NCBI GenBank assembly: GCA_963669405.2
Contig: CAXXHF010000001.1
Coordinates: 194,493-258,492 of the forward strand
Direction: 5' to 3'
Source of the DNA: Flavobacteriaceae bacterium
GTDB lineage: Bacteria; Bacteroidota; Bacteroidia; Flavobacteriales; Flavobacteriaceae
Length of the DNA stretch: 64,000 bases
Shown here: positions 1-64,000 of the stretch, piece after piece
Layout: each line of letters starts with the position of its first letter
How positions within the stretch are numbered: position 1 is the first letter of the stretch
The notes under the pieces: model-generated
Databases searched by the model: none
Told to the model about the DNA's origin: nothing
The model's input: only the letters and a program-made list of their open reading frames with translations
Position numbers and translations under genes: made by a program

Positions 1-640
1 AAAAATCCCAATCCACAACAACCTTATTTCCATCTTGCACACTTTCAATCTTATCCATCAATCGATATCTGTGTCCAGCTCCTACTAGGAATACCGCTTT
101 TTTTGGTTTGTTTAGTTTGAAGTAATTTTGAATTAGATTAATCCAATGGTTTTCACGTATGTCATTCCATTTTAACCACTGAGAGTAAAAATTTAATAAC
201 CCATTATATTTCTCTTTATTCCTATTTATGAAATACTTCTCCATCGAATTTTTATCTCTAAATATTTTATCGGAGTCTACACTATTTAAAAATGGAAATC
301 CTTTTAAATATGTCTCATTGAGTAGCAATTGAGTTGCACCAGCATATTCTCCCATTTCTCGTTTAATTAATTTAAACATTGCTTCTAGGCGTGTATCAAA
401 AGGATTTTCATCGACATCAATAGGAACTATTTCAATAGATTTTTTTTTAATTAATCTTTTAATAACCTCCATTTCTGGAGTAATAACATCAGTTCTCTTT
501 AAATATTGAGGCAATTTTTCAGGGGGAAACTCACAAAAAACTGTCTGAGGATTTATTTTCTGGATAATTTTATATAATTCTTCAGACGTACAAGCTCCAT
601 CCTCGACATGGGCAGTTCCTAAAACAATCAAAGTACTCAT
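1..640 (-). CDS. Hypothetical protein, 3' end off the window; paralog of 8631-9287
   Basis: ATG at 640-638, reads MSTLIVLGTAHVEDGACTSEELYKII; aligns by eye to 9287-8631 along its length. Confidence 0.85.
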   Translation of the reverse strand, partial: MSTLIVLGTAHVEDGACTSEELYKIIQKINPQTVFCEFPPEKLPQYLKRTDVITPEMEVIKRLIKKKSIEIVPIDVDENPFDTRLEAMFKLIKREMGEYAGATQLLLNETYLKGFPFLNSVDSDKIFRDKNSMEKYFINRNKEKYNGLLNFYSQWLKWNDIRENHWINLIQNYFKLNKPKKAVFLVGAGHRYRLMDKIESVQDGNKVVVDWDF

Positions 641-808
641 ACATCTATTTATTTTACTTCTTTAAGTCAAATGTTAGACCAACTGATAATATTTTTAATT
701 TTTAATAAAATCACTGACAAAAATTCAAATAGTATAAGAAGATGGTGTCGCTATGTCATTAAATTTTCCTTTTCTTATCCATTCCACACACATTCCCCTA
801 CTCTCCTA
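1..808. repeat. Direct repeat A, copy 1 (copy 2 at about 8645-9455)
   Basis: Offset about 8647; upstream non-coding part (640-790) nearly identical, coding part diverged with small indels. Confidence 0.9.
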
Positions 809-1041
809 TGGACACTTCAGAAAAGGATGAGTTAGTAATTCGTCATTAAAATTTTTACTCAAACCAGAGTTTTAAGAAATAAATTTTGTACTTTTAGTTT
901 AGTATTCTCCCCTAAGTTTTTATTAATTTCTTTATCTCGTAGCCAATTAGCTTCGAGTGTTTAAATATGGATTGTTGTATTTTCTAATTACAGTTACAAT
1001 CAATAATTACTTATGCTATAATATGATCAAATACATAAAAC

Positions 1042-1338
1042 ATGACGAAGATTAAAACAAAATTCAGCATTAAGAAAAAACCTGGGCCTATGAGTATAAT
1101 GGTTGAAACTACTTATTTAACGATCCAATCCACAAATGGTGGATGGAAGGCCGAGGGAATTGTAGAATGTAATGGTTCAACAATCGATATTGGAATAAGA
1201 ATTCGTGGTCAAATTGGTCAAGAATATGAAATGACAGTTATTATTAATTCGATAAGTAAAGAAATCAAAAGTAAACTCAAGAAAAATGGTATTAACAGAA
1301 TACCTAGGATTTTTAAACTTAAATCATTTGAGTTATGA
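1042..1338 (+). CDS. Hypothetical protein (98 aa)
   Basis: ATG ORF with 4-nt overlap to the next gene. Confidence 0.65.
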   Translation: MTKIKTKFSIKKKPGPMSIMVETTYLTIQSTNGGWKAEGIVECNGSTIDIGIRIRGQIGQEYEMTVIINSISKEIKSKLKKNGINRIPRIFKLKSFEL

Positions 1339-2414
1339 GCAGAATGAAATTTTTGAAATCACTTGTATTCACATTGCTTTTTCAAACTGGGTTTGGTCAG
1401 GTTAATTTCGAGACGGCAAAATCTGAAAGCGGAATTATTGGTACAGACTTTGTTGGTTGGAATATTGGGTACTCCTTCTCCAAATCTGAGGCAAACTTCG
1501 TGTTTAGTAAAAATGAAAGCACAGGATTTGAATTTTACGAGAAGGATGGTATTACTTATAGAAATCTTGATAAAGCTTCTCGTTTGAATTTGGGTTTCAA
1601 GGAGTCCGATAAAAAGCATGGAACAGATTTTAAAGGTACTAGCTTAAAAATTGGAGTTCCAATTTCAGATGGCACCAGAGGGTTGTTTGAGGATGGTAAT
1701 TTTAATCCTGGATTAGACATATCATACGATCTCAGCTGGGGTAATGACCAATTTAGCAGTAATTTGACGTATTTCTTGATGCGATTTAGTTATGGATTAA
1801 AAGAGAATAAATTCGGATTCATTGATACTGATAACAACGTTCAAATAGATAAAAGATTAACTCAAAAATTCGGTGCTACGTTTGGAGTGAATTTAATCTC
1901 AACATGGATAAAAACTAAAGATGGTAAATCAGCTGGTGAAGATCTGATTAAAGATAACTTCATTGTTGCATTTACTAGTTCCTTTGATTATAATACAAAT
2001 CCTGTTATAGATTTGAAAACCAAGGAGTTTGTTACATTAGAAAGTTCAGCTATGAACGGTTTTGTTCAAGAGACAACAACAGCCTTTGACTCTGAGCAAG
2101 AAGCTTTTTTTGCAATTACCCCCAAGATTGATATCATTTGGACACCACTTTCACATAAATATATTGATGTGGAGGAGACTTTACCTAGAATAGGTCTTAT
2201 GAGTTCTTTATCTTCTAGATATAATACTCAAAGTGATAAATTAGCTTGGAACTTTGCTATTGGCCCATCAATTCATCCTAAGAATGTATCGTCAAGAATT
2301 ATTGCCGCTTTGCTAGCAGAATTTAATGATTTTAATGATAGTACTGGAAATAAGGATTTTGATGATATATTTTCTGTAAATCTTTATATAGGAATCCCAT
2401 TACCTTTTAAGTAA
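1335..2414 (+). CDS. Secreted, possibly outer-membrane beta-rich hypothetical protein (359 aa)
   Basis: N-terminal signal peptide, alternating aromatic/polar strands, C-terminus VNLYIGIPLPFK. Confidence 0.75.
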   Translation: MSRMKFLKSLVFTLLFQTGFGQVNFETAKSESGIIGTDFVGWNIGYSFSKSEANFVFSKNESTGFEFYEKDGITYRNLDKASRLNLGFKESDKKHGTDFKGTSLKIGVPISDGTRGLFEDGNFNPGLDISYDLSWGNDQFSSNLTYFLMRFSYGLKENKFGFIDTDNNVQIDKRLTQKFGATFGVNLISTWIKTKDGKSAGEDLIKDNFIVAFTSSFDYNTNPVIDLKTKEFVTLESSAMNGFVQETTTAFDSEQEAFFAITPKIDIIWTPLSHKYIDVEETLPRIGLMSSLSSRYNTQSDKLAWNFAIGPSIHPKNVSSRIIAALLAEFNDFNDSTGNKDFDDIFSVNLYIGIPLPFK

Positions 2415-2440
2415 TCAACAGCAATTAATGTCATTACATA

Positions 2441-3145
2441 CACATTCCCCTACTCTCCTACCGTCGCTTCGGGCAAAGCGTATTCCATTGTATTTTTAAG
2501 AAGAAAATTAAGGAAGGAAAAAATCTAAAGACGCTTATATATAACTTTGCTTTTTTAGCGCAAAGCAAAGTTACATAACGCGAAATTATAGTACAAATGT
2601 GTCTGTGTAGCCGTTTTGCCCAATCGTGCCATTTGATAGCTATAATTCCATATTATGTAAAATATCCCAGGAAGTCCCGTAGACACAATAAACTATTGTC
2701 TGGGGGTCATTAAACTTCAGGCTCTTGGCTTTGATGCCAAACAATGAACATCTCGTTATTTGTAGCTATAATCAGACGCTATGTAAAATTGCCGCGCCCA
2801 ACCGCCAGATTGCTAAATAAAATCAAATTGCTTTATGGCAATTTATTTTAACCACAATTAGCCACCGCTTGGCCACACCAAAAAAAGCTAACTTTTGTCT
2901 TTTGTTTGAAACTCGCGTATTCGGGGAAAATCCCGCAAGATTTTTTTCTACGGCATTCTCGTCAACGTTCCGCAAGAGTACAAAATTACTCTGCGAGATA
3001 ATTTCTGTACACTTGCTCAAATCTATCATTTGTTTGAAGCTTTCAGGGTTTGATATGTCTTTTTTCCTTGATGAAAAAAGAAACAAAAAAATCAAGGCTG
3101 CACAAAACTTTGGAAACAATGTACGGCTCAATCGCTATATTTTAG
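2441..3145. repeat. Direct repeat B, copy 1: 705-bp non-coding segment resembling the oriT/leading region of a flavobacterial conjugative element
   Basis: Near-identical to 9436-10140 (offset 6995); partial copies at about 21450-21650 and 25934-26004. The oriT call is inference. Confidence 0.85.
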
Positions 3146-3303
3146 AAAACATTGTAACTGGTTAAGATTGCTTGGAACTCACTTTAAAGCCTTGTTATTG
3201 TTAAGGATATGTATTGCTAGCCCCCTAAAATATGCACGCTCATTTCTCCTATTGTTTTGACCAAAATTTTATGAGGCCGTTTTGCAGTTACGAAAATTAA
3301 GTA

Positions 3304-3331
3304 TATATTTGCATAGGTAAATGTTACCTAT
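3304..3331 (+). promoter_or_regulatory. Bacteroidota -7 box with overlapping palindromic operator
   Basis: TATATTTG at 3304-3311; ATAGGTAA-atg-TTACCTAT at 3313-3331, just before the MarR start. Confidence 0.65.
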
Positions 3332-3334
3332 ACA

Positions 3335-3760
3335 ATGAAAACAAAAAAAGACTTATATCAGAATGTCGCTGTTGAACTACTAACTACGCATAGTTGGTAT
3401 ATGCATCAATTGAAAACAGTTTTAAAACCATATGACATTTCTCCTGCTCAATATAACATATTGAGAATTCTAAATGGCGCAAAAATCCGCCCAGTTTCTG
3501 CAGCTTATTTAAAAGACCAAGTAATTGATAAAGGTAGTAATATTACACGTTTAATTGATAAAATGGAAATTAAAAAATGGGTCACACGAAACCTTTGTGA
3601 AACTAACAGAAGGCAGATGGATATTGACATTACTGAAGAAGGTAAGCGAGTTTTATTTGAGGTTACAAAAGAAATTGATGAACTTATTAAAGTCCTCTAC
3701 TCTATTACTGAAGATGAAGCTAAATTAGTTTCAAAAATTTTAAACAAAATTAGGAGTTAA
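3335..3760 (+). CDS. MarR family transcriptional regulator
   Basis: LKPYDISPAQYNILRIL...NITRLIDKMEIKKWVTR...NRRQMDIDITEEG. Confidence 0.93.
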   Translation: MKTKKDLYQNVAVELLTTHSWYMHQLKTVLKPYDISPAQYNILRILNGAKIRPVSAAYLKDQVIDKGSNITRLIDKMEIKKWVTRNLCETNRRQMDIDITEEGKRVLFEVTKEIDELIKVLYSITEDEAKLVSKILNKIRS

Positions 3761-3827
3761 AAAAATTTAATTTAATATTCTCCTATACAAATATTACCTA
3801 TACAAGTATAATTTAAAATTAAATATT

Positions 3828-4466
3828 ATGAGCACAGAAAACAGATTTACAGAATTCTTAACAAAAGAAAACGCGGTACTAACATTAATTGACCATCAAA
3901 CCGGTTTATTAGCAAGTGTTAGGGACATTGACCCACTTCTATTGCAAAACAATCTAAAAGCATTAGCGACAATGGCAAAAGTAGCCGGAATACCAGTAAT
4001 TATAACTACAAGTATGGCAGATGGACCAAACGGACCATTTTGGCAAGAGATATTGAATATAGTGCCAGATGCAACTATTGTTGACAGACCAGGAGAAATA
4101 AACGCTTGGGATAATCCAGATTTTAAAGCAGCTATTGACAAAACTGGAAGAAAGAAAGTTATCATGGCTGGCATTGTAACGGATGTTTGCCTATTGTTTC
4201 CTGCCATATCTGCTGTTCGTGATGGTTACGACCCATATGCAGTTGTTGATGCTTCAGGAACTTGGAACAAAATGGTACAGGAAGCTGCAATGCATCGATT
4301 ATCTCAAGCTGGAGCGAAAGTAGCAACTTGGGCTTCTGTAAATGCAGAATTGATGCGTGATTGGAGAGATGAAAAATCTATGGAATTAGGTGGTGTTTTA
4401 GGACAGTTCACTTCTTATGGATGGGTTTACGAAAGCTATTTATCTTCAGTAAAGCAGAGAAAATAA
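3828..4466 (+). CDS. ycaC: Isochorismatase-family hydrolase (YcaC-like)
   Basis: LIDHQTGL, INAWDNPDF, GIVTDVCLLFPA, VVDASGT motifs. Confidence 0.9.
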   Translation: MSTENRFTEFLTKENAVLTLIDHQTGLLASVRDIDPLLLQNNLKALATMAKVAGIPVIITTSMADGPNGPFWQEILNIVPDATIVDRPGEINAWDNPDFKAAIDKTGRKKVIMAGIVTDVCLLFPAISAVRDGYDPYAVVDASGTWNKMVQEAAMHRLSQAGAKVATWASVNAELMRDWRDEKSMELGGVLGQFTSYGWVYESYLSSVKQRK

Positions 4467-4471
4467 TTAAA

Positions 4472-5302
4472 ATGAAACGAAGACATTTTCTGAAATTAAG
4501 TTCAACCGTAGGAGTTCTAATTGGAACTTCAGGTTGGGCTTTTTCAAACATCTTTATTACAAAAAAAATACAAAAAATGAAATTACATATAAAATCAAAA
4601 AAAGAACAACATAGCGTTTCGCTTTTTGGTGGTAGCCTCCACGAAAATAAGCCTTTGTCTGGTGCCCCATTGTATTCTAACCTAATTTATTGGGCAAATG
4701 TAGAAGCCATAGAAGAAGGTGCTTTTCCTATGCATCCACACGAAGGAATTGAAATACTAACTTTCATTTTTGAAGGTGGTTTAGAGCATTTTGATACAGC
4801 AACAAACAAGTGGACTCCTTTACCGGCAGATGGTGTACAACACATTCAAGCTGGAACTGGCTTGCAACATTCAGAAAAATATTGGAAAGGTTCAAGAGCT
4901 TTTCAAATATGGTTTGACCCAGATTTTAATAAAGCACTAAAGAAAGCACCTTACTACAAGGATTATCAAGCAGATGCTTTTAAATGGGTAAATGAAAATG
5001 GTTATGAGGTAAAATCATATGCAGGAGAAGATGCTCCAATACAAACGGATGCTCCTGGTATATCTGCTAAACGATATAAATTACCAAAAGGAAATCATAC
5101 TATTGATTTGAATAAGAATAGCTTTCATTCATTTTATTTAATGGAAGGTAGTCTTGGAATTGAAGGTAATGAAATGTTAAAAGACAGTTTTACAAAGGCA
5201 AACGATATAGAAAAGATACATCTAAATGCTACAGAAAATAGTGAGCTTTTTATTTTACAGTCTCCAACTAAAATCAATTATAAAAAAATAACTGATAGAT
5301 AA
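4472..5302 (+). CDS. Pirin family protein with twin-arginine-like N-terminus
   Basis: FPMHPHEGIEILT...AGTGLQHSE...FQIWF; ATG at 4472 gives MKRRHFLK. Confidence 0.88.
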   Translation: MKRRHFLKLSSTVGVLIGTSGWAFSNIFITKKIQKMKLHIKSKKEQHSVSLFGGSLHENKPLSGAPLYSNLIYWANVEAIEEGAFPMHPHEGIEILTFIFEGGLEHFDTATNKWTPLPADGVQHIQAGTGLQHSEKYWKGSRAFQIWFDPDFNKALKKAPYYKDYQADAFKWVNENGYEVKSYAGEDAPIQTDAPGISAKRYKLPKGNHTIDLNKNSFHSFYLMEGSLGIEGNEMLKDSFTKANDIEKIHLNATENSELFILQSPTKINYKKITDR

Positions 5303-5303
5303 A

Positions 5304-5531
5304 ATGATTGAACAAAAAGAACCTAAAAAATGGAAAATGGCAATCATAGTTTGGATTGCCATTGTTCCCTTAATCTTTACCATTATGCCATTTTTCAAAC
5401 CAAGGTTAATTGCTTTAGGTTTAAATTCTATATTGGTCGAATTACTTTTAACAACTGTTTTGGTAATAATAATGGTTTATGTAATGCTACCTGCATTAAT
5501 AAAATTATTTAGAAATTGGCTTAATAAATAA
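5304..5531 (+). CDS. Small two-helix membrane protein
   Basis: 1-nt gap after pirin; PKKWKMAIIVW...LFRNWL. Confidence 0.75.
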   Translation: MIEQKEPKKWKMAIIVWIAIVPLIFTIMPFFKPRLIALGLNSILVELLLTTVLVIIMVYVMLPALIKLFRNWLNK

Positions 5532-5682
5532 CTAATCATTTCACACATTATGCTTCCCTCCTACGTCGTCCATAAAAAGTGTTTACTCTCCCACTCTATT
5601 TTACATAATATAATTGTTTGTGGACATGCTTTTGGATTGTTACCTTAGCTATTCGATAACTAACAAATTGTATCTTTGATAT

Positions 5683-6303
5683 ATGAATGTACGATTAACG
5701 AAGGAGCAAAAAATTAAGGTGCTCAACTCCAAGGATATCTATGCCATCATGCAGCAGGTATTGTTGCGGGAAAATAAAATACGGAGAAACCAAGAGCATT
5801 TCTGGGTTGTGGGTCTGGACAACCAAAACAAGATACTTTTTGTAGAACTCATTGGTCTTGGTGCTGTAAACCGTGTTAATGCAAACCCGCCAGATGTGTT
5901 CCGTATGGGGATTTACAAACTGGCCGTAAAAATGATACTGGTACACAACCACCCTAGCGGTAATATTGAACCTTCTAATGAAGACAGGGACTTTACCGAT
6001 AAGATGCTAAAGGTTGGAGCGCTTATAAACATTGAGGTTATAGACCATTTGGTGATTTCGGAAACCGATTACACGAGTTTTGGTGACAAAGGCATTATTA
6101 AAGAGTTGCAAGGCTCTGGACTGTTTGAGATTGTGGAACGTGAAAAGGAAGAGATTAAGGCTTGGAAACTACGTCTGGAACGTGAACGTGCTGTAAAAGC
6201 AAGCAAGATTGAAATCGCATCTAAAATGAAGGATGATGGTGTGGATATAGATATAATTAAAAAATATACTGGACTAACGAAGCCTGAGATTAAGAAACTG
6301 TAA
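5683..6303 (+). CDS. radC: RadC-like JAB domain protein
   Basis: ILVHNHPSGNIEPSNEDRDFT...IDHLVI; -7 box TATCTTTG at 5671-5678. Confidence 0.93.
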   Translation: MNVRLTKEQKIKVLNSKDIYAIMQQVLLRENKIRRNQEHFWVVGLDNQNKILFVELIGLGAVNRVNANPPDVFRMGIYKLAVKMILVHNHPSGNIEPSNEDRDFTDKMLKVGALINIEVIDHLVISETDYTSFGDKGIIKELQGSGLFEIVEREKEEIKAWKLRLERERAVKASKIEIASKMKDDGVDIDIIKKYTGLTKPEIKKL

Positions 6304-6386
6304 GGCTGAGTGCTGCCTCTCTCCTATTGGTTTAGACAAAATTTTATGAGGTCAAGTTTGATATTGAGATTCTACTTTAAATAATA

Positions 6387-7988
6387 TTATTCTTTATAGA
6401 TTCTAGGCTTTCTCCTTTTTCCCTTTTCTTTTCTTCTTTGTGTCTTTCCAGCCTCTTGACTATACCTTTGCATACTAGTTTTTTTTACTTCTCTTTCTAT
6501 AATTCCAAAATGAGCAGACAATTGCCGCTTGATACTTTTTGAATCCATCCCATCATATTCTATTCCTTTGGCATTTTTATAAGTTTTTTTTGCAGAGTTT
6601 CTTGCATAGCTTAAAAAATTCCTTTTACCAAGATGGGAGTATCTTTCATATAGTTGTTTTTTAAATATTTTATCTGATTTACCATATTTACTATAAGACA
6701 TCATAACAGTCTTTACAATTCGGCCTTTCATTTTTCTAAAATACCTAGATAAACTACCTGGTCTTATATAAATATCCTGCCCATTAAATTCGAAACCAAG
6801 ATATTGCAAGTTTTTATAATATTTTTGTTCGTTATCGATAGTAATACTAGCCTTTTCAAGATTAATTTTCTTTTTATTAAACGCTCTATATTTACCATTA
6901 GAATTTTTAAAAAACTCTAAATATTCAGTTTTCTTATCTTGAATTACCAGTTTATACTTTTTAATTTCTTTTAAGACTAAATCATTTAGAAATTCAGCAT
7001 CTTTAGTATCACAAATAAGCAATAAGTCATCACAATATCTATAATACTTAAAGCCTATTTTTTGTCCTAGTTTAAATAACCACTCATCAAAATCAATTAA
7101 GTAAATATTTGAGAGTAATGCACTCATTGAAGAGCCTTGGGGAATTCCTCTATATTCTTCAGTTCCATCATTCATTTTTTTAGGTAAATTGGTAACAAGA
7201 AGTCGTCTATCTCTTATTAAATTAAACTTATCTTTAAATGATTTCCCTGCTATTGAATCAGGTATTAAATCTAATAGCGTTTGCCATCTTTCACCAGCTT
7301 TTTTCTTTTCATTTAGGTTTATTTTGAAATGTCTTAAAATACTATCCATTCTAACATAATTATATTTTGTTAGAGATCGAAACACCTTATATTGATCTAT
7401 TGGTAACTGTTCATTTCCTATGACTTTACACCATTTCTCTTTCAAGGTAAAATGGTCAATATTATCAAAATAACCTGTTATATCTAATGCTATGACTGCA
7501 CACTCTTTACTTTGCGTAAAGTGAGCTATAACGTCATCAAATGCTTGTTTAGCAAATTGAATATTGCATTTACCATCTAAATCCGTTCTATATGCTAAAA
7601 CAGAATCAGAAAACCCTTTTCTTAAAATATAATCTTGATATTGTTCTGTTAAGGCAAAAGAATAGAATGCATATAAGTAAGAATCAAAATGCGAGGCAAA
7701 AGAAATTGGTCGAATTTTGGTTTCTAATCCATAAAGCAAATGCTTCTTTTGATATCTGTAGCGTGGAGTCTTTGTAAGTATTTTAACGAACGGTAAAAAG
7801 GAGTGTTTACTTACAGCTTCTAGAGTTGGGTCACTTACTAAATCTTGAAGCTTCTTACTTGAATTTAGGAAGTTATAATATGGATCAAATTGTGGATACT
7901 TTTTTAACTCAAATTCTTCTTCAGAAGTTCCAAGTTTTTCACAGAATCTTTTCCAAATATCTTCTGTGTATAATGATGCATTTTTCAT
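6387..7988 (-). CDS. drt2: Antiviral reverse transcriptase, DRT2 (UG2) family, 533 aa
   Basis: HSFLPF, RPISFASHFDSYLY, ALDITGYFDNIDH, GIPQGSSMSALLSNIY, YYRYCDD, LQYLGF, RYSHLGKRNFLSY match DRT2 motifs as I recall them. Confidence 0.88.
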   Translation of the reverse strand: MKNASLYTEDIWKRFCEKLGTSEEEFELKKYPQFDPYYNFLNSSKKLQDLVSDPTLEAVSKHSFLPFVKILTKTPRYRYQKKHLLYGLETKIRPISFASHFDSYLYAFYSFALTEQYQDYILRKGFSDSVLAYRTDLDGKCNIQFAKQAFDDVIAHFTQSKECAVIALDITGYFDNIDHFTLKEKWCKVIGNEQLPIDQYKVFRSLTKYNYVRMDSILRHFKINLNEKKKAGERWQTLLDLIPDSIAGKSFKDKFNLIRDRRLLVTNLPKKMNDGTEEYRGIPQGSSMSALLSNIYLIDFDEWLFKLGQKIGFKYYRYCDDLLLICDTKDAEFLNDLVLKEIKKYKLVIQDKKTEYLEFFKNSNGKYRAFNKKKINLEKASITIDNEQKYYKNLQYLGFEFNGQDIYIRPGSLSRYFRKMKGRIVKTVMMSYSKYGKSDKIFKKQLYERYSHLGKRNFLSYARNSAKKTYKNAKGIEYDGMDSKSIKRQLSAHFGIIEREVKKTSMQRYSQEAGKTQRRKEKGKRRKPRIYKE

Positions 7989-8510
7989 CTTTTTAATGGG
8001 ACATTAGCCAGATAGCAGTATCAGACATTAACTAATCTGACTAATGTACAATGTGTTTCATTGCTTAACTTGTGACTGCCTCAATCACATAAGGATTTTC
8101 ACCTTTACAAGTCTTAATCCACCCTTGGCCAATCAAATTATTATTTGCATAATAAGATGTGACACTTCAGATTGCAAAAACGCAACCTTCTCAAGGTTCA
8201 GGTAGTGTGTCTGCACTACTTTCGTTTTACCTTGAGACCTCGCAGAATATGTTTCGGTTCTACTCGGACTTTCTAGTTTGCACTAGTGAGGTCTTTAAAC
8301 AAATATAAATATGTTATGCTTAATAATTACTTCTTTAACAGCTTATGTATCAACTGTCTACTAGGTTTAATAGTAGATGTTATGACACAAGAGATATTAT
8401 CAGAGAGTTTGTCTGTGCAGCTGCACGTGACAAACTTGGTATACTTCTTGCGTTGTATACTAATAAATATTAACTTAAACAATTTACCCCCCAAACTACA
8501 TTGAAGGCAA
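7989..8510 (-). ncRNA. Putative DRT2-associated ncRNA; 5' end uncertain (about 8294 or about 8510)
   Basis: Dense hairpins: 8001-8047 (12 bp), 8071-8089, 8138-8155 and 8273-8286 (both GCAA loops), 8203-8219, 8358-8378, 8406-8436; lies directly upstream of the RT. Confidence 0.75.
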
Positions 8511-8630
8511 TAATTATATTTCAATATTTGTGCCATAATTTGAATAGGACAAGTTGTCAGATGTAATTAAAATAAGTAATTTAAATCCATTCCACAAACA
8601 TTGCACTACTCCCCTACGTCGTTGAATGTT

Positions 8631-9287
8631 TCACTTGAAATGAAAAAAATTCCAGTCCATAATAAGGTTATTTCCATCTTGTACATTTCCAATCTTATCC
8701 ATCAATCGGTATCTGTGTCCAGCTCCTACTAGGAATACAGCTTTTTTTGGTTTGTTTAGTTTGAAGTAATTTTGAATTAGATTAATCCAATGGTTTTCGC
8801 GTATGTCATTCCATTTTAACCACTGTGCGTAAAAATTTAATAACCCGTTATATTTCTCTTTATTCTTATTTATGAAATACTTCTCCATCGAATTTTTATC
8901 TCTACATATTTTGTCACAGTCTAGACTGTTTAAAAATGGGAATCCCTTTAAGTATGTCTCATTGATAAGCAATCGAGTTGCACCAGCATATTCTCCCATT
9001 TCTCGTTTAATTAACTTAAACATTGCCTCAAGACGTTGGTCAAACGGATCTTCATTAACATCAACTGGAACTATTTCTATAGGTTTTCCTTCTTGGTTTA
9101 ATCTTTTAATTACGTTTATTTCTGGAGTGTTAACATCAGTTCTCTTTAAATATTGAGGTAACTTTTCAGGTGAAGCCTCGCAAAAAACTACTTGAGGATT
9201 TATTTTCTGAATAATTTTATATAATTCTTCAGACGTACAAGCTCCATCTTCGACATGGGCAGTTCCTAAAACAATCAAAGTACTCAT
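8631..9287 (-). CDS. Hypothetical protein (218 aa); paralog of 1-640
   Basis: Complete ATG ORF; GTAH, FCEASPE and VFLVGAGHR motifs. Confidence 0.85.
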   Translation of the reverse strand: MSTLIVLGTAHVEDGACTSEELYKIIQKINPQVVFCEASPEKLPQYLKRTDVNTPEINVIKRLNQEGKPIEIVPVDVNEDPFDQRLEAMFKLIKREMGEYAGATRLLINETYLKGFPFLNSLDCDKICRDKNSMEKYFINKNKEKYNGLLNFYAQWLKWNDIRENHWINLIQNYFKLNKPKKAVFLVGAGHRYRLMDKIGNVQDGNNLIMDWNFFHFK

Positions 9288-9435
9288 ACATCTATTTATT
9301 TTACTTCTTTAAGTCAAATGTTAGACCAACTGATAATATTTTTAATTTTTAATAAAATCACTGACAAAAATTCAAATAATATAAGAAGATGGTGTCGCTA
9401 TGTCATTAAATTTTCCTTTTCTTATCCATTTCACA

Positions 9436-10140
9436 CACATTCCCCTCCTCTCCTACCGTCGCTCCGGTAAAAGAGTGTTCCATTAAGTGTTTAAGAAGAA
9501 AATTAAGGAAGGAAAAAATCTAAAGACGCTTATATATAACTTTGCTTTTTTAGCGCAAAGCAAAGTTACATAACGCGAAATTATAGTACAAATGTGTCTG
9601 TGTAGCCGTTTTGCCCAATCGTGCCATTTGATAGCTATAATTCCATATTATGTAAAATATCCCAGGAAGTCCCGTAGACACAATAAACTATTGTCTGGGG
9701 GTCATTAAACTTCAGGCTCTTGGCTTTGATGCCAAACAATGAACATCTCGTTATTTGTAGCTATAATCAGACGCTATGTAAAATTGCCGCGCCCAACCGC
9801 CAGATTGTTTTTAAAAAATTAAATGCTTTATGGCATTTATTTTTAAACTCAATTCGCCACCGCTTGGCCACACCAAAAAAAGCTGGCTTTTGCCTTTTGT
9901 TTGAAATTCGCGTATTCGGGGAAAATCCCGCAAGATTTTTTTCTACGGCATTTTCGTCAACGTTACGCAAGAGTACAAAATTACTCTGTGAGATAATTTC
10001 CGTACACTTGCTCAAATCCGTCATTTGTTTGAAGCTTTCAGGGTTTGACATGTCTTTTTTCCTTGATGAAAAAAGAAACAAAAAAATCAAGGCTGCACAA
10101 AACTTTGGAAACAATGTACGGCTCAATCGCTATATTTTAG
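9436..10140. repeat. Direct repeat B, copy 2
   Basis: Near-identical to 2441-3145. Confidence 0.88.
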
Positions 10141-10315
10141 ATTATTTAGCGTTAAGAGAATGTCCTGTGGACATTTTTAGCTAAATACGATTTGAGGATG
10201 GATGTATTTCTATCGAATCATCCACTGGATAATTCTCACGAAATAACCTATTGTTTTACCAAAATTTTATGAGGCCGTTTTAGATCCGTCGTTCTATTTT
10301 ACATAATGTTAGAAA

Positions 10316-10716
10316 CTAAGCATTTAGTTTATCTATCATATTTTCTAACGAATACTTTGCTAATGCTGGAATTGTATGGCGCGTAACTTTAATTTCCCAA
10401 TTGGATAAACTAGGCATTAAGGTTACATTGTTTTCTATGAAAATATCTGAATTGGATTCTGCTAATGCTTCAGATGGAATGAAATAAAACACTGTTGGCT
10501 CTTTATCTATGATCAATACTAAAACGATAAATAAATCGCTCCTCAATTCGCCTAAATCTTCTTTGGATATTTTGATGCTTAATTGTGCTGCATCTTTATT
10601 GATGGGTTGTAAGTATAATTGATTGTCTCCTATTAAGAAATCAACCCCTTCCCTCCCATCGGTTTTGTCAATTAATTCTATTTTAATTCTGATTTTAGAA
10701 ACTCTAAGGCAATCAT
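10316..10716 (-). pseudogene. Hypothetical gene, apparently frameshifted near its start
   Basis: ATG at 10716 overlaps the HTH stop (ATGA) but reaches TAG after MIALEFLKSELK; the long frame resumes IELIDKTDGREG. Confidence 0.5.
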
Positions 10717-10919
10717 TTTGTAGAAACCAATAGCTCTCTAATATCCACATCTAGGATTTCTGCTATTTTTTTTAAATCTTTTAGGTGCGGTTGTGATTTA
10801 TTATTGCAAAAAGCCGTTACAGAAGTAGTACTTTTTCCAAGTTCTTCCGCGAGCCAAACTTGCGATTTTCCTTGAATTACTAATACTTCTTTTATTCTAT
10901 TTATCCTTTCTATTGCCAT
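10713..10919 (-). CDS. XRE/Cro-like HTH regulator
   Basis: NRIKEVL...SQVWLAEELGKSTTSVTAFCNNKSQP...IAEILDV. Confidence 0.92.
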   Translation of the reverse strand: MAIERINRIKEVLVIQGKSQVWLAEELGKSTTSVTAFCNNKSQPHLKDLKKIAEILDVDIRELLVSTK

Positions 10920-10980
10920 AATTATTAGGTGTAATTTACCCTAAATATATAATATAGACTTATTAAAACTTAAGTTTAAA

Positions 10981-11032
10981 TTAGATTTAAGTAATCTAAA
11001 CTTGCATTATTAAAATTTAAATTATAAGTTTG
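10981..11032. promoter_or_regulatory. Palindromic operator and -7 box between divergent genes
   Basis: TTAGATT-taagt-AATCTAA at 10981-10999; TAAGTTTG at 11025-11032. Confidence 0.5.
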
Positions 11033-11113
11033 AATTAACTTTATATAAGTTAAAATTATATAAATGTAATTTTTAATTAAATTTTTATTGTTAACAACTT
11101 TATTTCAATTTTT

Positions 11114-11305
11114 ATGCCACATCCAAAGTATACTAAAGCCGACCTTGAGAAAATCATACTTACGCAACTGGATAACCTAAATGCAATTCACGACTTGTTA
11201 CGCATCATGAAACTGCAAAATGAACTTATTGATAATGCCAATAAGAAATTAAAGGATGAAGTGATTGATTTTAAGAAACGCGTTAATTATGGATCAAAAA
11301 AGTAA
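11114..11305 (+). CDS. Small hypothetical, coiled-coil-like protein (63 aa)
   Basis: ATG ORF downstream of a -7 box; higher GC than its flanks. Confidence 0.65.
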   Translation: MPHPKYTKADLEKIILTQLDNLNAIHDLLRIMKLQNELIDNANKKLKDEVIDFKKRVNYGSKK

Positions 11306-11325
11306 TCGTTGTTGTTTGATGATAT

Positions 11326-12339
11326 CTAATCATAAAAATCTGAGAATCTAGCAACATCTTGAATAAATTTACTTAATGGGCGATTATTGATTTTAGAAGC
11401 TTCTGGGTAAACACGTAAGAAAACCCTATCTATAGTCTCTTTATCTTTAAACATCAGGTTACCCGATTTATCTTTATACTTTTTTAAAAGTTCATTTCTT
11501 TTACTTTCTGGATATTCTCTTCCTAATGCTAATATTTCTTTAGTAATTTCATTAAAGTTACTATGTATTCCCACAATATCAAAAAGTTCATTATGAGCTT
11601 TTACTTTCTTATCATCTAAATTTGATATTGTTATTGCTATATCCTCTAAATCAACTTCATTAACGCTAGTGTATAATGTTTTATCAGATTCTTTCGCTAT
11701 GGTAAATATGAAACGGTCTCCGATAGATTCGATGTATGGGTTACAAAAGTCCTCAATCCAAAAATCTTTGTCTCCTTTGTTTAAATTACAATTAGCACAA
11801 GAAGGAATCAGATTATACATAGAAATAGAAAAATAAGGGTATTTTTTTTTAGGATAAATATGATCAATTTGAAATTTAACAGCTTCTGAGTTATCTTTTA
11901 AAAAAGTTAGTGTGTATTGGGAATTACAATAATAACAAGTTTTTATTTTTGACTTGTGAAAAAAAATCTTTAACACTTTATTTTGTAGTTTGGAATAAGC
12001 TAGTGATTCAGAGAGTTTCTTACCAAAATCTGTTTGAGTAAATTTTGGATTCTTTCCGTTTACATCTGTTGTAGTTTGATGAAATTTATTGCCATAAATT
12101 CTATCTATTCTCTTTATCCAGAGTTGTATAGTTCTAGGCGACATTAATATAATTCTTTTAAAATTTCGAATTATTAATGTTAGAAATTGGTATTCAAAAT
12201 CACAGCAAGTATATTCTTTACGAAGCTCTTTTAGATTATTAATAGGTTTTTTAAATGCACTTCCTGAATATTTTCCGTATAATAAATCAAGAAATAGTTT
12301 TTCAGAGTTATGTGTGTTTTCAAATTTAATTTTCTGCAT
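11326..12339 (-). CDS. HNH endonuclease (PtuB-like)
   Basis: CYYCN...QIDHIYPKKKYP...YNLIPSCANCN; overlaps the upstream ATPase. Confidence 0.88.
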   Translation of the reverse strand: MQKIKFENTHNSEKLFLDLLYGKYSGSAFKKPINNLKELRKEYTCCDFEYQFLTLIIRNFKRIILMSPRTIQLWIKRIDRIYGNKFHQTTTDVNGKNPKFTQTDFGKKLSESLAYSKLQNKVLKIFFHKSKIKTCYYCNSQYTLTFLKDNSEAVKFQIDHIYPKKKYPYFSISMYNLIPSCANCNLNKGDKDFWIEDFCNPYIESIGDRFIFTIAKESDKTLYTSVNEVDLEDIAITISNLDDKKVKAHNELFDIVGIHSNFNEITKEILALGREYPESKRNELLKKYKDKSGNLMFKDKETIDRVFLRVYPEASKINNRPLSKFIQDVARFSDFYD

Positions 12340-15097
12340 CTCTATCTAATTTTCCTTTTAACTCAATTAAATGCTTTTCTGCTAATTCTATTTCTTTTTT
12401 TATTAGAGTTTCTTCTTTTGAAATATCATTTAATAAGTCATTAAGTCTAGTCTTAATTATCCGTTCCCCCACGATATCGATCTTTTTTTGCAGTTCAGAA
12501 TATTTTTCACTACTTATTTTATAGGAACTGTTACTCTTTAACTCATACAATTCACCAAAAAGTTCTTCAATCTTATCTTTGGCATATTCTCCAATAAACC
12601 CATCGTTCATAAAAAAGCCATCAGCCATTAAGTCATAAATATTAGCTCCAAAAGTTTGATTTTCACTATCTTTTGGCTTACCATCGTTTAATCTTAATGT
12701 ATAAAACTCTGGTATATCAGAAAGGATATAAGGAGAATGTGTGATTAAACAGATATTTATAGAATCAATGTTTTCTAAGTAAATTTTACCAAGTGTTTTT
12801 AATAAATAGGACAGATATTTTCTTTGCAATTCTGGATGATAGTATAATTCTATTTCATCTAAAATCAAATTGATACTAGTATAATTGACTAAGTCCGTAT
12901 CATTAGATTCAATAGAGTTTAAATTCTTAATATGATATATAATAGAATTTATAGCGTGTATTTGTTGTTTCTCACCGGAGCTTAGTTTATTAAAATCTGA
13001 AATATTACCTAAGTCATCGATAACAACAATTTCCGTTTTAAAAATTGGAGGTGGAAGTAATTCAATAAGTTCTATTTTTTCTAATTCAGAGTTTTTTCTA
13101 GCAAGCTTTTCAACTTCTATATTTAAATAATCTAGTTCTAAATCGAAATCAAGTTCTTTTGGAAGTAAAGGAGTATATTTTAAATAATTTATAGCCTGCT
13201 TTAGTTTATAAACTATGTGACTAGAATCATTAACAATCTTTTTCACATACGCTTCCCATTCTTTAATATTAATATTTAAACTACGAGGAGAACCTAAATC
13301 AAATTTCTTTTTATAATGGGGATATGTTTCCCAAATTCGAATCAATTTTCTAAAAATATATTTTATAGTCTCTTTTTCTAATTGACCTATTTTTTCAGTT
13401 TTAATACTGAAAACCTCATAGACAATTTCAATATATTTTTCAATTTCGTAATAAACACCTAAGTCATTAGCTTTAACTTGCTCTTGAACCTCTTTAAAGA
13501 ATCTTGTGTTTTTTTCCTTATCTAATTGAAAATTAATTTTTAATACTTTTTGTGAATCAGTTAATTGCCTTATTCCTAAATCACCTTCTTCGACTGGATC
13601 AAAAAGATTTGCTACTAATCTCGATTTAGCTAGCTCATTTTCTGTATTAATATGGATGTCTCCTTCTGTTCTCATTGGGTTAAAAACGATGGGAGCTTGA
13701 TAGCTATCATTTTTATGAAACAATTTTTCAATCCAAGGCCCTAAATGTCTACTGTTTAATGCATAGTGAGAATAATTAATGCATATGGTATAGAAAAATG
13801 AATAAAAATCTGTTCTAGAAAAAGACCTTCCTCCTCTTAATAGGTTAAAAAATGATCTGCCATTGTCATCCTTTTTACCTTTTTCTAAAAGATATTCAAA
13901 TACCTTGGTTTCTTTATTAATAACTTGTAAACGAATTATTTTATCTCCTACTTTATAATATAATTCAGTAGCCAAGTTTTCCTCCAGAATCAATTCTTCT
14001 GTATTTAAAGAATCTTTAAAGGGATAAGTAATATTGTTAATCGTTTTTGCTAATAGTTCTATTAAACTACTTTTCCCTGAACCATTTTTACCTACTATTG
14101 CCGTAACATTAACATTTAAATTATTAGGATGTTCAATGTTGTATAATTGTATGTCTTTAGACGAGTCATATCGAATATATTTTTTTTCAATTTTAAAAGC
14201 TTTTTCAAAGTAATATATATTTTCAGTATTGTTTTTAAGAACATTTAAATGCTCTTTGTCACATTCATCTAAAAACTTTATAGCTATCATTTTAAAATCG
14301 ACTGATAAGCTTGTTTCATTAAATTCAGATTCATTTTTTATCCCAAAAAAATCTTGCAAATTTGAAGAAATTTTAACCTGAGTCTTAGAGTTTATTAAAG
14401 CATAAGAAGCATATGCTATTTCTCTATAAATTGCTTTGTCTCCCCAAGTTTCACTATTATAATTATGCTCATCTATTTTTCTTACCAAAGAAAAGTAGTC
14501 TTGAATATTGAAATTTTGAGGTAAGAAATGACTAATTTGAAGGTATTGACGAGTGTTTTTATCCAGAGGAATAAAATTATCTGATCTCACCCAAAATACA
14601 AAAGTGGTTAAAGAAGCAAACTCTATACCATACCAACCTTTATATAATTCAAATTCTTCTATCCTAAGGGTAGAATTCCCATTAAGATAAATAAGAGCAA
14701 AGAAATTCCATATTTGCTCTTGCATCCCTAAAGATCTTATTGATGATTGTTTTATAACTGGAGGAGCTGGGCAACCTGTAAAATCTATTCCATTAACCTT
14801 TAAATTAGAACCAAAAACTTTTAATAAAATCTGTATTCTATCAATTCTAGATTCTTCTTTTAAAGAGTTTCCGTTTATAGAACTAAATAAGTGAATTGGG
14901 TCCAATCCAGAAGCTACATTGTCATCATCAATAAATTTTTGAAACCATTGATTAGCATCAATAAATTCCTTGTGGTCTTTTAAACGATTAAATAAGAAAA
15001 CAGGAGATAATTTTGTGTTTTTTCGGAAATATTCAAAGAGTTTTTCGGCTAGTTCGTCATAAACTAAGTACCACTTTATTTCTTTTTCTGAATTCAT
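12326..15097 (-). CDS. ABC-type ATPase (PtuA-like) with an extra N-terminal domain
   Basis: Walker A GKNGSGKS, signature LSSGEKQ, Walker B LILDEIELYYHP, ITHSPYILSD. Confidence 0.9.
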   Translation of the reverse strand: MNSEKEIKWYLVYDELAEKLFEYFRKNTKLSPVFLFNRLKDHKEFIDANQWFQKFIDDDNVASGLDPIHLFSSINGNSLKEESRIDRIQILLKVFGSNLKVNGIDFTGCPAPPVIKQSSIRSLGMQEQIWNFFALIYLNGNSTLRIEEFELYKGWYGIEFASLTTFVFWVRSDNFIPLDKNTRQYLQISHFLPQNFNIQDYFSLVRKIDEHNYNSETWGDKAIYREIAYASYALINSKTQVKISSNLQDFFGIKNESEFNETSLSVDFKMIAIKFLDECDKEHLNVLKNNTENIYYFEKAFKIEKKYIRYDSSKDIQLYNIEHPNNLNVNVTAIVGKNGSGKSSLIELLAKTINNITYPFKDSLNTEELILEENLATELYYKVGDKIIRLQVINKETKVFEYLLEKGKKDDNGRSFFNLLRGGRSFSRTDFYSFFYTICINYSHYALNSRHLGPWIEKLFHKNDSYQAPIVFNPMRTEGDIHINTENELAKSRLVANLFDPVEEGDLGIRQLTDSQKVLKINFQLDKEKNTRFFKEVQEQVKANDLGVYYEIEKYIEIVYEVFSIKTEKIGQLEKETIKYIFRKLIRIWETYPHYKKKFDLGSPRSLNINIKEWEAYVKKIVNDSSHIVYKLKQAINYLKYTPLLPKELDFDLELDYLNIEVEKLARKNSELEKIELIELLPPPIFKTEIVVIDDLGNISDFNKLSSGEKQQIHAINSIIYHIKNLNSIESNDTDLVNYTSINLILDEIELYYHPELQRKYLSYLLKTLGKIYLENIDSINICLITHSPYILSDIPEFYTLRLNDGKPKDSENQTFGANIYDLMADGFFMNDGFIGEYAKDKIEELFGELYELKSNSSYKISSEKYSELQKKIDIVGERIIKTRLNDLLNDISKEETLIKKEIELAEKHLIELKGKLDRDAEN

Positions 15098-15098
15098 A

Positions 15099-16058
15099 TT
15101 ATTTTTTAATGACTTTTATTTTTTCTAATATTTCAATCAAATCCATAGATTCTTCCTCCACCCATTCATCTTGATTAATTAGTGTTTTTATTAACGTAAT
15201 TTGTGAATCAGTAAATACTTCATCTTTTATAATTGAATAAATTTTTTCTTTCCATTTACTCTTATGATTTGGGGAGTTTACTGGTAAGCTGTTTTCTAAA
15301 TTTATAGGCTCTAAAATTTCGATTTCTTTATTTTTAGATTTAAATATTTTTTTAATTCTATAATAGATATCTAATCCGTGAAAATCCCAATCACAGAAAT
15401 AGTAAATAGGTAGTTTTAATTTTTCAAGAGGTAAGTCATTTAAAGGCTTGGTGTTATTTCCGCCAACATACCATAATTCTATATTGTTCTTTTTATACTC
15501 TGTAGGTACTTTTAAACAGGAAATATTTTCACAAAGCACAATTAATTTGGGGTTTAAACAATCAACAATTATTCTCCATTGATTGTTTTTAGGATCTTTT
15601 TCTGGAAATTCTTTAATGTCTAATAGGAATAAAACGGCATCTCTTAAACTTGGCTTACTAGCAAGGTATTTTGCTCCTTTGCCTTTAAAAACTCTATTTG
15701 AAAACGTGTATTCTGTTGTTAATTTATTTTTTAATTCTTCTTTATTGTAGAATACAAACATTAAGACTTTAATATCTTCTTCTTTAAATCTTTTATGTCC
15801 ATTATTTTCTAAATTAGACTTTTCAAAAAAATCATTATAATAACTATAAGTATCTAAGAATTCTTTTTCATAAAATACTTTGTATCTATCAGTAGTTTCT
15901 ATAATTGAATGATTACCTAGTCGGAACCTAATTAACTTTTTTTGTTTAAATAAAACTTGATTGATGTATTTGTTATTAGTGATTTTTAATTTTGTATATT
16001 CTTTATTATAAAGCTCATTTAAACCTCTTAAATGTCTCCATTCTATATCTTTCTTCAT
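15099..16058 (-). CDS. jetD: TOPRIM nuclease, Wadjet JetD/MksG-like
   Basis: IVLCEN and YYFCDWDFHGLDIY; last gene of the SMC module. Confidence 0.78.
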   Translation of the reverse strand: MKKDIEWRHLRGLNELYNKEYTKLKITNNKYINQVLFKQKKLIRFRLGNHSIIETTDRYKVFYEKEFLDTYSYYNDFFEKSNLENNGHKRFKEEDIKVLMFVFYNKEELKNKLTTEYTFSNRVFKGKGAKYLASKPSLRDAVLFLLDIKEFPEKDPKNNQWRIIVDCLNPKLIVLCENISCLKVPTEYKKNNIELWYVGGNNTKPLNDLPLEKLKLPIYYFCDWDFHGLDIYYRIKKIFKSKNKEIEILEPINLENSLPVNSPNHKSKWKEKIYSIIKDEVFTDSQITLIKTLINQDEWVEEESMDLIEILEKIKVIKK

Positions 16059-19000
16059 ACCTCAATTTCATTTTGAGAACCAAAAACAGGTATAGGTTCA
16101 TAATTTACTTTGTCTTCTTCTTCTAAGTTATTATGTAATAAGTAGATATTTTGATTTTTAGCATCTACTTTGTTTGGTTCTATTGATAGTGATAATAATT
16201 GATAATTATTTGCTTTAGCAATATCATATAACATATCAAAATTACTTCCAAGACCTTCAGCTTCGTCTATAGGCATAAACCTAATACCTTCTTTAAATTT
16301 ACCATTAAATGAATTTTTTTTCGATTAATGATAATCTAGCGATACATAATAAGGCTATAGCTGCATATGTTTGACTTGTACTACCATCATTACTATTTTT
16401 AGTATGTATCGATTTGATTGTGAATTTTAAATCGTAATAGGATTTAGGATTTAAAAGGTCTTCGATTGTTGGTTTTATATTTTTTGAACCACCACATCGA
16501 TAAAACGCTTCAATCATTTTATCTTGTAAAGAAGTAAACTTTTCTAATTCATTGGTTAATCCTTTTAAAGGATCTAGTAAAGATTGGTCTATACTTAAAC
16601 CCAAATCATTTTCAATCTGTTCTGTAAACTTTGACATCCATTCTCTAGGAAATGCATCATTAAAAGTTCTACTTAGATTTGCTCGATGACCACCCGTTAT
16701 AGTTTTATCTTCAGTATTTAAAAAGTTTTTAATGTTTCTGAAATATTCTAATTGTTCACTTACTTCAGTATTAACTTCATCAATAATAGCACTTAATTTT
16801 TGAAGTTTTCGACCATTCAGTCTCCTGTTTTTTTCGTTGATCTCTCTTAATCGTTTATTAATATTAGATACTAAGTTCTCGTTTAATAGATCATTTTCAT
16901 CAAAAATTTCTGGAGGTAATATTTCCTTACACAAACCAACAAAATCTCCGGTATCTTCATACCGTTCTTTTTTACTTTCTAAAAATTCTCTAACAAGAGA
17001 GTTGTATTTAAACAAATATCGATTTTCAAAGCCTTCATTTTCTTTTTTTAGATCTTCTAATTCTTTTTCATCAACAATTTGAACTTTAATACTTCTTTTA
17101 AATTCTTTATTGAAAAATACTTCAAATTCATCCTTAAGGTCAGTAGTTCTTTTATCACTTTTTATGATAATATCATTTAGTTTTTGAATTGTTTCAAGTT
17201 GATTACTTTTCTTGAGTTCAATATCTTTTAATTTAATAAACTCTCTATAATAATCTTCTGTATTATTAAGTTGAGTTAACAAATTATCGATAGTATTATC
17301 TTCATTTTTTATATAATCATTATCTTTTTTATAGGGGTCGATTTCAGTATCAAAATTTGGAGCCTTAAATGCTTCTAATTCTTTATATAGATTGTCTTCT
17401 AGTGTTATTAAAGAACTTCTCTTTGCATCAATTTTATCGAAGTTTTTAACTGCTTCACTATAACTTGTATCTATTTCTTTATTTGAAGAGAATAAGTTTG
17501 AATATTCTTTTATATCATCTTCTGAGGCATCAAATAAAATATGAGGTTGTAATTCTTCAATAGTATTTCTGGAATTCCAAGCAATGATATGTTCTTCTAA
17601 ATTTTTAGTTTTTTCAAAAACACGTTTAAGGACCTCGTAATTATTTATCTCTTTATTTAATTTATCAATATCAGCAGAAAGTGTACTATCTTGATTCGTA
17701 AAATATTGTCTTATACTCTCTGTGTCATTATTAAATATTGGTTCTGCAACATATTGAACGAACTCACTAATTCCATTAAGGTTTAGCCAAAATCCAATAT
17801 CTGTTTTCTTAGTAATATTAATATTATCAATTAATAAGTTAGGTTCAGGTATGTATCGTTTTTCTATTTTATTTGGTTCTTCAATTCTTATACCTTCATT
17901 TTGATATTTATGGATAATACTTTCTTCATCAAGGCTTAATTTTCTTTTTAGATTTAATGCCCAATATGCTAAAGATTTAGAATCATTAATATTATGTAAT
18001 GCTTTTAATTTTTCCTTTACTATTTGTGATTCTTTTAATTGATTTAATTGAACTTCTATTTCTACTAGTATTTTAGTTGGCCATACATCTTTGGTTTCAA
18101 AAAAAGGAAGAATATTTTCTACTTTGAGTGTTTTATTTAAACTATTAATCTTTTCTATAGTATCTTTTGATTTATGATAATTTTGATGTTTTAATATTAT
18201 CTCATCTTTACTGCAATCAAATTCTTTAAGCCACCCTTTAAATGTTTTTAGTTTATTATTTTTTGTTTCCCATTCTACTTTTGCTTTATAAACAGTATTA
18301 TACTCTTCTAAAATACCCTTTATAGCAGAAGATGTTTCTAAAAGTTTTTGAGTAGCATTTTTTTCTAAAAAGATTAATGACTCAATACTTCTGTCATAGA
18401 TTTCAAAAGCTTTAATAAGCTCTCTTTTAGAATTGGAATTTAGAAATTTTTGATAATTATGCTCTATATGAAATAATTGCTCTTTATTATTATCTCTTTC
18501 TTGTTTTCTCTGTAACAATTCTTGTAACTGAAGTTGTTTGTCTTCTAATTTTTTTATTTCAATAGAATTTGACTCAAACAGTTTTACGTCTCCACTTAAT
18601 TCATCTACTGCTTTAATAAAAGCATCATAAAATTTCTTTTCTTTATCATTCCCAAATAAAAAACTTTGAATTCTGTCACTCTTTGTAATATCAAGTGATT
18701 CTCTAGAAAATGCTTGTATGATTTTAGAGTAATTTTCTAATGCTTTATAATTTTTAGATATATCAACAGGTATTATAGTGTTTTTATCACTACACAATAG
18801 TTTATGATAATGAGTTGTTTTTTGCCAAGATTCACAAGTAAGGTTTAAGGAGTCTGATATATGGTCTTTTAAATATTCAATAGGTAATATATTATCATCT
18901 TTTAAAAAATCGGAATAACTTAAAAGTGAAGAAAAAGGAATTAGACTTGCTTCTTCGTCAAAATCGGTACCTTCCTGTATGATAAACATATGTGAAGTGC

Positions 19001-19322
19001 CTGTACTTTCTAAATATATTCCAATTACAATAAACTTGCCTTTCTCTACTTCAACATTGATAAAGGCATAGCTACTATCTGTTCCTGTGTTTTTAGATTT
19101 TAAAACCATTGTTTTAGGTTTTCTTGGTCCAGTACTTTTTGTTGGAGAATGAAACGCCGAAGGTCCAACAAAAATGAGTTGGAGCATATCTGCAATCATA
19201 CTTTTCCCAGAACCTCCTTCACCAACAAAATCTGTCCTAAAAGTATTAAACTCATAATCAAATGATTGATGATGTATTATACCTAAGGTAGATAGCCTTT
19301 TTATTTTAGGATATTTTTTCAT
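16055..19322 (-). pseudogene. jetC: SMC-like ATPase (JetC/MksB-like) split by a frameshift in an A8 run
   Basis: Walker A GEGGSGKS and long coiled coil in 16305-19322; Walker B FMPIDEAEGLG lies in another frame (16055-16276); T8 at 16314-16321. Confidence 0.8.
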
Positions 19323-19957
19323 TTCAATTCATTTAATATTTCATCTATATTTAATATATCTTTTTCATATATTTTTATTAATCTATCGAATGCTGGTAAT
19401 AAATCAAATTCACCATTATTCAATGTAATCCAACCAATTTTTTTAAATTCTGACAATGCTGCATTAATCGTTAAATCTATAGTTTTGTCATTTAGGTTTC
19501 CTGGATTTGTGTTTTTAGATTTTGCAATTAATCTGTATAATCCAGGTTTAATATCTTCATAATCAATCCTTATTTTTTCTTTTAATTTTTGAACTGAATT
19601 TAAATCAACCTCTCTATTGATAAAAAATATTTCATAAATAATGAACCCAATTATTACATATTCATTTTTTAGTATATGCCTATTAGAAATATTTTTTCGA
19701 TTTGTTCCTGAAAAATCTAAAAAGTAATACTTGTAGGGTTCTTCCCCTCCAAAAGTCAAATCAACCTTAAAAATTTTATAATATAATTTTAAACTATCCT
19801 CGTTATCTACGATATAATCATAATAATCATTTTGTTTTCCTACTTGCTGAAAATGAACTCCATCTTTTAATTGATAATCAAGTTCTGCAAATAAATCCTC
19901 TGTTTTTCTATGTGATAGAAAGCTATCTATTGTTGCTTTATTATTTTCATTTTCCAT
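19319..19957 (-). CDS. JetB/MksE-like condensin accessory subunit
   Basis: Position and size; FAELDYQLKDG, FKKIGWI and PAFDRL motifs. Confidence 0.7.
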   Translation of the reverse strand: MENENNKATIDSFLSHRKTEDLFAELDYQLKDGVHFQQVGKQNDYYDYIVDNEDSLKLYYKIFKVDLTFGGEEPYKYYFLDFSGTNRKNISNRHILKNEYVIIGFIIYEIFFINREVDLNSVQKLKEKIRIDYEDIKPGLYRLIAKSKNTNPGNLNDKTIDLTINAALSEFKKIGWITLNNGEFDLLPAFDRLIKIYEKDILNIDEILNELK

Positions 19958-21267
19958 AGAGAGATGTTTTGTAAATCACTATTAAGTTCTTTTGATTTTT
20001 CTATTTCTAGTTTTAAATCTTTTCTTTTGTAGGTTCTTTTAATTACTTTATAAATAGCACTTACTGCTATCTGACTATCTATATCTTCTTTTAAAATTTT
20101 AAAGAACATTTTACTTAAATCAATACCATTTCTTAAATCAATTTCAGACATAATTACAACCTCCCATTTGAGTATCTTATCTTGTTGCTCAATTCTTTGT
20201 AAAAGACGTTGTTTATTTTTCTTAACTAGATCAATATTTTGAGTATAATTTTTCCTTTTTTTAGGCTTTGACGGAAAGAAATCTCTATCTTTTTCTACAA
20301 CTGTAAAATCTGGAGTGTCTATATGGATTACAGGAGTTAAAATGCCAATTGGAAACTCAATAACCTTTTGTGTATTTTGATATTTTATACTACTCTTATC
20401 TAAGAGATATCTTGTGAATTTCTGAATTTTTGAATTGAATTGAGGCTTGTTAAGTGTTGAAAATAGTTGTCGTATTTTTGGTTGGATACGTTCTAATTTT
20501 CTGTCAATAGAAGTTAATCGTTCATTCACATATTTTATAAAATAATGAACTTCAGAAATTAATATATTAACTTCATTATCCTCAATTTCCTTTTCCTCTA
20601 GTATTGTTCTTATTGTTTTAGTTTCTGTATATGCAGATCTAAGTTCTTTACTTTGTTCTTGTGCCTTGTCTAAATTTGTTTCAACACTTTTTAAGACTTC
20701 AATAAATTTCTTTCCAGAAAAATTAGCATCGCTTTTTAGTTGTTCTACAGAATTAAGGATTTGTTTTTCAAGAAAATCAATTTGCTCTCTTAAATCTGGT
20801 TCAAACCTTTTGTATTCGTCTTTTAGCCAATACTTCAAGTTTTCTTCTGAATCAATTGCTCTTAGCGATTTAGTTAAATTTGAGCATATACGCTTAATAC
20901 GAGTAGGGTCAAATGCTCCTTTTAAAGTAGTTTTCGCGTGTTCACAAAACTTATATGCATAATCTTTAAAAAAATACTTCTGTGACTCTTGATTATAATC
21001 TAGAAAGTACTCTTGAAGTTGTCCAATACTTTCACTAAAATCTTCCCACTGATATCTCTCCGATGGTTTGTTTATTGTTGCAAAAGCTTTATGTATATCT
21101 TTTTCTGTGAATTTTTGTTCTACAAAAGTTCCATCAATAACCTTTTCGTACAATAAAACTATCGCTAAGCCTACTTCTCTTTTTGGAAATAAGAGATTAT
21201 AGATTTTGGGTTGATTTATTTCTTTTATAAAACTAAATTCTAAATCTTGATTGTTTGTCAATTTCAA
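19927..21267 (-). CDS. JetA/MksF-like subunit (446 aa, TTG start)
   Basis: First gene of the module; helical/coiled-coil character. Assignment is positional. Confidence 0.62.
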   Translation of the reverse strand: MKLTNNQDLEFSFIKEINQPKIYNLLFPKREVGLAIVLLYEKVIDGTFVEQKFTEKDIHKAFATINKPSERYQWEDFSESIGQLQEYFLDYNQESQKYFFKDYAYKFCEHAKTTLKGAFDPTRIKRICSNLTKSLRAIDSEENLKYWLKDEYKRFEPDLREQIDFLEKQILNSVEQLKSDANFSGKKFIEVLKSVETNLDKAQEQSKELRSAYTETKTIRTILEEKEIEDNEVNILISEVHYFIKYVNERLTSIDRKLERIQPKIRQLFSTLNKPQFNSKIQKFTRYLLDKSSIKYQNTQKVIEFPIGILTPVIHIDTPDFTVVEKDRDFFPSKPKKRKNYTQNIDLVKKNKQRLLQRIEQQDKILKWEVVIMSEIDLRNGIDLSKMFFKILKEDIDSQIAVSAIYKVIKRTYKRKDLKLEIEKSKELNSDLQNISLWKMKIIKQQ

Positions 21268-21449
21268 TATTTTTAATTTTCATACATAAATAATTTTATC
21301 TTATAGTAAAAACTATAAAACAATTTTTTAACTTGAGATAATGCTTAGGGAAATTTATAACTCAAAATATAGAGCTTTAAATATAATGAATTTTAACAAG
21401 TATTTATTTGCAGTATTCCGTAATCAGGTGGAAGTAAGAAAGAATAATC

Positions 21450-21650
21450 CCATTCCATACACATTTTGCCTCCACTCCTCTGCCCTTTCTGCAAAAAGCG
21501 TATTCCATTACATTTTTAAAGAAACATTAAGGAAGAAAAAATCCAAGAAAATTGGGTTAAAGAACTTCGCTTTTGCCCAAGCAAAGTTACATAACGCGAG
21601 TACATTATAGTACAAATGTGTCTGTGTAGCCGTTTTGCGCAATTGTGCTT
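21450..21650. repeat. Diverged partial copy of repeat B
   Basis: gcaaagttacataacgcg...tatagtacaaatgtgtctgtgtagccgttttgc shared with 2560-2620 and 9555-9615. Confidence 0.85.
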
Positions 21651-21935
21651 GGTGGAAAGTGGAAAACGGTTATTCTTTACCATTTAATGACAAATACATT
21701 ACGGTATAATGAATTGAGAAAGTCTATGCCAACTGTAACTGAAAGAACGTTGAGTTTACAGCTTAAGGTACTGGAAGAAGATGGTTTAATTAAAAGAAAG
21801 GTTTATACTTCGAAACCACCTTTAAAGGTTGAATATTCTTTGACTGATTTTGGCAAAACTTTAATTCCGTTAATACAATCTATTGCTGATTGGGGAGATT
21901 TTGTTGTGGAAAAATATTCAGCTAAAACAGCATAG
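21645..21935 (+). pseudogene. HxlR-family HTH regulator, 5'-truncated
   Basis: Starts abruptly at GGKWKTVILYHL, directly fused to the repeat-B copy. Confidence 0.72.
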
Positions 21936-22004
21936 GAATTTGGTTTTAATCAAACCCCTATGCCTTTTTTCAGTTGTCTAACAAAATAGTTACAACAATT
22001 TTTT

Positions 22005-23306
22005 TTAGTAAGAACAATCATGTATTGCCTCATCAATGATAGATATACCAATATCTATTTCATCTTTACTTATAGTTAAAGGTGGCGCAATTCTAAACAC
22101 ACTTCCATATCCTTTCATTCTAACTATGTTCATGTTTAGACCTAATTCTAAACAACGACTACAGATTTGTTGTCCTAACTTATCGTCTGGTTCTTTAGTT
22201 TCTCTGTCTTTAACTATTTCCACACCCAATAACAATCCTTTTCCCCTAACATCTCCTATGCACTCGTGTCTTTCTTGTAACTTTAATAATTGATTTTTTA
22301 AATAAGCTCCATTTTCTATGGCTGCTCTAGCCAATTCTTGCTCATAAAGTATTTCGAAAGCGGCAACCCCGAATGAGGCACAAAAAGGATCTGAAACATG
22401 AGATGTAATATACACGAAGCCCTCTTTATGACATTCTTCTTCAATCTCTTTGCTTGTAACCATTGCTGCCAAAGGCATGCCTCCTCCTAGTGTTTTGGAG
22501 AGTGTTAAGAAATCCGGAACAACTTCATAATCCTCAAATGCAAAAGTCCTTCCAAGACGACCCAATGCAGTTTGCGCTTCATCAAAGATTAGTAATAAGC
22601 CTCTCTCATCACAAAGTTCTTTTAGCCGTTTAACATAGCTTGGTTTTAATTCAATCATACCAGCAGCACTCAATAAGGGTTCAGCTATTAATGCGGCATA
22701 CTCACCTACAGATTGCTGATCTACCATTTGCATTCCAACTTCCAAGCAAGTATGGTCACAAGTTCCTTTGCAATGCGCAATTGGACATCGGTATTCATAT
22801 GGAGCTGGAATCATTAAACTACCAGGTATTGGCGGTCCATAGCCTTTCCTTGTTTTAGAATAGGTATAGGACTGCGCACCAGCTGTCATACCATGCCATG
22901 AACCAGACAATCCAATAATCTCAAACCCACCAGTAACTAATTTGGCCATTCTAATGGCAACTTCATTAGACTCTGAGCCTGTATTAAGAAATATACATTT
23001 AGACAAACTTTCTGGTAGTTCACTGGATAATCTTTTGGAAAGATTAATCACTGGAGGCGATAACATAGAGCTCAGCAAATGAATAGCTTCTTTGCCCGCA
23101 TTCTCTAATATTTCCACAAATTTTGGGTGGTTATGCCCAAAAACAGAACACATTTGCCCCGATGTAAAGTCAAGAATAGCATTCCCTTTTTTGTCATAAA
23201 TATAGCTTCCAAAAGCTTTCTCAATTACCAATGGTGAAAACTCTCCGCAATAACGTATTAATGTGTTTTGGGATTCTTTTACTTCCTGAGGATCTAATTC
23301 TTGCAT
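22005..23306 (-). CDS. dgdA: Class III PLP enzyme, 2,2-dialkylglycine decarboxylase-like
   Basis: DFTSGQM, SWHGMT, DEAQT, LTLSKTLGGG, THVSDP, LNMNIV...VFRIAPPLT. Confidence 0.82.
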   Translation of the reverse strand: MQELDPQEVKESQNTLIRYCGEFSPLVIEKAFGSYIYDKKGNAILDFTSGQMCSVFGHNHPKFVEILENAGKEAIHLLSSMLSPPVINLSKRLSSELPESLSKCIFLNTGSESNEVAIRMAKLVTGGFEIIGLSGSWHGMTAGAQSYTYSKTRKGYGPPIPGSLMIPAPYEYRCPIAHCKGTCDHTCLEVGMQMVDQQSVGEYAALIAEPLLSAAGMIELKPSYVKRLKELCDERGLLLIFDEAQTALGRLGRTFAFEDYEVVPDFLTLSKTLGGGMPLAAMVTSKEIEEECHKEGFVYITSHVSDPFCASFGVAAFEILYEQELARAAIENGAYLKNQLLKLQERHECIGDVRGKGLLLGVEIVKDRETKEPDDKLGQQICSRCLELGLNMNIVRMKGYGSVFRIAPPLTISKDEIDIGISIIDEAIHDCSY

Positions 23307-23364
23307 GATTTTAATTTTCTATGCAAGTTCAGGTATTCATGTATCTAAAAATTGTAAAATTCTA

Positions 23365-24093
23365 TCATCCTTTAACGATATCCGCATATCGTTTTGGGAT
23401 CATACCAACATTAATTTTGAAATATTTATTGAAATGACTTTGATCAAAAAAACCAGTGTCATAGGCAATGTCTGTAAATGAATTTCTAATTTTAATAAGC
23501 TCCTTTGCCTTTTCTATACGTAGATTTTGTAGATAACGTGTTGGCGAAATTCCTATGTTTGATTTAAAAATACGCTGAAAATGACTTTCACTTAAGTGTG
23601 TGATGTCTGATAGCTCTTCTATTGATATTTTTCTATGAAAATTATCTTCGATATGAACTAAAGCTTTCTTTAAAATAACTTTAGAAGTAGATAGGGTTCC
23701 ATCTTCGTTCGCTAAAAATTGTTCAAATATCCTAGAAACTTTGTGCTTCCCATTGGTGTTTGCTCTAATCGCTTCAAACCATTGATCGTATTGTTCTTTG
23801 TATAAAGCGTTGCTTTTTATGATCGTTAAGCCAAGTTTATTATTATCCAAACCAGCAAATGAATGCAATTTAGGAACTCTTATTACCTTATAGTGAAAAA
23901 AGGTTTCTATTAGTGTTTGATGCGACACATAAGGCGGTATGATTACTAAATCACCTTGTTCCAATTTATATACTGATCTATTGCTAAGAAGGCAAGCACC
24001 ACCATCTATTATATAGGAAAAGGTATACCTGTCCGGATGTAAATGCATCGGAAAGTAATGAGGCCTATCGTAATATATAGTTGCGCATTCCAT
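23365..24093 (-). CDS. AraC family regulator (cupin + HTH)
   Basis: FPMHLH cupin; IAYDTGFFDQSHFNKYFK. Confidence 0.92.
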   Translation of the reverse strand: MECATIYYDRPHYFPMHLHPDRYTFSYIIDGGACLLSNRSVYKLEQGDLVIIPPYVSHQTLIETFFHYKVIRVPKLHSFAGLDNNKLGLTIIKSNALYKEQYDQWFEAIRANTNGKHKVSRIFEQFLANEDGTLSTSKVILKKALVHIEDNFHRKISIEELSDITHLSESHFQRIFKSNIGISPTRYLQNLRIEKAKELIKIRNSFTDIAYDTGFFDQSHFNKYFKINVGMIPKRYADIVKG

Positions 24094-24226
24094 ATAAGAA
24101 AGTATTCACTCAAAATTAAAGAAATTTTTATAACACATTGTAGAAGAAGTACTTTAGAATAGATTTTTTCGAAGAAATTTACGTTATGTTACATTTTTGA
24201 TATGGGATGATTCAATATTAAAACAA

Positions 24227-25084
24227 CTAGTCTATTTTCTCTAATAGTTTTGGGGCTTCTTTGTTGGAGAAATCTATCCAAGGATTCTTTCCCATCCACT
24301 TATCCAATGTAACACTAGGGTCTTCATAGCGCATTACAAATTTTTCAGGTCCATGAGCAAATGCAACTACTAATCCGTATTCAGCATCTAAAAAACCACC
24401 ATGTGGTCCTAATCCCGGGTAGCTTATTCTCCAGCCTAAACCATCAATTTTCACATGACCTAAAGTTAGTTTACCAACAACATTATCTGGTAATACAAAA
24501 AACCATGTCCAAGGACCTCCTGAAACAATTGTCATTACTTCATCTATACCCATTCCGCTATCAGTACTGTTAACATGTAATTTTCCAAATTTGTCTTGAA
24601 GAAAAACCGTTACTTCCGATGATAAGGCTTTCATATCATATACTTTAGGGTACGGAGCCATATTATCTTCGCCAGTAGTTAGTGAACCTCCATTTTCTGC
24701 AACTGGTTTTCTACCTGCTTTTTCTATTTGATGAAGTAAAGCGTCTCTATCTAAATGAAAGGCATCAATCAAATTATTAGCCTCTTCTTCATTTAATGCT
24801 CTTGTTTTTGATGTTTCTAGAATTGGTTTTGCCTTTTCTGGCAATTCTACGGTGCTTACTCGAACACCAACTGAACGCAATACTGTATTAATATCTGCTA
24901 TACCGACTGCTTCTTCTCTACCATCACTAAATGATAATTTGATATCTTCTTTAATTTCTTTTTGGGAAGTTACTTTAGTCTTTACGGTAGATTTTTCTTT
25001 TTTACTATTAGAACATCCTGGTGTTAAAAATAACAACGTGAAAAAAAAGCTACATAGTGAAACTGCTGCTAATCTTGTTTTCAT
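24227..25084 (-). CDS. Lipoprotein with a putative metal-binding cupin domain
   Basis: Lipobox LTPGC; LHVN...DEV...PHGG motif. Confidence 0.65.
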   Translation of the reverse strand: MKTRLAAVSLCSFFFTLLFLTPGCSNSKKEKSTVKTKVTSQKEIKEDIKLSFSDGREEAVGIADINTVLRSVGVRVSTVELPEKAKPILETSKTRALNEEEANNLIDAFHLDRDALLHQIEKAGRKPVAENGGSLTTGEDNMAPYPKVYDMKALSSEVTVFLQDKFGKLHVNSTDSGMGIDEVMTIVSGGPWTWFFVLPDNVVGKLTLGHVKIDGLGWRISYPGLGPHGGFLDAEYGLVVAFAHGPEKFVMRYEDPSVTLDKWMGKNPWIDFSNKEAPKLLEKID

Positions 25085-25160
25085 TTTATTCGTTTTTAAT
25101 TACACCACAAAGGTTAAACTTAATTGAGGTAAAAAAATTAAGATACCTTAAGAAAACTAA

Positions 25161-25751
25161 TTAGCGTAAATTGCTTCGGATAGTACTTAAATGCTCTGGG
25201 CTAATGCCTAAGTATGACGCCACCATATACTGAGGTACATTTTGTTCTATATCCCTGTATTTTTTAATAAAGCTTAGATAACGAGATTCGGCTGTTTCAC
25301 TCATCGATTTTACTGTACGATTTAAATTAGCTACATAAGCTCTTTCCATTTTAATTCTAAAAAAACGTTCTATTGCTGGTATTTTATTAAAAAGATTATC
25401 TAAATCATCTCTATGGACTTGTAAAATAGTGCTTGGTTGAAGCGCCTGAATATAATATTGAGCTATGGTTTTAGTCAAATAACTATACAGATCATTAATC
25501 CACCAACCTTTTATTCCAAATTGCACAGTATATTCTTGCCCAGATTCATTAATATAATAAGACCTAAGGCAACCATCAGAAATAAAGCGCATATAGTTAG
25601 ATACTTCATCAGTATGCAAGAGAATTTCTTTTTTAGTTAACTCTTTAGGCTTAAATGCATCAATAATTAATGGTATATCCTTTTCAGAAATAGCAACTAG
25701 TTCTTTGATGTTTTCAATTAAAGGAATATGTATATCTTCGTTTGCTATCAT
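25161..25751 (-). CDS. Crp/Fnr family regulator
   Basis: GCLRSYYINESG; VPQYMVASYLGISPEHLS. Confidence 0.92.
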   Translation of the reverse strand: MIANEDIHIPLIENIKELVAISEKDIPLIIDAFKPKELTKKEILLHTDEVSNYMRFISDGCLRSYYINESGQEYTVQFGIKGWWINDLYSYLTKTIAQYYIQALQPSTILQVHRDDLDNLFNKIPAIERFFRIKMERAYVANLNRTVKSMSETAESRYLSFIKKYRDIEQNVPQYMVASYLGISPEHLSTIRSNLR

Positions 25752-26024
25752 AAGTACACAAGTTAAGCAGACTAAATATAAGGAACTAACCAGTAAAGAA
25801 ATAGGTGCTCGCGAACCCTTCGGGTTTCATTAAAATCGTAAACAAACTTCTGGAAATCAATTTTTCAAGAAACTGTAGTCTAAACTTTCGCTTTTATCCA
25901 AAACTCAAGTTGCAAAACACAAGGATATTATATAAAATATCCCAGGAAGTCTCGTAGGGACACAATAAGCCTTAGTATTTGCTCATTAAAGTTCTATGAG
26001 GCCGAAAATGAAACTACCATATGG

Positions 26025-26456
26025 TTATTCACTGATTACGGTATAAAGTGACGGATTAGCTTTAAGCCCTTCTGTAGGTGGAACTCCTAATTCATTTGCC
26101 ATTTTCTGACTTGCCTCCGTAAATGCTTTTGGGCTTTCCCACACCGCAACATTTATTAATTCAAATTTTGCTCCTCCATTTATTGATTTGTGCAATTTTG
26201 TAGAAATATAACCTGGCTGTTTCTTGAGAAAGTCCCTGCAAGCTTCCCAATAAGCAACTGATTCTTCCAATTTACCTTCTGGCACTTCAAATGGATTTAT
26301 AAGGATGATATGTTCTGAATTACTAGTTTCCATATAAGATTTGTTTTTAGATTTTTCTTCATCATTACATGAGGTTATGCCTATCAGTAAAACTGTTACT
26401 AAAACTATTCTTGAGGTCTTCAATAGAATTACTTCTAATTTTTTAGATGTATTCAT
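26025..26456 (-). CDS. Antibiotic biosynthesis monooxygenase-family lipoprotein
   Basis: Lipobox ITSC; LINPFEV...QPGYISTKLH...INVAVWES. Confidence 0.82.
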   Translation of the reverse strand: MNTSKKLEVILLKTSRIVLVTVLLIGITSCNDEEKSKNKSYMETSNSEHIILINPFEVPEGKLEESVAYWEACRDFLKKQPGYISTKLHKSINGGAKFELINVAVWESPKAFTEASQKMANELGVPPTEGLKANPSLYTVISE

Positions 26457-26466
26457 AATTTCATTT

Positions 26467-27000
26467 TTAAGACATTCTTTTTAAAGTGTTTTCTTTTGTC
26501 AACATATAATGTTTTATCACACCCAAGACGTGTAATACCAATAATACGATCATAATAGTGGCTAATAATCCATGAGCTTTAAGGGGGGCAATATTTTCCT
26601 TTGATAGCATTAAATCTGAATCTCCAGATTTTATTGCATCTACATAACCACCAGTAAACATTGTTGCTAATCCAGCTATTGAAATTCCAATCAATAAAAA
26701 ATAAAAAGCATTATGGATCCAAACAGCTAATGTATCATTGAATTTAGACCCAGTTTTCAAATCTTCTGGTCGTTTAGATTTAAAAAACAAATAGCTTCTA
26801 ACTAGGGTTAATAAGAAAACAATAATTCCCAATAGAGCATGGAGCTTGATGAAACCCATTTTTTCTGATAAAGGAAGCCCACTCATATATTTTCCTAAAG
26901 GAAACAAGGTTAAAATTAGAACGGCTGTAAACCAATGTATTATAATGTTTCCTTTACTATATTTTTGGGTTAAGTCATTATTTATGTCTTTTTTAATCAT
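26467..27000 (-). CDS. Cytochrome b561/b-family membrane protein
   Basis: IHWFTA, LHALLG, IHNAFY, AHGLLA, LHVLGVIKH heme-ligand pattern. Confidence 0.88.
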   Translation of the reverse strand: MIKKDINNDLTQKYSKGNIIIHWFTAVLILTLFPLGKYMSGLPLSEKMGFIKLHALLGIIVFLLTLVRSYLFFKSKRPEDLKTGSKFNDTLAVWIHNAFYFLLIGISIAGLATMFTGGYVDAIKSGDSDLMLSKENIAPLKAHGLLATIMIVLLVLHVLGVIKHYMLTKENTLKRMS

Positions 27001-27056
27001 AGTCTCTGTGATAATTGTATAACAATATTTGTCATAACAAATATATGATAAAAAAA

Positions 27057-27506
27057 TTATTTGACGAGATTGTCCATTAGTTTTTTTAAGGTGTTGTTCA
27101 GTAATTGTACATCATCATCACTTAAACCTACAGTGGCTTTATTTAAAACTTCAATCGCTAGTGGTTCAACTGAATTACGTATTTCTGTACCTTTTTTAGT
27201 GATTGATATTTTCCAAGCTCTTCTATCATTAGAATCTGGTTGTCGAACTACTAAACCTTTACTTTCAAGTTTATCGACTATTCGAGTAATATTAGCATTA
27301 TCTTTAAAAGTAAGCTTGGCTACTTCATTTTGTGTTAAACCAGATTTTTCATTTAGTCTATTTAAAATGGCCCACTGTTCAGGTGTAACATCAATAGTAT
27401 TACTCTTGATGGCTGAATTGAACTCCCTCTTTAATAATAGCGCTGTCATATTGATTAAATACCCCGCGGATTTGTCTAAAAATGATTCCATTTTATTATT
27501 TGTCAT
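27057..27506 (-). CDS. MarR family regulator
   Basis: VTPEQWAIL...DNANITRIVDKLE...DRRAWKISIT. Confidence 0.93.
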   Translation of the reverse strand: MTNNKMESFLDKSAGYLINMTALLLKREFNSAIKSNTIDVTPEQWAILNRLNEKSGLTQNEVAKLTFKDNANITRIVDKLESKGLVVRQPDSNDRRAWKISITKKGTEIRNSVEPLAIEVLNKATVGLSDDDVQLLNNTLKKLMDNLVK

Positions 27507-27529
27507 GTAATCTAATTACATGACAAATA
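27497..27529. promoter_or_regulatory. Perfect 15-bp inverted repeat over the MarR start (likely operator)
   Basis: TATTTGTCATGTAAT-cta-ATTACATGACAAATA; related ATATTTGT-cata-ACAAATAT at 27025-27044. Confidence 0.72.
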
Positions 27530-27641
27530 TATAACCTATTCTAAATATTTATGCACTATTAGGATAACTATTATTCCACATACACTCCCACTACGCTCCT
27601 ACTCCATCATTTGAGTGAATTCCACTAGCAGTTGTAAAAAT

Positions 27642-27673
27642 AAAAAGCCCGTCGGTTAGGACGGGCTCTTTTT
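27642..27673. terminator. Intrinsic terminator
   Basis: AAAAAGCCCGTC-ggttag-GACGGGCTCTTTTT downstream of the cold-shock gene. Confidence 0.8.
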
Positions 27674-27693
27674 GAAACTTAAAGAATATATAT

Positions 27694-27885
27694 TTAGATC
27701 ACTTTTACGTTTACTGCATTTAATCCTTTTTTTCCTTCTTGAAGATCAAATGTTACTTCATCTCCTTCTCTAATCTCATCGATTAGTCCAGAAATGTGTA
27801 CGAAATGATCCTTTTCAACTCCTTCTTCAGTGATGAATCCAAAACCTTTGGTGTCGTTGAAAAATTTTACTGTTCCTTTACTCAT
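27694..27885 (-). CDS. Cold-shock protein
   Basis: KGFGFI and FVHIS RNP motifs; 55/63 identical to 39417-39608. Confidence 0.95.
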   Translation of the reverse strand: MSKGTVKFFNDTKGFGFITEEGVEKDHFVHISGLIDEIREGDEVTFDLQEGKKGLNAVNVKVI

Positions 27886-28152
27886 TGTAATGTAATTTAT
27901 TAATACTTGTTACTAGGCAAAGATAGTGCCAATAAATTATAATACAACTAATTAGCGTACATGATTTATTTTACCCATGCTTTCCAACCCATCTCTACAT
28001 CTAAATTTGCACTGACAAATCACTGATAATTACAAATTAAAAGGTAGATAAACATCTCTCATACTAATGAATATGAGCCTATTCCGAAAATTGTGATTCT
28101 AAAAACTTACGGGGCATATTATAAACCTTTGGATTGGCTTCAGAGTTTTATC

Positions 28153-30513
28153 TTAATCGGTTAACTGATAATTTGGATTCACTTCTTTTTTCTTAAAATC
28201 CCTAAAAGCATATTTTAAATGGAATGAAAAGAATTTTGTGCTGGACGGGTAAGATTCTATAAGTTTAAATGTGCCATTATTTTGACTTTCACCATTATAG
28301 GTTTGCTTATATACATTGTTTCCGGTTATATCTTGTGCAGACAACGTAAGTGTAAACCTCTTTTCAAAAAATTGCTTTTGTACGGATAGATTAAAGAAAT
28401 GGGCTGCAGAAATCCTACTATTGGCATGTAAAGTAGGCCCGTTATAATTGGCGTCAAATTGAAACTTAAGTGTATTATTTATTCTATAGTTAGTAGATAG
28501 GTTGAATCTTGAGCTATGGGTGCTTAAATCTTCTAATGGGTTTTTATTATTAATATTTTGCTTATAGAACGCACCTCCGAAGTTAACGTCAATTTTTTCT
28601 GATACACTCCAATTTCCCGTAAACTCCATTCCATAGTTTTGTTCATTAGCAACCAACAAAGGGAAATTTTCAAATCTGTTTTCTCCTACCGATTCTAAAA
28701 CCCTAAACCAACTGTTGGCTACATATCGGTAAAATAGATCAATACCTAAAGTTAGCTTTTCAAAAGATTTATTTAATCCAAACTCTGTTAAATGAACCTT
28801 AGCATCGGTTAGTTCTGGATTTCCACGCCAGGTTACTTGATTATCCGAATAAAGTATGATTGGGCTTAAATCTCTTACAGAAGGCCTTCTAATGCGTTTG
28901 GAATAGCTTAATGTAACCCTATAATCATTTGGCCAGCTTTTCTGTAATTGTATTGAAGGAAAGATATCGAAAAGAGAATTGTTCAATACGGTTTTCAAAT
29001 TTCGTTTAGAATATTCTAAACGAGCCCCCAATTGATAATCAATATTTTTCCATTTCCCACTATAAGTGCTATATAGGTTATAGATATCGAACCTAAAATC
29101 TACCCCCGTATCTTCTTGTGATACTCCATAAAAGAATTCTTCAAATGTATTTTTTCGTTTATAATATTCGTGTAGAATTCCGAACTCAAATTTTGAAGTA
29201 TCATTTAACGCTTTGCTATAGTTAATTTCATTGTGCCAACGATTCCTTTTTTCTTTTTGATAAAAAGCAGTTTCATCTATTTGCATTGCATCTGTATCGT
29301 CTGCTGAAGTAGAAGTAAAATAATCTCTGAAATTATCTCTATTATTGCTCGAAATGGAGAAATCTGTTAGAAAATGTAATTCCCCATTTTCTAAATTAAC
29401 TATGTCTTCTACTGTGAATTGATATTGTCTTGCAACCCGATCATTTCTATAATCTAACTTCCCATATATAAGTTTGTTATTTTCAAGGTCCTTGTCAGAA
29501 GCTAAAGCATTGTATTTAGAATCCCCGTAATCCAGCATAGTCCAAAATGAAAGTGTGTGCTTTGCAGATAAATCAAAATCGATCCCTGCTTGGGCATTAA
29601 GACCTTTGGCGTATAACAATTGATTACCTAATCTGGTACGTGAAAAACTATAGTTGTCATTCAAAATGGTCACATTTGTAGGCCCTTCTAGTTGAATGGT
29701 GTCTTGTGTAGCAGTTATTTGAAAATGAAACCTTGTTTTATCAGATTTTAATTGTGTATTAGCATTTATGCGTTTTGATGAATTTCCCTGGTTACGGTAA
29801 TCATAACGAAAACCAGCTTGCCCGCTAATACCGTTATTGTATTGTTTTTTCAGTATCACATTGATAATCCCCACTTCGCTATCTGCCATATATCTTGCAG
29901 ACGGATTTGTAATAACTTCAACACGGGCAATAGTGGCTGTTGGTATATTTTGTAAAGCTTCAGGGCCGTTAAGGCTTGTTGGCCTACCATCTATAAGTAC
30001 TTTAAAATTTTGACTACCCCGAAAGGAGATTGCTCCAGCTCCATCTACGTTAAATGAAGGAACTTTGTTTAATGCATCAATAAGAGAACTCCCTGCCGAA
30101 CTCAAATTTTCGCTTATTTGTATTACTTTTCTATCTGCTCTATTTTTCACAAATTGCCGCTTCTCTGTGATCACAACTTCATCTAAAGTTTCGGAATTGG
30201 GAACTAGCTTTGTAATTGGTACTACAACATCTTTGTTTGAAGCCGAAATAGAAATATTTTCAATAGAGACCTCCTTATATCCAAGAAATGTAATAACAAT
30301 CCTATAACTTCCTGATGCAATTTCACTAATAATAAAATTACCGTTTTCAGCAGTCATTGCTCCGTTTACAAGTTCATCCGAATCATAGACGGCTACAGTT
30401 GCAAACTCAAAAGGGGTATTGTTTTCATCCACTACCTTACCAGAAATACTCCCCGTTTGTGAAAAAGAGATAAAAGTGGACAAAAGAACTATAAAATTTA
30501 ATGCTAGTTTCAT
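28153..30513 (-). CDS. TonB-dependent receptor / outer-membrane beta-barrel
   Basis: Signal peptide, carboxypeptidase-regulatory-like N-domain, plug RVEVITNPSARY, C-terminal barrel. Confidence 0.9.
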   Translation of the reverse strand: MKLALNFIVLLSTFISFSQTGSISGKVVDENNTPFEFATVAVYDSDELVNGAMTAENGNFIISEIASGSYRIVITFLGYKEVSIENISISASNKDVVVPITKLVPNSETLDEVVITEKRQFVKNRADRKVIQISENLSSAGSSLIDALNKVPSFNVDGAGAISFRGSQNFKVLIDGRPTSLNGPEALQNIPTATIARVEVITNPSARYMADSEVGIINVILKKQYNNGISGQAGFRYDYRNQGNSSKRINANTQLKSDKTRFHFQITATQDTIQLEGPTNVTILNDNYSFSRTRLGNQLLYAKGLNAQAGIDFDLSAKHTLSFWTMLDYGDSKYNALASDKDLENNKLIYGKLDYRNDRVARQYQFTVEDIVNLENGELHFLTDFSISSNNRDNFRDYFTSTSADDTDAMQIDETAFYQKEKRNRWHNEINYSKALNDTSKFEFGILHEYYKRKNTFEEFFYGVSQEDTGVDFRFDIYNLYSTYSGKWKNIDYQLGARLEYSKRNLKTVLNNSLFDIFPSIQLQKSWPNDYRVTLSYSKRIRRPSVRDLSPIILYSDNQVTWRGNPELTDAKVHLTEFGLNKSFEKLTLGIDLFYRYVANSWFRVLESVGENRFENFPLLVANEQNYGMEFTGNWSVSEKIDVNFGGAFYKQNINNKNPLEDLSTHSSRFNLSTNYRINNTLKFQFDANYNGPTLHANSRISAAHFFNLSVQKQFFEKRFTLTLSAQDITGNNVYKQTYNGESQNNGTFKLIESYPSSTKFFSFHLKYAFRDFKKKEVNPNYQLTD

Positions 30514-30535
30514 TTTTCTTAGTCAATGTATACTC

Positions 30536-30603
30536 AAAAGTATCTGGCATGATGTCAAAAGAAAAGTGTTTTGCAGGCAATGCGGAAATATTTGAAAGCA
30601 ATG
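30536..30603 (-). promoter_or_regulatory. -7 box and LytTR-type direct repeats
   Basis: TACTTTTG on the minus strand (30543-30536); GCAATG at 30577 and 30598 (21-bp period). Confidence 0.5.
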
Positions 30604-30656
30604 GGAATTAGCCCTTTAAAAAAGTCTTTATCTTGCATGAAACAACGATAGATTGC

Positions 30657-31754
30657 ATGATACAATTATCAAAAAGGCAAAAGCTGATTTGGATTCCTGC
30701 TATATGGGCAGTGCTTGGTATTGTTTATGCTTTTCAAATATATTTTTACAATATAAATTTAGGAAGCGATTGTGAGCCCTTTAGTTTTATTGCCTATTAC
30801 CTACCAGAATATCTACTATGGGCAATTTATACACCATATATTTTTCGATTGAACAATCGTTTTCCAATTACCGATGGCAATACATTTAAAGTTGTTCTAA
30901 AAGTAATTCCGTTTGCCGTGCTTTTGTCAATAATTCACTTACTAATAATGGCTACGATACGCTGGTTTTTCTATCAGTGGTATGATTATAGTTCCATTTC
31001 TGGCACCTTAAAAAAGTACCTTGTTACTGAAGTTTCAACTCACTTTTTTATTCCTATACTCTTCTTTGCTTGCACATTAGCTATTGGCTATTTTCTTCAA
31101 TATTATAATAAGCATCAAGCCTTACAAATAGCCTCATTAGAACGTGACAAAGAACTTACCCAATTGCAACTTAAAAGCTTAAAAACCCAGTTACAGCCGC
31201 ATTTTTTATTTAATGCACTTAATACCATTAGTATGTTAGTGCGTCAAAAGGAAAACAAAAAAGCGGTAAAGATTATCTCTGGTTTAGGTGGATTGTTACG
31301 CCACTCATTAGAAAATAAAGAAGAGCAATGGACAACCATTGGCAATGAATTGGAAGTGATTGAAAAGTATTTATTAATTGAGTCGGTTAGATTTGAAGAT
31401 AAGCTTAAATACTCCATAGAAATTGAAGAGACTTTGGAGGGTGTAATTGTACCTGATTTATTGCTACAACCAATCATTGAAAACTCTCTGATACACGGTT
31501 TCAATAATTTTCAAGACAAGGGCAGACTAGTTATTTCAGTTACCAAAGAAGATCCCTTTTACCTGATAAACGTCTGCGACAATGGTGCTGGGTTCAATGT
31601 TGATGAATCATCTTTAGGTTTTGGATTAAACATAACTAGAGAACGTTTGTCAAAACTATATAATTCTAAAGCCAAATTTATCATTGAAAGTACGCTGGGA
31701 AAAGGAACAACCATATGTATAAAATTACCCATAGACCATAGACTGGAGTTATAG
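30657..31754 (+). CDS. LytS-like membrane sensor histidine kinase
   Basis: Four TM helices; QLQPHFLFNALNTI, QPIIENSLIHG, DNGAGF, GFGL. Confidence 0.93.
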   Translation: MIQLSKRQKLIWIPAIWAVLGIVYAFQIYFYNINLGSDCEPFSFIAYYLPEYLLWAIYTPYIFRLNNRFPITDGNTFKVVLKVIPFAVLLSIIHLLIMATIRWFFYQWYDYSSISGTLKKYLVTEVSTHFFIPILFFACTLAIGYFLQYYNKHQALQIASLERDKELTQLQLKSLKTQLQPHFLFNALNTISMLVRQKENKKAVKIISGLGGLLRHSLENKEEQWTTIGNELEVIEKYLLIESVRFEDKLKYSIEIEETLEGVIVPDLLLQPIIENSLIHGFNNFQDKGRLVISVTKEDPFYLINVCDNGAGFNVDESSLGFGLNITRERLSKLYNSKAKFIIESTLGKGTTICIKLPIDHRLEL

Positions 31755-31773
31755 AATAAAGCTTGTTTAAATT

Positions 31774-32571
31774 TTGAAAAAACCACTAAACATAAAAGCC
31801 ATAGTTGTAGACGATGAACCCATTGCCTTAAAAGGGGTAGTATCCTTGTTAAATACAGATGTAGATGTAGATGTAATCGCTTCTTTTACAGAAGCATCAA
31901 AAGCAATAAAGGCTATTAATACGATGACTCCAGATGTGTTGTTTTTAGATATACAAATGCCGAAATACAATGGGTTTGAGGTTATACAACATATTACTCT
32001 CAAGCACATTCCCTTAGTCGTTTTTATTACTGCCTATGATGAGTTTGCACTAAAAGCATTTAACGCCAATGCTGTAGACTATTTATTAAAACCTTTTGAC
32101 GATGAACAGTTTTACGCCATGCTCACTAAAATTAAAAAACTGTATAAGGCGGAGAAGTTCTTTAAAAATGAACAGCAATTACTACAACTATTGCACAACA
32201 TAGACCAAAACACTAAAAACCCAGTAGCATTAGAGAAAAAATATTTAGAACGCATATATATAAAGAATTTCAAGGGTGTCCTTTTTTTGAATACAGATGA
32301 CATTCTTTGGTTTAGTGCCGATGACTATTATGTTTGGGTGCATACCAAAGAAAAGAAGCACCTCATAAGACAAACGATGTTGCACTTAGAAAAAAACCTT
32401 GATCCAGAAAAGTTCATTAGAATAAACCGAAGTATTATCATTCATATTTCTCATATCAAGAAGGTGGTGAATTTGTCACAAAAAGAATATGTGGTTTTCA
32501 CTTTTTCAGAAGAACAGTTTAAAATCAGCTACTCCCGAATTAAAAATGTAAAGAAAATCTTTAACTCGTAA
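31774..32571 (+). CDS. LytTR family response regulator
   Basis: VDDEP, FLDIQMP, FITAYD, LLKP; FIRINRS. Confidence 0.94.
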   Translation: MKKPLNIKAIVVDDEPIALKGVVSLLNTDVDVDVIASFTEASKAIKAINTMTPDVLFLDIQMPKYNGFEVIQHITLKHIPLVVFITAYDEFALKAFNANAVDYLLKPFDDEQFYAMLTKIKKLYKAEKFFKNEQQLLQLLHNIDQNTKNPVALEKKYLERIYIKNFKGVLFLNTDDILWFSADDYYVWVHTKEKKHLIRQTMLHLEKNLDPEKFIRINRSIIIHISHIKKVVNLSQKEYVVFTFSEEQFKISYSRIKNVKKIFNS

Positions 32572-32647
32572 CTAAACAAAGGCCTACGCCATATCAACAT
32601 AGGATTCCCCACTACCCTCCTATTTTAGGGATTGCTGAATAATTCCA

Positions 32648-33577
32648 TCAAACAAAACTAGTGTCGGATAGACTCCTAATAGCATCTGCCAATCGTTTCA
32701 TTGCTATATAATGATCTTTCTTTTCTGGAATAATATTGGTATAATTGAAATGCTGATGTCTCCAAAAAGCAGTAGCTGCAGCTGCATAAACAGCAAAAGC
32801 CTGTAATGCCCTTTTTTCAACGTCTAAAAGTGTTATTTCCTGCTCATATCCACTAAGTAAACTGGTGACTTTTTGAAGGTGGACAGTTTCTCCCTCACAA
32901 CAAGTACCAACAATCATCATTCCTATGTCGAATACTCGGTAATAATAACAAGCCTCCTCAAAATCCATAATGATTCCATGGGTTCTATCCTTAGTCATAA
33001 TAATATTGTCACTAAAAATATCACTGTGTATCATTGCTTTGGGCAAAGCAGGACTTATATTGTTCTCTATATAACCTTGTGTGTCCTTTAACCATCTGTA
33101 AAAAGTGGAATCTGGAGCATAGGCCAACACTTCATCAAAACACTCTTTACCATATGCCACGGCATGAGGGAGGTATTCCGGAGCCTCTATTTTGTGCAAT
33201 TTTGCCAATTCCTTTCCAAGGTATACCAATTGCTTCTGCGATAGGTCTTCTATAAATTCACCTTCAATAAATGCTTTCAACATCACGGGTTTATCTTGCC
33301 AAATCACTACTAATGCATCATTATTGGTCTTTATCAATTTTGATGTAGCAAATTGATGATGATCCAAATACACCAATAGGGAAGCAAGTTCTTTGGTTTC
33401 TTCCAGAGATTTTTGCTCACAGATAGTTAAAACCAATGTATTGGTACTTGTTGTGATTAAGTAATTGGTATTCTGTGATCCTCCCCGTAAAACCTTATGA
33501 GAAACAATTTTCCCAACTGGATAATGGGCTATTATAGTTTGTAAATCCAAATCACTTAAAACGGTGTATTGTGACAT
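32648..33577 (-). CDS. Type II homoserine kinase-like phosphotransferase
   Basis: LAKLH, IHSDIFSDN, IMDFEE. Confidence 0.85.
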   Translation of the reverse strand: MSQYTVLSDLDLQTIIAHYPVGKIVSHKVLRGGSQNTNYLITTSTNTLVLTICEQKSLEETKELASLLVYLDHHQFATSKLIKTNNDALVVIWQDKPVMLKAFIEGEFIEDLSQKQLVYLGKELAKLHKIEAPEYLPHAVAYGKECFDEVLAYAPDSTFYRWLKDTQGYIENNISPALPKAMIHSDIFSDNIIMTKDRTHGIIMDFEEACYYYRVFDIGMMIVGTCCEGETVHLQKVTSLLSGYEQEITLLDVEKRALQAFAVYAAAATAFWRHQHFNYTNIIPEKKDHYIAMKRLADAIRSLSDTSFV

Positions 33578-33578
33578 A

Positions 33579-35030
33579 TTACTTTCCTTTTGTTAAATCC
33601 CAATTGGTTTCCATGGCATGCATTAATGCCTCTTCTAGATGTGAATGATCACATAAATGAACTTTTTCGCAAAGACGTTTGGCGTCTTCAATACTTTGAT
33701 GTTTAGCATCTTTTGGCAATATAGAGGTGTTTAATGCCTTTTTTATGACTTCAGGGAATTTTGATGGATGTGCCGTTGCCAAGCAGATCAACTTCTCATT
33801 GCCAATTCCCTCTCTTAAAACGTCTGCTGCACGTACTGATACTGCTCCGTGTGGATCTAACAGATACCCTTCGGTTGTAAAGATTTCCTTAATTACATTC
33901 AATGTTTCTGTGTCTGAAGCACTATTGGAAAGAAATCCATGGCTGTAGGTGTCATGGGTTTCTTGATCAAACACTACATTTCCAGTAGTTTTAAACTCAT
34001 CCATCCATTTTTTGATCCTTTCGGTATCACCATCTATACTGAAATACAAATACCTCCAAAAATTAAACGGAATCAATATATCAATGGCAGATGAAGACGT
34101 TTCTATAATTTCTTCTTTGGTAAAACGCCCTTCCGAAAAAATACGATGTAAACACGCATTGTCATTATTAGCAGCTATCAAATAATTTATGGGCAATCCC
34201 ATGTTGCGTGCTAAGGCACCTGCACATAAGTTGCCAAAGCCTCCAGAAGGGACTGACATATTAACCTTTTCCCCTACCGTATTGACCACTTGCAAATAGC
34301 CATAAAAATAATGAACCGTTTGCATCATGACACGCCCCCAATTGATAGAATTAACACTGGATAATTTCAGTTTTTCCTTAAATTGCTTGTTGGTATACAG
34401 CTTACTAATTACTAAATCCAAATCATCTCCTCCATCCGGACAGTTGGACACACCTACAGGATGAACATTTGCCTGTTGCAAGGTGGTCATTTGCCGTTCT
34501 TGTTCTTCAGTAATAAGACCTTTGGGGTATAATACCCAAGCATCTACATTAGATTTTCCTGCAGTAAAATATGCCGTTGCAGGGCCCGTGTCTCCAGTGG
34601 TAGCAACCACAAGGGTAAGGTGCTCTCCTTTTCGTTCTAAGAAAAAATTGACCAGATTCACCAGAAAAGCCAATCCCACATCTTTAAAAGAAATGGTTGG
34701 TCCGTGAAACAACTCCATAATGTATGTATCCTCTCTGGATTGCAATGGATACAGCGGAATGATCTCCTCTTTTTCAAAAGGTTCATAGGCGGTATGAAGT
34801 ATGTTTTTTAGTTCTTCAGAAGAAATTATGGACTTATCAATAAACAGTGAAAGTATCTCAAAAGCTAAGGAAACATAGTCCAAATTCTTCCACTCGTTTA
34901 ATTGATCTAATGAAATTTTTGGCAATGTTTCTGGAACATACAAACCACCATCTGCCGCGAAACCGTCTAAGATGGCTGTTTCAAAATCTATAGGCTTTCC
35001 GCCTCCTTTGTTACTTACAAATTGAAGCAT
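33579..35030 (-). CDS. thrC: Threonine synthase
   Basis: GFAADGGLYVP, ELFHGPTISFKD, ATTGDTG, SVNSINWGR, VPSGGFGN, DPHGAV, ATAHPSKF. Confidence 0.9.
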   Translation of the reverse strand: MLQFVSNKGGGKPIDFETAILDGFAADGGLYVPETLPKISLDQLNEWKNLDYVSLAFEILSLFIDKSIISSEELKNILHTAYEPFEKEEIIPLYPLQSREDTYIMELFHGPTISFKDVGLAFLVNLVNFFLERKGEHLTLVVATTGDTGPATAYFTAGKSNVDAWVLYPKGLITEEQERQMTTLQQANVHPVGVSNCPDGGDDLDLVISKLYTNKQFKEKLKLSSVNSINWGRVMMQTVHYFYGYLQVVNTVGEKVNMSVPSGGFGNLCAGALARNMGLPINYLIAANNDNACLHRIFSEGRFTKEEIIETSSSAIDILIPFNFWRYLYFSIDGDTERIKKWMDEFKTTGNVVFDQETHDTYSHGFLSNSASDTETLNVIKEIFTTEGYLLDPHGAVSVRAADVLREGIGNEKLICLATAHPSKFPEVIKKALNTSILPKDAKHQSIEDAKRLCEKVHLCDHSHLEEALMHAMETNWDLTKGK

Positions 35031-35034
35031 TTCT

Positions 35035-35994
35035 TTATTTTTTAATGTAATTGGTGTAAACCGCCTTTGTAATCATAATATCTTGTACTGCAACGCCCGT
35101 TAAATCAACCACCGTAATTTGGTCATCGTTGGTTCGTTGTAAGTTTGGATTTTGAATAGCCGTTCCTAGTTCTACAATGGTATTTTCTGAAAGACAGCCA
35201 TCCCTTATGGCTCTAAAAACCTCTCCTCTACTTTTACTCTGCGGAATACTATCTGCAATAACTATATCTGCTTTTTTAAGTAATTCACTTTCCAGTTCTT
35301 GTTTGTCTTGGGTATCTGAGCCAACAGCAGTTATATGAGTTCCTTTCTGAATGTCACCAGCTTGTAACAAAGCCATTTCTGAAGGTGTAGTAGTCACAAT
35401 TACATTGCAATGTTTGGCAACTTCTGAGGGGGTTTCCGCTATGTGAATAGTAAGATTATCACCCAATTCTTTTGCAAACATTTCTGCCTTTTCTGGATTC
35501 CGTCCCCAAACCCAAACCGTATGACATGGGGTTTGTTTTTGAAGATATTGCAATTGTAATTTTGCTTGTATTCCTGTTCCAATAATTCCGATAGCGCGTA
35601 TGTTTTTTGGAGCAAAGTATTTGGCAGCAAGCGCACCAGCTGCAGCAGTACGAATGTCTGTTAAGTATCCTTCGTCAAGTAAAACCGCTCTTGGCACCCC
35701 TGTTTTTTGATCAAATAGGAGCATCATTCCCTGGCTAGACGGTAAACCGAATTTTGCGTTCTCATAAAACCCAGAAGCAATTTTAATAACATAATAGTCA
35801 TCATTTTTAATATATCCATATTTAATATGAACATCTCCTTTGGGTTTTTCAAACAACAATTCTCCTACTGGGGGTACTACGGTGTTCCCATTACTATATT
35901 GAATGAATCCTTCTTCCATAGCCGCTACAACGTCTACATCTTTAACAATGGACTTAATTTCTTCGAGGTTAATAACTGTCGCCATAGTTGTCAT
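35035..35994 (-). CDS. Ornithine cyclodeaminase / mu-crystallin family protein
   Basis: LTDIRTAAAG, IIGTGIQA, HITAVGSD, DLTGVAVQD. Confidence 0.92.
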   Translation of the reverse strand: MTTMATVINLEEIKSIVKDVDVVAAMEEGFIQYSNGNTVVPPVGELLFEKPKGDVHIKYGYIKNDDYYVIKIASGFYENAKFGLPSSQGMMLLFDQKTGVPRAVLLDEGYLTDIRTAAAGALAAKYFAPKNIRAIGIIGTGIQAKLQLQYLQKQTPCHTVWVWGRNPEKAEMFAKELGDNLTIHIAETPSEVAKHCNVIVTTTPSEMALLQAGDIQKGTHITAVGSDTQDKQELESELLKKADIVIADSIPQSKSRGEVFRAIRDGCLSENTIVELGTAIQNPNLQRTNDDQITVVDLTGVAVQDIMITKAVYTNYIKK

Positions 35995-36946
35995 TTATTT
36001 CGTTTAATAATTTATTGTTGATTTTCTTTCCCGTTAGCACAAGTACAACATTTTTATCACGATAGATATCATCTTTCAATAAAGCTGCTATTGTCATTGC
36101 AGACGAGGGTTCTACTGTGGTATGATGATATTTATAGATAAAGGCTACCGCTTTTTTAATAGCTTCTTCTTTTAGTAAAGTAATTGTTGCTATGTTTTCT
36201 TTACAAATTGAAAAAGTTACAGCATCTTTTTCAATACCTCCGGCTGAGGCATCAGCAATAGTTGTTAATGTACTTGGAGCAACAATTCTATTAGCTTTTA
36301 TTGAATCATGCATTTCTGAAGCGTTTACTGGTTGGCACCCAACAACACGAACTTTTTTATTTTCTGAAAAATAGGAGCTGATTCCAGAAATAAGTCCACC
36401 ACCACCAATGGGTGCTATTACTACATCTACTTGCGGTAATTGATTTTCTATTTCAAGCGCAACAGTTCCTTGCCCTTTTATTATTTCCAGATCATTGTAG
36501 GGGTGAATTAAAACCCCATCACATTCCTTGGCATACTGCGTCGCTTTCGCTTCAGTTTCTATACTGGTATTTCCATATAAAATTTTCTCAACGGAATAAC
36601 TTGTGAGTGCTTTTAGCTTTTCTTTTTCTACATTTTCGGGCAGAAACAATATTCCATTAAAACCAAACTTCTCGGAAGCATGACCAAAAGCTGCAGCATG
36701 ATTTCCTGTGGAAGCAGCAACAAATGTATTATCAAAATCTTCTTTGTCTAAACTGTGTAACTTGCTAAGAACCCCTCTTAATTTAAAAGAATCCGTCACC
36801 TGCAAATGTTCCATTTTTAAATAGATATTTGCTCCAGAAAGGGCACTCAGTTTTGGAGAATGGACCAATGGAGTTTTAACAATATCACCCTTAATAGATT
36901 CATACACCTTCTCTATATCTTTCTTTGTTATAGGCATAGTATTCAT
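35969..36946 (-). CDS. Threonine/serine dehydratase family PLP enzyme
   Basis: KMEHLQVTDSFKLRG, ASTGNH, GQGT, GGGGL. Confidence 0.92.
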   Translation of the reverse strand: MNTMPITKKDIEKVYESIKGDIVKTPLVHSPKLSALSGANIYLKMEHLQVTDSFKLRGVLSKLHSLDKEDFDNTFVAASTGNHAAAFGHASEKFGFNGILFLPENVEKEKLKALTSYSVEKILYGNTSIETEAKATQYAKECDGVLIHPYNDLEIIKGQGTVALEIENQLPQVDVVIAPIGGGGLISGISSYFSENKKVRVVGCQPVNASEMHDSIKANRIVAPSTLTTIADASAGGIEKDAVTFSICKENIATITLLKEEAIKKAVAFIYKYHHTTVEPSSAMTIAALLKDDIYRDKNVVLVLTGKKINNKLLNEINDNYGDSY

Positions 36947-38415
36947 TGTTTAGCTGGAAAATTTTCATCTACACTTTCTATAGTGGCCTGTATGAGCTTT
37001 ACCACATTTTGGAAGAAGGCTGAATTAGTATCTTCAAAATCATCTGTGGGTTTATGATACCCTGAATGATCTTCTTCACTGAAGGTAATATTTGGTATTC
37101 CCTTTAATTGAAAAGGACCATTATCTGAAGAAAGCATCCAATAATCCTTGGTTTTGTCATTTGGGTTGTCATGTCCATAAGATACCGTAAGCGGGCTATT
37201 TTTGGTCAAAGCTTGAACAATGGGTTTAAACTGAGGATACTGATAAGTACCCACAACATAAATTTCGTTTTTTGGATTACGACTTATCATATCAAAATTG
37301 AAATACAATTGAATAGCATCTAAGGAGACTGGTGGATGTTCTACAAAATATTTTGAACCGTGCAATCCTAATTCTTCAGCATCAAAAGCAATAAAAATAA
37401 TAGAATGTTTGGGTCTATGCTTTACAAAGTGCTTTGCTAAAACCAGCATAGCTGAAGTACCAGAGGCATTATCATCTGCGCCATTGTAAATAGTGTCATT
37501 TATTACTCCTAAGTGATCATAATGTGCCCCTACAACCATATATTTCTCTGGATAAATTTCTCCTTTTATATACCCAAGAATGTTCGTTCCTTGTAGCTCT
37601 TTATGAGTGTTCTCATCTACAAAGGTAAATTCTGAATGATAGCTATTATTAAACTTATCCAATTCTATAGTTTCGAAATAGGATGTGATTAGTTTTTGAG
37701 CTTTGTGATTTTCTCCAGTTTTTCTACCCGCAAACTCATCTGAAGAAAGTGTTTCTTGCAAGGTTAATAATTCTGGTTGTTGATTGGTCAATATACCATA
37801 TGCAGTTATTTCTTCCTGGGTCATCCAATGTATATCGTCTGCAGGAGCTGCTTTAAGTGTATACCAATAGAATTCTAATGGGATACCTATCTCTTTGTAA
37901 TATTCCAAATACATCGTATGATCTGGATGATCTTTGGGGTATTCATCACCCCCTTTTTCTCCATCAGACCAAGAATGCACACCAAGTCTTGCTGTACCAT
38001 GTGCATTTCTTTTTGCGCCAGCTAAAAACATATCGGTTCCACCAGAAGCCACCATCCCATCTTTTGGAATATACGTCCCTATATTTCGTTTTCTTATCTC
38101 TTGGGAAGCAATTAGGTTGATTTCATCATCTATGGATCCGGGCACCTCTACCATAGCAATGGTGGTTACTTGTGGGTTTTGTTCCAAAACTTCTATAATA
38201 TCCTTACATGTATTACGGTAAATAACCCCTTTCATATATAAGGTATCCTTCCTTGTTTGGTCATCTTCAAAATAAAATATGGCAACTTCATCTCCTTCAA
38301 AATTTAGTAGCAGTTTCTGAGCAAAACCAGAACTTGATACTATTTGTGGAAAGAAATAGATTCCTATAGCTATTAGAATTAGAATTACTAATGCCCCTTT
38401 AAAGATTCTTTTCAT
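36943..38415 (-). CDS. M28 metallopeptidase fused to an N-terminal ClpP/crotonase-like domain
   Basis: GAHYDH, GADDNASG, DAEE, NFDM, SSDN, YHKPTD; N-part VASGGTDMFLAG...LGVHSW. Confidence 0.85.
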   Translation of the reverse strand: MKRIFKGALVILILIAIGIYFFPQIVSSSGFAQKLLLNFEGDEVAIFYFEDDQTRKDTLYMKGVIYRNTCKDIIEVLEQNPQVTTIAMVEVPGSIDDEINLIASQEIRKRNIGTYIPKDGMVASGGTDMFLAGAKRNAHGTARLGVHSWSDGEKGGDEYPKDHPDHTMYLEYYKEIGIPLEFYWYTLKAAPADDIHWMTQEEITAYGILTNQQPELLTLQETLSSDEFAGRKTGENHKAQKLITSYFETIELDKFNNSYHSEFTFVDENTHKELQGTNILGYIKGEIYPEKYMVVGAHYDHLGVINDTIYNGADDNASGTSAMLVLAKHFVKHRPKHSIIFIAFDAEELGLHGSKYFVEHPPVSLDAIQLYFNFDMISRNPKNEIYVVGTYQYPQFKPIVQALTKNSPLTVSYGHDNPNDKTKDYWMLSSDNGPFQLKGIPNITFSEEDHSGYHKPTDDFEDTNSAFFQNVVKLIQATIESVDENFPAKQ

Positions 38416-38443
38416 TTTTTTATTTTTAAATAGTGTACAAAAA

Positions 38444-38498
38444 AAATCTCCGTACACCAATTAGTTCATACTAATTAAGGTATACGGAGATTTCCGTA
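38444..38498 (-). terminator. Long terminator-like hairpin with a competing alternative stem
   Basis: AAATCTCCGTA...TACGGAGATTT followed by a T8 run on the minus strand; TACGGA-N4-TCCGTA at 38483-38498. Confidence 0.65.
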
Positions 38499-38634
38499 AG
38501 AAATAAAACTTATTTTCCCAATGTCTTCCTTATGCTAGAAAATAAATCTGTAGCAATAGCTACTGGTATTCCTTCTGGTTCAAAGTTATAAAAATATTGG
38601 GAATTCTTAACTATTCAACCTGCAAATTGATTAA

Positions 38635-38769
38635 TTACAAATCCATATGATCCTGAGAATCCTTGTAATTCTTAGCTATTATGTAGATAAGCCAACACAA
38701 AACAGGAATGGCTGCAGAGAGTATCATCATTCCAATAGTGGAACCAAAAAAATCTGCAAGCTCTTCCAT
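38635..38769 (-). CDS. Small single-TM protein, 44 aa (not in the ORF track)
   Basis: MEELADFFGSTIGMMILSAAIPVLCWLIYIIAKNYKDSQDHMDL*. Confidence 0.6.
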   Translation of the reverse strand: MEELADFFGSTIGMMILSAAIPVLCWLIYIIAKNYKDSQDHMDL

Positions 38770-38855
38770 CAGTGTACTTTACATATTTGTGGATCTTTAG
38801 CCCAATGTAGAATTAATAATCGGTTGCAAAGAGGGATTATAACCAGATATGTAGA

Positions 38856-39305
38856 TTAGCTCTGTAAAGTAACCTTTACTGCATTCATCCCTTTTAATCC
38901 TTTTTCCAACTCGAAAGTTACCTTGTCATTTTCATTGATTTTATCTACCAAACCACTGATGTGACAAAAATACTTTTCTTCTGTTTCGTCATCAATGATA
39001 AAGCCAAAACCTTTAGAATGATCAAAGTAAGAGACTTTTCCCTTGCGGGTAAAATCTACTTCTACTTTCTCTTTTTTAGGAATTCCCAGCTCAATGGTAG
39101 ATGCATCAATCTCCTCTTTTTCTGTAGGTTCTTGCGGAGTATCGGTTAAATTACCATGTTGGTCTACGTATGCAAAGGGTATGCCCCCACTGCTTTCTTT
39201 GGCTTCTGCCCTACGTGACTCTTTCTTTTTTTGCTTTTCTTCCCGCTTTTTTAGTTTTTTCTTCTCTTTTTCGCGTTTATTGAATGTTTGTTGTGATTTT
39301 GCCAT
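38856..39305 (-). CDS. Cold-shock domain protein with a basic N-terminal extension
   Basis: KGFGFI and FCHISG in the C-terminal half; Lys/Glu-rich N-terminus. Confidence 0.9.
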   Translation of the reverse strand: MAKSQQTFNKREKEKKKLKKREEKQKKKESRRAEAKESSGGIPFAYVDQHGNLTDTPQEPTEKEEIDASTIELGIPKKEKVEVDFTRKGKVSYFDHSKGFGFIIDDETEEKYFCHISGLVDKINENDKVTFELEKGLKGMNAVKVTLQS

Positions 39306-39365
39306 GAAATTAAATATGGTCTCTAAGTTAGGGTTTATATTTTCAAATAAAATACTATATACAAT

Positions 39366-39395
39366 AAAAAAGCCTATCTAAAAAAGATAGGCTTT
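39366..39395. terminator. Intrinsic terminator
   Basis: AAAGCCTATCT...AGATAGGCTTT. Confidence 0.75.
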
Positions 39396-39416
39396 GAATT
39401 CTTAGGATTTATATTT

Positions 39417-39608
39417 TTAGATGACTCTTACGTTCACTGCATTTAATCCTTTTTTACCTTGTTCTAAATCAAACTCAACTTGGTCACCTTCGCGAATTTC
39501 GTCAATTAATCCAGAAACATGTACAAAGTGTTCTTTTTCAACTCCTTCTTCATTGATAAAACCAAAACCTTTAGTGTCGTTGAAGAATTTTACTGTTCCT
39601 TTACTCAT
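39417..39608 (-). CDS. Cold-shock protein
   Basis: RNP motifs; paralog of 27694-27885. Confidence 0.95.
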   Translation of the reverse strand: MSKGTVKFFNDTKGFGFINEEGVEKEHFVHVSGLIDEIREGDQVEFDLEQGKKGLNAVNVRVI

Positions 39609-39884
39609 TTTAATTGTATTATATATGTTTTTAATTGCTGCAAAGGTGGGGCTAATAATTTTATATTCAATGATTTATTTCAGAATTTTACGCTAAAAGG
39701 GTTGTCACTTGTACATAATCAACTCATTTTGAACATTTAAATTTTCACGAATTCCTTTATTGTACTCCTTTGCTACTACAGATTTTTATAATTATTCACG
39801 TATTAAAATAGCCCGCAACCATTTAGATTACGGGCTTATAGTTTGTAGCATTTCATGCCATTTTACAAACTTTCTATCCGTTAT

Positions 39885-42146
39885 TTACGGTTCTAAGGCA
39901 AATGCTGCACTTTTATGAGCATCTCGTGCTACACGCTTCCAACCATTGGTAGCCATTGTATAAACATGCAGGTTTTGCCCAAAAGCAGCTTTTCCTTGTC
40001 CATTATCATAACATTCACCCAATAATTGAGATGGTGTAAAGTGTTTGCTATAAATACCGCCACTCAACAAATAACCAGAAGCACTGTCTATGACCATTCC
40101 ATGAGCATTGGCATTACTTACACCTCCACAGGTGCCTTTTACTACACTAAAGCTAAACACCGCAAAATCATTGGGTTGTGTAGCCTCAAAAGTAATCTCA
40201 AGATCTGCCTCTACGCCATCAGGTTTGTAGTTTACAAAACCACAGCAATCCAAAGATGCTGGAGAACCGTTTACATTTACCGTGAAAATATCTGCATCAC
40301 AGCTTTCATTGTCAAATCGCATGAGCATATTAAAAGCATCTGCAGTTGCTGGTGTTGGATCTTCCAATAGAATATCAGGTGCATTTACACTTAAACTAGC
40401 GTTGTCATGCTTAGGTATCTTGAAGATATTTTTAGGAATATTACTTAACAAGTTCCCAGCTTGATCAAACAGCTCTAATTTAAACTCATACAACCCATTA
40501 CCCCCTGGAAAGGCAGTAGAGTCAAAACTCATGGTATTCATGTTGTATGTCTGTTCGTGCCAAAGCGGGTTGTTTTCAGGTACGTTAAATGGTGCCATTG
40601 TAGGCTGTTGTGGCGGGATGATATACAAATCATCATTACCTCCCACACTAAATGGCCCTAATTTCACACTATTGGCACCAATTTGAGTATCGTTATTGGA
40701 GTCTTGATATTCAAAATCGTATCCTTTGTTCATAACGCTACCAGAGGATGGTACTACAGGTTTGTATGAATCACCTACTGGTGTTAGATCTGCATTCGCT
40801 CGTTTGCGATAGCTCCATCGATAATAATAAATTCCATTATTAGGTAGATCACTACCAAAGCCCATATAAAATGATGGGGTTCCACCAAAGGGTCGTTTGT
40901 AATCATCTACTGTAGTTGTCATTGGCCATACATCTCCATTGGCAGAGGCATCTGTTAACCCAATACGATCATACGGTACTGTTTGTCCTGGGGGTGCTTG
41001 TAGCATACTCGTTTGCTTTATATGTGATACGCTGGTATGCTTGCTAATGGTTCTTACAAATACCAATTCTCCTCCAATTCCACAGTTGCAACAGCAATCT
41101 CCTGGAACAAGTGGATTGGTAATTTGGATATTGATATCACTACCACACTGATAGTTCCAATGGGTATAACATGGAATTGGCGGCTTGTACACAGTGGTCC
41201 ATTCACCATTGATGAAATATTCTACCCAAATATAGATGTCGGGCTTGTCTCCAAAACAGTTATATGTAATTGTGGTGTCAAACCTACCATTGGCATTGGT
41301 TTTTACTACGGCCAATTCTCTACAACGGTAAAAATAAGGCCACCACCAAGGCCAAAAGCAGAACCAAGGATGAAATATGGTGTAGTTGTTAACAATGGTT
41401 TCCCGAATGGTATTGAGGTTTCCGGTAGCCAAGTTTTGTTTTATCTCGGCACTTAGTTCTGGGAGTTTGGCTGATATCTGTGCTCTTTTTTCTTGTACCG
41501 AAATGGTATCGAACAGATTCTCCGTAGGTGGTTGTGCTTGAAGTGGTAATGCCGCACGTTCAAATTGTGGGGGATTTGGAAAGGGTTCCGGTATTCTTGG
41601 TAACCTTTCAGGTTTTAAAATGGCTTCGGGAACTTTTGCAATGATGTGATCCGGGATTTTCTGAATCCAATAGAATATGGAATCTACTTCGCAAATATGC
41701 ACCCTTGCGTTGCATACTGCCTTATTTTCCCAAACATTGCCCCCATTAAACCATTTTGACAATTTACCTTTTACACGACACTTACAAAAGATCCAGTATT
41801 GTGAAAGGTATTTTGGAATAGGTTCTACGGCTACTTCTCCTTCAATAAGGGATGTCATGATAGGTTCATAGGCTTTATAGCTTTCTATTTCTTCAAGATT
41901 AGTCACTGCTAGAATTCGTTTATCGGTAGCAGGTGCCACGAAGAGTCGTAGTTGGTCTAAACGGTATTCACGTTGGCCTTGTTTTAGATCAAAGACAAGT
42001 TCGAGATCATCGGCTAGTTGACGCTGTAACAATCTCCCTCTACAATCAAAAAGAAACCCAACAAGGGCTATTTCTGCTTGTGGATGCTGTTCATAACACA
42101 GCTGAACTTTGAATCGCAAATGGTGATTCTTAGATTTTTTTTCCAT
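39885..42146 (-). CDS. Large hypothetical protein (753 aa), Cys/Trp-rich
   Basis: Long ATG ORF, no signal peptide seen. Confidence 0.85.
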   Translation of the reverse strand: MEKKSKNHHLRFKVQLCYEQHPQAEIALVGFLFDCRGRLLQRQLADDLELVFDLKQGQREYRLDQLRLFVAPATDKRILAVTNLEEIESYKAYEPIMTSLIEGEVAVEPIPKYLSQYWIFCKCRVKGKLSKWFNGGNVWENKAVCNARVHICEVDSIFYWIQKIPDHIIAKVPEAILKPERLPRIPEPFPNPPQFERAALPLQAQPPTENLFDTISVQEKRAQISAKLPELSAEIKQNLATGNLNTIRETIVNNYTIFHPWFCFWPWWWPYFYRCRELAVVKTNANGRFDTTITYNCFGDKPDIYIWVEYFINGEWTTVYKPPIPCYTHWNYQCGSDINIQITNPLVPGDCCCNCGIGGELVFVRTISKHTSVSHIKQTSMLQAPPGQTVPYDRIGLTDASANGDVWPMTTTVDDYKRPFGGTPSFYMGFGSDLPNNGIYYYRWSYRKRANADLTPVGDSYKPVVPSSGSVMNKGYDFEYQDSNNDTQIGANSVKLGPFSVGGNDDLYIIPPQQPTMAPFNVPENNPLWHEQTYNMNTMSFDSTAFPGGNGLYEFKLELFDQAGNLLSNIPKNIFKIPKHDNASLSVNAPDILLEDPTPATADAFNMLMRFDNESCDADIFTVNVNGSPASLDCCGFVNYKPDGVEADLEITFEATQPNDFAVFSFSVVKGTCGGVSNANAHGMVIDSASGYLLSGGIYSKHFTPSQLLGECYDNGQGKAAFGQNLHVYTMATNGWKRVARDAHKSAAFALEP

Positions 42147-42678
42147 GATTATATATTTTAGATTTATTGCCTACTCTATTCTCCAAAATGGATTTTCAGC
42201 TTACTCCACGATATCATTTCCACCTAATTGAATAGAAACATTACGCTCATCTAGTTATGAATTGCGTAGTGTTATCATCACAACAACAGACTGCACTATT
42301 TTTAGGGTTTTCAATAAATTGCAGATAAGGAGATGGCTAGTAGATTCTTACTCCTATCTTTTTTAAATCGTCTCATGACGCTTTTAAAGCTCTCTTTTAC
42401 ACTAATAGTAAGCACAATTATGCAGAAGTGTAATTTGAACAATACAATATTAAGTAATTGATTTACAGGTATTAACAAGTATTATCCTGTTTTTAGATTG
42501 GGAAAATCACCTTTTTTTAAGGAGAGAATACATGTTAATATAGTTATGTATTATGAAGTTTCTTTTCAGTTATTTCCTGTCTAGGGTAATATTCATTACA
42601 GAAGTAGTACTATATGCTATAAAAAAACGGGCAATCTTATAAAGATATACCCGCTTTTAAATACCAAAATATAGTTAA

Positions 42679-43779
42679 CTATTTGATTTCAATCCCATTG
42701 AGATCTTCAAATTTACCGGTTATTAACCAACCTCCAAAGCTTTCTGAAACTGCCATTAAAAGCGTGTTTTTACCTTTCTTAAGGTTTAAGTAAATACCAT
42801 CAAACAATCCTATAGTGCCTAAATATCTATAATCCCTTGTTCTCCAGCCGTTATTTCCTTTATAAATAGCTTCCCCGTTTAAAACAGCCACTACCCTATC
42901 ACTATATCCAAAATGAAACAACTTTATTTGGTCTTTTTCTGAATGGATTTCAATCTTGGCAAATACCGTTTCTCCTGGGTTTTCATTCCGTAACATTTGT
43001 ACTCTTGATATGTTGGCGGCTTTGCCTTCCTCTAATTGAATTTTTCTTCCCCATTTTCGGTTTTTAATGACTGATGAAATTTTAGTTGGATCTGCCAATA
43101 GTTTTTCTTCAAACTTATCAGACACCTCCCATTCCTTTACTAAGCCGTCAATAGGTTTGTTTTTAATGGGCTTAAAATCAATTAAATCATGGGCATCTTT
43201 ATCTATCTTAATATCAGCTATATGGAGGGCTTCTCTATTACCACCCCTAAAACTGATTGTTCCTTTTTCATTGGGTAAAAATAGATTCCAAGATAAATGT
43301 GGAGTTTCTGCATTATCCAAAAACACTTGTGCTTTATCATCCTTTACAACCAGTTTTACATGTGTCCAACCATTGTAGTTGTATGTATAGGGGAACGAAT
43401 ATTTCGTACCAAAAAGCAATTGCCAAGGAGTGACTCCGTTAATGCTTGCAGCTGCTTGATTGGCATCTGGTTTTCCTGATAAATGAGGGCGTATATACCA
43501 TTGTTCTGCACTGTTACCTCGGGACCTAAAATAAAGTCCTGGGAAGCCTTGGGTTTCTTTTAAGTAAAGGTCAAACTCTATGGTGCCATTTAAAAAGAGA
43601 GAGTCTTTCAATGTCATGGAACCAGTTTGGAGGTATATGGCATCTTTACCTTTGTAATTTTCCAGAACATAAGATCTGGCATTGATTTCCCAATGAGTAG
43701 TGTCTATAGGGATGCTACGCTGTGACCAAATATTGTTCGAAACAAATAGCGCAATGATGAGTACCGTTAAATTTTTCAT
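42679..43779 (-). CDS. Secreted beta-sandwich (lectin-like) hypothetical protein
   Basis: Signal peptide; NGTIEFDL...GLYFR; LNLKKGKNTLL. Confidence 0.8.
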   Translation of the reverse strand: MKNLTVLIIALFVSNNIWSQRSIPIDTTHWEINARSYVLENYKGKDAIYLQTGSMTLKDSLFLNGTIEFDLYLKETQGFPGLYFRSRGNSAEQWYIRPHLSGKPDANQAAASINGVTPWQLLFGTKYSFPYTYNYNGWTHVKLVVKDDKAQVFLDNAETPHLSWNLFLPNEKGTISFRGGNREALHIADIKIDKDAHDLIDFKPIKNKPIDGLVKEWEVSDKFEEKLLADPTKISSVIKNRKWGRKIQLEEGKAANISRVQMLRNENPGETVFAKIEIHSEKDQIKLFHFGYSDRVVAVLNGEAIYKGNNGWRTRDYRYLGTIGLFDGIYLNLKKGKNTLLMAVSESFGGWLITGKFEDLNGIEIK

Positions 43780-43900
43780 TTATCCTTAATTTTTAATTTG
43801 TAGAAAGGTCATAAAATGTCTTGGCAACAACGAATCAAGTTCGTTCAAAACGATTCAATGTTGTGCAGATCGTTTTTTTTAAGGACTTTTATAATTAATT

Positions 43901-45139
43901 ATGAGTTCCTACCCAGAACATAGATTAGTGAAAGCATGTTTACTTCAAATTGAAGAAAAACTGGGCTGGGGCAATTCTGCGCAATGGCATAATGATGTAT
44001 TTATTGAGTTAAGTGAAATCATTCAGAAGGAAACAAAAACACTATTAAGTACTACTACACTTAAGCGTGTTTGGGGAAAAGTAAATTACACCAATGCTCC
44101 AAGCATCAGCACTTTGAATACCTTATCTCAATTTGCAGGTTATACCAATTGGCGTGATTTTAAAAATAAGGCAAGTGTAAAAAAACCCTCTTGGATTGAA
44201 AGAAAAATAAATCCAAATCTTAGAATTATCATTCCTGCTGCTGCATTCCTAACTTTAATATTCATATCCCTATTTTCAATGATAGGCATCAACAATATTT
44301 CAACAAGTAATGATTTATCGAACGTTGAATTTAGCTGCCATACAATCACAGAGGATATTCCAAACTCGGTAGTATTCGATTTTAATTTGAATGAAATTGT
44401 ATCTGATAGTATCTACATTCAACAGTTTTGGGATAGAACAAAGACCATTAAAATAAATGCCGAACAAAAACAAGCCACAGGGATTTATTACTACCCTGGT
44501 TATTTTAGGGCTAAGCTTTTGGTGGATGGAACTATCATTAAAGAAAACGATCTTTTTATAAAATCCAATGGTTGGTTGGCTACTATAGATTATGAACCTA
44601 TCCCAAAATACCTGAAGAGTATTGATGAGTTATCGTTACCGCTTCATATGGTAAATGAAATTAAGGACGCAAAGCAGCCACTAACATCTACTTTTCACTA
44701 TATCGATGATTTCGAGGAAGTTTCAGGGGATAACTTTCGGCTACAAACAAACTTAGCAAATGTGTATAATGATAAATGGGCTGTTTGTCAAAATGCAACC
44801 ATTATCATTGTTGGAACCAAAAGTGTGCATATGATTCCATTTGCCATTTCTGGTTGTGCATCTAATATGGGAATTATGATGAGTGATGTTTACTTAAGTG
44901 GAAAAAAACATGATTTATCATCATTGGCAGTAGATATATCCAAGCCTACGGATATCAAAATTGAGGTGATCGATAAACGTGTTACCATATTTGCCAATGA
45001 CAAAAAACTCTTTTCTAGTACCTATAATGTATCTATTGGTAACATTGTTGGGTTACGTTACCGTTTTCTAGGCGCAGGCGCAGTAAACCAAATTATGCTT
45101 TCAGATCTTTCTGGAAGCAAAACTATTATCACAAACTGA
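43901..45139 (+). CDS. Putative membrane-anchored regulator (N-terminal HTH-like, one TM, periplasmic beta domain)
   Basis: LSTTTLKRVWG...TLNTLSQFAGY, then a hydrophobic helix. Confidence 0.65.
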   Translation: MSSYPEHRLVKACLLQIEEKLGWGNSAQWHNDVFIELSEIIQKETKTLLSTTTLKRVWGKVNYTNAPSISTLNTLSQFAGYTNWRDFKNKASVKKPSWIERKINPNLRIIIPAAAFLTLIFISLFSMIGINNISTSNDLSNVEFSCHTITEDIPNSVVFDFNLNEIVSDSIYIQQFWDRTKTIKINAEQKQATGIYYYPGYFRAKLLVDGTIIKENDLFIKSNGWLATIDYEPIPKYLKSIDELSLPLHMVNEIKDAKQPLTSTFHYIDDFEEVSGDNFRLQTNLANVYNDKWAVCQNATIIIVGTKSVHMIPFAISGCASNMGIMMSDVYLSGKKHDLSSLAVDISKPTDIKIEVIDKRVTIFANDKKLFSSTYNVSIGNIVGLRYRFLGAGAVNQIMLSDLSGSKTIITN

Positions 45140-45926
45140 CAGGCTCTAATATCTCTATCTCATCGCCCAGTTTGATTATTTTCCCCTGCTGATTTTCTGG
45201 TAAAAAAGTGTTAACTGTGAGGTGATACATACCTCCAAAGTTTGGAAGCGCACTGTCTGTTGGTAAGCTGTCAGACCTGCTTTTCATCATTTTTCTTGTA
45301 AATTTTCGATCGGTCTCTCCTGTTAATGGATTTCTGGGTGGTACATTACAACGTGCCCTTGGACTTATACCAATCATCTCTACATTGCCAATTAAGAAAC
45401 GAACCCCCATCTCTGGGTTTTTAACTAGGTTTTCTTCCCAATATGCATCTACGCCACCAATTTCTAGATTTGCCCGAAATCGTAATCGAATATCCTCTAG
45501 GTCATGACCTTTAATATCATGGTGAAGCGATTCTAGAGAAGCCTGACTTACAACCGTGATACTACTTGCTTTAGGAATGTCCAGTAATTCCCCCTGGGTG
45601 TTACGCAATAATGTAAGAGGTATTTCAAAAAAGTCCTGCAAATAACGTATCAAGTCCTGATTGGTTTCACTAAGTTGAAACGTCTGCTTATGTTCATTAT
45701 CCCTATGAGACAAGGTGATGAGTCTCTCTGGCAAATTATAGGTTGCCTTTAGTTGATTTACACGCCCGGTTCGTTTTCCATTTACAAATCGACCATCATC
45801 TGCCAGCATGGCAAATTCTCTATCGAACTTTAAGGAATGTAATCCTATTTCAACTTCCTCAAGTTCCACAGGATCTAGTGATTTTACGGGATAAATACGT
45901 ATTTTCGAGATATAGGGTTTCTTCAT
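45129..45926 (-). CDS. MOSC domain protein
   Basis: IYPVKS, DREFAM, RFRANL, PRARC. Confidence 0.9.
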   Translation of the reverse strand: MKKPYISKIRIYPVKSLDPVELEEVEIGLHSLKFDREFAMLADDGRFVNGKRTGRVNQLKATYNLPERLITLSHRDNEHKQTFQLSETNQDLIRYLQDFFEIPLTLLRNTQGELLDIPKASSITVVSQASLESLHHDIKGHDLEDIRLRFRANLEIGGVDAYWEENLVKNPEMGVRFLIGNVEMIGISPRARCNVPPRNPLTGETDRKFTRKMMKSRSDSLPTDSALPNFGGMYHLTVNTFLPENQQGKIIKLGDEIEILEPVSL

Positions 45927-45932
45927 AGGGTA

Positions 45933-46343
45933 CTATAATCTTCTATCTGCTTCGGTTATAGGTAAATCGTTAATACTGGCATAGCGCTTTTTCATAAGGC
46001 CATTTTCATCAAATTCCCAGTTTTCGTTGCCATAAGCTCTAAACCACTCTCCTTTTTCATTGTGATATTCATATTCAAAACGAACGGCTATTTTATTACC
46101 GCGATATGTCCAAAGTTCTTTTTTTAATTTATAGTCTAGTTCGTTATCCCATTTATTTTTCAAAAAGTTCTGAACTTCCTCACGTCCATTGATAAAGTCA
46201 ATACGGTTTCTCCATTCGGTATCTAAACTATAAGCCATGGATACCTTTATGGGATCTTTACTGTTCCAGGCATCTTCTGCCATTTGTACTTTCTGTTTGG
46301 CTGTTTCTTCATTAAATGGTGGTAACGGGTGTTTCTTTTCCAT
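45933..46343 (-). CDS. DUF1348 / NTF2-like protein
   Basis: PLPPF...AEDAWNS...WRNR...KELW...[14 protein letters not shown]. Confidence 0.9.
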
Positions 46344-46371
46344 GCAATTTGTAATTTAATTTGTGATGGTA

Positions 46372-46905
46372 CTACTCAAAGTATAACCTAGGTTCTATCT
46401 TTCTTGGTAGTGAATTGTCTATTAAATGTGTTTGTGAACGATGCCTATATACTTCCTCAACCACAGCGTCAAAATCTGTTTCTAGATCTTTCCAAAGAAG
46501 TTTTCGTGCATATCCTGATTTTAAATTTGCTTCAAGCCTTGCCGGAACAGAATGACTATTTACCGGAAGATATAATGCAATAAGTCCTTTTGGATTAAAA
46601 CGCCTATTGGACTGATTTTTAATTTGAATTGTCCGTAATGAATACCAAATTTCCCAATCAACCCATTTGCTTAGACCAGTTTCTTCACCCACTAAAACGA
46701 TTGTGATCGACGTACTCCATAGCCTATACTGAATTTTACGTGAAATCTTGTATTTGGAAGCCTTTGCTAAATCTTGTTCTTTGAAACCATAATCTGAAAA
46801 TGTATGATTGTCAAATTTCTCTCTTAAGGTTTTCAAGTGCTTTGAATCCTGCAAGTGTTGGTAACTAAAAAAATAATTGCGTTTTGCCATTTTGAAAAAA
46901 TGCAA
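46372..46905 (-). CDS. TIR domain protein (Thoeris ThsB / DUF1863-like)
   Basis: YFFSYQH, SITIVLVGEET, SKWVDWEI with catalytic Glu. Confidence 0.85.
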   Translation of the reverse strand: MHFFKMAKRNYFFSYQHLQDSKHLKTLREKFDNHTFSDYGFKEQDLAKASKYKISRKIQYRLWSTSITIVLVGEETGLSKWVDWEIWYSLRTIQIKNQSNRRFNPKGLIALYLPVNSHSVPARLEANLKSGYARKLLWKDLETDFDAVVEEVYRHRSQTHLIDNSLPRKIEPRLYFE

Positions 46906-46931
46906 GTATGAAACTTCTATTTTCTATATCT

Positions 46932-48167
46932 TCAATCCAGTACAATTTTAGCTTTTATATTGGCCATTTTGGCGGCTTGGCTTTCGTAAGAATCTATAGC
47001 AAAATCTCCTTCTACATATTCTTTTGCTTTGTCTACATATTCTGCTGCTTTTGCGGTATCTTCCAAACCATTATAGGCTTCTGCCATGGTAAGTAATACC
47101 CATTCTTTATCCCCTCTTTTTTCAAATTCTGGAGAATTAACAATGGTGCTCCATTTGTTGGCAATTTCTTGCCAAATCTTTCGGGCTTGTCCATAATTGG
47201 CATAAATATCAAATTTAGCATCAGCTTGTTTCGCCCTGGATAAATAAATGAATGCCGTATTGATCCCATTATAATAATCCTGCTTCACATAATACCCACG
47301 TTCGTAAAAATGAAGGGAAGCATCTAAATGTTCTTTGTCTTGTTCTTGCTCGTACAAACGCTTGTAGATTGCACCCAACAGCCCTAATGTTTCCGGATCT
47401 GTGGTTTCCTTTGGTTTTAGAGCTTCCAACACCGTAAGGGCCTCATTTAAAGCTGCTACTTCGTTAGGCAATTTAGACTTGTAAATGGTAAGAGCCAAAC
47501 GCTGAAGTATGAAACTATCGTTGGGCTTGGTTTTCAATGCTTGTTCCAACAAAGCTTTGGCAACAGCATATTCTTTGTTGTTCTTTTTTTCTTCTGCCAA
47601 TTCTACCAAATCTGCAGTAGAACTAAACCGCTCTATGTTCTCCTGAATGTCTTCAATCTCTTCATCAGAAAATGAAGGAGGTGTAAGTTTGGTTAAAAAA
47701 GTATAGACAGGGCTATCCACTTTTGGTTCATCCATTAAGGTCTGAACCAGTTTTTTTAAGTGCTTCTGAAAACGAACTACTTCGCTATACCCAATATCCG
47801 ACTCCAAATGCTCATAAAAATGGGTTGCTACATGATTTACATCAAAGGGGAGCTTCAGTTTGTTTTCAGCAATTACTATCGTAGTATTGGGACGCAGGGC
47901 GTGTCTAATTCCTAATTCATAGATAGCATTTGGATTTAGTGTAGAAATGTCTGCAACCACAAAATCCGCCTTGAAAATACTTTCATACATTTCTACATCA
48001 ATCACCCCAGATTGATCTAAATCACAGGAACGATAACACAGGATATCCAATTCATCGAATACAGGTTTAATGATATTTTCGAACGTTTTATCCAGATTAA
48101 TCCTACGTCCAGTTTCAAAATCGGTTTTTACACCAAATCCTATAATTACAAAACAGGTTTTTTTCAT
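46932..48167 (-). CDS. Deoxyribohydrolase/NDT-like domain + TPR sensor (DUF4071-like)
   Basis: CFVIIGFG...VVADISTLNPNAIYELGIRHAL; GLLGAIYKR...YNGINTAF. Confidence 0.82.
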   Translation of the reverse strand: MKKTCFVIIGFGVKTDFETGRRINLDKTFENIIKPVFDELDILCYRSCDLDQSGVIDVEMYESIFKADFVVADISTLNPNAIYELGIRHALRPNTTIVIAENKLKLPFDVNHVATHFYEHLESDIGYSEVVRFQKHLKKLVQTLMDEPKVDSPVYTFLTKLTPPSFSDEEIEDIQENIERFSSTADLVELAEEKKNNKEYAVAKALLEQALKTKPNDSFILQRLALTIYKSKLPNEVAALNEALTVLEALKPKETTDPETLGLLGAIYKRLYEQEQDKEHLDASLHFYERGYYVKQDYYNGINTAFIYLSRAKQADAKFDIYANYGQARKIWQEIANKWSTIVNSPEFEKRGDKEWVLLTMAEAYNGLEDTAKAAEYVDKAKEYVEGDFAIDSYESQAAKMANIKAKIVLD

Positions 48168-48301
48168 GACATTATTTTTATGAATGGGGATTTTCGTTTG
48201 TGATATAGCTTTAATCCTCGATAAATACTTTTATATCTTTATCTTGGTAAGTCTTCTTTTGAAGAATCTCCTTAAAATTAAAACATTAATCAGAATTATC
48301 C

Positions 48302-49054
48302 ATGTTCAACCGTGTTATTTCCGTACTAAAAAAACCAAATCATTACAGATGGTTAACTGCCAAAGGAATCTGTCATAAATTGGGGTTGCATGAAGATCGA
48401 TCTACCGAAATAGAACAGTTATTGATTCATTATTTTGATACTACTGAATCCCCGGAAATTCGATATTCATCACTTCCCAGCAAGTATAGTTTGGAAATAC
48501 TTTGGGGACACGTAGATAAAGTTGGCACACGTGATTTATTTGACCTCTTTAAAGAAGATGATGCGCTTCAAGCAGATTATCTTAAAGACATTGAGGACGA
48601 ACGTAATATGTTTTTATCCTATAGTTTTAAGGATACCGCTAATGTCTTGCAGTTTGCAAAACATATCATTCATAAAGGAATATATCCTTGGATTGCACAA
48701 GTGGATTTGTATAGAAATCAAGGTATTAACGAAGGTGTCATTGATGCTATTCGCAATTTGGACAATTATGGCATCTTTCTCTCTCAAAATACATTGAACT
48801 CAACTTGGTCTGCTAAGGAGTTTGAATTTGCCCTTACCAACAAGAAAAAAATGTATGCTTTTGTTCAAGAAAAAGATCAAGGAATTATTGATTTAATTGC
48901 AGGTGATTCACAAATACATGAACATATGAACATTCATGGCTTATTGGTTAAAATCTTTGACAACGGTCAATTATCTGAACAAATGGAATTCTATTCTATT
49001 TCTAAAAATGGTATGGATTTACAAAGAATAACAAGAGCTAATAGGGCTTTATAA
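48302..49054 (+). CDS. TIR_2 domain protein with an N-terminal extra domain
   Basis: MFLSYSFKD...IFLSQNTLNSTWSAKEF. Confidence 0.82.
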   Translation: MFNRVISVLKKPNHYRWLTAKGICHKLGLHEDRSTEIEQLLIHYFDTTESPEIRYSSLPSKYSLEILWGHVDKVGTRDLFDLFKEDDALQADYLKDIEDERNMFLSYSFKDTANVLQFAKHIIHKGIYPWIAQVDLYRNQGINEGVIDAIRNLDNYGIFLSQNTLNSTWSAKEFEFALTNKKKMYAFVQEKDQGIIDLIAGDSQIHEHMNIHGLLVKIFDNGQLSEQMEFYSISKNGMDLQRITRANRAL

Positions 49055-49061
49055 ATAACAA

Positions 49062-50522
49062 TTAGTATTCTACTCCATTAAGTGCTTCGTAGGCAAATTT
49101 TGCATTGAGGTAGATACTATGCCGTACACGTATGTTATTTTTATTTTCTTCGAAAACTTGATTATAATACTCTTCGGCCTTGTCTTCATTTCCAAGATAT
49201 AAGTTACCTTCTGCCAAGGTTGCCATTTCCCATGTTTCAGTAGTCTCTGGATCACAATTGGCCAAGGCAATTTCTGCAAATTCCTTCATTTTAGATTTGT
49301 CCTCTTTATAAACCAAATAGAAGAATGCCACATTAATAGCGAGGTAAAACACCTGGTTTTTATCTACCTCAATTGCATTAGCAGCCATATCATATCCTTC
49401 TAAATAGGTTTCCCAAGCATTCTTGGCATCTTCAGAATCACTTCCATGATATAAATACTTCCGTTTGTATCTTCCTCCTAATATTCCTTTAAAGTCAGAA
49501 TGTGTAGCTGTTATAGGGTGTGATTCCAAAATTGCTATGGCATCATCATCCTTTCCAAGTGTATCTAATGCCAATATCAAACTACGTAGATCTCTAGGTG
49601 TTAGTTTTGAAATATTATCATCCAACTTATCTACAACGTCACTTGCCTTTGCCATAACCGTATTCACCAAGTAGGAATCAATATTAGTACCATAGCGTTC
49701 TTGTACAATGGTTGGTATAACACTATCCAATATCATTCGGAAACAAAGATTTTCGGTATCGGTATCGCTTTTCGCCTTTACCATGGTACTATGGTTTCCT
49801 TCTATTAGGTATTGATGGTCTTTAGCAAATGGTTTTAAAGAGGAAGTTTGTGGTATAAATTCATCTGAATTTCCCGCAACTACTTTAAAATCTTCAAACG
49901 GATATCCTTCACTGAAGGTATTGTTCCAATCTGTTCTCAAAGAGGTAATAAATTCACTCTCAGATCCCATGTTTTTAATTTGGGATTTCATTTTTTTAGC
50001 TACACGTAAATTGGCAACATTCAATCCGCCACTAGGAGTACCAAAGAACAATAAGTGTTTAATTCTTTTAAGATTGGATGTGTCTAAATTAAGGGTACAG
50101 CGTTGTGTGACCAACCCTCCCATACTATGGGCAATTATAGTAACTCTTCCATACGCCTTAAACCGTGTAGTGAGAAGGGTTTCTAGATAGTTGGACAAGG
50201 TATTCACATCGGGGTCCGCAGACCAAATTCCTTTCGCAATATCTGGTAAGATACTAGAGCTATAACCAATAGAAAATACATCATACCCTTTTAGTTGCGG
50301 TTCTTTTATAAGCAGTTCAGGAACATTGGCAAAAGTCTCCGTTGCAGATCCTGTAAAACCATGAATAAAAAGAATCAGGTTCCCTTTCTTTTCTTCTTCC
50401 CTATAACAATAAACGTCTCCATCATTCTTGCCAGACTCCTTCTCTGTTATCTTTTTTACAACTATTTTGCCAATTGTCTTTATAGCAAACTGAAGAATAA
50501 ATGTAGGAATGGATATACTCAT
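49062..50522 (-). CDS. Alpha/beta hydrolase (lipase-like) + TPR sensor domain
   Basis: FIHGFTG, AHSMGG, FGTPSGG, GNHSTMVK; GILGGRYKR...YLAINVAF...ATLAE. Confidence 0.85.
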   Translation of the reverse strand: MSISIPTFILQFAIKTIGKIVVKKITEKESGKNDGDVYCYREEEKKGNLILFIHGFTGSATETFANVPELLIKEPQLKGYDVFSIGYSSSILPDIAKGIWSADPDVNTLSNYLETLLTTRFKAYGRVTIIAHSMGGLVTQRCTLNLDTSNLKRIKHLLFFGTPSGGLNVANLRVAKKMKSQIKNMGSESEFITSLRTDWNNTFSEGYPFEDFKVVAGNSDEFIPQTSSLKPFAKDHQYLIEGNHSTMVKAKSDTDTENLCFRMILDSVIPTIVQERYGTNIDSYLVNTVMAKASDVVDKLDDNISKLTPRDLRSLILALDTLGKDDDAIAILESHPITATHSDFKGILGGRYKRKYLYHGSDSEDAKNAWETYLEGYDMAANAIEVDKNQVFYLAINVAFFYLVYKEDKSKMKEFAEIALANCDPETTETWEMATLAEGNLYLGNEDKAEEYYNQVFEENKNNIRVRHSIYLNAKFAYEALNGVEY

Positions 50523-50626
50523 AATTGGTAGATTTCTTTAGAAACAGAAATTTACAAACTTTGAGTGTAAAAAGTACAATGCTTTTAACTAATTCTATTG
50601 AAGTTTCCTATACTCACTCTTATATT

Positions 50627-51997
50627 TTAAACCTTTGTTGCTTGCAGGGACATCTCCTTGAAAACCCAATCACAGCCTATAACACGATCGCCTTCTCGTT
50701 TGAATTTTAATTCCAGATCAAAATATTTACAGAAAAATGCATCTGTATCAAAATTTTGAATGAGCGCAGGAGCATCCCCGTGGGAACGAATGTATAAATG
50801 GTTTTCAAATTCAAAAATCTCGAATGGGAAATCGTCCGTTTTATAAGTACCCACATATGCCTTCAGATCTACAGAAGGTATTTCCTTTGCTATGTACTGT
50901 GTTGGTTGATAGTATTGTTTGCCCAATAACATCCGTTGAAATGCGGAAAGAATTGTTTCTCTAGCAGCATTATTGTAATTACCTAATATAATGACGGTTA
51001 CGTCGTCTTCTTTAAAGTGAAAGTACCCTCCTCTAAATCCTGTGGTTCTTCCGTTATGGTTATAGACCGTAGCTGTCTTTCCTTTCATAATATTAAAGCC
51101 GAAGCCCCAATTATAACCTCGCTCTTTTTCAATTACTGGTGTTAGGGCAAGCGCCCAGCTTTTTTTAGAAAGCACTTTACTTTTCCCTATTTGTCTACTA
51201 AACTTTAATAGATCGTCTGTTGTGGAATACATGGCACCTACCGCATCTGAATAACCATGTGATTGCAAATAGCCCTCTACAATGGCATAATTTCCATGAT
51301 TGTCCACTCCATTATTATAACCATCTGCTAATCTTTTGGGTGGTAACAAGGGATTTTCTATTCCTGTATTCTTTAACCCCATGGGTTCTAATACATGCTC
51401 AGTCACATAGGTTTCATAATCCACCCCACTTACTTGCTCAAGAACAGCATGCAGTAATACATACCCTCCATTGGAATAGGTAGATTTAGACCCTGGTGTA
51501 TACAGCAGGGAATCAACGTGGGTCATTTTAACTAGATCCTTTACTGGGTATTTTTTGGTCTTGTCTGGAAAATCGATATCCCTCTTTAGTCCCGAAGTAT
51601 GAGATAACAAATGCTTTATTTTTATCTCTTTCCCGAATGGATAATCTGGGAGGTATTTAGCTAAAGGATCTTCCAGATTTATATTTCCCTGGTCTACTTG
51701 TTGTAGAATGCATATAGCCGTAAAGCTTTTGGTCATAGAACCTATACGGTATTTTATATTGGGTGCATTGTGAATCCCAAATCGCTCACTAGCCATTCCA
51801 TAACCTTTATGAAACTTGATATTTCCTTTTTCTGCTACAAGTACTGTACCCCTAAATTCACCGATACTTTCAATTGAATTCATGTATTCATGGGCTTTCT
51901 CACTAAATCCTTCGAAATTGAAGTCTTTTTGTTCTTGCGCGTTTATTTGTACCATTCCCAACCAGGAAAGGCATAAGATAAATAGGGTCTTCTTCAT
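50627..51997 (-). CDS. Serine hydrolase, beta-lactamase class C/PBP-like, secreted
   Basis: SMTK, YSN, HNG motifs; signal peptide. Confidence 0.92.
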   Translation of the reverse strand: MKKTLFILCLSWLGMVQINAQEQKDFNFEGFSEKAHEYMNSIESIGEFRGTVLVAEKGNIKFHKGYGMASERFGIHNAPNIKYRIGSMTKSFTAICILQQVDQGNINLEDPLAKYLPDYPFGKEIKIKHLLSHTSGLKRDIDFPDKTKKYPVKDLVKMTHVDSLLYTPGSKSTYSNGGYVLLHAVLEQVSGVDYETYVTEHVLEPMGLKNTGIENPLLPPKRLADGYNNGVDNHGNYAIVEGYLQSHGYSDAVGAMYSTTDDLLKFSRQIGKSKVLSKKSWALALTPVIEKERGYNWGFGFNIMKGKTATVYNHNGRTTGFRGGYFHFKEDDVTVIILGNYNNAARETILSAFQRMLLGKQYYQPTQYIAKEIPSVDLKAYVGTYKTDDFPFEIFEFENHLYIRSHGDAPALIQNFDTDAFFCKYFDLELKFKREGDRVIGCDWVFKEMSLQATKV

Positions 51998-52065
51998 GAT
52001 GTATTATTGATTTTAGATTGATGAATTAAAGTGCAAAGAACCCGCTTATGAATCTGTGATTCGAC

Positions 52066-53196
52066 TCATTTTACATTTTGATCCCTGTTTTTTCTAAAAT
52101 TTTCTACGAACTCCAAAGGAGTACAATCATTGAATTTTTTAAACGCCCTATTAAAAGATGCTTTTGAGTTGAAACCACAATCCAACGCCAAACTTAATAG
52201 CGTCTTAGATTGCAAATCATAGGAAGATAATTGTTGTTCAAATTCCTTTACTCGGTACTTATTAATAAAATCCCGAAATGAGTATCCAAGGGTTGAATTG
52301 ATAATGGCAGATACTTTATTGGGATGTAGATCTACTTTTGTAGCGAAAGAAGATAGGCTAAGATTGGGGTCCAAATAGGGTTTCCCTTCTTGCATTGTAG
52401 TTTCAATTTTGGAAGCCAATAGCTTCGCTTCGTCACTTTCGCTTTCTTTTAGAATGTCTTTCTCTATAGTTGGAAATGCTACTTTCTCATAAGTACGGTC
52501 GTTGATTTTGAAACCATAAAAACCAATACCATACGTTAATACAGCAAAAAGGAGGTAAAATGCATAGAAACCAGATGGGGGAAACCCAAAATCATAATAC
52601 ACAATATCCATCACTGTATATGGTACCCAAATAATCCATAACAACACAAAGCAGAGTAAGATGTTCCGTATTTTGTTTGATGCGTAAAACACCCCTCCTT
52701 TCTTGAGAAGTTTGTAGCTTTTATAGAGATAGATTCCAATAATAGTAAGGCCAACGATATGCTCAACATTAAATACATTTCGTGTCCAAAGGAACTCAAA
52801 ACGATTCAAATTCCCGACTTTCCAATTGTTTAACCATAGTATAACGGTACATGAATTAAAGTACAATTGTTCTAATAACAACAGGCCTACAAAAATCTGA
52901 ATCGACTTTTTAGATAGTTGTTTTCCAAAAAGGGATTGCAAATAAGCATAAAAAGCAGGGCCAATAGCCCAAAGAAATAAGACGGGGAGAAATTGTAATT
53001 TAGGTGTCTGTGCTTGAAATCCAAAGTCATATTTCAAAACCCAAAATAGGTAAAAAGACAAAAAAAGCACGGTAAACCCCAAGAAAGCATGTGTCCCTTT
53101 TAGTTTACTTTTCCAACAAAGAAAAATGCCAAAGACAAAGCCTTGGAGCATTCCAAAAGCAATTAGGACATTAAAAATGTTGATATGGTATTCCAT
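52066..53196 (-). CDS. Membrane-bound AraC family regulator
   Basis: About 7 TM helices + FINKYRV...LALDCGFNSKASFNRAFKK. Confidence 0.92.
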   Translation of the reverse strand: MEYHINIFNVLIAFGMLQGFVFGIFLCWKSKLKGTHAFLGFTVLFLSFYLFWVLKYDFGFQAQTPKLQFLPVLFLWAIGPAFYAYLQSLFGKQLSKKSIQIFVGLLLLEQLYFNSCTVILWLNNWKVGNLNRFEFLWTRNVFNVEHIVGLTIIGIYLYKSYKLLKKGGVFYASNKIRNILLCFVLLWIIWVPYTVMDIVYYDFGFPPSGFYAFYLLFAVLTYGIGFYGFKINDRTYEKVAFPTIEKDILKESESDEAKLLASKIETTMQEGKPYLDPNLSLSSFATKVDLHPNKVSAIINSTLGYSFRDFINKYRVKEFEQQLSSYDLQSKTLLSLALDCGFNSKASFNRAFKKFNDCTPLEFVENFRKNRDQNVK

Positions 53197-53197
53197 A

Positions 53198-54037
53198 CTA
53201 TGAATGCAAAAGTATGGAATCCTTCAGCTCCATCTCATACTGATCTACCGTGTTTTTAAGTCCTATTTTGTTTAGAAAATCAACTTTGGTAGTAAGACGT
53301 GCATCTACATTATTAATTTTTATGGTATCTGAAACACTTTGTATAGCCAGAAACAAGTGGTGCCAATTATGTTCACCTTCTTCAAAAACATCAAATTGGG
53401 CTATATATCCATTTGCTGGGTTTATTATAAAATAGGCCTTGTTTTCATTGTTAGACTGTACAACATAAAATTCATAGTCACTATTACCTATACTCTTTAT
53501 ATGATTGTCCCAAGAATAGTGATGCTGTTCTATTGCTTTCCAATCAAAGTAAGAAGCGCTTACTTTTTTTAGTTCTATAATCTCCCCGTTGTTTATAAGT
53601 GAAAGTTTACCTCCATAGCATTTTAAGGTTTTGGTTATATGGAAGCCAACTCCTTCATATGCTTTTATGGCTTTTTTGTTTTTGGTGATCACTTCCAACG
53701 AACATAACGTAATTCCGGCAGCTTTTAGGATTGGAAACGCAAAATCGTATAGTTTTTGCACAATCCGTTGACCTCGATAGGCAGGAATAACACCGGTTCC
53801 AGTATTAAAAGCAATGAATTCATTGTTACGATGGTCAACAGCATTTATAATAAACCCAACTAATTTTTCTTCATGAAACATTCCAAAGGAAAGATCATAA
53901 CGAACCTTGGCCCGTTTCCATCGCTCTCTATAGAATTCGTGATCTGTAGGCATTTTGACAAAATAATTTTCAAAAGCTTTCAGAAAACAATCCATGAGTT
54001 GGTTAAAACTTACGTGTTCCAGGGATTTTATAGTCAT
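53198..54037 (-). CDS. GNAT family N-acetyltransferase
   Basis: GVIPAYRGQRI; LEVITKNKKAIKAYEGVGF. Confidence 0.9.
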   Translation of the reverse strand: MTIKSLEHVSFNQLMDCFLKAFENYFVKMPTDHEFYRERWKRAKVRYDLSFGMFHEEKLVGFIINAVDHRNNEFIAFNTGTGVIPAYRGQRIVQKLYDFAFPILKAAGITLCSLEVITKNKKAIKAYEGVGFHITKTLKCYGGKLSLINNGEIIELKKVSASYFDWKAIEQHHYSWDNHIKSIGNSDYEFYVVQSNNENKAYFIINPANGYIAQFDVFEEGEHNWHHLFLAIQSVSDTIKINNVDARLTTKVDFLNKIGLKNTVDQYEMELKDSILLHS

Positions 54038-54176
54038 TAATGGTCTTGTTCATAAATAATCAAAAAGTAGCTGTTTTTTAGAGTCTTTTTAAAACCTACC
54101 ATCAAATATAGCAGCAATAGTACATCTTTATGTAATATTCCATATTTTAATCCTTTCATTCTATAAATACGTTTTT

Positions 54177-55292
54177 TTGAAACTGGATTTCAATTTTATC
54201 AATAGCATGATCCTTTTTGGGGCTATTCAAGGGTTTATCCTTTGTTGGGTGCTCTACAAAAAAAGGAAGACCAATAAAGTGGCCATCCGTAATTTTATTT
54301 TGTTCCTCTTCTCCTTGAGCTTTCTGAATTTGTTTTATGCCCTTATGGATGCAAGGGTATTCGAAATCTACAAGCCTCTTTATGTCATTCCATTTCCCTA
54401 TAAATATTTAATTGGGGTAGGTTTCTTCTTCTATATACGCTACAGCTTTAGGAAAAAAGTACCTTCCAAACCTTCCAAAAATGAGCTGCTTTTGTTTTTA
54501 CCTGCACTTATTTATGGATTGTTGCATGTGTACTGGTTTTATATTTCGGCTCAGGAAAACAGTTATGAAATCATTTTGAAGGTGATCCAAACCGATTTTT
54601 TTAGAATTAACGAATTTGTTTACTTTTTCTTCACCCTAACATTACTCTTCTGGGGATTGTTATTCCTACAGAAGAAACGAAATATCTGGCGAGAACATTC
54701 ACGAAAGTTGAAACATATAAAATGGCTTATCCTCTTTTCGCAGGTATTTATTGCTTTATGGCTTATTGACTTATGCATCTACACTATTGATTTGTTATTA
54801 CATAAAGGGCAAGAAAGTATGCTCTTCTACTACCCTAACCTCATACTGAATTCTGCTTTCATTTATTGGATTGGATATATAGGGTATATGAAGCCTAGAT
54901 TATTACTTTCTGAAATTGTGGAAATGGACACAGTACAACTAGATCCAAAATCTGAAATCGTAGAAAGTCAATTACAGGAATTGATGAAAACCAAAAAGGT
55001 GTATACCCAGTTGCATATTTCTCTGGGGCAAGTAGCTGAAATGTTGGAGATTTCAAAAAACGAACTTTCTCAACATATCAATAGTTACTATAAAATGAAC
55101 TTTTCAGAATACATCAATCTACTTCGCGTAGAAAAAGTAAAGGAACTTATTGCGTCCAATAACGGACGGTACACATTGCTGGCGTTGGCAGAACAGGCTG
55201 GCTTTAGTTCTAAATCATCTTTCAACAGTATTTTCAAAAAAATGGAAGGGATCACTCCTTCCCAATATAAAAAAAGAGGTAACTACACATAA
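54177..55292 (+). CDS. Membrane-bound AraC family regulator
   Basis: TM region + LAEQAGFSSKSSFNSIFKK. Confidence 0.92.
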   Translation: MKLDFNFINSMILFGAIQGFILCWVLYKKRKTNKVAIRNFILFLFSLSFLNLFYALMDARVFEIYKPLYVIPFPYKYLIGVGFFFYIRYSFRKKVPSKPSKNELLLFLPALIYGLLHVYWFYISAQENSYEIILKVIQTDFFRINEFVYFFFTLTLLFWGLLFLQKKRNIWREHSRKLKHIKWLILFSQVFIALWLIDLCIYTIDLLLHKGQESMLFYYPNLILNSAFIYWIGYIGYMKPRLLLSEIVEMDTVQLDPKSEIVESQLQELMKTKKVYTQLHISLGQVAEMLEISKNELSQHINSYYKMNFSEYINLLRVEKVKELIASNNGRYTLLALAEQAGFSSKSSFNSIFKKMEGITPSQYKKRGNYT

Positions 55293-55366
55293 AAACGTCC
55301 AAGATTGTTTTTTCTGTACTTATTTTAACCTTTAGCTATTGTCCTGCTTAAATTGATGGAATAGTT

Positions 55367-57238
55367 TTGACCAAAACAACTATAAGCATGAATTGCAACC
55401 CTACCCCCTATTCCAGAATTATCAAAGTTTGTGTTCTGGTCCATATTTTTTTATTTCAAACTTTTCTGTGTGCTCAACAAGAGTTGAATTTCAATTTTGA
55501 AAAAACAAGTATCGAGCATCCTATACGTCCATGGGGTTGGGCGGTAGAATCTCAAGAAAACACCCAAATGCAATTGGACAGTCTTACCGTTTTTGAAGGC
55601 AAGTACAGCTTTAGAATAGAGAATAACATACAGGAGGAACTGAAAGGGACTACTATGATGAAATTTGATATGGAAACTTTAGCCCTTCAAGGAAAGAAAA
55701 TAACCATAACCAGTAATCTAAAAACTCAAAAACTGAATGGCGATGCTTATGTTTCAATATATGATGATACTGAGAATAAAATCCTTGTACGTACACCCAA
55801 AGCGAAGAAGGATCAGGATTGGAAAAAGTTTTCTATAGATTATAATGTTCCAAAGACAGCCAAGGAAGTATCTGTTACATTAAATTTTGTTGGATATGGA
55901 CAGATTTGGTTTGATGAATTGTGCCTATTCATAGACGGCACAAAGCATACCAAATTGGAAGTTGCTCCACCTTTTAAGGCCAACCAAGAACAGTGGATTG
56001 AAGAACATGCCTACCCTTTGCGTTCAACACGTCTCTCAAAACCATGGGAGGATCATGATTTTGAAGACCTTAGGGCATTTAAGGAAATGGTAGGGGAAAC
56101 AAAAATCATTGCCCTAGGAGAAGCTACACATGGAACCAGTGAATTCTTCACACTAAAGCACCGAATTTTAGCATTTTCTGTCAAAGAATTGGGGGTTAGG
56201 GCTTTTGGTTTGGAAGGCAATATGCTTACGGTAGAAAAAATTAACAAATATGTGTTGGGAGGAGAAGGGCCTGCACAAAAAAGCATGTGGGGTATTTTTG
56301 CAGTATGGTACAATGAAGAGGTTCTAGCCATGGTAGAATGGGTTAGAAACTACAATGATGAGCATCCAGATGATCCGGTACAGTTTGTTGGTTATGACAT
56401 GCAGGAACTAGATCCACCTTTAGACAGTCTGTATGCTTTTCTGGAAAAACGATCTTCAAAATTGTTGAAATCAGTTTCTAATAAATTAAAGGATCTCAAA
56501 CAAAATGGCAATAACTACTTTATGGCAGCGGACAGTACAAAACTAAACTGGTATAACAGTGCCACAGCTGCATTTTCAGAAATAAAGAAACAGGAAACTA
56601 TATGGTTGGAAGCTTCAAAATCTGAAAGAGAACGTAGAGAAATTATTTGGGGGATTCAATATGCCAATTTAATCAAGCAATTTGCTGAAAATGTCTACAA
56701 AGGTCACTTGTCTTTTTATAGGGATGAAGCTATGTCCGAAAATATTTCATGGTTTCTAGACAATGCCAAACCTAACACACGCATGGTGATTTGGGCTCAT
56801 GATTACCATATAAGTCGAGCTGAACATCCTAATGAAGAGTATAACGTTTATTGGGGACTTTCTATGGGTAATCACCTTAGTAAGCAATATGGTAAAGATT
56901 ATAAAGCCTTCGGAATTTCTACCTACCAAGGTAATTTTTTGGGAATGATAAGTTATTCAAATTTTGCACAAAAGGTATGCCCTATACATAAGGGTCCCAT
57001 AGGTACATTGGATGAAGTTTTGCATCGTCTTTCGGAAAAAAACAAATCTACAGGGATGTACCTAGATCTTAGTGAAGGGCGCTCACAATCATGGCTCGTA
57101 GTTCCATTAAGAACCCGTTTTGCCAATCATGTTAATATTGAATATGGGTATTGGACAGCCTATTCCATTCCGTATCAATATGATGGAATCTTTTTTGTTG
57201 ATTCTACAAGTGCTGCACATCCACTAGGGAAAAATTGA
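55367..57238 (+). CDS. Erythromycin esterase family protein with an N-terminal beta-sandwich domain
   Basis: IIALGEATHGTSEFF, RDEAMSEN, VIWAHDYH, YDGIFFV. Confidence 0.9.
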   Translation: MTKTTISMNCNPTPYSRIIKVCVLVHIFLFQTFLCAQQELNFNFEKTSIEHPIRPWGWAVESQENTQMQLDSLTVFEGKYSFRIENNIQEELKGTTMMKFDMETLALQGKKITITSNLKTQKLNGDAYVSIYDDTENKILVRTPKAKKDQDWKKFSIDYNVPKTAKEVSVTLNFVGYGQIWFDELCLFIDGTKHTKLEVAPPFKANQEQWIEEHAYPLRSTRLSKPWEDHDFEDLRAFKEMVGETKIIALGEATHGTSEFFTLKHRILAFSVKELGVRAFGLEGNMLTVEKINKYVLGGEGPAQKSMWGIFAVWYNEEVLAMVEWVRNYNDEHPDDPVQFVGYDMQELDPPLDSLYAFLEKRSSKLLKSVSNKLKDLKQNGNNYFMAADSTKLNWYNSATAAFSEIKKQETIWLEASKSERERREIIWGIQYANLIKQFAENVYKGHLSFYRDEAMSENISWFLDNAKPNTRMVIWAHDYHISRAEHPNEEYNVYWGLSMGNHLSKQYGKDYKAFGISTYQGNFLGMISYSNFAQKVCPIHKGPIGTLDEVLHRLSEKNKSTGMYLDLSEGRSQSWLVVPLRTRFANHVNIEYGYWTAYSIPYQYDGIFFVDSTSAAHPLGKN

Positions 57239-57279
57239 AATATAGAATTAGGAAACACAATATGAATCACTTAAAAACC

Positions 57280-57309
57280 AAACCCTGACATTTTATGATG
57301 TCAGGGTTT
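57280..57309. terminator. Bidirectional terminator between convergent genes
   Basis: AAACCCTGACAT-N6-ATGTCAGGGTTT. Confidence 0.8.
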
Positions 57310-57450
57310 ATCATTCAAATTAAACTATGAAAGTTGATGCTAGATTCATTTTATGAAAATGGCATACATAATCCTATTTTGTCTTCAAATTTCCTTATTA
57401 AATTATAAACCACCAATACGTATTTATACGGGTATTTACGCTTATGATTT

Positions 57451-58560
57451 CTATAGCTCTGTTTGCAACATTTGAATAATGGCTTCGGCAACAGGGATGG
57501 ATGACAACCAGTTTTGTCCAGTAACCAGCCTCCCATCAACTTCTACATGAGGTGTATTCCTTGGGGAATGCTTAAAAATTCCACCTCTGCTTTCTATGGT
57601 TTGTGTAATTTTAAAGGGAAAGGTCTTGTAATAATCCCTTTCCTTTCGCTCAAAAGCATCTGGGTAGCCACTTACGCGTTTTCCCATGACCAGATAATGT
57701 CCCTCCTTTGTTTTTAGGTTCACAATTCCTGCAGTACCATGACAAACAGATGAAACAATGCCATCATGCTTTTCATAAATATCCATAGCAATTTGTTGTA
57801 TAGCCTCATTTTCAGGGACTCCAAACATGGAACTTCCTCCTCCTATAAATTGAATCGCTTTATAAAAAGATGCATCCACTTCATCTGGAGATAGGGTGTG
57901 CTTAATGGCATACATGAAATCTGGATTGTATAAATGATCTTTGCTTGTATCATCAGACGTGTCTACATATGCTACAGGGATAGCTCCACCCTCTGGACTT
58001 ACAAAATCTACATGGTAACCAGCCTTCACAAACGTATCATAAGCCTTTACAATTTCATAAAAACTATTTCCAGTCTTCATCTCTGAATTTCCATAATACT
58101 GTGCATTAGATACCACAAACAGAACATGATCTCCTTGTTTTGGTGAGTCTTCCTTAGTAGCAGTTTTAGAGATTATTTTCCAGGTTCCATTCTCCATCTT
58201 CTTCAGTAGAAAAAGATCGATAAAACGCCATTTTCGCTGGGGTATGAGAATTTCAACTTTGGCAGTCGCTATTTCATTGGATACATTGATCGATAGAATT
58301 TTAGACTTTCTACCGTTAAAAGTGCCTGGTTCGCCCCTAAACCAGCTTACATACTCATCTGCCGTGAGCATCTTAAATTCATCCCTTACGGTTAGATACA
58401 GTGTTGCGTTCTCAGCAAAAGCACTTCTAAGTTGTTCTTTTTGGTTAAAGGAACTACCATGCATGTAGTCTTGGAGGGTTTTAGTGATCGATTCTCTATC
58501 AGATTGAGCAACTATGGAAAGAGAAACAAATAATACTAAAAAAGTGATCTTAATTTTCAT
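57451..58560 (-). CDS. NTF2/lumazine-binding-like domain fused to a DJ-1/PfpI domain, secreted
   Basis: Signal peptide; FIDLFLLKK; VSPEGGAIP, GGGSS, SVCHG, LVTGQN. Confidence 0.88.
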   Translation of the reverse strand: MKIKITFLVLFVSLSIVAQSDRESITKTLQDYMHGSSFNQKEQLRSAFAENATLYLTVRDEFKMLTADEYVSWFRGEPGTFNGRKSKILSINVSNEIATAKVEILIPQRKWRFIDLFLLKKMENGTWKIISKTATKEDSPKQGDHVLFVVSNAQYYGNSEMKTGNSFYEIVKAYDTFVKAGYHVDFVSPEGGAIPVAYVDTSDDTSKDHLYNPDFMYAIKHTLSPDEVDASFYKAIQFIGGGSSMFGVPENEAIQQIAMDIYEKHDGIVSSVCHGTAGIVNLKTKEGHYLVMGKRVSGYPDAFERKERDYYKTFPFKITQTIESRGGIFKHSPRNTPHVEVDGRLVTGQNWLSSIPVAEAIIQMLQTEL

Positions 58561-58663
58561 TTTGATGAATGTTTTTAAAAGTTTCAGCAAACTTCTAAAA
58601 GGAAACATAAAATGAAATCATAGATTATAATACAATGCTCCAGAATTATAATTTTGGAGTATT

Positions 58664-59698
58664 TTATTGCTTAAATTCTGAAGGAGTCATACCAGCTATC
58701 TTCTTGAAAGTACTATAAAAAGTGGACTTAGAAGAAAAACCAGCTTCGAAACCTATTGCTTCTAATGTATATCGGTTTTCTTCAATTAAAAGCTTTTTGG
58801 CCTTTTCTACTCGGTGTTCATTAATATAATGATTGAAGCTTTTCCCTAAATTATCATTCAGTAACTGAGATAATTTATGGGAAGATATTTTCACTTCTTT
58901 AGCTACATCCTTTAGTTTAATATTGGGGTTTGCAAAGAGTTCTTTTTCCTTCATTACAACTTCTAATTGACTAAAGATTTCATCAGCTTCTGAGATTTCT
59001 ATTTTTTTGGCCCCGTATTTTTTTGGAGGGTCCTGGAAAAGAATCGATCTGTTCTTCTTAAGCAATAGAAAAAAGACAGTTCCATACAACACAATAGAAA
59101 AAGTAATAGCTCCAGTAATATACCAACGATACATCCCCAGGTTGTAGGCTGCAAAAATTAAGAGGTTACTAACATAAACCAACAATAGCCAGAGTTCTTG
59201 GGTAGTGAAAGTTTGCTTTCTTTTAAACACTTTTAAAATTGAAAAGCGTAACATATACCCTGATAACAGTAAATAAACGCCCCAAACCAAATAAATGAAT
59301 CGTGCAGAATAGCTTCTCCACAGTTCTGGATACGTCTCATACGGATAGATCATCCCAGTCACCAGAATAAAGCATAAAAGAATACCAATATGCAATTTCC
59401 ATGAAATTGGAACCTTTTTGGTGTTTTCCAATTGTGACTTAATGTAGTAATAGAGCATCACCCCAATGAGAAAGCAAGCAGAAAGCCCAATCTGTAGATA
59501 CAAAAGGACTCGATCTTGATTAAAAACCATATATACTGATTTTCCAATGCGTATACTTAGCATAAGAATAAGCAGTCCAAGAAAATAGTTTGGAAGTCGG
59601 TTTTTCTTTCTAAAAAACAATAAATAAAAGCTTAGTAGAAAACCATTGAAGACCCCAAGGGCGCTAAAGAAAAAAAGGATGGAAGAACCAATATCCAT
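58664..59698 (-). CDS. Membrane-bound AraC family regulator
   Basis: TM region + IGFEAGFSSKSTFYSTFKK. Confidence 0.92.
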   Translation of the reverse strand: MDIGSSILFFFSALGVFNGFLLSFYLLFFRKKNRLPNYFLGLLILMLSIRIGKSVYMVFNQDRVLLYLQIGLSACFLIGVMLYYYIKSQLENTKKVPISWKLHIGILLCFILVTGMIYPYETYPELWRSYSARFIYLVWGVYLLLSGYMLRFSILKVFKRKQTFTTQELWLLLVYVSNLLIFAAYNLGMYRWYITGAITFSIVLYGTVFFLLLKKNRSILFQDPPKKYGAKKIEISEADEIFSQLEVVMKEKELFANPNIKLKDVAKEVKISSHKLSQLLNDNLGKSFNHYINEHRVEKAKKLLIEENRYTLEAIGFEAGFSSKSTFYSTFKKIAGMTPSEFKQ

Positions 59699-59762
59699 AG
59701 ATCGCCAAAGATATCAATTTCTCCCATCCAAACTCCAAAATGTCTAAACCATTATGAAACCG

Positions 59763-61761
59763 TTAAACAATATCAGATGAGACATCTGGAGCCATAAGAA
59801 TACCCCAAGTTTCTTTCATTTGGTCTATTTTATCTACTGCTCCCATTTGTTCAAGAATATTAAGCACTGCATTGTAGGCAGAATCTAACGCACCCACAAT
59901 CCACCCATGGTGTACCGAGCAGCACTCGCCGGCAAAATTTAGCGATCCATTAAATTCTGGTGTAAGTAACGTAGGGTATAAATTCTTGAATTGCCCAGGA
60001 CCAAAGAGTGCAAAAGCACCACCTCCTGCATGATTATCCCAGAACCAGGTTTTCGTAGTTCTTTCAGGATCATATCCTGCAAATTCATCGTAAACATCTA
60101 CTTCTGGATACAGGTATGCTATTCCTTTTAAACATTCGTTCACACGTTCTTTATCAGACAATGCACCCATGCGTTCTGCATCTTGGGCCCAACAATATAT
60201 CTGAAGCACACCTCCTTTTGCTTCATAACCATAAGATGGGTATACAATCTGACGATTGGGTCTATCTGATACTCCTACTCCCAGTCCTTTGTCTTGACGA
60301 TGACCCAATTTGGCCCAGAACTGTGACTTAAATGTTATAAACGCCTTAAATGAAGGCATATAATTACTTTCTCTAATGGCTCTGGCTTTGGAAAAAGAGA
60401 GGTCATCAAAGAAATTAGTTTTTAACTGACCGTTCAGGTAATTACCATTGGGTAAGGTTGTAATGGCATACGGGTACTTTTTAACGGTTACTCCTTCTCC
60501 ATCGGGTCTTTGAATGGTCAAGCTCATACCACCATGTCCATCAAATAATTTCTCATCATATTCTACCTTGGTAACGCGATGTTTCATATGAACTCGTTTT
60601 TTAGGTTTACTAGGTAATCCCGGTGACGGTTTTTTGGCATCTGCCTTGGGTACAGAAGACGGTGGTTCTGCATCTTTAGTAAGGTTTGGAGGAGAATATC
60701 CATAGGCATTATTCAACCCTTTTTCCATCCCTACTTCTACTTGTGCCCAATGACCATCTTCGGGCCGTACCCCATCCTGTAAATCCAATACAGCTCTACA
60801 GGCGTTTGGAAAATGTTGCATTCCATGATCTATGGTAACCATATAGATGTTAGGATCAGACTTATCATACGGGTTCTTGCTTCCTCCCCAATCATATACA
60901 GCTATCACCATTTCTACAAAGGATACTGAATACATTCCTGTTCCTACATTTAAGGTTTCTAAATAACTAGCCACATTGTACGGAAGATTTTCGGATTTTT
61001 CTCCCATTGCAGGATTGTAGTATTCTCCCAATTCTCCCAGAGTAAATTTATTGGTAAGATATCCCCACATGGAGTAATGATCATTTTCCATCAATTTTTC
61101 AAATCCTTTTGCAAAAGATTCGTCTATGGCCTTTAAAAATGGTTCGTTTACTTTGTCCAAGACCATATTAATTGGCAAATACGGATCTCCCTTGTCTGGC
61201 TTTACTTCAGTAACCCACAATGTTATTGTATCGCAATCGTTGTACCTCTGAATTGTAATAAAACTTCCGCCATTGTACCATTTTGTCTTCCAATCCATTC
61301 CGTTTCAATACAGCGTTCACTGCTAATGTTAAATGCTGAACGGGTAGCATATCTGCTGAAAATTGAGGAACACGCATTCCGCCTACTTCTCCGTACAAAC
61401 CTGCCATATCTACATTTTTTGGGTCATATTCTGTAGAGTACCAGGTATCTATACGACCTCCTACCCGATCTGAAGCTTCAAACACTTCACTTTCTATACC
61501 CAAAGATTGAAGAATGAGCCCAGAGTACAAGCCAGCAAATCCGCCACCAATAATACCCACGGTCGCTTGGTCTTTGTCTTCTGGTTTATACCCTTTTTTC
61601 TTAAGGGATCGCTGTCTGTTGATTTCCTTGCGATAATCTTTCCCGTAATTTTCCAGTATCCACTGTGAAAATGCTTTTTTAACAGATCCCTGAGGCTTTG
61701 ACTGTTTTAAGTTTTCAGAACCCTTTCTAGAAGGTCCTGGTTTAAATGAAAGATAACTCAT
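59763..61761 (-). pseudogene. Flavin amine oxidase (L-amino-acid oxidase-like), frameshifted near 61210-61250
   Basis: GGGFAG, EASDRVGGR and GGMRVP in 61207-61761; GAFALFGPGQF and FAGECCSVHHGWIVGALDSA in 59763-61298. Confidence 0.8.
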
Positions 61762-61878
61762 GGTAATTGGTTTTTGTTATAAAGGTTTGTGTAAAAGTCT
61801 TGTAATAACAAACATACCCGTTACCGTATTGAAACGAAATAAGTATATATACCTAATTTATGGGGGGAAATACCGTAT

Positions 61879-63568
61879 TTACTCAGGTTTTACCCAAATA
61901 AGAGGACTATCATTAAGGGTTTTCCAATCTTCACGTAATGCTGCTTCCAAAGCATCTAATTCTGAAGAGGAGTACCCGTTAGATTTCAAATCCAGTACAT
62001 AGTCCAACAAGTTATAACATGTTGTGAATTGTCCACAGGCAATAAGTGAATCCATTCTATGGACTTCTATATCCTTTTGGTCCCACCACAATGTAGTGGG
62101 GGCTTGCGAAGCTATCAAAGATGTGTGAGTCAATTCTGTACTGGGTTTGGGGTGGATTTTATCGTTAAATTTATTATTACCATACTGGGTTTTCTCACCA
62201 TTCAATTGATATACCGTAGAAGTAATGCGTTTATTCTCTAAAGTCTCCTCATTATACATCATATCATAATTGAGTCTTCTTATTTGTTTCAGAAACACAT
62301 CATTAATCATTTTTGCTCCAGAGGTTAAACGATCTGTTAGCATTCTTTTCAGTAAACCTACATCCAACCGTTGAAAAGAAATGACATCATTTAACAAAGC
62401 TTCGGGGACATTTTTTTTAATAATATCCCTAGACCATTCTTGCCCCTTTTCTCTTAAATGCAGCAACAAAGGAACCTAATACAGTAAGCACCAGACCTGC
62501 ACCCGTTAATATCCCTCCTACTAGATAAACACTTGTGAGTTCGGTATTCCAAATAACTTTCTTCCAATTCAAAAAGATTAAAAGTATCCCTAAAACAAGC
62601 GTTATAATAAACAGTGGATTTACCCCAAAATATTTCAAAAAATTCTGCAACACCTTCTCTAAAGGTTTCTTATGGGTGATTGGTTCTGTGTCTTGAACCC
62701 ATGGTACCATTTTGTAACTAGCCACATCATTTACAATGAGTAAATTGAAATGATCTTTTACACGTTCTCTTTTGGTGATATTAATCATGCTATCAATCCC
62801 CTGATTATCTGCAATACCACCATCCATGACTCCAATTCCCTCTTGATAGTATGCTTCTTTTTTAAGCTCTTGATATTCTGTTGCGGTATGATCTGAAAAA
62901 TAATCATCCGGGAAAATCAAAGGTTCAAAGCCCAACGGAAAACATGAGGAAGATGCCACAATGTCTCCTAGTTGCACTTTAAATTTCATTTTATTCAATT
63001 CTTTCTTTCCTCTAGGAATGCTATCGTTAAGTGGAAAGTTTCCAAAAAGTCCTGTATTCTGAAATCGAAAAGGCAAACCAAAAGAAAATTCGGTACTGTT
63101 AAAGCAGACATTGGCAAGTGTTGCCGACGTATTGTTTTCAAAAACATCAAATCCGCCTTCAAAAACATCCATTTCAGCATATGTTAATGCAAATGCATTG
63201 ATAAGGCTTCGCTTTTTATAAGGAAAGGTATTCCAAACATGCTTATCTTCTAGTTTTGCTACCGCACGCTCTAAAAGTTTATCGTTTTCTGGAGTAAATT
63301 GATTATAAAAAGTTTTGTAAAAAACGTTGAAATTGAAATCTGAAGATTGCGCAGCCTTTGCATAGGCAACTGAAAGCAGGGTTCCACCACTTACCGAACT
63401 TATCGCAATGTTTCTACTTAGCAATGAGCTCCCAGCATATTGAATCCTGTGTAGGTAGGCCACCACGCCCAAAGCAAAAAAAGTGGCTCGATACCCTCCC
63501 CCACTAAAGCATAAACCAATTCCATCAAAAGGAACTATCTGAGATTGTTCTGTAGCATGTTCGTCCAT
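61879..63568 (-). pseudogene. Patatin-like phospholipase with TM hairpin, frameshifted near 62440-62455
   Basis: SGGGYRA, SVSGG, DGGIADN; frame change around AAAAGGGG. Confidence 0.78.
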
Positions 63569-63645
63569 AGCAGTAAAAAATTATAAATAGATCTATACCG
63601 GGGAGTTTCATAAAATTACAAATAATCGTATAGCTTGCAAGTTAA

Positions 63646-63675
63646 TCTGCACTTAAAAGATAATTGTCTGCACTT
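63646..63675 (-). promoter_or_regulatory. LytTR-type direct repeat upstream of the patatin gene
   Basis: TCTGCACTT at 63646 and 63667 (9 bp + 12-bp spacer). Confidence 0.5.
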
Positions 63676-64000
63676 CAACGATTTTCACTAAATCACTACT
63701 TCACTTAACAAGAAATTTCGTACATTTAAGGAACGCTTCATCTTACCCTCAACACCTATAAATTGCTACTGGTTGACCCAGTATCTTATCTATTCCTGTT
63801 TTTACAAGAAACTAGAACTTCTTTGTAATGGTAGTTATCATTTATTAACTTCTAATCCGTTGCGTATGAAGAAATTTTTACTTTTTTGGAAAGGAAAATT
63901 TAAGGAATGGAATATTAAATTGGTAGAATATGCTAGAGCAAGTAGCTACGCCATTCATCGTTAGCCAATATTCCTTGAAAAATTTTCTTTAATCCCCCAC

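Follow-up and report, generated by a model that had tools for sequence, protein, structure and literature searches.

We identified a probable Bacteroidota variant of the DRT2/neo defence module in the genome of a member of the Flavobacteriaceae, within a 64,000-nt stretch of DNA referred to below as the window. As proposed here, and as the sequences lead us to think likely, the module would copy an RNA template into a concatemeric cDNA, thereby restoring a permuted gene that encodes a repeat toxin. Comparison of the window with 25 other loci (26 in total; the RTs of the 25 are 44-89% identical) established the family of its reverse transcriptase (RT) and revealed a structured RNA upstream, a pair of short motifs around a predicted template, an in-frame stop-free unit between them and a permuted order of promoter-like motif and ATG. 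Homology between the window and the related loci stops at 6358 and 8624, and these 2.27 kb (6358-8624) appear to form a self-contained DRT2 defence module. Its features are as follows.

6387-7988, minus strand: DRT2 (UG2) reverse transcriptase gene; intact ORF of 533 aa with a YCDD active site
7989-8510, minus strand: predicted DRT2 non-coding RNA (ncRNA, ~520 nt) made up of 5' handle, template, 3' scaffold and 3' tail; ends predicted, kept in 26 loci
8488-8507, minus strand: 5' handle hairpin CCUUCAA / UUGGGGG, directly 5' of the template, from covariation
8301-8480, minus strand: predicted template of the RNA, 180 nt with a closing basal stem, from the length rule and covariation
8475-8482, minus strand: 5' jump motif, GTT at 8480-8478 inside the 8-nt repeat TTGTTTAA; putative analogue of ACA-1
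8295-8302, minus strand: 3' jump motif and candidate primer-binding site (PBS), GTT at 8300-8298 inside TTGTTTAA; putative analogue of ACA-2/PBS
8001-8294, minus strand: 3' scaffold, from RNAalifold and helix covariation
7991-8000, minus strand: conserved 3' tail CCCAUUAAAA, directly before the RT start, from pairing with the 3' motif
8298-8477, plus strand: predicted neo repeat unit, 60 codons, NKYKYVM...ININL, from the codon register; stop-free when concatenated
8316-8318, plus strand: ATG of the predicted neo unit, conserved as CAT in the RNA alignment
8521-8535, minus strand: TGGCACAAATATTGA, -24/-12 motif of sigma-54 type and candidate promoter for the joint transcript of ncRNA and RT; distance constant in 22/26 loci
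8547-8559, minus strand: TGACA-N3-TGTCC, tandem TG[AT]CA half-sites, conserved in most aligned loci
8437-8451, plus strand: TGGTATACTTCTTGC, -24/-12 motif of sigma-54 type, 40 nt ahead of the junction on the neo strand

By sequence, the RT is a member of the DRT2 family. Profile-based placement among RT classes put it inside DRT2/UG2, with PADLOC Drt2 (PDLC03757) matching at E 2.6e-128 compared with 8e-24 for the second-best family, UG17, and its top PDB sequence matches were the Klebsiella DRT2 chains 9c0i/9lje (E 1e-68). The NCBIfam Drt2 model (NF041746) scored 382.5 bits, 7.5 below its equivalog cut-off of 390 bits, which the RT of a clade mate (L002) passes with 394.3 bits. The catalytic motif reads RYCDDLLLI and aligns with the YCDD of 9lje. 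Compared with Klebsiella DRT2, the RT carries inserted segments around residues 225-270, 361-393 and 470-483, and its C-terminal tail is basic. A first-pass annotation had already called a DRT2-type RT with a YCDD active site, and both calls held up; the span that it gave, 6387-8510, coincides with the RT and RNA as delimited here.

The same annotation had placed the system next to radC inside a mobile remnant. A RadC gene is indeed the convergent neighbour of the RT (5683-6303, plus strand). This neighbourhood is not conserved: RadC and TraB-like genes are absent near all of the related loci, which rules out both as system partners and makes RadC an incidental neighbour. No integrase, transposase or tRNA was found to back the idea of a mobile remnant. 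The module lies in a cassette array in which a repeated element of ~715 nt separates the cassettes.

The region upstream of the RT is predicted to encode a structured RNA on the RT strand, as the first-pass annotation had also proposed, and both folding and covariation substantiate it. The fold energy of 7989-8510 is -144.4 kcal/mol, compared with -112.3 +/- 6.4 in shuffled sequences (z -5.05). Across the related-locus alignments, the named helices are 77% paired, compared with 30-47% when one partner is slid, and covariation scores of 0.26 and 0.38 exceed the maxima of the slid controls (0.10 and 0.15). The RNA had no family match in Rfam, and no conserved ORF was found on the RT strand of this stretch in the related loci. 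Two candidates within it were rejected. A sense ORF of 69 aa (8327-8536, minus strand) is open in the window and in the L001 group and missing in the closest relatives, L010/L011. A GGCA/UGCC hairpin at ~8533-8505 has wobble changes only, with several mismatches and zero compensatory pairs, and was read as promoter DNA.

The helices of the 5' handle are 80-85% paired, with five of seven pairs changed on both sides. The basal stem that closes the template (about 8487-8478 with 8315-8305) has four of five pairs changed on both sides in related loci; it is contained in the minimum free energy fold of the window, and the window's own stem is imperfect in the family register. The 3' scaffold seems to be long and pseudoknotted, with predicted long-range pairs (GGAU 8120-8117 with GUCC 8002-7999, and 8113-8109 with 8010-8006), a GAGG/CCUC-type hairpin and extra stem-loops; 38 pairs with changes on both sides were found among the 16 helices scored in the 3' region. 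In the window, this scaffold is ~70 nt longer than in most clade members. In the tail that follows it, UUAAA (7996-7992) pairs with UUUAA (8299-8295) of the 3' motif, and the variable pair of this helix occurs as C:G (15 sequences) or as U:A (6 sequences). [quoted passage not shown]

The two jump motifs obey a strict length rule. The GTT pair is kept in 25 of 26 loci, and the two copies change together, L029 having CTTTA and L022/L057 having GTT.AT at each position; the run common to both copies is 8 nt in the window. The distance from motif to motif is divisible by three in all 26 loci, spanning nine distinct lengths from 126 to 180 nt (180 in the window), whereas the scaffold lengths of the same loci are spread 2/8/5 across the three residues. 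In L002, an in-frame TAG lies directly outside the 3' motif. In the window alone, 161 other units are stop-free when circular and have end homology of 3 nt or more, so the choice of unit is founded wholly on conservation. A positive-control scan of single sequences, the Photobacterium and Psychrobacter drt2 plasmid loci, was ambiguous and did not single out an ACA unit.

Between these motifs, one antisense frame has no stops over three concatenated units in 26/26 loci, with 3-30 stops in the remaining frames save for one further stop-free frame in L018/L023. The chance of an open frame is 0.003-0.1 per locus, and the shuffle probability for the window is 0.003. The stretch from the 3' motif to the ATG is also in frame (12-24 nt) and open across loci. 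Together, the motif pair, the length rule, the stop-free frame and the conserved ATG lend comparative backing, as a prediction, to the neo-type mechanism that the first-pass annotation had cited. Substitutions in the unit are non-synonymous far more often than synonymous. They show no third-codon-position bias across related loci, and we therefore dropped this bias as a coding test; the sole coding signals are thus the open frame and the length rule, which a simple linear antisense ORF (ATG 8316 to TGA 8502-8504) would explain as well. A protein family search with the unit returned no match. The predicted peptide is strongly hydrophobic, and an AF2 model of the unit (pLDDT 71.5) folds it into a helix-turn-helix of two helices; Neo has been reported as two helices (PMC11100668). 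Repeats in the clade range from 42 to 60 codons.

We also examined promoter-like elements on both strands. The ncRNA-RT transcript is predicted to start near 8510, and the motif upstream of it (8521-8535) fits a Bacteroidota -33/-7 promoter (TTG, 20 nt, AAATATTG) equally well as sigma-54. The tandem half-sites at 8547-8559 are possibly a regulator site or a -33 box. On the neo strand, 21 of 26 loci have the sigma-54-like motif at precisely 40 nt from the end of the unit, irrespective of unit length. In chromosomal order this motif is downstream of the ATG, and only a concatemer would put it ahead of the ATG as a candidate neo promoter, a role that we infer from the motif alone. The window contains six matches to the sigma-54 pattern (1.15 expected), and rpoN is present in the genome. 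A genome-wide census gave a weak signal: there were 75 relaxed matches, few of them upstream of genes, with 20% intergenic compared with 6-8% for other spacings. No sigma-70 -35/-10 pair split across the window junction was found (best match <9/12); in L018/L023, the predicted junction creates TTGACA-17-TATATT, with 11/12 and 10/12 matches. We rejected a Bacteroidota -33/-7 promoter for neo, as the neo strand has no TAnnTTTG at suitable spacing, and RNA pairing between the two sigma-54-like motifs, as the positions that vary in one do not co-vary with those in the other.

Promoters of the sigma-54 type need an ATP-dependent activator and are otherwise silent. Tentatively, and with more doubt than belief, we suggest that the clade may have swapped a split sigma-70 promoter for two sites of sigma-54 control: a -24/-12 promoter from which the ncRNA and RT would be transcribed, and an opposite-strand promoter within the template from which transcription would enter the neo start codon solely in a concatemer. 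If so, defence would need a host stress-sensing activator in addition to reverse transcription, a transcriptional licence on a permuted gene for a repetitive, membrane-type toxin.

By analogy with Klebsiella DRT2, these elements suggest a route through cDNA synthesis, jumping, expression and toxicity to phage defence. A single minus-strand transcript from near 8510 would comprise the ~520-nt ncRNA followed by the RT mRNA. The RT would extend the RNA 3' end along the template up to the 5' GTT motif (8480-8478), whereupon the newly made end of the cDNA (...TTAAACAA) would anneal again at the 3' copy of TTGTTTAA (8302-8295), identical to the 5' one, and another round would be copied, giving a head-to-tail cDNA of 180-nt units. 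Once the cDNA is double-stranded, each junction would set the promoter-like TGGTATACTTCTTGC upstream of ATG 8316, and transcription and translation would yield an endless 60-residue hydrophobic helix-turn-helix repeat, arresting the infected cell.

Of the alternatives, the one that survives best, although we judge it unlikely, is that a DRT2 RT and its RNA accompany an antisense ORF that is an ordinary linear gene of 62 aa (ATG 8316 to TGA 8502-8504), expressed without concatenation, either from the chromosome or from cDNA in single copy. The ATG and the stop both exist in the linear sequence, indels in multiples of three and an open frame are expected of any ORF, and an 8-codon tail after the unit is common to several loci. 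However, this tail ranges from 2 to >30 codons with no conserved stop, and it ends after two in the closest relatives, L010/L011. Such a gene would also not call for an open, in-frame stretch between the 3' motif and the ATG, nor for two motif copies that co-vary; the sole conserved promoter-like element of its strand is directed away from the ATG, downstream of which it is found, and the near-consensus promoter of L018/L023 forms across the junction only.

It is improbable, too, that the RNA is a scaffold or template for non-coding DNA, or a mere leader of the RT mRNA, with the open frame left untranslated. The barely constrained amino-acid sequence and the unit's failure to match a protein family would agree with this, as would the published analysis, in which Neo annotation was 'more challenging' in divergent DRT2 clades. 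A frame that is stop-free in 26/26 AT-rich loci is nevertheless hard to explain without translation, the unit length is always divisible by three whereas the scaffold length is not, and the ATG is conserved.

We give little credence to rolling-circle copying with other ends, whether of a 108-nt ATACA unit (8346-8453) or of a 114-nt AAGAAGTA unit (8336-8449). In the window, both are stop-free and circular with 5-8 nt of end homology, and their lengths are nearer the 111-129 nt reported for Klebsiella-like systems. We rejected both because neither motif pair is conserved and both units leave out the conserved ATG 8316; the stretch at ~8346-8370 is absent from most loci, AAGAAGTA is common to the window and L011 only, and the basal stem, the tail pairing and the fixed 40-nt promoter distance would be left unexplained. 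Least credible of all is the view that the locus is a decaying remnant, no longer active, in a recombination hotspot: it does lie between direct repeats of 92-96% identity with duplicated neighbours, and one relative (L005) has a frameshifted RT, but the RT frame of the window is intact with its YCDD, all RNA motifs agree with the family consensus and the module DNA is 83-85% identical to the intact copies in L010/L011.

To our knowledge, no gene outside DRT2 has been well described that comes into existence solely through reverse transcription. The published rules for it (ACA motifs, a repeat of ~120 nt and a split sigma-70 promoter) derive from Klebsiella-like systems, and the authors found neo harder to annotate in divergent DRT2 clades. 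New here is a rule for a template bracketed by a short motif pair in 26/26 loci (GTT in 25 of them), which we predict to define a variant of DRT2/neo. The locus and its 25 relatives turn into testable rules: a GTT jump motif, hydrophobic repeats of 42-60 codons, pairing of tail to template, and a permuted promoter and ATG. If confirmed, the principle of a gene made by reverse transcription would be portable across phyla and promoter types, and annotators would gain a route to hidden genes of the neo kind in Bacteroidota.

Klebsiella pneumoniae DRT2 consists of a UG2 RT, a 281-nt ncRNA and neo (Tang et al. 2024 PMC11100668; Wilkinson et al. 2024 PMC12039810; PDB 9c0i). As in the window, one YCDD-bearing RT gene of this family is preceded on its own strand by an ncRNA that has a hairpin at its 5' end, a template enclosed by a basal stem and, on the 3' side, a folded scaffold containing long-range pairs. 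In both, the template lies between two identical short motifs whose spacing is a multiple of three, the frame in the cDNA sense lacks stops and has a start codon close to the junction, the 3' end of the RNA is brought to that of the template (as predicted here), and the repeat unit is predicted to be alpha-helical. The window differs in the length of its RNA (~520 nt compared with 281), in its repeat (180 nt, and 126-180 in the clade, compared with 111-129 in Klebsiella-like systems), in its jump motif (GTT, within the 8-nt TTGTTTAA, instead of ACA) and in an RT that exceeds the Klebsiella one by ~100 aa and has insertions and a basic tail. Whereas Klebsiella DRT2 splits a sigma-70 -35/-10 promoter across the junction, the window has a complete sigma-54-like motif at the unit end and the ATG at its start, such that the gene itself, rather than its promoter, would be permuted. 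Its repeat, unlike that of Klebsiella DRT2, is strongly hydrophobic.

Other DRT2 clades have divergent RTs and ncRNA covariance models specific to each clade, with neo predicted in some (Tang et al. 2024 PMC11100668); fig. S6 of that study presents a tree of 2,116 homologues. The pipeline of the study used the Klebsiella locus as its reference for finding the cDNA region, and it is doubtful that it would find a GTT-bounded 180-nt unit. The text of the study's supplement names no Bacteroidota, and our literature search on DRT2 in Bacteroidota found nothing.

A second DRT2-like clade of Flavobacteriaceae (L006, L007 and L067-L080) has RTs of 504-542 aa, with Drt2 scores of 346-348 bits (L006/L007). 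As in the window, stop-free antisense stretches lie upstream of the RT, of 66-108 codons in this clade. These RTs are only 31-38% identical to that of the window, with YSDD in place of YCDD; the pair of sigma-54-like motifs is absent from this clade, and its template is nearer the RT than in the clade of the window. More broadly, the predicted mechanism is akin to that of telomerase and DRT10, in that an RNA-bound RT would realign the 3' end of its product on a short repeat flanking the template. In the window, however, the template would be 180 nt long and coding, and the product would be a gene rather than a telomere-like repeat.

The features of the DRT2 locus are as follows.

5683-6303, plus strand: RadC, converging on the reverse transcriptase (RT)
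6387-7988, minus strand: RT frame, uninterrupted, 533 codons, containing RYCDDLLLI
8300-8293, minus strand: 3' copy of the conserved motif GTT(T/C)A(A)
8316-8318, plus strand: conserved in-frame ATG, kept as CAT in the RNA
8480-8474, minus strand: 5' copy of the conserved motif GTT(T/C)A(A)
8535-8521, minus strand: sigma-54-like motif, TGGCACAAATATTGA, upstream of the 5' handle

Among RT classes, HMM placement put the PADLOC Drt2 model (E = 2.6e-128, residues 22-516) far ahead of the next class, UG17, at only 8e-24, and the best solved-structure relatives by sequence were the Klebsiella DRT2 chains 9c0i and 9lje (E = 1e-68). These matches bear out the DRT2-type RT with YCDD that the first-pass annotation had proposed. 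Pfam returned the generic RVT_1 domain only. With the NCBIfam Drt2 equivalog the RT scored 382.5 bits, 7.5 under the curated cut-off, which the RT of a clade mate (L002) clears with 394.3 bits. Compared with the Klebsiella chains, the window RT is extended by insertions near residues 225-270, 361-393 and 470-483, by about 20 additional residues at the N terminus and by a basic tail at the C terminus; together with the family matches, this makes it a long-form DRT2.

The 600 nt preceding the RT could be aligned across all loci, and the predicted fold of 7989-8510 (minus strand), read as RNA, is 5 standard deviations more stable than those of dinucleotide-shuffled sequences. In the 3' part, from the template end to the RT start (23 sequences, structure taken from one member), 77.5% of positions are paired across the alignment versus 30-45% with slid partners, the covariation score is 0.259 versus at most 0.097, and 38 pairs are altered on both sides; long-range pairs of GGAG/CUCC and GGGCC/GGCCC type surround a GAGG-loop-CCUC hairpin. 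The 5' part (handle hairpin, basal stem and internal hairpin) gave 77.4% paired versus 36-47%, with a covariation score of 0.378 versus at most 0.154. The upstream structured RNA noted at first pass is thus upheld, and an Rfam search of it found no family match.

In Klebsiella, neo lies on the strand opposite the RNA (PMC11100668). At the same aligned position in every locus, this strand has a stop-free stretch flanked by the two motif copies, which bound the predicted template repeat, or unit. The motif-to-motif distance is 180 nt in the window and takes nine values (126-180 nt) across 26 usable loci, all divisible by three (L018 and L023, two metagenome loci with 126-nt units, after a 7-nt realignment); in these 26 loci the adjoining scaffold varies too, its length taking 15 different values that cover all residues mod 3. 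When three units are concatenated, one frame is free of stops in 26 of 26 loci and the other two contain 3-30 stops, except in L018 and L023, which have a second stop-free frame. By chance, a single shuffled unit would have an open frame with a probability of 0.003 for the window and 0.01-0.1 for the other loci, and pairwise identity among units is only 45-90%. The conserved ATG lies 9-24 nt past the unit start. As the window alone permits 161 circular stop-free units, the named unit rests on the alignment of the 26 related loci, which are only partly independent of one another. A second 8-nt repeat, AAGAAGTA (8442-8449 and 8328-8335, minus strand), has copies 114 nt apart within the template; this pair also bounds a circular stop-free unit, but was rejected as common only to L011, a near relative.

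Several features argue for a head-to-tail reading, with unit end joined to unit start at a junction, rather than a linear one. The motif copies have at least 3 nt in common in all loci, rising to 8 nt in the window (TTGTTTAA), and they change together (CTTTA at both in locus L029, GTT.AT at both in L022 and L057). The end of the frame is not conserved, a stop following the unit after 2 to more than 30 codons, and ahead of the unit the frame can stop immediately, as in L002, where a TAG adjoins the motif on its outer side; the 12-24 nt from the 3' motif to the ATG are in frame and open throughout. A 5-bp stem between the 5 nt immediately 5' of the 5' motif and 5 nt immediately 3' of the CAT, with both-side changes in four of five pairs, closes the template like basal stem SL2 of Klebsiella. 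Immediately 5' of the RT start codon, a conserved tail, CCCAUU(G/A)AAAA, forms a helix with the 3' motif in which one pair varies (C:G in 15 sequences, U:A in 6); in Klebsiella, the RNA's own 3' end primes cDNA at the template's 3' end (PMC12039810).

The placement of promoter-like elements also favours the head-to-tail reading. In 21 of 26 loci the neo strand carries a bipartite TTGGYAY-N5-TTGC exactly 40 nt ahead of the predicted junction, independent of unit length. On the chromosome this motif is downstream of the ATG and faces out of the template; the order promoter, junction, ATG would arise in the concatemer only. L018 and L023 lack it and have TTGACA-17-TATATT and TTGACT-17-TATATT across the predicted junction, with the ATG 4 nt past the -10 box.

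L018, 1118-1243: 126-nt unit, near-consensus sigma-70 promoter at the junction
L023, 1113-1238: 126-nt unit, near-consensus sigma-70 promoter at the junction

These promoters independently support the predicted junction and represent the Klebsiella solution; the neo mRNA of both loci would be leaderless. What goes beyond sequence comparison, including cDNA copying and expression, we infer.

In 22 of 26 loci the RNA strand has this bipartite motif too, equally spaced, upstream of the 5' handle. No covariation links the variable bases of the two copies, so they do not form an RNA helix. The spacing and GG/GC core are those of sigma-54 -24/-12 promoters (consensus TGGCACG-N4-TTGCW), and the genome has rpoN. 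TGGYAY-N5-TTGM occurs six times in the window versus 1.15 expected. Genome-wide there are 75 relaxed matches, six of them in the 64-kb window; 20% are intergenic versus 6-8% for spacings 4, 6 and 7, and few lie upstream of genes, a thin signal. A Bacteroidota -33/-7 reading fits the RNA's own promoter equally well, and we regard the sigma-54 reading of the motif as possible but rather doubtful. Additional minus-strand matches lie at 27917-27931 (an exact TGGCAC-N5-TTGC), 11105-11119, 14616-14630 and 49678-49692, one of these last three about 190 nt upstream of an HTH gene (10713-10919, minus strand). The two sigma-54-like motifs (within 8437-8535) are oriented towards each other at a distance of about 70 nt. 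Were both active as promoters on the chromosome, their transcripts would overlap across the 5' handle for about 45 nt, which could provide antisense control of the ncRNA.

The predicted 60-residue unit, NKYKYVMLNNYFFNSLCINCLLGLIVDVMTQEILSESLSVQLHVTNLVYFLRCILININL, matched no Pfam family. The clade's units are hydrophobic, with GRAVY values of +0.4 to +1.4, and the majority hold a 19-residue stretch above 1.6. AlphaFold2, given an alignment of 25 units, modelled two helices (residues 2-35 and 40-59) with moderate confidence (pLDDT 71.5). Substitutions are even over codon positions and mostly non-synonymous, so selection seems to maintain an open frame, its length and its general character, not the exact sequence; the codon signal is also blurred by overlapping RNA-structure constraints.

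The first-pass annotation had also placed the system next to radC in a mobile remnant. RadC does adjoin the RT, followed by MarR, isochorismatase and pirin genes, but neither RadC nor a TraB-like gene adjoins DRT2 in any related locus. The mobile remnant was not supported, as no integrase, transposase or tRNA was found near the module. The segment instead lies between direct repeats of 92-96% identity (1-750 and 2432-3165 match 8645-9397 and 9427-10184). Over about 45 kb of the genome, their non-coding part of about 715 nt is present in at least five copies, 95% identical and all oriented alike, and between the copies lie cassettes of unrelated genes, including several defence genes.

2432-3165: copy of the ~715-nt element
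9427-10184: copy of the ~715-nt element
about 21451-21648 and 25925-25968: further sites of the element

Its most widely kept part is a core of about 45 nt (about 10053-10102), and Rfam gave no match to the element. It is clustered in some related genomes, and in two near relatives from metagenomes (L010 and L012) fragments of it lie immediately beside the DRT2 module. The element may mark a recombination hotspot or integron-like array, and the module looks less like part of a recognisable mobile element than like one cassette in an array prone to recombination. The duplicated flanks include paralogous genes (2-640 and 8631-9287, minus strand; 92-94% DNA identity) with faint TraB/PrgY/GumN similarity (E = 0.003).

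DNA homology to the nearest relatives (L010, L011 and L012) runs from 6358/6376 to 8621/8624 and ends there. Pattern scans of reference genomes found five close loci (60-71% identity) in Aequorivita, a Flavobacteriaceae MAG, two Bacteroidales MAGs and a Cyclobacteriaceae MAG; metagenomes add about 20 (44-89%), and another set at about 30% also scores as Drt2. The RT of the Flavobacteriaceae MAG, a long-read assembly (L005, 2254-3797), is frameshifted, with 35 stops in the nominal frame, which may reflect sequencing error or decay. Within the window's own family, sampled at one genome per genus, 15 of 201 genomes have a DRT2-like RT; all but the window's own have YSDD and are only 31-38% identical to it. 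Such a patchy distribution of the window's clade is what one would expect of a defence module that moves horizontally. The second, YSDD-bearing DRT2-like clade (L006, L007 and L067-L080, all from other Flavobacteriaceae genomes) has RTs of 504-542 aa and antisense stop-free stretches of 66-108 codons beginning about 60-90 nt upstream of the RT; the sigma-54-like motif pair is absent from it.

Collectively, our comparisons suggest that the window system, a family member by its RT, works like Klebsiella DRT2. It differs in having a longer RNA (about 520 versus 281 nt), a longer repeat (180 versus 111-129 nt), GTT rather than ACA as jump motif, and a hydrophobic repeat. For divergent clades, a survey covering 2,116 homologues constructed RNA models but reported greater difficulty in annotating Neo (PMC11100668). 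In Klebsiella, expression depends on concatenation through a promoter split in two; in the window it would do so through the permuted order of a complete promoter-like element and the ATG.

Follow-up and report, generated by a model that had tools for sequence, protein, structure and literature searches.

Within the 64,000-nucleotide stretch of a Flavobacteriaceae genome analyzed here (the window), a 640-nt gap separates two genes on the minus strand, and the gene downstream of the gap encodes a reverse transcriptase (RT). This arrangement raises the question of whether the gap contains the RNA template of a hidden, RT-made gene, and if so, where one repeat of that gene begins and ends. The precedent is the neo-encoding DRT2 system of Klebsiella pneumoniae (KpnDRT2; PDB 9c0i and 9c0j), described by Tang et al. 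2024 (PMC11100668) and Wilkinson et al. 2024 (PMC12039810). In KpnDRT2, the 281-nt noncoding RNA (ncRNA) begins with a handle hairpin at its 5' side, continues with a template of 120 nt that forms three hairpins, and ends with a scaffold at its 3' side, and the nascent cDNA jumps between two motifs that flank the template, ACA-1 and ACA-2 (PMC11100668, PMC12039810). In the resulting concatemer, a sigma-70 promoter is split by the junction and a stop-free neo frame runs antisense to the ncRNA; conservation of the template is reported to be low (PMC11100668, PMC12039810). Neo was predicted mainly within the KpnDRT2-like clade, with neo hard to annotate elsewhere (PMC11100668).

An earlier note on this DNA had proposed that the RT jumps between two ATACA sites on the RNA (8458 to 8454 and 8350 to 8346), yielding a 108-nt unit, a 36-amino-acid repeat that starts from an ATG at 8382, and a promoter, CTTG-19-TAGGTTTA, formed at the junction. 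Here, the boundaries, frame, and promoter of the predicted repeat are examined by comparing the locus with its relatives.

A divergent DRT2 locus with a structured ncRNA

Assignment of the neighboring RT to DRT2, as in the earlier note, was confirmed by PADLOC and by matches to KpnDRT2 structures. The protein matched PADLOC Drt2 (PDLC03757) with an E value of 2.6e-128, its residues 43 to 503 matched the solved KpnDRT2 structures (PDB 9c0i and 9lje) with an E value of about 1e-68, and it also matched Pfam RVT_1 and has an intact catalytic Y-x-D-D motif (YCDD, within YRYCDDLLL). Because its score against NCBIfam Drt2 (NF041746) is 382.5 bits, 7.5 bits below the equivalog cutoff of 390, the RT is a divergent member of the family. 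The locus is a DRT2 system with the minus strand as its RNA strand. It belongs to a Bacteroidota-specific branch, since the named relatives are Aequorivita, Bacteroidales, Cyclobacteriaceae, and Flavobacteriaceae. A search of the available literature found no paper linking DRT2 with Bacteroidota, and the supplement text of Tang et al. does not mention Bacteroid* or Flavobacter* (PMC11100668).

Relatives were collected from a genome scan (7 loci), a phylum-wide genome search (9 more), and a metagenome scan (74). Unit boundaries were compared between the window locus and 42 related loci, and the counts below are given over these 43 Bacteroidota-type loci, 38 of them analyzed first and 5 later. 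The closest relatives, L018 and L019, have 89% and 87% RT identity, respectively. Aligned upstream regions present their elements in the order promoter-like TGGCAY-N5-TTG, hairpin, GUUUAAGUUA, variable region, UUCAUAAC, UGUUYAA, and a long conserved 3' region.

The RT gene is directly preceded, on the same strand, by a structured ncRNA of about 520 nt with strong covariation (Table 1). For the scaffold, RNAalifold predicted 76 pairs from 14 loci, 49 of them with compensatory changes and with a covariation term of −12.98, and the scaffold ends at its 3' side in an invariant GUCCCAUUAAAA immediately before the RT start codon. Folding the window RNA (7989 to 8535) as a single sequence gave a z score of −4.99. 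The handle-template-scaffold order of this ncRNA is that of KpnDRT2. An Rfam search of positions 5000 to 11000 at E values up to 1 returned two chance-level matches and no DRT2 RNA family. A minus-strand open reading frame of 69 amino acids (8327 to 8536), which overlaps the candidate promoter, handle, and template, was taken as spurious.

Table 1. Features of the DRT2 locus and of the predicted neo unit, in window positions
Feature	Position	Strand	Details
DRT2 (UG2) reverse transcriptase gene	6387..7988	-	533 aa, uninterrupted ORF, protein P0001
3' scaffold of ncRNA, several helices	7989..8297	-	about 310 nt; RNAalifold, 14 loci
GUU-2, predicted landing site	8295..8302	-	RNA 5'-UUGUUUAA-3'; GUU at 8300-8298
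ncRNA template; on the plus strand, one predicted neo unit	8301..8480	-	180 nt, 60 codons: KYKYVMLNNYFFNSLCINCLLGLIVDVMTQEILSESLSVQLHVTNLVYFLRCILININLN
Conserved neo start codon, in ATGnTTATG module	8316..8318	+	15 nt after predicted junction
Template hairpin T3, long, branched	8336..8399	-	Consensus fold, 6 close loci; ATACA 8350-8346 in 3' stem
Template hairpin T2 (UGUCA...UGACA)	8416..8432	-	Consensus fold, 6 close loci
Template hairpin T1	8434..8464	-	Consensus fold, 6 close loci; ATACA 8458-8454 in 5' stem
Candidate neo promoter, unit 3' end	8437..8480	+	TGGTAT-N5-TTG (8437-8450), 20 nt, TAACTTAAAC (8471-8480)
GUU-1, predicted take-off site	8475..8482	-	RNA 5'-UUGUUUAA-3'; GUU at 8480-8478, 7 nt 3' of handle hairpin
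5' handle hairpin of ncRNA	8488..8507	-	8 pairs, 6 with compensatory changes (24 loci)
TGGCAC-N5-TTG element upstream of ncRNA, candidate ncRNA/RT promoter	8522..8535	-	Sigma-54-like -24/-12 geometry, TTGA not TTGC

Conserved GUU motifs bound the template

Two related motifs mark the ends of the template throughout the branch. In all 43 loci, GUU-1, with the form GUU(UAA), comes just after the 5' handle, and GUUUAAGUUA at this site is kept in all aligned loci; GUU-2, with the form GUU(YAA) in the motif UGUUYAA, lies just 5' of the scaffold, again in all 43. The template ends thus carry a direct repeat in every locus, which in the window is the 8-nt sequence TTAAACAA at 8295 to 8302 and 8475 to 8482, exactly 180 nt apart. 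The aligned loci have no conserved ACA at either template boundary, and the flanking repeat is GUU(UAA)/GUU(YAA) instead.

Both sites were picked by eye from the motifs before any length was computed. In the first set of loci, the distance from GUU-1 to GUU-2 was a multiple of 3 in 38 of 38 cases, with 13 distinct lengths between 114 and 180 nt. A rebuilt profile then contributed the five further loci, in which GUU sites were marked in the same way and the outcome was predicted before it was computed; all five (150, 126, 162, 153, and 144 nt) obeyed both the length rule and the open-frame rule. Over the full set of 43 loci, every distance is divisible by 3, with 15 different lengths spanning 114 to 180 nt, and antisense frame 0, counted from the junction, is always without stops. 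The remaining antisense frames have 2 to 22 stops per two units in nearly all loci, with one of them also open in L033, L040, and L048. The 180-nt length, the open frame, and both GUU sites persist in L018 and L019, even though these loci differ from the window at 34 to 38 of 180 bases. The template of this locus very probably encodes a hidden, never-ending repeat gene, and the motifs predict a GUU-bounded repeat of 180 nt and 60 amino acids (8301 to 8480) rather than 108 nt. The concatemer junction predicted for this unit is ...ATATTAACTTAAACAAATATAAATATG... / ...GTATACTAATAAATATTAACTTAAACAAATATAAATATGTTATGC...

The features from which the 108-nt unit had been proposed are present in the sequence. 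TGTAT occurs at 8346 to 8350 and 8454 to 8458, 108 nt apart; the plus-strand frame with codons from 8346 is stop-free; the 36-amino-acid circular translation of the 108-mer was reproduced as written; and ACA is the motif used by KpnDRT2. The plus strand and the frame chosen for the hidden gene were also right, as this frame is the conserved frame 0. The open run, however, continues well past the proposed unit (8277 to 8501, 75 codons), and with its boundaries at the GUU motifs conserved in 43 loci, the unit of the window has 180 nt and 60 amino acids in place of 108 nt and 36. Within 8277 to 8501 (225 nt), there are 27 direct repeats of at least 5 nt versus 23.8 in shuffles. TGTAT belongs to a set of 17 five-mers in this region, where there are also four 8-mers, three of them at in-frame spacing. 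The TGTAT pair and the open frame are neither above chance nor specific, and since the 108-mer has no stop in three of its six circular frames, openness of its frame is uninformative.

Comparison with homologous loci separated the frame from the TGTAT pair: the frame is open in 43 of 43 loci, but the pair is not conserved in the closest relatives, reading AGCAT/AGTAT in L018 and AACAT/TGTAT in L019. The ATG at 8382 exists in the window, but it is not a conserved start, being kept only in L018 and L019 and lost in L079 and L001. Similarly, the parts of the proposed junction promoter can all be found (CTTG at 8447 to 8450, 19 nt across the joint 8453|8346, and TAGGTTTA at 8362 to 8369) and the arithmetic of the joint is correct. 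TAGGTTTA, the "-7 box," reads TGGGTGTA in L018 and TGGGTGTT in L019, however, and because this box is not conserved, neither is a junction-built promoter. The CTTG noticed there is a conserved element, containing a conserved TTG. The imperfect inverted repeat described at the ends of the 108-mer matches at 7 of 12 positions without gaps, and the consensus fold instead pairs each ATACA within a different template hairpin, where the sites sit in stems and adjoin neither the handle nor the scaffold. The conserved ATG module (8311 to 8318) and both GUU sites fall outside the 108-nt unit. We therefore regard this unit, whose junction would read ...TTCTTGCGT|TGTATCAACTG..., as highly improbable. A 99-nt alternative (8355 to 8453) was rejected because TACTA at 8359/8458 is another chance 5-mer, and a unit starting from TGT at 8250 was rejected because position 8250 is within the covarying scaffold. 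This case illustrates that a reading of one sequence, based on an ACA pair, an open frame, and a promoter look-alike, can find the right gene and frame with the wrong boundaries.

Another possible landing site is an internal GUU (RNA 8339 to 8337, CUGUUAAAG), located close to the right half of a stem enclosing most of the template. Landing there would produce a 141-nt, 47-amino-acid unit (8340 to 8480), with 8301 to 8339 and the conserved ATG copied in the first round only. In the window subclade, this GUU(U)AAG is 39 nt from GUU-2 and hence in frame, and its match to GUU-1 covers 11 nt in L001 and 8 nt in both L018 and L019, which is equal to or better than the match of GUU-2. A position of this kind also has a parallel, as ACA-2 of KpnDRT2 is the right half of basal stem SL2. 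In the window itself, however, the internal site shares only UGUU with GUU-1 versus 8 nt for GUU-2, and the homologous AAGUUGA is out of frame in other clades (−23 in L022 and −29 in L058 and L073), whereas GUU-2 keeps the frame in all 43 loci. The repeats would be without the conserved ATG module, which would be left at the cDNA 5' end with no upstream promoter, and nothing would explain why the ATG stays in phase with GUU-2 without an intervening stop. Chiefly because of the loss of frame in some clades and the repeats devoid of the ATG module, we rate internal landing as quite unlikely and keep GUU-2 as the predicted landing site.

Start codon, frame continuity, and predicted product

An in-frame ATG is located 6, 9, 12, 15, or 21 nt past the predicted junction in 38 of 38 loci, and the RNA-sense motif of this ATG module, UUCAUAAC, is conserved. 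Between GUU-2 and the ATG, there is no in-frame stop in any of the 38, and the phase is always kept. Such phasing of the ATG with GUU-2 is expected for codons that are read through from a previous unit, while a 5' untranslated region or a linear open reading frame gives no reason for it.

This observation bears on whether a concatemer is needed at all. The plus-strand frame could be an ordinary small gene (ATG at 8316 to TGA at 8502 to 8504, 62 amino acids), antisense to the RT leader RNA and expressed from the chromosome, or the RNA could serve some role other than gene synthesis. A linear open reading frame would likewise force indels in threes and an open frame, and Tang et al. allowed for other mechanisms in divergent clades (PMC11100668). 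Yet in what would be the 5' untranslated region of a small gene, every ATG offset (6, 9, 12, 15, or 21 nt) keeps phase with GUU-2 and is free of in-frame stops, a direct repeat is found at both ends in every locus, and the RT is a clear homologue of a concatemer-making enzyme. In the chromosome, no promoter-like element was found upstream of the ATG at 8316; the conserved one is at the 3' end of the open reading frame. An explanation with no concatemer is thus unlikely, and the repeat gene bounded by GUU-1 and GUU-2 is the reading pursued below.

Purifying selection at the amino acid level was absent in close pairs, where substitutions are even over codon positions and all three frames behave alike; only the frame and length of neo are visibly constrained in these pairs. 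There is no synonymous/nonsynonymous signal in these pairs; the coding claim is based on the frame and length rules and not on dN/dS. This lack of amino acid constraint fits the low template conservation reported for KpnDRT2.

Predicted Neo repeats are hydrophobic, with a mean GRAVY of +0.87 across loci and +0.77 in the window, and the best 19-residue hydrophobicity window exceeds 1.6 in most loci. For one 60-amino-acid unit with a 35-sequence alignment, AlphaFold2 predicted helices at residues 2 to 33 and 39 to 56 (pLDDT, 74.9). Neo is presumed to be a hydrophobic two-helix repeat protein that arrests growth of the infected cell.

Candidate promoters at the unit end and upstream of the ncRNA

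A promoter logo built on the neo strand of 35 nonredundant units has TTGGCA at −45 to −40, TTG at −33 to −31 (82 to 91%), and TAACTTAAAC at positions −10 to −1 of the unit (77 to 100%), followed past the junction by A at +1, A at +7, and then the ATG. Of these 35 units, 28 have a TTG codon at −33, versus an 18% share of TTG among other Leu codons, which places the constraint at this position at the nucleotide level. Since every conserved box sits before the junction, at the unit's 3' end, the candidate neo promoter is not junction-built. In the chromosome, it is downstream of the open reading frame and points away from it. The predicted neo gene is circularly permuted.

A TGGCAY-N5-TTG element also occurs upstream of the ncRNA, with a constant spacing to GUU-1 in most loci. 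The pattern TGGYAY-N5-TTG has 9 matches in the window versus 2.1 expected. Promoter activity of the neo element and of the element upstream of the ncRNA is inferred, and both are treated as candidates.

Two readings of the boxes were compared. The −24/−12 geometry of sigma-54 promoters fits TGGYAY-N5-TTG, and the genome carries rpoN. Genuine sigma-54 promoters almost always have the GC doublet; here, the −12 C is found in 13 of 35 internal motifs and most motifs upstream of the ncRNA have TTGA, and the sigma-54 reading was kept as a candidate. For a Bacteroidota −33/−7 promoter, read as TTG-N20-TAACTTAA, the spacing fits and the −7 box is imperfect, ending in AA and not TG. Pairing of the upstream UGGCAC with GUGCCA in the template was rejected, as the identity stops at the shared consensus.

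Proposed mechanism

The best explanation for this locus, and one that we consider probable, is a GUU-bounded 180-nt neo unit belonging to a Bacteroidota-branch DRT2 anti-phage system. The RT would bind the ncRNA, which comprises the handle (8507 to 8488), a template (8480 to 8301) folded in three hairpins, and a scaffold of about 310 nt (8297 to 7989), and by analogy with KpnDRT2, the RT would copy the template from its 3' end toward the handle. The nascent cDNA end templated by GUU-1, ...TTAAAC(AA), could then reanneal at the identical GUU-2, 180 nt downstream on the RNA, so that copying repeats and yields 180-bp units in tandem array. Such cDNA concatemers are suggested by homology and by the sequence rules.

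Read antisense to the ncRNA, each unit of the predicted array would have 60 sense codons and its own ATG (8316) 15 nt past the junction, and because these codons include no stop, the array would be an endless open reading frame, neo. The candidate promoter TGGYAY-N5-TTG-N20-TAACTTAAAC is at the 3' end of the unit, where only concatenation would set it before the ATG of the next unit. The product, a hydrophobic two-helix repeat, would arrest growth of the infected cell.

More tentatively, these loci could represent a Bacteroidota "GUU class" of gene-synthesizing RTs, a generalization that we regard as possible, with the balance somewhat against it. The class would comprise at least 43 loci and be defined by a GUU-centered jump with homology of 8 to 11 nt at maximum, units of 38 to 60 codons, a membrane-like hydrophobic two-helix Neo, a complete promoter at the 3' end of the unit that is moved before the next ATG, and a TGGYAY-N5-TTG element of sigma-54-like geometry also before the ncRNA/RT operon, so that the arming and firing steps may both be under a single regulator or sigma factor. 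Published rules for neo (ACA...ACA, a split sigma-70 promoter, and about 120 nt) derive from one proteobacterial clade. The present loci provide a second explicit rule set, followed in 43 of 43 cases, in which the jump motif and promoter layout are replaceable and template length varies by half while frame continuity is kept. These rules allow hidden neo genes to be annotated in Bacteroidota and specify a precise, testable junction for the genome of the window.

Comparison with known systems

The locus shares with KpnDRT2 a homologous RT (E value, 1e-68), an upstream ncRNA on the same strand, and the order of handle, template with three hairpins, and scaffold. Also common to both are a short direct repeat flanking the template, a unit whose length is a multiple of 3, a single antisense frame without stops, an ATG soon after the junction, and a repeat predicted to be alpha-helical.

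The two systems differ in size: the RT has 533 amino acids here versus 425 in KpnDRT2, the ncRNA measures about 520 nt, with about 310 nt of scaffold, versus 281 nt, and the predicted unit is 180 nt (114 to 180 nt across the clade) versus 120 nt. The jump motif is GUU(UAA) here and ACA in KpnDRT2, and where KpnDRT2 has sigma-70 −35 and −10 boxes split by the junction, the candidate promoter here, TGGYAY-N5-TTG-N20-TAACTTAAAC, is wholly upstream of it. Given these differences in jump motif and promoter layout, the KpnDRT2 analogy is incomplete. The predicted neo leader has no Shine-Dalgarno sequence and is A-rich; A-rich leaders are usual in Bacteroidota. The predicted Neo repeat is strongly hydrophobic, a further difference from KpnDRT2.

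Like the divergent DRT2 clades of Tang et al., the window locus is outside the KpnDRT2-like clade, and a pipeline based on ACA motifs and sigma-70 promoters would miss its neo. Telomerase and DRT10 resemble the predicted system in that a short repeat at the template ends realigns the nascent DNA for the next round, and the homology here, at most 8 to 11 nt, is nearer to a telomerase-like alignment region than to the 3-nt ACA. Telomerase has a template of 4 to 8 nt and that of DRT10 is also short, and unlike the array predicted here, neither product codes for protein. The mechanism itself has been known since 2024; what differs in this locus is the jump motif, the unit length, the promoter layout, and the character of the product.

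Internal repeats of the predicted neo unit

Inside the predicted 180-nt neo repeat, which is antisense to the ncRNA template, lies a third GUU(U)AAG site in addition to the two conserved motifs that bound the template. In the related Bacteroidota DRT2 locus L001, the equivalent internal site (L001 2661-2671) is an exact 11-nt copy of the region around GUU-1, the take-off motif. Alternative in-frame jumps could be possible at such a site. Alternatively, it may be left over from a duplication by which units of the window's subclade became longer (168-180 nt, versus 150-153 nt elsewhere). The unit also contains two further in-frame 8-mer direct repeats. Among relatives compared for the more widely spaced of these, TACTTCTT recurred in L019 and L079 and was absent from L018 and L001.

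The RNA strand carries a 69-aa ORF, most likely not a gene but a mirror effect of the antisense frame being free of stops; the corresponding sense frame has almost no stops in many loci (0-2 per two units).

Features in and around the ncRNA locus
Feature	Position	Strand	Remarks
Direct repeat, 8-mer	8311-8318 and 8377-8384		ATGTTATG; in frame within unit; spacing 66 nt
Direct repeat, 8-mer	8328-8335 and 8442-8449		TACTTCTT; in frame within unit; spacing 114 nt
Third GUU(U)AAG site	8337-8339		RNA GUU within CUGUUAAAG; 39 nt from GUU-2 (landing motif)
69-aa ORF	8327-8536	- (RNA strand)	Spans candidate promoter, handle (5' hairpin of ncRNA) and template
TGGYAY-N5-TTG	8437-8450	+	Inside template, opposite strand
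TGGYAY-N5-TTG	8522-8535	-	Upstream of ncRNA
TGGYAY-N5-TTG	11106-11119	-	Further copy
TGGYAY-N5-TTG	27918-27931	-	Further copy
cTGNCA-N4-TGNCa	8546-8559	-	CTGACAACTTGTCC; conserved at homologous positions in most loci
218-aa gene	8631-9287	-	Upstream of ncRNA; weak TraB/PrgY/GumN-type similarity

Sequences upstream of the ncRNA

Across loci L001-L082, a promoter-like element, TGGYAY-N5-TTG, occurs as two conserved copies, one upstream of the ncRNA and one within the template; its spacing is sigma-54-like. The window contains 9 matches to this pattern versus 2.1 expected, and rpoN is encoded in the same genome. The cTGNCA-N4-TGNCa element (ATGACATAATGTCAT in L002, CTGCCATATTGTCCT in L035) precedes the TGGCAY motif by about 10-15 nt and possibly serves as an operator or an activator-binding site. 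The template hairpin T2 is formed by a TGTCAG...CTGACA palindrome resembling this element. The family matches of the 218-aa gene farther upstream were weak, with E 0.003 in Pfam and E 5e-4 in NCBIfam, and it had no match in PADLOC.

Variation in the reverse transcriptase

In L005, a Flavobacteriaceae MAG locus, straight-through translation of the reverse transcriptase (RT) frame (2254-3797) meets 35 stops, and every ORF in the region is shorter than 200 aa. Its upstream template is intact despite these stops (168 nt, open), which reflect either decay of the RT or erroneous indels from long-read assembly. The window's own RT, P0001, has an insertion between aligned blocks (residues about 215-280) and a lysine/arginine-rich C-terminal tail (residues about 505-533, KTQRRKEKGKRRKPRIYKE), either of which may contact the enlarged scaffold, the 3' part of the ncRNA. 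Overall, P0001 exceeds the 425-aa KpnDRT2 by about 100 aa.

Follow-up and report, generated by a model that had tools for sequence, protein, structure and literature searches.

A probable composite Thoeris-type locus in a flavobacterium: a type VIII thsI/thsB pair beside a second TIR gene and a predicted TPR-S lipase/esterase

Type VIII Thoeris consists of ThsB and ThsI, the latter described as ‘CMP hydrolase and TPR’ (Yirmiya et al., bioRxiv 10.64898/2025.12.03.692087, Dec 2025). In that study the system protected E. coli, and canonical cADPR was produced by its TIRs only once cells were infected. Expression of the type VIII TIR by itself also gave cADPR, and cells with the system stopped growing when cADPR was supplied from outside. 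Ligand binding by TPR-S was presumed in this source, not demonstrated. The same authors reported operons in which two different effectors answer one signal, and found that one effector type pairs with several TIR clusters. A related pair is known from Bacillus cereus, where BcTpr is an NADase that makes a cADPR isomer and loses its activity with N82A or E86A (Liu et al., bioRxiv 10.1101/2023.05.26.542521). Its partner BcTir has a natural Lys (Lys37) in place of the catalytic Glu and is catalytically inactive; the two proteins form a complex, and defence needs both. Tpr assemblies listed by Liu et al. are Patatin-, YspA-, LSDAT-, calcineurin- and caspase-associated, with no alpha/beta-hydrolase among them. 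As cited in the two preprints, Burroughs and Aravind (J Bacteriol 2020) are credited in one with having predicted a role of this TPR in TIR signalling and in the other with Tpr-centred assemblies.

An ORF check of the window, i.e. the 64,000-nucleotide stretch of flavobacterial DNA that was analysed, identified four ORFs (A to D) at 46372-50522. ORF and profile matches bore out the genes, domains and motifs that a first-pass annotation had placed there.

46372..46890, minus strand: gene A (thsB), ThsB-type TIR, 172 aa from ATG 46890; the ORF reaches TTG 46905
46932..48167, minus strand: gene B (thsI), type VIII Thoeris effector, 411 aa
48168..48301, no strand: intergenic region between divergent thsI and gene C, 134 bp, from the gene coordinates
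48302..49054, plus strand: gene C, second TIR protein, 250 aa
49062..50522, minus strand: gene D, predicted second effector, alpha/beta-hydrolase plus TPR-S, 486 aa

Genes C and D are convergent and not co-transcribed, and the cluster comprises two oppositely oriented transcription units. The 134-bp intergenic region presumably houses the promoters of both thsI and gene C; a sigma-70 consensus scan was uninformative (21 sites compared with 17.5 expected). Metabolic and regulatory genes (MOSC, DUF1348, beta-lactamase-family hydrolase, AraC and GNAT) flank the cluster. No other defence genes were present among the neighbouring genes checked, and no mobile-element genes or tRNA were found adjoining the cluster. 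A genome-wide search identified B and D as the only TPR-S proteins of the host. We consider it likely that these genes make up a composite anti-phage signalling locus of Thoeris type, in which type VIII thsI/thsB is accompanied by a second TIR and a TPR-S lipase/esterase.

The B protein matches TPR-S (PF20308, E 1.8e-24) and MAP3K_TRAF_bd (6.6e-10), and its N-terminal TIR/deoxyribosyltransferase-like domain matches PADLOC model PDLC00733 (3.7e-10). It is organized as follows.

47688-48167, minus strand: N-glycosidase domain, TIR/nucleoside deoxyribosyltransferase-type (DRHyd, ‘CMP hydrolase’), aa 1-160
47910-47936, minus strand: N78-P-N80...E84 motif (NPNAIYELG, aa 78-86)
46935-47615, minus strand: TPR-S sensor, aa 185-411
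47358-47384, minus strand: TPR-S motif GLLGAIYKR
47292-47306, minus strand: TPR-S motif YERGY
47241-47273, minus strand: TPR-S motif YNGINTAFIYL
47079-47102, minus strand: TPR-S motif WVLLTMAE

Residues N78, N80 and E84, which correspond to BcTpr N80, N82 and E86, are invariant among 46 homologues. An N-terminal CMP-hydrolase/DRHyd-like domain followed by a C-terminal TPR-S is the architecture of ThsI, and full-length homology was established by comparison with the Yersinia enterocolitica ThsI (417 aa), to which B is 39% identical over 403 of its 411 aa (E 7e-94). The 417-aa Yersinia TPR-S protein is encoded directly upstream of a validated ThsB, giving the same thsI-then-thsB order as at this locus.

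Gene A starts 41 nt downstream of gene B on the same strand, and a ThsB TIR gene thus adjoins thsI within one operon, as in type VIII Thoeris. Its ORF (46372-46905) matches ThsB_TIR (PF08937, E 1.6e-15) and ten PADLOC ThsB models, and comparison with PDB sequences returned the ThsB/TIR cyclic ADP-ribose synthases 9vyl, 8fz9, 6lhy and 9b7d. Translation probably starts at ATG 46890 instead of TTG 46905, because homologues align from Met6 of A. The catalytic-Glu motif WVDWEI occupies aa 81-86 (46648-46665), with Glu85 as the catalytic residue. Compared with two validated ThsBs, A lies outside the TIR clade of type VIII: its similarity to Yersinia ThsB is 34% over only 67 aa, and it is nearest to a type VI TIR (31% over 141 aa) and a type IX TIR (27% over 108 aa). 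Clade membership is not a strict criterion for type VIII, since one effector type pairs with several TIR clusters (Yirmiya et al.). Type VI signals with 2'cADPR, and as A is not in the validated type VIII clade the messenger at this locus could be another cADPR isomer. On these sequence comparisons we assign genes B and A to type VIII Thoeris as its thsI and thsB. The first-pass annotation had proposed an undescribed system; this fails for A and B, which match a published and experimentally validated system, B being homologous to the Yersinia ThsI over its full length, and it holds for C and D as a variant. It had also correctly reported that a SIR2/SLOG or Macro ThsA is lacking, as none was matched; this absence is irrelevant because ThsI is the effector.

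Gene D encodes a second protein with TPR-S (Pfam, E 4.3e-12), here together with the alpha/beta-hydrolase families PGAP1, DUF7379 and DUF676; the hydrolase domain also matches the PADLOC lipase-type LmuA model (2.4e-7).

aa 7-28, minus strand: N-terminal amphipathic helix, modelled with low confidence
49713-50417, minus strand: serine alpha/beta-hydrolase (lipase/esterase), aa 36-270
50115-50132, minus strand: nucleophile motif AHSMGG, S133
within 49851-49871, minus strand: Asp220
within 49782-49799, minus strand: His244
49065-49676, minus strand: TPR-S sensor, aa 283-486
49461-49487, minus strand: TPR-S motif GILGGRYKR
49392-49406, minus strand: TPR-S motif YLEGY
49314-49346, minus strand: TPR-S motif YLAINVAFFYL
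49209-49232, minus strand: TPR-S motif WEMATLAE

The nucleophile motif had previously been given as GHSMG; the actual sequence is AHSMGG. S133, D220 and H244 are invariant among 45 homologues, and the AF2 model (pLDDT 87.3) gave monoacylglycerol lipase, esterases and RavL as fold matches. We predict that D is a second effector, a serine lipase/esterase joined to the same kind of TPR-S sensor as in B. All four TPR motifs said to be shared by B and D are present in both proteins. Likeness of the two sensors (29% identity) is not due to chance, because B and D are matched by BLASTP (E 3e-5), their family profiles align with 98% probability (E 1.3e-13, 127 columns), and the shared motif residues are invariant columns in both families. 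The sequence evidence thus indicates that the two domains are homologous.

The C protein matches TIR_2 (E 7.6e-9, aa 104-183), preceded by a conserved domain that is possibly a winged helix.

48302-48601, plus strand: conserved N-terminal domain, about 100 aa
48602-48901, plus strand: TIR domain
48806-48823, plus strand: catalytic-Glu motif WSAKEF, aa 169-174

Its relatives comprise 331 cluster representatives at E<=1e-3, the best of which are mostly about 250-300 aa and span both domains. W17, R54, P59, W68, F104, S106, D111, W130, S167, W169, K172 and E173 are invariant. Residue Q133 of C stands at a site that is Glu in at least 90% of relatives; catalytic Glu173 is intact. As the first reading held, WVDWEI (A), NAIYELG (B) and WSAKEF (C) are all present and each of the three proteins keeps its catalytic Glu.

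The D family has roughly 650 homologues, and its gene neighbourhoods were compared at 10 loci, including that of the window; D-type and TIR genes are recurrently linked in these. A TIR gene lies near the D-type gene in eight of them (the window, L006, L007, L008, L009, L023, L024 and L025), and none occurs in the sequence examined for L021 and L022. Locus L007 is a minimal pair, with a D homologue and, as its sole TIR partner, the ThsB most similar to gene A (59% identical). A metagenomic operon (L024) has the order ThsB, D homologue, ThsI-like gene, and both effector types also accompany a ThsB in L009, whereas D-type genes occur without any ThsI in L007, L008 and L025. Single-chain fusions of alpha/beta-hydrolase, TPR-S and TIR exist, and D-type genes are also fused to caspase domains. 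The four genes are therefore not a fixed unit elsewhere: a D-type gene may have only a ThsB beside it (L007), a ThsI-like gene as neighbour (L009 and L024), or caspase or TIR domains in the same chain. Patatin genes adjoin the closest ThsI relatives (L003 and L004), and L005 contains a TPR-S-patatin fusion. None of 40 relatives has full-length B, and 1 of 401 genomes of the class carries the D family, the 400 sampled having none. Both thus have a patchy distribution, as do defence genes. Some relatives are carried by mobile DNA, namely a Tn7-like element at L009 and a relaxase/TraD region at L018. We conclude that A and B constitute an already published system, and that C and D form a second module for which we found no validated counterpart in the literature. 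The coupling of a TPR-S repeat to a lipase, as predicted for D, recurs in other bacteria, and we found no published test of it.

We infer that phage infection would activate the TIR of A (Glu85) and/or C (Glu173), which would convert NAD+ to a cyclic ADP-ribose-type messenger. This messenger would bind a conserved basic/aromatic pocket in the TPR-S domains of B and D. Binding would free the B N-glycosidase (Asn78/Asn80/Glu84), depleting NAD+ or nucleotides, and the D hydrolase (Ser133-Asp220-His244), which may attack membrane lipids or another ester substrate, such that growth arrest or death would occur ahead of phage release. The earlier proposal that TIR-made signals read by the TPRs activate a hydrolase and a lipase fits the published evidence as far as the family of B is concerned. 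More tentatively, at somewhat short of an even chance, we suggest that D represents a further unnamed Thoeris type (cyclic ADP-ribose signal, TPR-S, lipase) and that one messenger fires both effectors here. If true, a single messenger would trigger NAD+ or nucleotide depletion together with membrane damage, and this bacterial locus would parallel the EDS1 arrangement of plants in function without being homologous to it. In plants, TIR products are received by a lipase-like domain to which a helical domain is joined.

In one rival reading two independent systems lie next to each other: A and B would be type VIII Thoeris, and C and D a separate TIR/lipase-TPR-S system with a distinct messenger and no cross-activation, their adjacency reflecting only defence-gene clustering. 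The opposite orientation of the two transcription units, the different TIR families of A (ThsB_TIR) and C (TIR_2 with an extra N-terminal domain), the occurrence of D-type genes without ThsI at three loci, and the low identity of the two sensors, which leaves room for different ligand specificity, all favour separation. However, an A-type ThsB can serve D-type effectors, because L007 pairs a close relative of A with a D homologue. At L024 and L009 a D homologue stands together with both a ThsB and a ThsI-like gene, B and D have the putative ligand-contacting motif residues in common, and two-effector operons answering the same signal have been described (Yirmiya et al.). We therefore judge two independent systems to be unlikely, while giving this reading real weight. 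Distinctly less probable is an arrangement modelled on BcTir/Tpr, with B itself cleaving NAD+, making a cADPR isomer and depleting NAD+, and A binding B as its regulatory or sensing partner instead of making the signal. BcTpr, not BcTir, is the NADase and isomer maker and a complex is formed (Liu et al.), and the N-terminal domain of B matches TIR-type NADase effector models (PDLC00733, with Cap12/Pycsar-TIR-like matches in relatives). Against this, A retains in WVDWEI the Glu that BcTir replaces with Lys37, the type VIII TIR alone yields cADPR, and external cADPR is toxic (Yirmiya et al.). The composite Thoeris-type locus remains the preferred reading. We know of no follow-up to the 2023 BcTir/Tpr preprint.

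Two further explanations assign the sensors or the whole cluster a different role. TPR domains are classic protein-binding scaffolds and the fold searches returned many generic TPR proteins, so the TPRs might sense phage proteins directly, as do Avs/STAND repeat arms, with the TIRs as NAD+-depleting effectors instead of signal makers; direct phage sensing was an alternative raised in the first-pass annotation. The invariant Lys/Arg, Tyr, Asn and Trp common to two families with unrelated effector domains argue otherwise: because these residues are invariant across both families, a small conserved ligand fits better than fast-evolving phage proteins. Members of the B family from different phyla still share about 50% identity, more conservation than is usual in a sensor of phage proteins, and external cADPR alone activates type VIII systems (Yirmiya et al.), making direct sensing very improbable. 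Least credible of all is a non-immune housekeeping or stress module, e.g. one that balances NAD or nucleotide levels and remodels lipids through an esterase, merely sharing defence domains. Although the metabolic and regulatory flanks and the lack of adjoining mobile-element genes or tRNA favour such a module, the absence of full-length B from the 40 relatives and of the D family from the 400 sampled genomes, the mobile elements carrying related genes, and the experimental demonstration that homologous systems are defensive (Yirmiya et al.; Liu et al.) oppose it.

The composite Thoeris reading was also compared with other known systems. Type I and type II Thoeris (SIR2-SLOG ThsA, or a Macro + TM effector) were rejected, as no SIR2, SLOG or Macro match occurred among the four proteins, and type XI (HIT-hydrolase effector ThsL) was rejected because D, an alpha/beta-hydrolase, has a Ser-Asp-His triad and gave no HIT match. 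As in CBASS patatin CapV and lipase-type Lamassu LmuA, the predicted cell-killing output of D is a serine hydrolase; D differs in being a PGAP1/DUF676-like alpha/beta-hydrolase (AHSMG), not a patatin, and in having its own TPR-S sensor. Lamassu was rejected since only the D hydrolase domain matches and no LmuB/SMC-like gene lies in or beside the cluster. A CD-NTase gene is absent from the cluster. The plant EDS1 family, defined by a class-3 lipase-like domain plus an EP domain, was rejected as well: Pfam gave neither Lipase_3 nor EDS1_EP at E<=0.1, and the top 50 fold matches of D include no structure of EDS1, PAD4 or SAG101. The likeness of D to EDS1 is an architectural analogy only.

The previously proposed likeness of B to the N-terminus of animal ASK1 was upheld. 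Human ASK1/MAP3K5 (thioredoxin-binding domain plus TPR; PDB 8qgy and 5ulm) is the best PDB match of the B model (AF2, pLDDT 87) over both domains, with 8qgy_A as top fold match (E 2.7e-5), and MAP3K_TRAF_bd also matches the L024 relative (4.8e-43). B differs in that its 411 aa stop after the TPR and include no PH or kinase domain, and the structures superpose poorly as a whole (TM 0.41). Identification of B as an ASK/MAP3K5 kinase was therefore rejected, only the N-terminal region being homologous. To our knowledge, ASK1 is not a binder of a nucleotide signal.

In the TPR-S systems (PF20308) attributed to Burroughs and Aravind, as far as that work is cited, TPR-S is treated as a sensor of TIR NAD-derived signals with interchangeable effectors, the organization predicted here, and both B and D match PF20308 above threshold. 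Several effector fusions are reportedly described in that paper. With BcTir/Tpr the locus shares a TIR plus glycosidase-TPR pair in which N80 and E84 of B match N82 and E86 of BcTpr; A differs in keeping its catalytic Glu, and no lipase partner has been described for BcTir/Tpr. With type VIII Thoeris it shares two core genes, one for a small ThsB TIR and one for a DRHyd/TPR-S effector of approximately 415 aa. Published examples are mostly from Pseudomonadota whereas the host here is a flavobacterium, and this locus differs further in the TIR clade of A, in its extra TIR and in its extra TPR-S effector.

The interval from 46372 to 50522 holds four open reading frames, referred to here as genes A to D.

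Gene A (thsB), 46372-46905, minus strand: ThsB TIR family PF08937 (1.6e-15), matched by ten PADLOC ThsB models.
Gene B (thsI), 46932-48167, minus strand: TPR-S sensor domain PF20308 (1.8e-24) and MAP3K TRAFs-binding family (6.6e-10).
Gene C, 48302-49054, plus strand: TIR_2 at residues 104-183 (7.6e-9).
Gene D, 49062-50522, minus strand: PGAP1, DUF7379 and DUF676 alpha/beta-hydrolase families and a second TPR-S (4.3e-12).

As listed, gene A opens at a TTG (46905), and its sixth residue is an ATG (46890). Alignments with five ThsB homologues begin at this methionine, so the start probably lies there; the true product is probably 172 residues long, leaving a gap of 41 nt to thsI. The motifs quoted in the first-pass annotation were all found at the expected places, with a correction to the lipase motif: the nucleophile motif of gene D reads AHSMGG and not GHSMG.

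Type VIII Thoeris consists of a ThsB TIR and ThsI, the latter labeled 'CMP hydrolase and TPR' (Yirmiya et al., bioRxiv 10.64898/2025.12.03.692087, Dec 2025). In that preprint, the type VIII systems of Yersinia enterocolitica and of a Pseudomonas metagenomic scaffold protected E. coli, the TIRs made canonical cADPR only after infection, and cells with the system stopped growing when cADPR was added to the medium. Validation was thus confined to systems of proteobacterial origin. The authors present perception of cADPR by the TPR as a presumption, credit Burroughs and Aravind (2020) with predicting this TPR in TIR signalling, and show that a single effector type can pair with several TIR clusters. 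Using the sequence of the validated Yersinia ThsB TIR from Table S1 of this preprint, we found the protein and retrieved its locus. A gene for a 417-aa TPR-S protein lies directly upstream of the validated ThsB gene. Gene B is 39% identical to this protein over 403 residues (E 7e-94), and the order thsI to thsB is identical in the window and in the Yersinia locus. Judged by homology and gene order, we conclude that genes A and B are a published system, type VIII Thoeris, with a new member in a flavobacterium. The first ~120 residues of gene B also matched a PADLOC TIR-effector model (3.7e-10).

Gene B has more than 2,800 homologues. A genome-contig search with the single protein B as query gave one locus. 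The ThsI proteins nearest to gene B, 62-67% identical to it, come from Aquimarina litoralis and Kordia antarctica (L003:3028-7773 and L004:6009-9251). At both loci a patatin phospholipase gene precedes ThsI, a protein of 290-300 aa adjoins it, and a canonical ThsB is absent; the adjoining protein has weak Cap12/Pycsar-TIR and deoxyribosyltransferase matches in L003, with none on record for the L004 copy. These loci are another pairing of a lipase with ThsI. An acidobacterial locus (Pyrinomonadaceae, L005:2964-14018) encodes SLATT_2, a TIR_2-TPR protein, ThsB_TIR, a ThsI 50% identical to gene B and an 895-aa TPR-S-patatin fusion, and looks like a multi-effector Thoeris island.

At E<=1e-3, 331 cluster representatives matched gene C; most of the best matches have 250-300 aa and span the N-terminal domain as well as the TIR. 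By this measure the conservation of gene C is genuine. The catalytic Glu173 does not vary among relatives. Residue 133 (48698-48700) is Gln, at a position (PWLAE, directly following TIR strand B) that is Glu in 90% or more of the 32 relatives aligned. A phylum-wide genome search with the gene C profile returned TIR-domain matches only, all lacking the N-terminal domain, and the alignment was too variable for deriving search patterns. Elsewhere in the organism's own genome (L096-L104), a second ThsB_TIR gene lies on contig 3 near 198.5 kb; the genome has eight TIR_2-matching genes in total.

The family of gene D numbers at least 647 proteins, and Ser133 (of the AHSMGG motif), Asp220 and His244 are invariant among 45 homologues. 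Its predicted model was confident (pLDDT 87.3), with fold matches to monoacylglycerol lipase, esterases and Legionella RavL, and the protein matched the PADLOC lipase-type LmuA (2.4e-7). Within residues 1-34, ahead of the hydrolase domain, a helix is predicted with low confidence at aa 7-28, where mean hydropathy is about 1.0-1.4. It falls short of a clear transmembrane segment and may act as an amphipathic anchor in the membrane. The N-terminal extension of homologues is of like length, but its sequence is not conserved.

Type XI Thoeris was ruled out for gene D because ThsL is a HIT hydrolase, and Lamassu because the SMC partner is absent; homology to EDS1 was also ruled out, with neither Pfam nor fold matches. 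PADLOC 2023 contained no system with this gene type, and the labels in Table S1 of Yirmiya et al., up to 'DUF2270', include no 'lipase', 'esterase' or 'alpha'. The first-pass view of the cluster as an undescribed system fails for the A and B pair. Genes C and D are less charted: we found no TIR-linked alpha/beta-hydrolase-TPR effector described in the literature searched, and Burroughs and Aravind (2020) or the 29 putative types of Yirmiya et al. might list one.

The TPR regions of B and D, which span aa 185-411 and aa 283-486 and had been noted to share motifs, are 29% identical over 156 residues by BLASTP (E 3e-5), and a profile of 46 B homologues aligned with one of 45 D homologues over 127 columns (98% probability, E 1.3e-13). 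The motif residues common to B and D occupy invariant or near-invariant columns in both families (G262, G265, K269, R270, Y288, G291, Y299, N303 and W356 in gene B; G346, G350, K353, R354, Y373, Y393, N397, W431, T435 and E438 in gene D). At the level of these alignments the two regions are homologous and not a chance likeness. B and D are the only TPR-S proteins in the 3.96-Mb genome.

Ten D-family loci, including the window, were examined for linkage to TIR genes, and a TIR gene was nearby in eight.

TIR genes at D-family loci
Window: TIR genes in the cluster beside D
L006: ThsB_TIR, Nmad2, D
L007: D and a ThsB 59% identical to gene A; no ThsI
L008: TIR_2-methyltransferase followed by D
L009: three ThsB_TIR genes together with a DRHyd-TPR protein, D and an NDT-like gene; adjoins Tn7-like tns genes
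L023: caspase-abH-TPR-S followed by a TIR_2 protein
L024: ThsB_TIR, D and a ThsI-like protein (MAP3K_TRAF_bd, 4.8e-43), in the same orientation
L025: D followed by TIR_2

The other two (L021 and L022) had no TIR within the available locus sequence. In the metagenomic locus L022, the gene ahead of a caspase-hydrolase-TPR-S protein encodes a class III adenylate/guanylate cyclase joined to TPR (PF00211, 9.5e-16; L022:1752-4040 and L022:4194-6425). Certain TPR-S effectors may answer to cyclic-mononucleotide rather than TIR signalling. Related TPR proteins of 666-673 aa in L021 and L023 had no detectable cyclase domain. Single-chain alpha/beta-hydrolase-TPR-S-TIR fusions also occur (proteins P0209 and P0230), as do caspase-hydrolase-TPR-S chains (P0178 and P0200); as read from domain composition, the fusions draw the same link between D and TIRs as the gene neighbourhoods. 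A metagenome scan with the D alignment, in which the generic HSMGG pattern dominated the matches, recovered true relatives in 5 of 49 loci, and no D relative was found in the viral contigs searched.

The most likely explanation for the cluster, which we hold with fair though not full assurance, is that phage infection would activate the TIR of gene A, gene C or both, which would convert NAD+ to a cyclic ADP-ribose-type messenger. The TPR-S regions of B and D would bind this messenger via their shared basic and aromatic residues; the gene B N-glycosidase would then deplete NAD+ or nucleotides, and gene D, with its Ser-Asp-His hydrolase, would degrade a lipid or other ester; infection would be aborted. 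The present analysis shows the anatomy of the cluster, its catalytic residues, the homologies and the gene linkage. Defence, cADPR production and cADPR-triggered toxicity were demonstrated by others, for relatives only. For this organism we infer the messenger, its binding by TPR-S, the activation and substrate of D, and the cross-talk.

Chief among the caveats, gene A has a TIR that by sequence lies nearer to those of types VI and IX than to the ThsBs validated for type VIII. Two independent neighbouring systems with distinct signals are a possible arrangement, albeit a distinctly less probable one. The BcTir/Tpr proteins of Bacillus cereus are the same gene pair, and the glycosidase-like N-domain there is reported to have an NADase activity requiring N82 and E86 (Liu et al., bioRxiv 10.1101/2023.05.26.542521); a corresponding division of labour, with B making the isomer and A regulating, seems unlikely here. 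That the TPRs sense phage proteins directly is improbable, and a non-immune role of the cluster is more improbable still.

A full-length B homologue was absent from all 40 relatives searched, among them the 13 other genomes of the genus; the matches in these 40 were at the level of the N-domain only. The D family was present in one of 401 genomes sampled across the class, namely the window's own. Relatives likewise lack the flanking MOSC gene, so an empty site could not be rebuilt from them. The direct neighbours of the cluster are metabolic or regulatory genes, and no tRNA was found in the window. Relatives of the system lie on mobile DNA: the validated Yersinia system has a MobA/MobL relaxase and TraD at its flanks (L018:1-2542), and Tn7-like tnsA/tniB/tniQ flank the Hymenobacter-like locus (L009:8539-13236). 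Scans for sigma-70 promoters and terminators were at background, the sigma-70 model being ill-suited to Bacteroidota promoters. Outside the cluster, a 753-aa open reading frame at 39885-42146 had no Pfam match and lies in a segment whose G+C content climbs to 0.40-0.41, compared to about 0.34-0.36 around it.

That such systems exchange effectors while keeping their sensor is in line with what specialists expect. The locus is a concrete Thoeris candidate for a signal-activated lipase as well as for a single signal driving two effectors, and offers a clean test case for a cADPR-activated lipase. If gene D responds to cADPR, the Thoeris effector set would gain a membrane-targeting enzyme with a portable sensor, one that is also fused to caspases and TIRs elsewhere. 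Two divergent TPR-S regions that keep the same Lys/Arg, Tyr, Asn and Trp would also guide mapping of the presumed cADPR pocket.

N80 and E84, invariant in the gene B family, correspond to N82 and E86 of BcTpr. A sequence search of the PDB gave nothing for B or D; the AlphaFold model of gene B was confident (pLDDT 87), and its top PDB fold match was human ASK1 (8qgy_A, E 2.7e-5), with 5ulm also matched, which bears out the ASK1 likeness proposed in the first-pass annotation. The N-terminus of human ASK1 carries the same fold as the TPR-S region of gene B, and this locus offers a point of comparison for studying the ligand pocket of TPR-S and ASK1.
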